A DNA stretch of 16,300 bases, taken from positions 1 to 16,300 of the forward strand of contig JAYENX010000018.1 in the NCBI GenBank assembly GCA_034722435.1, read 5' to 3'. Numbering within the stretch: the first letter of the stretch is position 1; each line of letters begins with the position of its first letter. The position numbers were made by a program, and so were the translations under genes. A model generated the notes under the pieces. The model worked only from the letters and a program-made list of their open reading frames with translations. It made no database searches and had not been told where the DNA came from. This DNA comes from Nanobdellota archaeon (GTDB taxonomy: Archaea; Nanobdellota; Nanobdellia; Woesearchaeales; JAHWHD01). Positions 1 through 16,300 of the stretch are shown here, one piece after another.

Positions 1-96
1 ATGTTCTAGAATTTCGTCACAGAATCTTTTATTATGATCTTCGTATCCTTTCGCAACATTGTCATAGAATTGTTCGAGTTCTTTTTCTTTTTTCAT
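1..96 (-). CDS. N-terminal fragment of a gene running off the window edge; possibly class I SAM-dependent methyltransferase
   Basis: Not in the ORF track. ATG at 96 opens a stop-free frame to position 1: MKKEKELEQFYDNVAKGYEDHNKRFCDEILEH. A minus-strand TTTATATA (127-120) lies 23 nt upstream. FYDxxAxxY resembles common methyltransferase N-termini, but no SAM-binding motif is visible. Confidence 0.55.
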   Translation of the reverse strand, partial: MKKEKELEQFYDNVAKGYEDHNKRFCDEILEH

Positions 97-106
97 ATCT
101 GTCTTT

Positions 107-127
107 AATAAGATTTAAATATATAAA
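107..127. promoter_or_regulatory. Overlapping back-to-back archaeal TATA boxes for the divergent edge gene and polX
   Basis: Plus strand TTTAAATA 114-121 preceded by A-rich AATAAGA; minus strand TTTATATA 127-120. Confidence 0.55.
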
Positions 128-157
128 TTCTTCTATAAAGAGAAAAAGAGTGTGAAA

Positions 158-1111
158 ATGAAAAACTTAGAAATTGCTAAAATATTCTATGAAATGGCTG
201 ACATTTTAGATATGAAGAATGTTGATTGGAAGCCTGCAGCTTACAGGAAAGCTGCTCGTTCTTTGGAACTTATGTCGAAAGATGTTGAATTAGTTGTTAA
301 GAAAGGTTTGAAAGAGGTTGAGAAGATACCTGGAGTTGGGGAGGGTATTGGAGAGAAAATAATTGAGTATTGTAATACTGGGAAAATTAAGGAATATGAA
401 AAATTGAAGAAAAAGGTTCCTAAGAGTGTGGATGTTTTGATGAAAGTTCCTGGGATGGGGCTGAAGAAAGTTAAGGTTTTGTATAATGAACTCAATATAT
501 CAACATTGAAGCAGCTTGAGGTTGCTGCTAAGAAAGGTAAAATTTCTAAATTATCTGGTTTTGGAAAGAAGTCAGAAGAAGATATTCTTAGAGGGTTGGA
601 ATTGTTAAAGCTGAGTAAAGGAAGAGTATTGTTAAGTTTGATCTTACCTGTTGCCGAAAAGATTAAGCAAAAGTTAAAATCTTTGAAAGAGGTTAGTAAG
701 GTTGAGATTGCCGGGTCTATCAGGCGTATGAAAAAGACTGTAAAAGATATTGATATTTTAGTTGTTTCGAAGAAGCCTCGACAGGTAATGGATTATTTTT
801 GTGCAATGTCGGATGTGAAGGTTGTATTAACAAAAGGTAAAACTAAGTCAAATGTCGTGCTACGTTCTGGGATACAAGTAGATTTAAGAGTTGTTGAATC
901 TAAGTCGTGGGGTGCAGCTTTGCATTATTTTACTGGTCCCAAGGATCATAATATTAAGTTAAGGCAGATAGCTATCAATAAAGGGTATAAATTGAACGAG
1001 TATGGTTTGTTTTCTAGAAAGACTGGTAAGTTTATCGTCGGGAAGACTGAGAAAGAGATTTATGTTAAGTTAGGGTTAAAGTATATTCGTCCTGAGAAGC
1101 GGTTTGCATAA
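158..1111 (+). CDS. polX: DNA polymerase X family, core only (no PHP domain)
   Basis: N-terminal lyase domain (KPAAYRKAA), HhH motifs IPGVGEGIGEKI and VPGMGLKKV, GSIRR, catalytic DIDIL and QVDLRVV, HYFTGPKDHN, LNEYGLF, ending at YIRPEKR. ATG 158 preferred over GTG 152. Confidence 0.95.
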   Translation: MKNLEIAKIFYEMADILDMKNVDWKPAAYRKAARSLELMSKDVELVVKKGLKEVEKIPGVGEGIGEKIIEYCNTGKIKEYEKLKKKVPKSVDVLMKVPGMGLKKVKVLYNELNISTLKQLEVAAKKGKISKLSGFGKKSEEDILRGLELLKLSKGRVLLSLILPVAEKIKQKLKSLKEVSKVEIAGSIRRMKKTVKDIDILVVSKKPRQVMDYFCAMSDVKVVLTKGKTKSNVVLRSGIQVDLRVVESKSWGAALHYFTGPKDHNIKLRQIAINKGYKLNEYGLFSRKTGKFIVGKTEKEIYVKLGLKYIRPEKRFA

Positions 1112-1119
1112 ATTTTTGA

Positions 1120-2325
1120 TTAAATGCCTAATGTTTTATACGTAAATTCTTTTACTGCTTCTATTTTTTTTGCAAGGTATCCCATTTTGGACCTTCTATC
1201 AATTTCTTTAAGTCTGGCTAGTGCATGTCCTAGAGTTTTATCAAAACTTTCCCATTTATTCGTTACGACTACTGGTCCGTGCCCTTGCAATACAACCGCA
1301 ATGTCATGTCTTTTATTGCCAATTGTTGATTCATCATCGTACCATACTGTATAAGGTCCTTCTTTTCTTTGACTGATGGCTTCAATTGTTTCAACTGCAA
1401 GTTCTAGTGTTCCGTAACCTGCTTCTTCAACAGGTGTTTCAGTAACTGGAACATTTCCTGGGTTGTCTACAATTTCTGGTGCGTGGCAATGAACAATCGC
1501 GTTAACATTTTGTGGACCCATCCATCTATTTGCGTAGATAATTCCGTGGAGTAATGCTTCAGAGGATGGTTTTCTATCTTCGGGAGCCAAGGTATAAACT
1601 TTGCATTTGATGAGATTTTTTTCTCCTAAATAGCTTACTAACCTTTTTAATGAAAGGCCTTGCCGGTCTACCTCTCTATTTGCATTTTCTAGTTCCATAC
1701 CAAAAAAGATGTTGTATGGAATGTTTTCGCAATGATATGCAAGGTTGAATGCTGCGCTTTGTTTTTTGGTAAATCCTGCAAGATTGTAAAATTTATCTCT
1801 GTGTTCTCTCATTTCTGCAATTTGAGCATAGCTTATTCCTAACTGTGTGATAAGTTCGCGACCTTGTTTTAATTTCGCAAGTCTTTCCTCTGGGTCATTG
1901 AATTTTATATCTAAATCTAAATCTGTTTTTAGCTGTTCTAGAAGATTTTGGTCCTTGAGTGATTTTAATAATCTATATGAATTGAATTCTCCTCTTCTGC
2001 CTCTGTTAGACCCCATGATTAGTTCTTGGTCACCAACGGTGATCCCTATATGTGCTACATGTACAATGTCGTCTATTCTTAGATCTGAGAAATTTGAACC
2101 TGAAGCTGTAATTGTGAAGTTTGAATGGTGTGGTGTTTCTCTAATGCTTATGTTGCCTGCATTTTGTGGTGTCCATCCATTTAGGTTGAGAATTGCAGCT
2201 AGTTTTTTGATAGTTTCGTAAAGACCAGTGTCTATAATTCTTTTTTGGAAAGATTCATAACCATTTAATCTAACTACTTCAAAACCTCTTACTCCTGTAT
2301 AAAATTCTAATAGTTCTCTTGGCAT
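1120..2325 (-). CDS. Class II aldolase/adducin family protein with large internal insertion
   Basis: AGNISIR, ITASG, KPSSE..LH..IY, AIVHCH and LQGHG: metal/catalytic residues E256, H279, H281, H349 present. About 140 extra aa lie between DDIVHV and KPSSE. Substrate (FucA/MtnB/AraD-like) not assignable. Confidence 0.85.
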   Translation of the reverse strand: MPRELLEFYTGVRGFEVVRLNGYESFQKRIIDTGLYETIKKLAAILNLNGWTPQNAGNISIRETPHHSNFTITASGSNFSDLRIDDIVHVAHIGITVGDQELIMGSNRGRRGEFNSYRLLKSLKDQNLLEQLKTDLDLDIKFNDPEERLAKLKQGRELITQLGISYAQIAEMREHRDKFYNLAGFTKKQSAAFNLAYHCENIPYNIFFGMELENANREVDRQGLSLKRLVSYLGEKNLIKCKVYTLAPEDRKPSSEALLHGIIYANRWMGPQNVNAIVHCHAPEIVDNPGNVPVTETPVEEAGYGTLELAVETIEAISQRKEGPYTVWYDDESTIGNKRHDIAVVLQGHGPVVVTNKWESFDKTLGHALARLKEIDRRSKMGYLAKKIEAVKEFTYKTLGI

Positions 2326-2347
2326 ACGCCTTGGAAAGTTTGAGTCA

Positions 2348-2361
2348 TTTTTAAAGATTTG
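2348..2361 (-). promoter_or_regulatory. Putative BRE/TATA promoter of the aldolase gene
   Basis: Minus strand AAATC-TTTAAAAA (TATA 2355-2348), 22 nt before ATG 2325. Confidence 0.5.
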
Positions 2362-2374
2362 TTTAATAAGAAAC

Positions 2375-3148
2375 TTATATTTTAGAAATCCATTTTAGAA
2401 ATATTTCTTTAATTTCTTTAAGATGTTCAGGGTCTCTAAAGGTGTGTGGAGCATTTTTGATGATGTGGAGCTCTTTAGGTTCGGAGAGTGCGTCGAATAA
2501 TATTTGTTGGTGTTGAGGTATTGTACTTGTATCTTTTTCTCCAACTATCATAAGAATTGGCATTGTGAGTTTGTTTACATTTTTTAAAAGGTCATATTTT
2601 AACATATCTTCTTGGAATTGGGGCCATCTTAGTCTTTTTATGAGTCCTGGTCTTGCTGAGCTAGGTCTTATTCTCCATCCTGTTCGATTATATTCTTCAA
2701 GTTCTTCTTTAGATTTATTTCCTATGTGAAGTTTTCCTGAAACAACTGTAGATATTGGAGCAAGAGCTTTTATTTTTTGAGGGAACTTTTCTGCAAAAAG
2801 TGCTGTTGAAATACCCCCTAAGCTGTGACCTACTAAGCAGAAAGGTTCTTGATACCATTCTTGGGTTTCTGCCCATTTGATGACATCTTCTAGATCTTCG
2901 TAGTAGTTAGTTAGATTTGCATTTTCAAAACTGCCTTCGCTTTCCCCATAAGTGTGCGTTACATCGAATCTGATAGCTGTAAAATTTGATTCAATAAATG
3001 CGTGTGTAAATGTTGGAATGGGTGAATGTGTTTTTTCGCCGCTTAAACCGTGCATAACAAATACTAGGCCTTTTTGGTTTTCAACTTTATCAAGAAGAAC
3101 AACTATTCTTTTATTATGTCTGTTCTTGATTTCGATTCTTTTGCTCAT
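2375..3148 (-). CDS. Alpha/beta hydrolase (esterase/peptidase-like)
   Basis: VMHGLSG oxyanion motif, nucleophile elbow GHSLGG, acid VGEKD, His APHTF. Start trimmed from 3295 to ATG 3148 (MSKRIEIKNR); the longer track start crosses the AT-rich divergent promoter region. Confidence 0.9.
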   Translation of the reverse strand: MSKRIEIKNRHNKRIVVLLDKVENQKGLVFVMHGLSGEKTHSPIPTFTHAFIESNFTAIRFDVTHTYGESEGSFENANLTNYYEDLEDVIKWAETQEWYQEPFCLVGHSLGGISTALFAEKFPQKIKALAPISTVVSGKLHIGNKSKEELEEYNRTGWRIRPSSARPGLIKRLRWPQFQEDMLKYDLLKNVNKLTMPILMIVGEKDTSTIPQHQQILFDALSEPKELHIIKNAPHTFRDPEHLKEIKEIFLKWISKI

Positions 3149-3253
3149 AATAGTTAATAAAAGGGGGTAGAATAAATATTTTTTCATAAATTTTTGATTA
3201 AAATTCTTGTTTTTTCTAATGTGTTGATTGGTCGTGTTTTCGTCTCTGTCACA

Positions 3254-3268
3254 GAAAAGCTTTTTATA
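3254..3268 (+). promoter_or_regulatory. Putative BRE/TATA promoter of the trypsin-like gene
   Basis: GAAAAG-C-TTTTTATA; TATA 3261-3268 lies 21 nt before ATG 3290. Confidence 0.55.
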
Positions 3269-3289
3269 CTTTCCTAAGCTTAGAAGTGT

Positions 3290-3931
3290 ATGCATTCACT
3301 TGAAAAACTATTAGAACCTGTATCTTTGACACAGTTTAATCTTCAGGAAAGACGAAACGCGTTTTATTATAATACTCTTGAGGTTTATCATGGTTATGAT
3401 GTGGGGCAAGGTTTTTTATTGACCCCTGATGGATATTTTGTTACACTTTCTAATAGTGTAGGTCGAGGTATAGTGAGAGTACAAATACCTGGAACTAAAA
3501 ATGTGCAGAAAGCTACAATCTCTGAAAAGTATAATGGGCTTGCTTTAGGTAAGATTGATGTTCCTGAAACTTGTACGCCTGGGTTAGTGGTTTTGAAAAC
3601 TGATGTTTTACAAAGAGGGGCTCCTTTAGAAGTATATTTTGCAGAAAGAAATGGTTTGGTAAGTAATGTAGGGGCGTTTAGGGCTTATTCTGTTAATCGT
3701 AGTGTGGAGATTGGAACATCGTCTTGTGATTTTGAAAGTGATTGGAACGGTGCACCTGTCGCAACACATGATACTCATGAATTTGTTGGTTTAACAGTTG
3801 TCAAGCCAGAACCTGAAAGATCTCTGTGGAATTTGTTGTTTGGAAAGAAAGAGATTAAATCGCATGAGTTTATAGCTGCGGATCAAGTTAGAAGATTGGT
3901 TAATAATTATCTTAAAAACTATCATGAATAA
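3290..3931 (+). CDS. Trypsin-like (S1/DegP-type) fold protein, catalytic triad absent
   Basis: GQGFLLTPDGYFVT matches GSGFxIxxdGyIvT; LALGKI matches DLALLKI; NGAPV...EFVGL matches SGGPl...evvGi. The His, Asp and Ser positions read N55, G83 and N153. Confidence 0.6.
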   Translation: MHSLEKLLEPVSLTQFNLQERRNAFYYNTLEVYHGYDVGQGFLLTPDGYFVTLSNSVGRGIVRVQIPGTKNVQKATISEKYNGLALGKIDVPETCTPGLVVLKTDVLQRGAPLEVYFAERNGLVSNVGAFRAYSVNRSVEIGTSSCDFESDWNGAPVATHDTHEFVGLTVVKPEPERSLWNLLFGKKEIKSHEFIAADQVRRLVNNYLKNYHE

Positions 3932-3932
3932 A

Positions 3933-3957
3933 AATAAGATTTAAATACTTTAATATA
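3933..3957 (+). promoter_or_regulatory. Putative promoter of lig
   Basis: AATAAGA-TTTAAATA (TATA 3940-3947) plus a second TATA-like TTAATATA at 3950-3957. The 15-mer is identical to 107-121. Confidence 0.5.
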
Positions 3958-3992
3958 TATTATCTTCTATACAAACTTATTTTTTAAAGACT

Positions 3993-5684
3993 ATGAAATT
4001 CAAAAAGTTAGTTGAATATTTAGAAGATTTAGAAAAGGTAAGTAGCGGTAACGCTATAAGAGCTATTCTTGCAGATCTTTTTAAGAAAACTAATAAGAAA
4101 GAGATTGATAAAGTTGTTTATATGATTCTTGGAAGGATTGCTCCGGAATATTCTAGTACTGTCATCGGAATGGCTGATAAGAGGGTTATCAAAGCACTTG
4201 CAATGGCTGTTAATAAAGATGAGGCAGTTGTTAAAAAGATAAATAAAAAGACTGGGGATGTTGGTTTGAGTGCGTATCAAGTTGTTAAAGGTAAAGGTGG
4301 CACATTAACTGTTAATGATGTATTTAATGAACTTAATAAGATTGCTCGCGTTTCTGGTACCGGTTCGCAAGGTATTAAATTAAGACGTTTAGCGGGGTTG
4401 ATTGTTAAAAGTTCAAATAAAGAATCAAAGTATATTGTAAGGGTTGTTCTGGGTACTTTACGTTTAGGTGTTGCTACTATGTCTGTCTTGGACGGTCTTA
4501 GTATTGCTTTCACGGGAAGTAAAGGTGCGCGGGAAACTATTGAATATGCGTATAATCTTTGCACTGATTCAGGGTTTGTAGCGAAAGTTCTTGCGACTAA
4601 AGGTGTAAAGGTTTTGAAGAAAGTGGGTGTCAAGGTTGGTTCTCCAATTAAAATGATGCTTTGTCAACGAATTAAATCTTTAAATGAGTTAGAACGAAAT
4701 ATTAAAGGTAAGATGGTGGTTGAGGAGAAGTATGATGGAGAAAGGTTACAGATACATTTTGATGGTAAAAATGTGAAAATTTTTTCTCGAAGGTTGGATG
4801 ATATAACTAAACAGTTTCCTGACGTGGTCAGGGTAGTGAAAAAGCAGTTAAAGGGACTAAATTTTATAGTGGAGGCTGAAGTGGTTGCGTGTAAAAAAGG
4901 GGTATTACAACCTTTCCAGTTATTGATGAGGCGAAGGCGTAAGTATGATGTTGAAAAATATGTTAATCAGATACCTGTGTGCGTTTTTCTTTTTGATTTA
5001 TTATATCTGAATAATAGGACTTATATCAATAAAAAGTATACTGAAAGACGAAAAGCTTTAGAACGGATAACGAAAGAGTCTGTAAATCTTAAATTGGCTT
5101 TACAGGTACAAACTGATAATCTTGACATGGTTACTAAATTTTTTAATAAATCTTTGAAACGGTATTGTGAAGGTATAATTATCAAGTCAATGGCTGAAGA
5201 TTCTGTCTATAGGCCTGGTGCAAGGGGAAAGCTCTGGATTAAATGGAAAAAGGATTATGTTAAAGGTTTGATTGATACTGTTGATGTTGTAGTGGTAGGA
5301 GCTTTTTTTGGAAAAGGTAGAAGGAAAGGTAAATACGGTGCATTGTTATGTGCAATATATAATTTTAAATTGGATAAGTTTGAAACTATAACTAAGCTGG
5401 GGACAGGGTTCACTGATAAAGTTCTTGCTGAGATTCCTGGAAAGTTTTCTAAGTATGTAGTGAAATCAAAACCTAAAAATTTGAGTAGTAAAATGAAAGC
5501 GGACGTATGGTTTAAGCCTGAGGTTGTTGTTGAAATAGTTGGTGCAGAATTAACTAAAAGTCTTTTGCATACTGCTGGAGCGGGTTATGCTTTACGTTTT
5601 CCACGTTTTATTAAGTGGAGACTTGATAAAGGTCCAAAGGATACTACTTCATTAAAAGAAATTAAAAAGTTGATTAAAAATTAA
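3993..5684 (+). CDS. lig: ATP-dependent DNA ligase, archaeal type (DBD + adenylation + OB domains)
   Basis: 563 aa with all motifs intact: I EEKYDGER, Ia FSRR, III VEAEVV, IIIa LFDLLY, IV CEGIIIK, V WIKWKKDY, VI LRFPRFIKWRLDK. Confidence 0.97.
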   Translation: MKFKKLVEYLEDLEKVSSGNAIRAILADLFKKTNKKEIDKVVYMILGRIAPEYSSTVIGMADKRVIKALAMAVNKDEAVVKKINKKTGDVGLSAYQVVKGKGGTLTVNDVFNELNKIARVSGTGSQGIKLRRLAGLIVKSSNKESKYIVRVVLGTLRLGVATMSVLDGLSIAFTGSKGARETIEYAYNLCTDSGFVAKVLATKGVKVLKKVGVKVGSPIKMMLCQRIKSLNELERNIKGKMVVEEKYDGERLQIHFDGKNVKIFSRRLDDITKQFPDVVRVVKKQLKGLNFIVEAEVVACKKGVLQPFQLLMRRRRKYDVEKYVNQIPVCVFLFDLLYLNNRTYINKKYTERRKALERITKESVNLKLALQVQTDNLDMVTKFFNKSLKRYCEGIIIKSMAEDSVYRPGARGKLWIKWKKDYVKGLIDTVDVVVVGAFFGKGRRKGKYGALLCAIYNFKLDKFETITKLGTGFTDKVLAEIPGKFSKYVVKSKPKNLSSKMKADVWFKPEVVVEIVGAELTKSLLHTAGAGYALRFPRFIKWRLDKGPKDTTSLKEIKKLIKN

Positions 5685-5686
5685 GT

Positions 5687-6679
5687 TTATTTTTTTTCAA
5701 AAAAATAGAAGCCTGATTCTTTTGCAATTTTTTGGTTTGTAGCCATAAAGTTTGGAACAATATCTTTTTTAAATAATATTTTTCCGTCTTCAATAAAAAA
5801 GTAAGTGTCAGGAGAAACAGTGCCGTTTTTATCTTTCATTTCAAAAACATCTAAAGAGTTTCCCCAGCCATAGATCGTATGAGACGCGACTTCAGTAATG
5901 TTAAGCGATTGACAATCTTTTCTTACTGTAAGATCTGCGTCTTCTTTTTTGTCAGAGAATTTTATCTTTACATCTTGTTTAATTTTTATATTCGTAGCAT
6001 GGGAAAAGATTCCTTTACTTATATTTTGGTTATCACCATTTTTAATTTTAAATTCAATAAAGAAACGTTGTAAGGTCTTAAGAGCGAATTCGTCGGCGTC
6101 TTGGGTGTTGTTGGTGCCGCATTCAATAACAAATGAAGGTATATCTTTTGTTTGTTCTATCATTGCACCTAAAGGGATGTCGAGTTCGAATATGTATGGT
6201 ACGAACTTTTGTGCAATTTCTGAACTTTTTGAATCGACGGTCATGCAATGTGGTGGAGTATTTTGTGCGGTAAATGAATGCAGGTCAAGAACTGCTATTA
6301 ATGGAAGAGTTTTGAAGAAATCAAGAAGTTCTCTAGAAGTTAGTTCGAGTTCGGTTTGAGGATTATTGACCCATGTTCGATTAAAGTTTTGTTTTCCCGG
6401 GATAAGTCTATTTGAGAAATATGGTTCGATTTTTGCAGATGCTACATTTCCAATAAAAAAGTAGACGTCTATAGGGTATTGTTGTTCAGAGTTTATCTCT
6501 TTGAGTATTGCTCTGAAACCTGAAGGTTCATTGCCGTGGATAAGGGAAGATATAAGAACTGCTTTTGAACTGTCTTTGCCTTTTACTTTGAAAATGCTGG
6601 GTTTTTCTAATTGAAACAGTGCTTCAATTTCTGTAAGGCCTTTAATCTTTTCAATATCTTCAAATAAATCGTATTTCAT
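5687..6679 (-). CDS. Succinylglutamate desuccinylase/aspartoacylase (M14-like Zn hydrolase) family protein
   Basis: Zn motif IHGNE (HxxE), NFNRTW, LDLHS (third ligand) and IECG (catalytic Glu). Confidence 0.85.
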   Translation of the reverse strand: MKYDLFEDIEKIKGLTEIEALFQLEKPSIFKVKGKDSSKAVLISSLIHGNEPSGFRAILKEINSEQQYPIDVYFFIGNVASAKIEPYFSNRLIPGKQNFNRTWVNNPQTELELTSRELLDFFKTLPLIAVLDLHSFTAQNTPPHCMTVDSKSSEIAQKFVPYIFELDIPLGAMIEQTKDIPSFVIECGTNNTQDADEFALKTLQRFFIEFKIKNGDNQNISKGIFSHATNIKIKQDVKIKFSDKKEDADLTVRKDCQSLNITEVASHTIYGWGNSLDVFEMKDKNGTVSPDTYFFIEDGKILFKKDIVPNFMATNQKIAKESGFYFFEKK

Positions 6680-6698
6680 ATTAGTTTTAAGTGCGTGT

Positions 6699-6717
6699 TT
6701 TTATATAAAACCTTTCG
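6699..6717 (-). promoter_or_regulatory. Putative BRE/TATA promoter of the AstE/AspA gene (palindromic TTTTATATAAAA)
   Basis: Minus strand GAAAGG-TTTTATAT (TATA 6710-6703), 23 nt before ATG 6679. Confidence 0.55.
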
Positions 6718-6741
6718 TTGATAAACCGGTTTTGTGAAAAT

Positions 6742-6904
6742 TCTCTCGTTCGCCTGCTCGAATAGTGAGTGAAATAATTTTAAATAATCTCGCATCAATA
6801 CTGTCTTACTCGCACTGTGTTCGAGCAATGCTCAGTAATATTATATATTGCCGACCATTACAAATAGCACCTTGGCTCACTGGCCAGTATAGGCGAGACT
6901 TTTT
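6742..6904. ncRNA. Candidate structured intergenic RNA/element, family unknown, strand unresolved
   Basis: Richer in G+C than the flanking intergenic DNA. Complementary segments: TCGCCT 6750-55/AGGCGA 6891-96; TGCTCGAA 6755-62/TTCGAGCA 6820-27; GAGTGA 6767-72/TTACTC 6806-11; a GTAATAT/ATATTGC hairpin; palindrome ACTGGCCAGT 6879-88. Confidence 0.4.
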
Positions 6905-6920
6905 ATTAAACCTAATAAAC

Positions 6921-6944
6921 CAAAACATTTATATTATCTTTTTC
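6921..6944. promoter_or_regulatory. Possible bidirectional TATA region (ligase-like gene on +, structured element on -)
   Basis: Plus strand CAAAAC-A-TTTATATT (6928-6935); minus strand GAAAAAG-A-TAATATAA (6936-6929). SD GAGGTG at 6968-6973 before ATG 6977. Confidence 0.45.
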
Positions 6945-6976
6945 TTATTATTCTTAATAAAAAAATAGAGGTGTGT

Positions 6977-7561
6977 ATGAAATTTATAAAACCTATGTTG
7001 GCATCACGGGGAAATGTTTCTGATCTGGAAAGGAAAAGATATATTTTTGAACCGATGCATGACGGTGTCAGGGTTATAGTTTACAAGTATAAAAGTAGTC
7101 TGAAGATATTTGATTCTGTGGGGAAGAATATAACTAGATTGTTTCCTGAATTATTAAGTCTAAGTAAATATGTTGATGTAAAAGAGTGTGTTTTGGATTG
7201 TGAGATTGTTATTTATAGTAAAGGTAGGCCGGATTTTCAAAAGCTTAAGGAAAGGTTCTTGTTGAAAAGGAAGGAGATAGCTAAGATTTCTAAAGATATT
7301 CCTGCAGTTTTAGTGGTCAAAGATATTTTATATAAAAATGGTAAGAATCTGAGAAATCTTTCATTAATGAAACGTAAAGAAGTTTTAGAGAATACTGTTG
7401 CAGAGACAAATCTTTCTGAAGTAGTGTTTTATTCTGATCACGGGAAAAAGTTGTGGAAGCAAATGTTGGAGAAAGGGTTTAGAGGAGTTATTGCGAAGTA
7501 TAAATCTGGTAAATATGTTTCAGGTAAAACAGTTTCCAGCTGGTTGTGTGTAGGATTATGA
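6977..7561 (+). CDS. Stand-alone ATP-dependent ligase adenylation domain (LigD/LigC-like), predicted catalytically inactive
   Basis: 194 aa: IKPMLA, FEPMHDGVR (motif I, K to M), LDCEIV (III), DFQKL, VKDILY (IIIa, F to K), KRKEVL, FRGVIAK (IV, E to R), SWLCVGL* (V, lysines lost). No OB domain. SD GAGGTG supports ATG 6977. Confidence 0.85.
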   Translation: MKFIKPMLASRGNVSDLERKRYIFEPMHDGVRVIVYKYKSSLKIFDSVGKNITRLFPELLSLSKYVDVKECVLDCEIVIYSKGRPDFQKLKERFLLKRKEIAKISKDIPAVLVVKDILYKNGKNLRNLSLMKRKEVLENTVAETNLSEVVFYSDHGKKLWKQMLEKGFRGVIAKYKSGKYVSGKTVSSWLCVGL

Positions 7562-7589
7562 AATTTATTAATGTAAGGGTTATAATAAT

Positions 7590-8144
7590 ATGAAGGGTAT
7601 CAATGTAAAGGACCTTGTAGCGTATATATTATTAAGTTTTTTTCTTGTATTGTTTTTTGGGTTTGTTTTTTATGAGAAAATAGGGGCTGGAGTGATTGCT
7701 TTCGGTGGTGTTGCATGGGTTCTTCTTGCTATTGGTTTTTATCAAGTTCATAAGAAAGAGAAACATAAAAGGTATGATTTCTTGGAACATTATAATGTAA
7801 TCCTTGCTTCTGTGATTGGTGCCGTAGCTACTTATTATTTAAGTGTTAATTTAGGTTTTGGTGCTGTAATTGGAGCAGGAGTAGTAGGGGTTGCATCTGT
7901 ATATGTATGTAAAATATGGAAATGTGCAAAAGATCTTCCACCGCCTGCGTACATGGGTGCTTTTGTTGGAATGAGTGCGCCATTTGTTTTAAGTTCTTTG
8001 TGGTTCGTTGCTTTAGCTGGAGTGGTTGCAGGAGTGATATATGCGTTGTCGCATGAAGTTTATACTGGGATGGGTGGAAAATTGGGAACGATTGCGTTTA
8101 CAGGTACAGCAATAACAGTTTTTGTGTTGGGGTTGATTTTATGA
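7590..8144 (+). CDS. Uncharacterised integral membrane protein (2 extra N-terminal TMs + ~5-TM core), paralog of next gene
   Basis: About 7 hydrophobic segments; motifs AYMGAFVGMS and GMGGKLGTIAF. Confidence 0.85.
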   Translation: MKGINVKDLVAYILLSFFLVLFFGFVFYEKIGAGVIAFGGVAWVLLAIGFYQVHKKEKHKRYDFLEHYNVILASVIGAVATYYLSVNLGFGAVIGAGVVGVASVYVCKIWKCAKDLPPPAYMGAFVGMSAPFVLSSLWFVALAGVVAGVIYALSHEVYTGMGGKLGTIAFTGTAITVFVLGLIL

Positions 8145-8530
8145 TTGAACAGACTATAACCTTGATTGTTGTTAGTATAATGGGTGCGGTTTTGACGTAT
8201 GATTATAGTGTCAGAGTAAAGAAAGGACCTGTACTTGCTTCTGCGTTGTTATCGCTTATAGTTGGGTTAGTATTTTATTTTTGTCCTCAACTTACAACGC
8301 CTGAACTTGCTAAGTCTATACCTGTAGCTTTCATAGGTGCATCGTTCGCAGGGATGGCGTCTTCAAAGACTATACCTGCAAAATATATGGTTTTTGCTGG
8401 GTTCGTGTTCGGTTTAATATTTGTGAACACTTCAAAGTTTTTTGCAGGGTTTGGCGGCGGACTCGGAACAACTGCCTGTTTATCGTGTGCAATGACTCTT
8501 GGATTGATGTATATATTAAACAAAAAATGA
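8141..8530 (+). CDS. Uncharacterised ~5-TM membrane protein, paralog of previous gene
   Basis: ATGA overlap with the upstream stop. Motifs IGASFAGMAS and GFGGGLGTTAC align to the upstream core. Confidence 0.85.
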   Translation: MIEQTITLIVVSIMGAVLTYDYSVRVKKGPVLASALLSLIVGLVFYFCPQLTTPELAKSIPVAFIGASFAGMASSKTIPAKYMVFAGFVFGLIFVNTSKFFAGFGGGLGTTACLSCAMTLGLMYILNKK

Positions 8531-8565
8531 ATAAATTAGAAAATAGTAAATAAGAAAAAATAAAA
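8531..8565 (-). terminator. T-rich tract after the TRASH-domain gene at a convergent junction
   Basis: Minus strand reads TTTTATTTTTTCTTATTTACTATTTTCT directly after the stop, an oligo-U archaeal-type terminator candidate. Confidence 0.4.
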
Positions 8566-8892
8566 TTATTTTTTAGAAAATTCTTCTGCGCATTTATCAG
8601 AACAGAACCTGTACATTTCGCCGTCAATTTCTTTTTCGATAATGTTTTCTTCAAGAATCTTGCTACATGTATCGCATTTAGCTAGTTGACCTTTACCTTC
8701 GGCGCCTTGCATGAAACCTTCTTCTTCAGCTGAGATTTCTCCATCTTCAACAAGGTTTTCGCGTCCTTCTTCTGTATAAACGTCTTCGTTTTTTTCGCCA
8801 GTCTCCATATCTTCTTTAATTTGTTCTTCAGTTTTATCTTCGGTGAACTGTTCTGGAGCTCTGTGTTGATCATCTAATTTTTCATTTGACAT
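8566..8892 (-). CDS. Small acidic protein with C-terminal TRASH/YHS-like metal-binding domain
   Basis: CDTC-x19-FCSDKC at the C-terminus; Glu/Asp-rich N-terminal part (DVYTEEGRENLVEDGEISAEEEGFMQG). Start trimmed to ATG 8892 with GAGG upstream. Confidence 0.8.
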   Translation of the reverse strand: MSNEKLDDQHRAPEQFTEDKTEEQIKEDMETGEKNEDVYTEEGRENLVEDGEISAEEEGFMQGAEGKGQLAKCDTCSKILEENIIEKEIDGEMYRFCSDKCAEEFSKK

Positions 8893-9130
8893 TTTTTGTT
8901 CCCTCGTTAGCTTTAATTTCAAGTGGATCTGCTGTAGGTGCTGTAGTTGGTGTTGCAGATTCCATCCTTGATGCCCATGCTTTAACTAATATCTCTCCAT
9001 ATGCTCTTCTATACTTAGTGGAATCTTTTAGTCTAGTCATTTCTGCTTCTTTAGAATCTAAATAGGTAAAATCTTCTGAATGTATATGGCCTGAGCCATG
9101 GAATCTTGAATCATAATGTTCGTCTGCCAT
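8882..9130 (-). CDS. Hypothetical protein (82 aa, His-rich N-terminus)
   Basis: ATG 9130 lies 22 nt after a TATA-like CATATAAA (9160-9153). The stop overlaps the next gene's start by 11 nt, and the ORF fills otherwise empty space. Confidence 0.65.
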   Translation of the reverse strand: MADEHYDSRFHGSGHIHSEDFTYLDSKEAEMTRLKDSTKYRRAYGEILVKAWASRMESATPTTAPTADPLEIKANEGTKNVK

Positions 9131-9190
9131 ACTCTCAAAATTTTGAAATGGGTTTATATGTTTTTCTCTTTTATTATATAGTAAACGATA

Positions 9191-9204
9191 GAAACCTTTA
9201 AATA
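9191..9204 (+). promoter_or_regulatory. Putative BRE/TATA promoter of the basic protein gene
   Basis: GAAACC-TTTAAATA (TATA 9197-9204), 23 nt before ATG 9228. Confidence 0.6.
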
Positions 9205-9227
9205 CAGCATATTAAATCTTCAAATAC

Positions 9228-9575
9228 ATGGTAAAAGTACATACTAGGACAAAGAGAAAGTTTGGAAGAGGTAAAGGTACGAGTTTTGGGTTTAAGTTTA
9301 AAGTTACTAATCTAGTTAAAAAGAACAGACCAAAGACTTTTGCAACCGAAGAAGGAGCTAATAAGTATGCTGCTGAGAAAGGTATTAAAAATTATTCTTT
9401 GAAAAAGGTTAAGAAAGATAAGAGATTTCAAGTTGTTGAGACAGTGGCAAAGAAAACAGTTGCGAAAGCTGCTACAAAAGTAGTTGAGAAGCCTGTAGCG
9501 AAACCTGTTGAAAAACTAGCTGAGAAACCTGTTGCAGTAGAGAAAAAACCTGTTGCGCCAGTAGAGAAAGCTTAA
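9228..9575 (+). CDS. Highly basic small protein with Lys/Val/Ala/Glu/Pro low-complexity tail; putative nucleic-acid-binding
   Basis: VHTRTKRK...KKNRPKTFATEEGANKYAAEKGIKNY core followed by a KPVA/KPVE-repeat tail; consensus-like TATA upstream. Confidence 0.8.
   Translation: MVKVHTRTKRKFGRGKGTSFGFKFKVTNLVKKNRPKTFATEEGANKYAAEKGIKNYSLKKVKKDKRFQVVETVAKKTVAKAATKVVEKPVAKPVEKLAEKPVAVEKKPVAPVEKA
9486..9572 (+). repeat. Imperfect coding repeats (KPV x4)
   Basis: AAACCTGTTG at 9501, 9525 and 9546, plus AAGCCTGTAG near 9489; encodes EKPVAKPVEKLAEKPVAVEKKPVAPVEK. Confidence 0.7.
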
Positions 9576-9640
9576 AATAAGATTGATTACTTCTGTTTAG
9601 TTTATGGTTGCCTTTATTGATACTTTGATACCTGCTTTCT

Positions 9641-9931
9641 TTATTCTTGTGATTGGTAGTTTGTTGGGTAAGAAGTAGGTATAGTGTTTGTTGTTGGTTT
9701 TATATTTTTTATAGTTGGCTCTTTATATTTATTAGGGTAATGAGGTTCGTGAGTTAGCAAGATGTAGGTTACCATCCCTGTTAAAGCTGCGGTAGCTAAT
9801 GCTATTGTTAGACATGTAGGTCTGAAACCTCTTCTTTCAAGTCCTGGAAAAGTATCTTCGTCCTGTTGTTGTCTTCTTTCTGGACCGTCATAGTAAATAT
9901 GTACGGATTTTAGAATGTCTTTCAGTGTCAT
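9641..9931 (-). CDS. Single-pass membrane protein with tandem [YF]xGxERR motifs and Pro/Thr-rich C-terminus
   Basis: ATGA overlap with the prs stop. YDGPERR and FPGLERR precede one TM (CLTIALATAALTGMVTYILL) and a T/P-rich tail. Confidence 0.7.
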   Translation of the reverse strand: MTLKDILKSVHIYYDGPERRQQQDEDTFPGLERRGFRPTCLTIALATAALTGMVTYILLTHEPHYPNKYKEPTIKNIKPTTNTIPTSYPTNYQSQE

Positions 9932-11340
9932 GATTTTTTGTTAAATAGATTGTCAAAGTTAGGGAAATGTACTACTTTAATTTTTCGAGTATCTGCATAA
10001 ACTTTACTTACGGATTTTTCATTGTTAAGACTGTATATTGTTTCTGCGTACATAGGTGCTAAACTTATCTCATGATACCAAGGATGGTTTTTTGAGAAAT
10101 TGTTTGGACGAGATATTGAATCTGTAGTAATTAGTTTCTTAATCAATCCATTGTGATATAGTTTATCTAATGTATTTATTGCTTCTCCGCTTAATATTGC
10201 ATGACTGCAAGCAAGGTAAATAGCTACAGGTTTTCTTTTAGCAATCTTTTCGACAAGACGTTTGATTGAACCGCCTGTATCTATCATGTCGTCAACAGCA
10301 AGAACAACAGCGTTTCGGGAGATTGCTTCTTCACCAACCAGCATTACCTCGTCAACAGTGTTGTCTAAAGAATAGTTTCTGTGCTTGTCACCAATCACGA
10401 CTCTGCCCCCTATTTTTCTGGCATAGTATCTAGCTTTTTTAGCTCCGCCCGCATCAGGGCTTGAGACTACTTTTCTGTAAATTACTTTATTATATCCTTC
10501 TTTTCTTAGTTCGGTTTCAATTTCTGGAACAAGAACGTTTGAAGCTCTTAAATTTTCGGCGCTGACATCATAGAATTCTGCAATCTGTGGTGAGTGAAGA
10601 TCTGTAAATATTGCATGGTTAAGACCTATAACTTGGTCAATGGTTGCAATAAGTTTTGCAGTAGAGGCTTCACGTTCTCTTGAATGGTCCTGGCGTGAAC
10701 CGACCATATAAGGGCAAAGCAGAGTTACGCGTTTTGCCCATTTTGCAAGTGTATAAGCAGTAAGCCAACCTTCAACAAGGTTGTCGTTAACAGAACGTTC
10801 TTTTCTTACTCTTTTAATTATTTCTTCAATTTCGTTGGTATCGAAAGCGCGTTCTTTTTGGTTCTGTCTTCTTACATTTCTTCCAAGGCCTTGAATTATG
10901 TCGGTAAGTTCTGGTCTGGGTTCGTAAGGTGAATGTACTAAGTATACGTCTTGGCCACGTACGCTGTTTACGATTCGCATATCTTGATCGGTTAGTAGAG
11001 TATTACGTTTAAGAATAAGTTCTTGGTCTGTAATAGAATCGTCATCATCGCGTCTTGATTTTTGGCGTTTGTAATCAGAAATTACTATATGAAGTTCTTC
11101 GTTACTGAAATCTTCAATCTCAATATGTCGTAAACAGAAATGTCCTGACTTATTACCAAATAGGTGCCTGTTGAAAGCTTTAATCATGTCAATATGTTTT
11201 CGTTCTTCAAGAATTAATGGGTTCCATTCTTCATCAGCTATCCGATGATTTCGTGCATATAGTACTTTGGAAAGTTCAAACGCGATTTTACTACCTAAAC
11301 TTTTTCCAGAACGAGTTGCGAATATTACAGGCATTGCCAT
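9928..11340 (-). CDS. prs: Ribose-phosphate pyrophosphokinase (PRPP synthetase) with N-domain insertions
   Basis: FSNEE, VRGQDVYLV, SVNDNL, PYMVGSRQD, DLHSPQI, SPDAGGAKKA, DKHR, VDDMIDTGGSI, SHAILSG. Start trimmed to ATG 11340 (470 aa); minus-strand TATTTATA at 11376-11369. Confidence 0.92.
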   Translation of the reverse strand: MAMPVIFATRSGKSLGSKIAFELSKVLYARNHRIADEEWNPLILEERKHIDMIKAFNRHLFGNKSGHFCLRHIEIEDFSNEELHIVISDYKRQKSRRDDDDSITDQELILKRNTLLTDQDMRIVNSVRGQDVYLVHSPYEPRPELTDIIQGLGRNVRRQNQKERAFDTNEIEEIIKRVRKERSVNDNLVEGWLTAYTLAKWAKRVTLLCPYMVGSRQDHSREREASTAKLIATIDQVIGLNHAIFTDLHSPQIAEFYDVSAENLRASNVLVPEIETELRKEGYNKVIYRKVVSSPDAGGAKKARYYARKIGGRVVIGDKHRNYSLDNTVDEVMLVGEEAISRNAVVLAVDDMIDTGGSIKRLVEKIAKRKPVAIYLACSHAILSGEAINTLDKLYHNGLIKKLITTDSISRPNNFSKNHPWYHEISLAPMYAETIYSLNNEKSVSKVYADTRKIKVVHFPNFDNLFNKKS

Positions 11341-11430
11341 TTTCTTGATAAAAAATCTTTTTTGGTAGTATAAATACATTTGTGTATTGAAAACTATACG
11401 TATAAAACTCAATATTGTTTTCGCAAACTT

Positions 11431-11438
11431 TTTAAATG
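11431..11438 (+). promoter_or_regulatory. Putative TATA box (TTTAAATG) driving the leader region
   Basis: CAAACTT-TTTAAATG, 21 nt before ATG 11460, the same spacing as several bona fide genes in the window. Confidence 0.45.
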
Positions 11439-11459
11439 AATAGCACTTTTAAAAACGCT

Positions 11460-11501
11460 ATGATAAAAACAACTATTCCATTGATTTCTGTAGCGCTTTA
11501 G
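11460..11501 (+). CDS. Putative 13-aa leader peptide (uORF) MIKTTIPLISVAL
   Basis: ATG 11460 to TAG 11499-11501. Leaderless spacing from the TATA; the stop codon lies in the 5' arm of a hairpin. Confidence 0.35.
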   Translation: MIKTTIPLISVAL

Positions 11502-11577
11502 AGCCTGCTCTAGCTATACGCGAGTTTTTATCTTTGTTTTTGCGACCAGAGAGTGCTCTCTACGTTTTTTTGTTTTT
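11489..11577 (+). promoter_or_regulatory. Three-hairpin leader ending in T-runs (attenuator-like or sRNA)
   Basis: H1: TGTAGC/GCTATA plus TAGAG/CTCTA (11489-11518). H2: CGCGAG/TTTGCG (11519-11544). H3: AGAGA/TCTCT (11548-11561). Then T7-G-T5 (11565-11577). Confidence 0.45.
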
Positions 11578-11634
11578 ACTCTTCAAAAAGTGTTACAAAA
11601 ATTAATATACTCCACAAAACGAGGTTATTGCAAA

Positions 11635-12624
11635 ATGAAACCAATAATTGAAGTAAAGAATTTGAGAAAAGTGTACAAGACCCACAAACGTGAGCAAGGA
11701 TTGCTTAACGCTATCAAGTCAATGATTAGACGGAAGTATGAAGTTAAGGAAGCTTTGCAGGGTGTTAGTTTTACAATCAATAAAGGTGAAGTAGTAGGTT
11801 TAATAGGACCTAACGGTGCAGGAAAATCTACTACTATTAAAGCTCTTTCCGGTGTATTGTATCCTACCTCTGGCAAGGTTCGAGTTATGAATTTTATACC
11901 TTGGGAAGATAGAGAACGTTATGTTAAACATCTTGGAGTTGTATTCGGACAGAAGCATCAGTTATACTGGGACATCCCTGCTTTGGACACGTTTTACTTG
12001 TTTAGAGATTTGTATGATCTTGATAATCGTGATTTCAAAGAAAGATTGGATTTCATGATTAAGTATCTTGAGGTTGAAGAGGTTGTTAAGAAGCCTGTAC
12101 GTGATTTATCTTTAGGAGAAAGAATGAAATGTAAGTTAATAGCTTCGCTAGTGCACAATCCTGAGATGGTGTTTCTTGATGAGCCGTCCATAGGTTTAGA
12201 TGTGATTGCAAAGGATAAGTTAAGAGATTTTGTGAAATCTGTTAACAAGGAGCAGGGAACTACTTTTATCATTACAACGCACGATATGCAGGATATTGAA
12301 AAGTTGTGTAAGAGAATTATCATCATAAACCATGGCGAGGTTGTGTATGACGGTTTATTGGAAAATATTAAGAAAAAATATTTTCAGAATAAAGTGTTAG
12401 ACGTGAAACTTGATGAACCCATGAAAAAGCAGTTTAAGATGGCTGGTTGTAAGATACTTAAGAAGGCTAAGTATGAAATAGTGATAGAGGTAGATACTTC
12501 AAAGCAAAGTATCAGGAAAGTGATAGATTACATGTTAAAGAATCTTGAGTTTGCTGATATTGTAATCTCGGATCCGCCTATTGAAGAAATTATTCAAAAG
12601 ATATACAAGGAGAAAAAGAAATGA
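11635..12624 (+). CDS. ABC-2 type exporter ATP-binding protein (COG4586-like)
   Basis: Walker A GPNGAGKST, signature variant LSLGERMK, Walker B VFLDEP, H-loop TTHD. Start trimmed to ATG 11635 (SD GAGG 11621-24; TTAATATA 11602-09). Confidence 0.95.
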   Translation: MKPIIEVKNLRKVYKTHKREQGLLNAIKSMIRRKYEVKEALQGVSFTINKGEVVGLIGPNGAGKSTTIKALSGVLYPTSGKVRVMNFIPWEDRERYVKHLGVVFGQKHQLYWDIPALDTFYLFRDLYDLDNRDFKERLDFMIKYLEVEEVVKKPVRDLSLGERMKCKLIASLVHNPEMVFLDEPSIGLDVIAKDKLRDFVKSVNKEQGTTFIITTHDMQDIEKLCKRIIIINHGEVVYDGLLENIKKKYFQNKVLDVKLDEPMKKQFKMAGCKILKKAKYEIVIEVDTSKQSIRKVIDYMLKNLEFADIVISDPPIEEIIQKIYKEKKK

Positions 12625-13424
12625 GTTATCTTCGGCAGTTGAAAGGACAGATTAATGCAGGATTTAAAACTGCGTTAGCTTACAGGTTTGACTTTTTTGT
12701 AACCTTGTTCACAGCTCCGATTAGTTTGATAATTTATTACTTTTTATGGAAAAGTATATTTGAATATTCTGGGGCTGAAATCATTAACGGGTTTACGTTT
12801 ACTGCAATGGTGAGTTATTATGTACTTAACATGATTGTTGGATTTTTTACCTGGTCAGATGTAGAAAAATGGATGCAGTTTGATATTTTACGGGGCGAGC
12901 TAGTGTTTGAGTTATTAAAACCTGTAAGGCATATGACTTCAGCTATCTGTTTTGAAGGTGGGATGAATTTGTTAAGTATTATTATACAAGCGATCCCTAT
13001 ATTGGCTGTAGGTATTTTGTTTTTTGCAATGCCGGCTGCAAGTATAATCAACTTTTTATTGTTCATAGTTGCGTTAATAGTTGCTTATCTAATTTATTTC
13101 ATGATAAGTTATATCATCGGAGTTGCAGCGTTTTGGTTGAAAAGAATAGATGGTTTGCACAGGGCAAAGAAACCTATCATTACATTTTTAGCAGGAGGTT
13201 TGATACCTTTAACTTTTTTCCCTGAAGGTTTACAGGCTGCGTTAAAGTATTTGCCGTTTCAGTATGTTAGGTTTATTCCTATTAACATATATTTAGGGAA
13301 TTTTGGGGTGTTAGAGAGTTTAGAGTTTATAGGGATAGGTTCAATCTGGGTACTTGGTCTGTATATTTTGATAAGGTTTATGTGGAAAAGGGCAATGAAT
13401 AAGTTTACAGGTGCAGGAGTATGA
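12621..13424 (+). CDS. ABC-2 family permease (DUF990/COG4587-like)
   Basis: About 6 TMs; AYRFDF, DILRGEL..ELLKP, LAGGLIPLTFFP, LKYLPF. ATGA overlap with the ATPase. Confidence 0.9.
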   Translation: MSYLRQLKGQINAGFKTALAYRFDFFVTLFTAPISLIIYYFLWKSIFEYSGAEIINGFTFTAMVSYYVLNMIVGFFTWSDVEKWMQFDILRGELVFELLKPVRHMTSAICFEGGMNLLSIIIQAIPILAVGILFFAMPAASIINFLLFIVALIVAYLIYFMISYIIGVAAFWLKRIDGLHRAKKPIITFLAGGLIPLTFFPEGLQAALKYLPFQYVRFIPINIYLGNFGVLESLEFIGIGSIWVLGLYILIRFMWKRAMNKFTGAGV

Positions 13425-14377
13425 AATTTAATAAGATTACGAAAACGGATTTAGGGAAAATAGTAAGCATGTATAATCTTGGTAAACTTCAAAGTTATAG
13501 TAAATTTGATCAAGGTATAATTAATGATGTAACTAAGATAGTTACTGATACTGGTGAATATGTTGTTCGTGCCTGGAATCCTAATTTTGGAAAGAGAGAG
13601 GATAAGAGATTTGAGATTAATCTTTTGAGAAAATTGCATGAACGAGGTTTAATGGTTCAAGAGCCTGTTAAATGTGGTGAAGGGTATCTTGTTAAGTATA
13701 AAGGATTAGACCTTGCAGTTTTTCATTATGTTGAAGGAGAATCTATACTGAATCTTTCAGTTAAACAAGTTGCAAAAACGGGTGCTTATACTGGGCAAAT
13801 GCATAGGATTATTGAAGGGTATAGACCGAGAGGAAAGCGTGGTAAGAGTACCTTGAAAGGTTTTAAGAAACATGTTGCCAGGATTAGTGATTGGTTAAGA
13901 GCTGAACCTTTGAAGGATAGTGATAAGTTTTTTAGGGCTGTAGATGAAACTTTTAAGAATTTGAAATGGTCATCAGGTTTACCTAAAGGTGTAATACATA
14001 ACGATATTAACCCGGGAAATGTATTATTTAAGGATGGCGAAGTTGTATGTTTGATAGATTTTGATTGTAGCAGGTATGAACATTTAGTAAATGATGTTGC
14101 TGTTGGTATGAAATGTTTAGGGTTTTACGATGATGGAATTGATTTTGTTAAGATGAAAGCTTTCTTGAAAGGTTATAATGATGAACGAAGGATGTTGGCG
14201 TCAGAATGGGACAGTTTATATGATAAGATACGTGTAGAGGCTTTATTACGTGGTATGTACGGTATATCTGCATCTTTACGAGGGGATACTAAAAAAGGTT
14301 GTAATAGTAAATCTATTAAAAATTTAAATTTATTGAATCAAATTACTAAGCGCGAGTTTATGAGGCGAGTAAAATGA
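13421..14377 (+). CDS. Aminoglycoside phosphotransferase / type II homoserine kinase-like (APH/ChoK fold) kinase
   Basis: QGIIN nucleotide-positioning loop, Brenner motif IHNDINPGNVLF, LIDFD. ATGA overlaps at both ends. Confidence 0.88.
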   Translation: MKFNKITKTDLGKIVSMYNLGKLQSYSKFDQGIINDVTKIVTDTGEYVVRAWNPNFGKREDKRFEINLLRKLHERGLMVQEPVKCGEGYLVKYKGLDLAVFHYVEGESILNLSVKQVAKTGAYTGQMHRIIEGYRPRGKRGKSTLKGFKKHVARISDWLRAEPLKDSDKFFRAVDETFKNLKWSSGLPKGVIHNDINPGNVLFKDGEVVCLIDFDCSRYEHLVNDVAVGMKCLGFYDDGIDFVKMKAFLKGYNDERRMLASEWDSLYDKIRVEALLRGMYGISASLRGDTKKGCNSKSIKNLNLLNQITKREFMRRVK

Positions 14378-15156
14378 ATAAATATCTAAAAGTATGGTTT
14401 CGGGCTATCGGATTAGAGCTGAGCAGGCATATGGCGTATAAAGCTAACTTTATCATGAAAGTGTTAGCGGTAATGATTATGGATTTTGTTGGACCTTTAG
14501 TAGTTTTATTGATTTATCAAAGTACTCCTGGTATACCTGGCTGGACATTTCCTCAATTTATATTGTTTCAAGGTACCTTGACGTTGATATTCGGTATAGG
14601 GCACATGTTTATGGTAATGATACCTGTGCAATGTATAGAAGAGATTAGAAGTGGAACCTTTGACAAGATTCTTACAAAACCGTTCAAGCCTTTGACTTAT
14701 CTTACTTTAACATCGGTTGATATAGATGGTGTAGGAGAGGTAATAGTTGGTCTTGCATTGATAATTTGGGCATTTGGTGCTTTGAATTTAGGTTTTGGAG
14801 TGAATTTCTTGTTTTATTTGGCGTTGTTAGCAGTGGCTTTATTGTTTGAATATTCGGCGCACGTATTAATAGCGTCAATGGCGTTTATTGCAGTAAAGTC
14901 TTGGGCATTGTTTGATGTATTGTTTAGGTTGAAAATGTTCGGGAGGTATCCTGCTTCCATCTATAACCCTGGATTGCAAATGTTTCTTACATTTATATTT
15001 CCAATAGCGATAGCTGCTTTTTATCCTGTAGAAGTATTACTTAAAGGAATGAGCATATCGGTACTGTGGGCTGTATTAGCTGTAGTTGGATTTTCTATAG
15101 TTACAAGACTATTCTGGGCATATGCTATGAAGAAGTATACAAGTGCCGGTGGATAG
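14374..15156 (+). CDS. ABC-2 family permease (DUF990/COG3694-like)
   Basis: About 6 TMs; AYKANF, IPGWTF, IRSGTFDKILTKP, RYPASIY, FPIAIAAFYP, ends KYTSAGG. Confidence 0.9.
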   Translation: MNKYLKVWFRAIGLELSRHMAYKANFIMKVLAVMIMDFVGPLVVLLIYQSTPGIPGWTFPQFILFQGTLTLIFGIGHMFMVMIPVQCIEEIRSGTFDKILTKPFKPLTYLTLTSVDIDGVGEVIVGLALIIWAFGALNLGFGVNFLFYLALLAVALLFEYSAHVLIASMAFIAVKSWALFDVLFRLKMFGRYPASIYNPGLQMFLTFIFPIAIAAFYPVEVLLKGMSISVLWAVLAVVGFSIVTRLFWAYAMKKYTSAGG

Positions 15157-15157
15157 A

Positions 15158-16300
15158 ATGGTTTCTACTGTTTTGGTAATGAAGAATAATCTTAAGAAGT
15201 TTTATTATTTTAGCTTTGTTAGTGTTTTTATTCTTTATGTACCATTTATTATTTATTATTTTCAAAGTTTAGATCTTGGTTTAGGTAAAATTGCGATTTT
15301 GGTAAGTACGACTTCTGTTGTTAGATTAATATTTGAGATACCTTCAGGGTATGTTGCAGATAGAATAGGTCGAAAAAATTCTATGCTTATCGGTGCAATA
15401 TTTCAATTAATAGGGATGGGTGTACTTTTTTATGCTTCTAGTTTTTCAATTATTTTTATTGCGCATATTGTATTGGGTTTGGGCTTTGCATTTTTATCAG
15501 GGGCAGATTCTGCATTTCTTTATGATACCTTGCTTGTTTTGAAAAGGGAGAAGGATTATAAAAAAGTAGAAGGTAAAGCTAGATTCTTCGGTGGTGTATC
15601 GGGTGTGATTGCTGGTGTTGCGGGTTCACTTGTAGTAACTTTAAGTATTCGGCACACGATATTGTTTTCTATCTTTGTACAGTTTATTAGTATATTAGTT
15701 GTTTTAAGTTTTACAGAACCTTCAAGGCATAAGTTAATTGAAAAGTTACCGTTTAAAGAAGAATTGTTTAAGTTTAAAAATATTATAATTAAATCTTTAC
15801 ATAATAAAAAGTTGTTAGGTTTGTTTGTTTATGCGTTTATTGTGATGGGTGTAGCGGATACTATCTGGATTAATTATCAGCCATATTTTAGGGCTATCAA
15901 TCTTCCAGTGGTTTGGTTCGGGATATTGTTTGCAGCATTTTCAGTTATGACTGCGATAAGTGCGCTTAAAGCTGATTATATTGAAAGAAAGTTTGGTGTA
16001 TCTGGTTCGTTATTGTTGATGCCTTTATTATTAATCGGAGCTTTACTTTTTGCAGGGATGTTCTTTGTATGGTTTGGACTGTTCTTCTTTTTATTAAGAG
16101 AAGTGGTGAGGGGTATGAGTTTCCCGGTTTTGAATGATTATGCTAATAAAATCGCTGCGTCGCATGAACGTGCTACAGTTTTATCTGTGCAAAGTGTATT
16201 CGGTCAATTAGGGTTTGTTGTTATTGCGTTGTTGTTCGGGTTTCTGGGTGATGCTTTCGGGTTAAGAAGTATGTATTTAGTTTTAGGGTTAGTGTTGCTG
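15158..16300 (+). CDS. MFS transporter, partial (runs off the window end)
   Basis: Not in the ORF track. ATG 15158, 1 nt after the permease stop, opens 381 stop-free codons: MVSTVLVMKNNLKKFYYF..., FEIPSGYVADRIGRK (MFS motif A), SGADSAFLYD, ERATVLS, with multiple TMs. Confidence 0.92.
   Translation, partial: MVSTVLVMKNNLKKFYYFSFVSVFILYVPFIIYYFQSLDLGLGKIAILVSTTSVVRLIFEIPSGYVADRIGRKNSMLIGAIFQLIGMGVLFYASSFSIIFIAHIVLGLGFAFLSGADSAFLYDTLLVLKREKDYKKVEGKARFFGGVSGVIAGVAGSLVVTLSIRHTILFSIFVQFISILVVLSFTEPSRHKLIEKLPFKEELFKFKNIIIKSLHNKKLLGLFVYAFIVMGVADTIWINYQPYFRAINLPVVWFGILFAAFSVMTAISALKADYIERKFGVSGSLLLMPLLLIGALLFAGMFFVWFGLFFFLLREVVRGMSFPVLNDYANKIAASHERATVLSVQSVFGQLGFVVIALLFGFLGDAFGLRSMYLVLGLVLL

Follow-up and report, generated by a model that had tools for sequence, protein, structure and literature searches.

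A natural ligase adenylation domain with substituted catalytic residues and no OB domain, probably maintained by selection in Woesearchaeota

The window analyzed here is the whole 16,300-nt stretch of contig JAYENX010000018.1, from a Nanobdellota archaeon of the order Woesearchaeales. On its + strand, an ORF at 6977–7561 (stop codon included) runs without interruption and encodes a product of 194 aa. The ORF, the Pfam match and the structure model identify this product as a stand-alone adenylation (NTase) domain, which is called the pseudo-ligase below. Based on homology to the orthologs, the ATG at 6977 is preferred as the start codon over the GTG at 6971. A Shine-Dalgarno-like GAGGTG, read from the sequence, is located 3 nt ahead of this ATG (6968–6973, +). 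Both the unbroken ORF and the ribosome binding site agree with the preliminary description of this locus. The sequence TTTATATT at 6928-6935 (+) is a candidate TATA-like element by sequence reading only. The GC content of the gene is at the level of the native background.

The intergenic region 5' of the pseudo-ligase contains a relatively G+C-rich stretch (6742–6904), whose + strand folds better than its shuffled controls, at -42.2 kcal/mol (0 of 200 shuffles; z -2.84, compared with -1.34 for the minus strand). Neither an Rfam family nor a tRNA matches the stretch, and it has no counterpart 5' of the ortholog on contig L004; Rfam and tRNA scans of the whole window also yielded no match. A 67-aa ORF at 6765–6968 overlaps the folding stretch. 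It is treated as spurious, because it has no Pfam match and no counterpart at the orthologous loci.

Upstream of the pseudo-ligase lies lig (3993–5684, +), a canonical three-domain ATP-dependent DNA ligase composed of DBD, NTase and OB domains. Its Pfam domains and canonical motifs agree with the preliminary description, in which the upstream ligase has all of the catalytic residues. An AstE/AspA-like gene on the opposite strand (5687–6679, -) occupies a variable slot between the two. Downstream, the pseudo-ligase is followed by two small membrane genes (+) and by a gene for an acidic TRASH/zf-FCS protein (8566–8922, -); in each of the contexts compared, this gene is convergent with the pseudo-ligase. 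The TRASH/zf-FCS protein is 118 aa long, with a net charge of -17 and a C-terminal Cys motif. A family X polymerase of 319 aa (PolX; HhH, palm and thumb) is encoded at 152–1111 (+), on the strand that carries lig and 2.9 kb upstream of that gene; no PHP domain match was found in it. Further downstream, a 115-aa ORF at 9228–9575 (+) consists of 24% Lys and has a net charge of +23. It has no match in Pfam, PADLOC or PHROGs, and its product may be a small protein that binds nucleic acid or associates with the ribosome. A defence or phage context was rejected: PADLOC returned only a sub-threshold match, and PHROGs only a generic ligase family.

The host genome is 1.3 Mb in size and 94.5% complete. 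It contains three PF01068 genes, which are the pseudo-ligase and two canonical three-domain ligases. The two three-domain ligases, one at 3993–5684 in the window and the other at G000:C23:40165-41909 (L001:763-2505), are 33% identical to each other. Genomes of the same genus and the same family likewise show two three-domain ligase matches. Only two PF04679 (OB domain) matches are present in the genome, both within the full-length ligases. A split ligase with its OB domain in trans is thereby rejected: the genome has no stand-alone PF04679, and the genes downstream of the pseudo-ligase encode membrane proteins. A Ku/NHEJ partner is rejected as well, since Ku (PF02735) has no match in the 94.5% complete genome.

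Pfam finds one domain in the pseudo-ligase, PF01068 (ATP-dependent DNA ligase adenylation), at residues 6–190 with 96.5 bits against a cut-off of 26.2 bits (E 2e-27). The PF04679 OB domain has no Pfam match in the protein. The pseudo-ligase is a member of PF01068 and of the covalent nucleotidyltransferase superfamily. NCBIfam ligase models match it in the adenylation part only, and every equivalog is far under its cut-off. The best matches are models of the LigD/NHEJ type, with scores of 100.8 for TIGR02779 (cut-off 227.75) and 73.9 for TIGR02776 (cut-off 373.2). With both scores below the equivalog level and no Ku match in the genome, the protein falls outside the LigD/NHEJ ligase class. An AlphaFold2 model based on a 130-sequence alignment has a pLDDT of 97.5 and a pTM of 0.92. 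The top Foldseek matches of this model are NTase domains of archaeal ligases at TM 0.90–0.92, and LigD comes next. The AlphaFold/Foldseek comparison proposed in the preliminary description thus returns a ligase NTase fold.

The ligase domain of Mycobacterium tuberculosis LigD (1vs0), aligned with HMMER, was the reference for motif reading. The alignment confirms the replacements K to M in motif I, F to K in motif IIIa, E to R in motif IV, and K-x-K to C-V-G in motif V. Motif I is E-G-K-W-D-G in 1vs0 and E-P-M-H-D-G in the pseudo-ligase; motif IV is E-G-V-I-A-K in 1vs0 and R-G-V-I-A-K in the pseudo-ligase. By codon reading and alignment, Met27 (ATG; 7055–7057) is at the position of the adenylated Lys of active ligases, Lys115 (AAA; 7319–7321) replaces the adenine-stacking Phe, Arg169 (AGA; 7481–7483) replaces the metal-site Glu, and Cys-Val-Gly (7547–7555) replaces the Lys-x-Lys of motif V. 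By alignment, motif Ia corresponds to Ser47-Val48 (7115–7120), where 90% of active relatives have an Arg, and Thr185 (7529–7531) replaces an Arg conserved in 95% of active relatives. All of these positions are on the + strand. The stop codon comes 1 residue past Cys-Val-Gly and 3 residues past the motif V position, which leaves no OB domain.

The motif positions were tabulated on the 150 closest 50%-identity cluster representatives, and 116 of them carry the full canonical set. The aromatic residue of motif IIIa, the Glu of motif IV, the Lys-x-Lys of motif V and the Arg of motif Ia are each 90–100% conserved in the 116 active relatives. Eight positions conserved in at least 80% of the canonical relatives are lost in the pseudo-ligase clade: K27, R47 (motif Ia), G75, F115, E169, R185, K191 and K193. 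Nineteen conserved scaffold positions are kept, including E25, G30, R32, D74, R93, D116, R133, G170, K174 and Y180. The balance of eight losses against 19 retained positions indicates a concentration of losses in the active site that greatly exceeds what chance would give. The codons, the 1vs0 alignment and the 116 relatives therefore agree with what was described before, the replacement of motifs I, Ia, IIIa, IV and V in a protein with a preserved scaffold and no OB domain. The changes had also been called multi-nucleotide and active-site-focused. The focus on the active site stands, and the multi-nucleotide part fails for motif I, because the ATG is only 1 nucleotide away from the AAG (Lys) codon of the closest ortholog. 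The Met27 codon is known from one assembly only.

The roles of these residues in ligation are described in PMC6698739. The Lys of motif I is the adenylation site, and the aromatic residue of motif IIIa stacks on the adenine. Motifs I, III and IV supply the acidic side chains that hold the catalytic metal. Contacts to the alpha-phosphate and the 5'-phosphate come from the lysines of motif V, and the pyrophosphate leaving group is oriented by motif VI, which belongs to the OB domain. The Lys of motif IV, which is Lys174 here, contacts N1 of the adenine. From these roles and the residues lost, we infer that canonical ligation is impossible for the pseudo-ligase, which would form no ligase-AMP and seal no nick. 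It is almost certainly not a functional ATP-dependent DNA ligase.

Close homologs are found in related lineages. A word-indexed search detected P0002 (71% identical) and P0003 (64%), and an exhaustive search of representatives added P0006 (58%) and P0009 (43%, 194 aa). P0002 is encoded on L004 and L005, which are contigs from different SRA runs, and its true start gives a protein of 194 aa. P0006 is the gene on JAHWHD010000033.1 of Candidatus Woesearchaeota archaeon FT1_799 (L026), and is identical to the copy in an unpublished genome of the same genus (G001); for this gene, the public L026 record was used throughout. The orthologs on L004/L005, P0003, the L026 gene and P0009 on the JGI contig L140 are all exactly 194 aa. 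The family is small, and intact ORFs of the same length are present in its five lineages, with identity down to 43%. The nucleotide alignment of the window, L004 and L026 genes extends over 585 nt with 0 gaps.

In a tree from a quick IQ-TREE search only (LG+C20), the window protein, L004, P0003, L026 and P0009 form one clade with an SH-aLRT of 97. The clade is nested in the two-domain ligases of ~300 aa, and the neighbouring three-domain ligases, compared by their NTase domains, are placed far away. This position indicates descent from a small LigD-LIG-like ligase, not duplication of the neighbouring lig, and the identity of 29% to lig agrees with it. A copy of the NTase domain of lig is ruled out by the same identity and the separate clade.

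Comparison of the five members might shed light on the order of the losses. Motif I has M, K, R, N and D, and motif IIIa has K, K, K, T and S. Motif IV is R in four members and N in the fifth; position 185 is T in four and E in the fifth. The motif Ia Arg is absent in all five, K-x-K of motif V is seen in none of the five, and the C-terminal end is at the same place in all five. The conserved hallmarks of the clade are the loss of the OB domain, Arg (Asn in one member) in place of the motif IV Glu, and the absence of Arg185, of the Arg of motif Ia and of the lysines of motif V. The residues 122–145 are nearly invariant inside the clade. The motif I codons are ATG in the window, AAG in L004 and AAC in L026, each change being one step from AAG. 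The closest ortholog, encoded at L004:626-1210, is 71% identical, was recovered from two independent samples and retains the Lys. The preliminary description had asked whether the loss of the motif I Lys is itself conserved under purifying selection; the selection is found, the conserved loss of the Lys is not. The Lys loss in the window appears to be a lineage-specific, single-nucleotide change in a protein that was probably dead before it. In the simplest reading of the sequences, the adenylated Lys began to drift only after the protein had lost its OB domain and its other catalytic residues.

Substitutions were compared by the Nei-Gojobori method. Between the window and L004, pN is 0.18 and pS is 0.71 (dN/dS 0.10); between the window and L026, 0.27 and 0.73 (dN/dS 0.13); and between L004 and L026, 0.26 and 0.67 (dN/dS 0.19). 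For the adjacent lig between the window and L026, pN is 0.18 and pS is 0.74 (dN/dS 0.06). The dN/dS values are approximate because dS is saturated, and the raw pN/pS of 0.26–0.39 for the pseudo-ligase is the conservative figure, compared with 0.24 for the adjacent lig. The identity between the window and L026 is 58% for the pseudo-ligase and 75% for lig, so the pseudo-ligase evolves faster. A recent pseudogene would be expected to have orthologs that keep the Lys and a dN/dS near 1. One ortholog does keep the Lys, but dN/dS is not near 1, and so the finding stands. The conservation of the protein and a pN well below pS rule out a decaying pseudogene or a sequencing error. The preliminary description, which saw neither error nor random decay but a maintained ligase-fold protein without catalytic residues, is supported in this by the length of 194 aa shared by five lineages, the low pN relative to pS, and the focused losses. 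These comparisons argue for a pseudo-enzyme maintained by purifying selection on an intact ORF.

The gene order around the orthologs is partly shared. In L026, there is 1 nt between the end of lig and the start of the pseudo-ligase, which is followed by the membrane pair and then the TRASH gene; the slot between lig and the pseudo-ligase is empty. In L140, the order is lig (+; 60% identical to the window lig), an M20 peptidase gene (-), the pseudo-ligase (+) and the TRASH gene (-). In L004, an M20 gene (-) homologous to that of L140 is located upstream, and the C-terminus of the TRASH gene is directly downstream. The P0003 contig has a convergent zf-FCS gene downstream. The pseudo-ligase is located downstream of a three-domain lig in all three contexts that reach far enough (window, L026 and L140; lig identity 60–75%). 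The two are separated by an opposite-strand gene in the window, in L140, and probably in L004. Of the active two-domain relatives retrieved together with flanks of 5 kb, none adjoins a three-domain lig. The synteny of lig and the pseudo-ligase in this narrow clade may be plain inherited gene order.

At the syntenic locus in an unpublished genome from a sister genus of the same family (G002, 76% complete), lig is followed by an unrelated ORF of 88 aa, and then by the membrane pair and the TRASH gene. The pseudo-ligase is absent from the whole assembly at this completeness, and the unrelated ORF at the locus indicates that it is dispensable there. The lig of G002 is 75% identical to the window lig, as close as that of L026, while the lig of L140 is more distant. 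Loss of the pseudo-ligase gene in G002 is therefore most likely. The TRASH gene is present in 39 of 61 genomes of the order, usually not near lig. Functional coupling of the pseudo-ligase to this acidic neighbour is rejected: the TRASH gene is widespread and is also present without the pseudo-ligase, so the adjacency is probably inherited gene order.

Among known systems, the two-domain LigD-LIG-like ligases (TIGR02779; 1VS0 and 6NHX; the ~300-aa "NHEJ DNA ligases" of Woesearchaeota, Patescibacteria and Dependentiae) are the closest relatives of the pseudo-ligase, based on 41–45% identity and the tree. The NTase fold and the scaffold residues are alike, whereas the pseudo-ligase has no OB domain, substitutions in five motifs, sub-cut-off scores and no Ku match in its genome. 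The archaeal three-domain replicative ligase, represented by the neighbouring lig and by 2CFM and 9DFA, shares the NTase fold, gives the best Foldseek matches at TM 0.9, and is the neighbour in three lineages. However, it belongs to a separate clade at 29% identity, and the pseudo-ligase lacks its DBD, OB domain and catalytic residues. The motif I change is the same as in the laboratory Lys-to-Met ligase domain of LigD (6NHX and 6NHZ). Laboratory dead ligases are single-site mutants of complete enzymes, whereas the pseudo-ligase is natural, truncated, substituted at many sites and apparently kept by selection. Full-length but catalytically inactive Lig4/Dnl4 has structural roles (PMC11754673 and PMC3694833), a precedent for non-catalytic work by a ligase fold. 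Literature searches found no paper on a natural OB-less, catalytically dead ligase domain.

What the protein does can be considered on this basis. It is somewhat probable that the pseudo-ligase is a selection-kept pseudo-enzyme, an OB-less NTase domain of LigD-LIG-like origin, which works by binding, most likely to nucleic acid, in the replication/repair setting of Lig. A small two-domain LigD-LIG-like ligase in the ancestor of one Woesearchaeota lineage would have lost its OB domain. The residues for all three ligation steps would have been lost next, with the compact fold retained. The remaining domain would function by binding, and its likeliest partner would be nucleic acid (nicks or ends), beside the three-domain Lig in replication or repair.

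Net charges in the clade range from +12 to +22, whereas NTase domains from active relatives have a median of +6. Per 100 residues, the charge is +9.8 for the pseudo-ligase, +10.1 for Lig and +11.3 for PolX, and -1.5 to +3 for the metabolic enzymes of the window. Nucleic-acid binding is favoured because this charge density equals that of Lig and PolX, and the position beside lig adds a little. Against the charge argument, high Lys content is common in AT-rich genomes. The motif Ia Arg, the motif V lysines and Arg185, which contact DNA or the nucleotide in active ligases, are lost, so canonical nick binding by the pseudo-ligase is doubtful.

The main rival is a protein-binding adaptor or regulator, which would dock on PCNA or on Lig, where the OB or the DNA-binding domain could be the site, and modulate ligation as a dead paralog does with an active enzyme, without binding nucleic acid. 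Three lineages have the pseudo-ligase next to lig, with almost no gap between the two genes in L026; active relatives have no such linkage, and the canonical DNA- and nucleotide-contact residues are gone. The almost invariant residues 122–145 would suit an adaptor, as would the structural roles of inactive Lig4 (PMC11754673 and PMC3694833). However, the pseudo-ligase comes from another ligase family than its neighbour, with 29% identity and a separate clade. No PIP-box-like motif was seen on reading the sequence, and opposite-strand genes interrupt the pair in most contexts. On balance, an adaptor of this kind is rather unlikely.

A lesser rival is a residual or altered enzyme, which would still bind an adenine nucleotide and perform partial or non-canonical chemistry on 5'-adenylated DNA ends or with another nucleophile. 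In work on the Chlorella virus ligase, truncated or Lys-mutant ligases reportedly still seal pre-adenylated nicks, which counts in favour of such activity. Asp29, Arg32, Glu76, Asp74, Asp116 and the motif IV Lys174 are retained, and one ortholog keeps the motif I Lys. The engineered Lys-to-Met ligase domain of LigD was crystallised with ATP (6nhx and 6nhz), so Met alone does not abolish nucleotide binding. It is because of the retained R32, E76 and K174 and of these crystals that residual activity is kept as a rival. Eight catalytic positions have nevertheless been lost together, among them the Phe that stacks on the adenine, the Glu of the metal site and the two lysines of motif V, and Glu76 is replaced by Trp in P0009. 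The motif I position drifts freely among M, K, R, N and D, which indicates no selection for a nucleophile there. The OB domain with motif VI is absent both in cis and in trans. Residual nucleotide-dependent activity is thus quite improbable.

The reading of the gene as functionless, either a recently inactivated fragment or an assembly artefact, could draw on the Met codon one nucleotide from Lys in a single assembly, the absence from the sister genus and the faster evolution than lig, but it is largely refuted, and very improbable, given the intact equal-length ORFs in five lineages, the low pN, the truncation point and lost residues shared by independent samples, and the native GC content.

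Other small ligases of the same family also seem to be decaying. P0156 (L142:4938-5528) and P0010 (L141:726-1301) represent a second OB-less lineage, located downstream of a PALP enzyme gene. In P0156, the Lys of motif I, the Glu of motif IV and the K-x-K are retained, Val takes the place of the motif III Glu, and the protein ends just past motif V. P0010 has Glu in place of the motif I Lys and Lys in place of the motif IV Glu. Membership of the two in the pseudo-ligase clade is rejected: the tree places P0010 elsewhere, and the context with the upstream PALP enzyme differs. They are therefore treated as an apparently independent lineage. Judged from their residues, P0156 and P0010 look like earlier stages of the same decay pathway.

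The motif I Lys is missing in ~12 of the 155 closest sequences. Homologs of ~300–340 aa with an OB-like C-terminal region and substitutions at motifs I, IV and/or V are encoded at L033:5001-6002 and L034:3189-4133, both from Woesearchaeota. Likewise substituted are the full-length two-domain homologs P0013, P0031, P0033, P0083, P0084, P0104, P0111, P0126 and P0147. Dead small ligases seem to be common in metagenomes. The sequences without the motif I Lys, together with the second OB-less lineage, indicate that the phenomenon is recurrent. It can be speculated, quite tentatively, that two-domain ligases repeatedly yield lasting OB-less pseudo-enzymes, that the one in Woesearchaeota has become a non-catalytic cofactor of the replicative Lig (a sensor of nicks or ends, or a regulator), and that P0156 and P0010, as a second, independent lineage, are part-way through such a decay.

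Annotation pipelines will give the pseudo-ligase the name "ATP-dependent DNA ligase", and counts of repair capacity in DPANN genomes will be wrong as a result. The clade can be viewed as a natural experiment in the death of a ligase, in which the OB domain and the contacts to the metal, DNA and phosphates would have gone first, and the adenylated Lys would then have been free to drift. If the binding function is confirmed, no ligase-derived pseudo-enzyme would have been described in archaea before the pseudo-ligase, which would also be a candidate accessory factor for the archaeal Lig.
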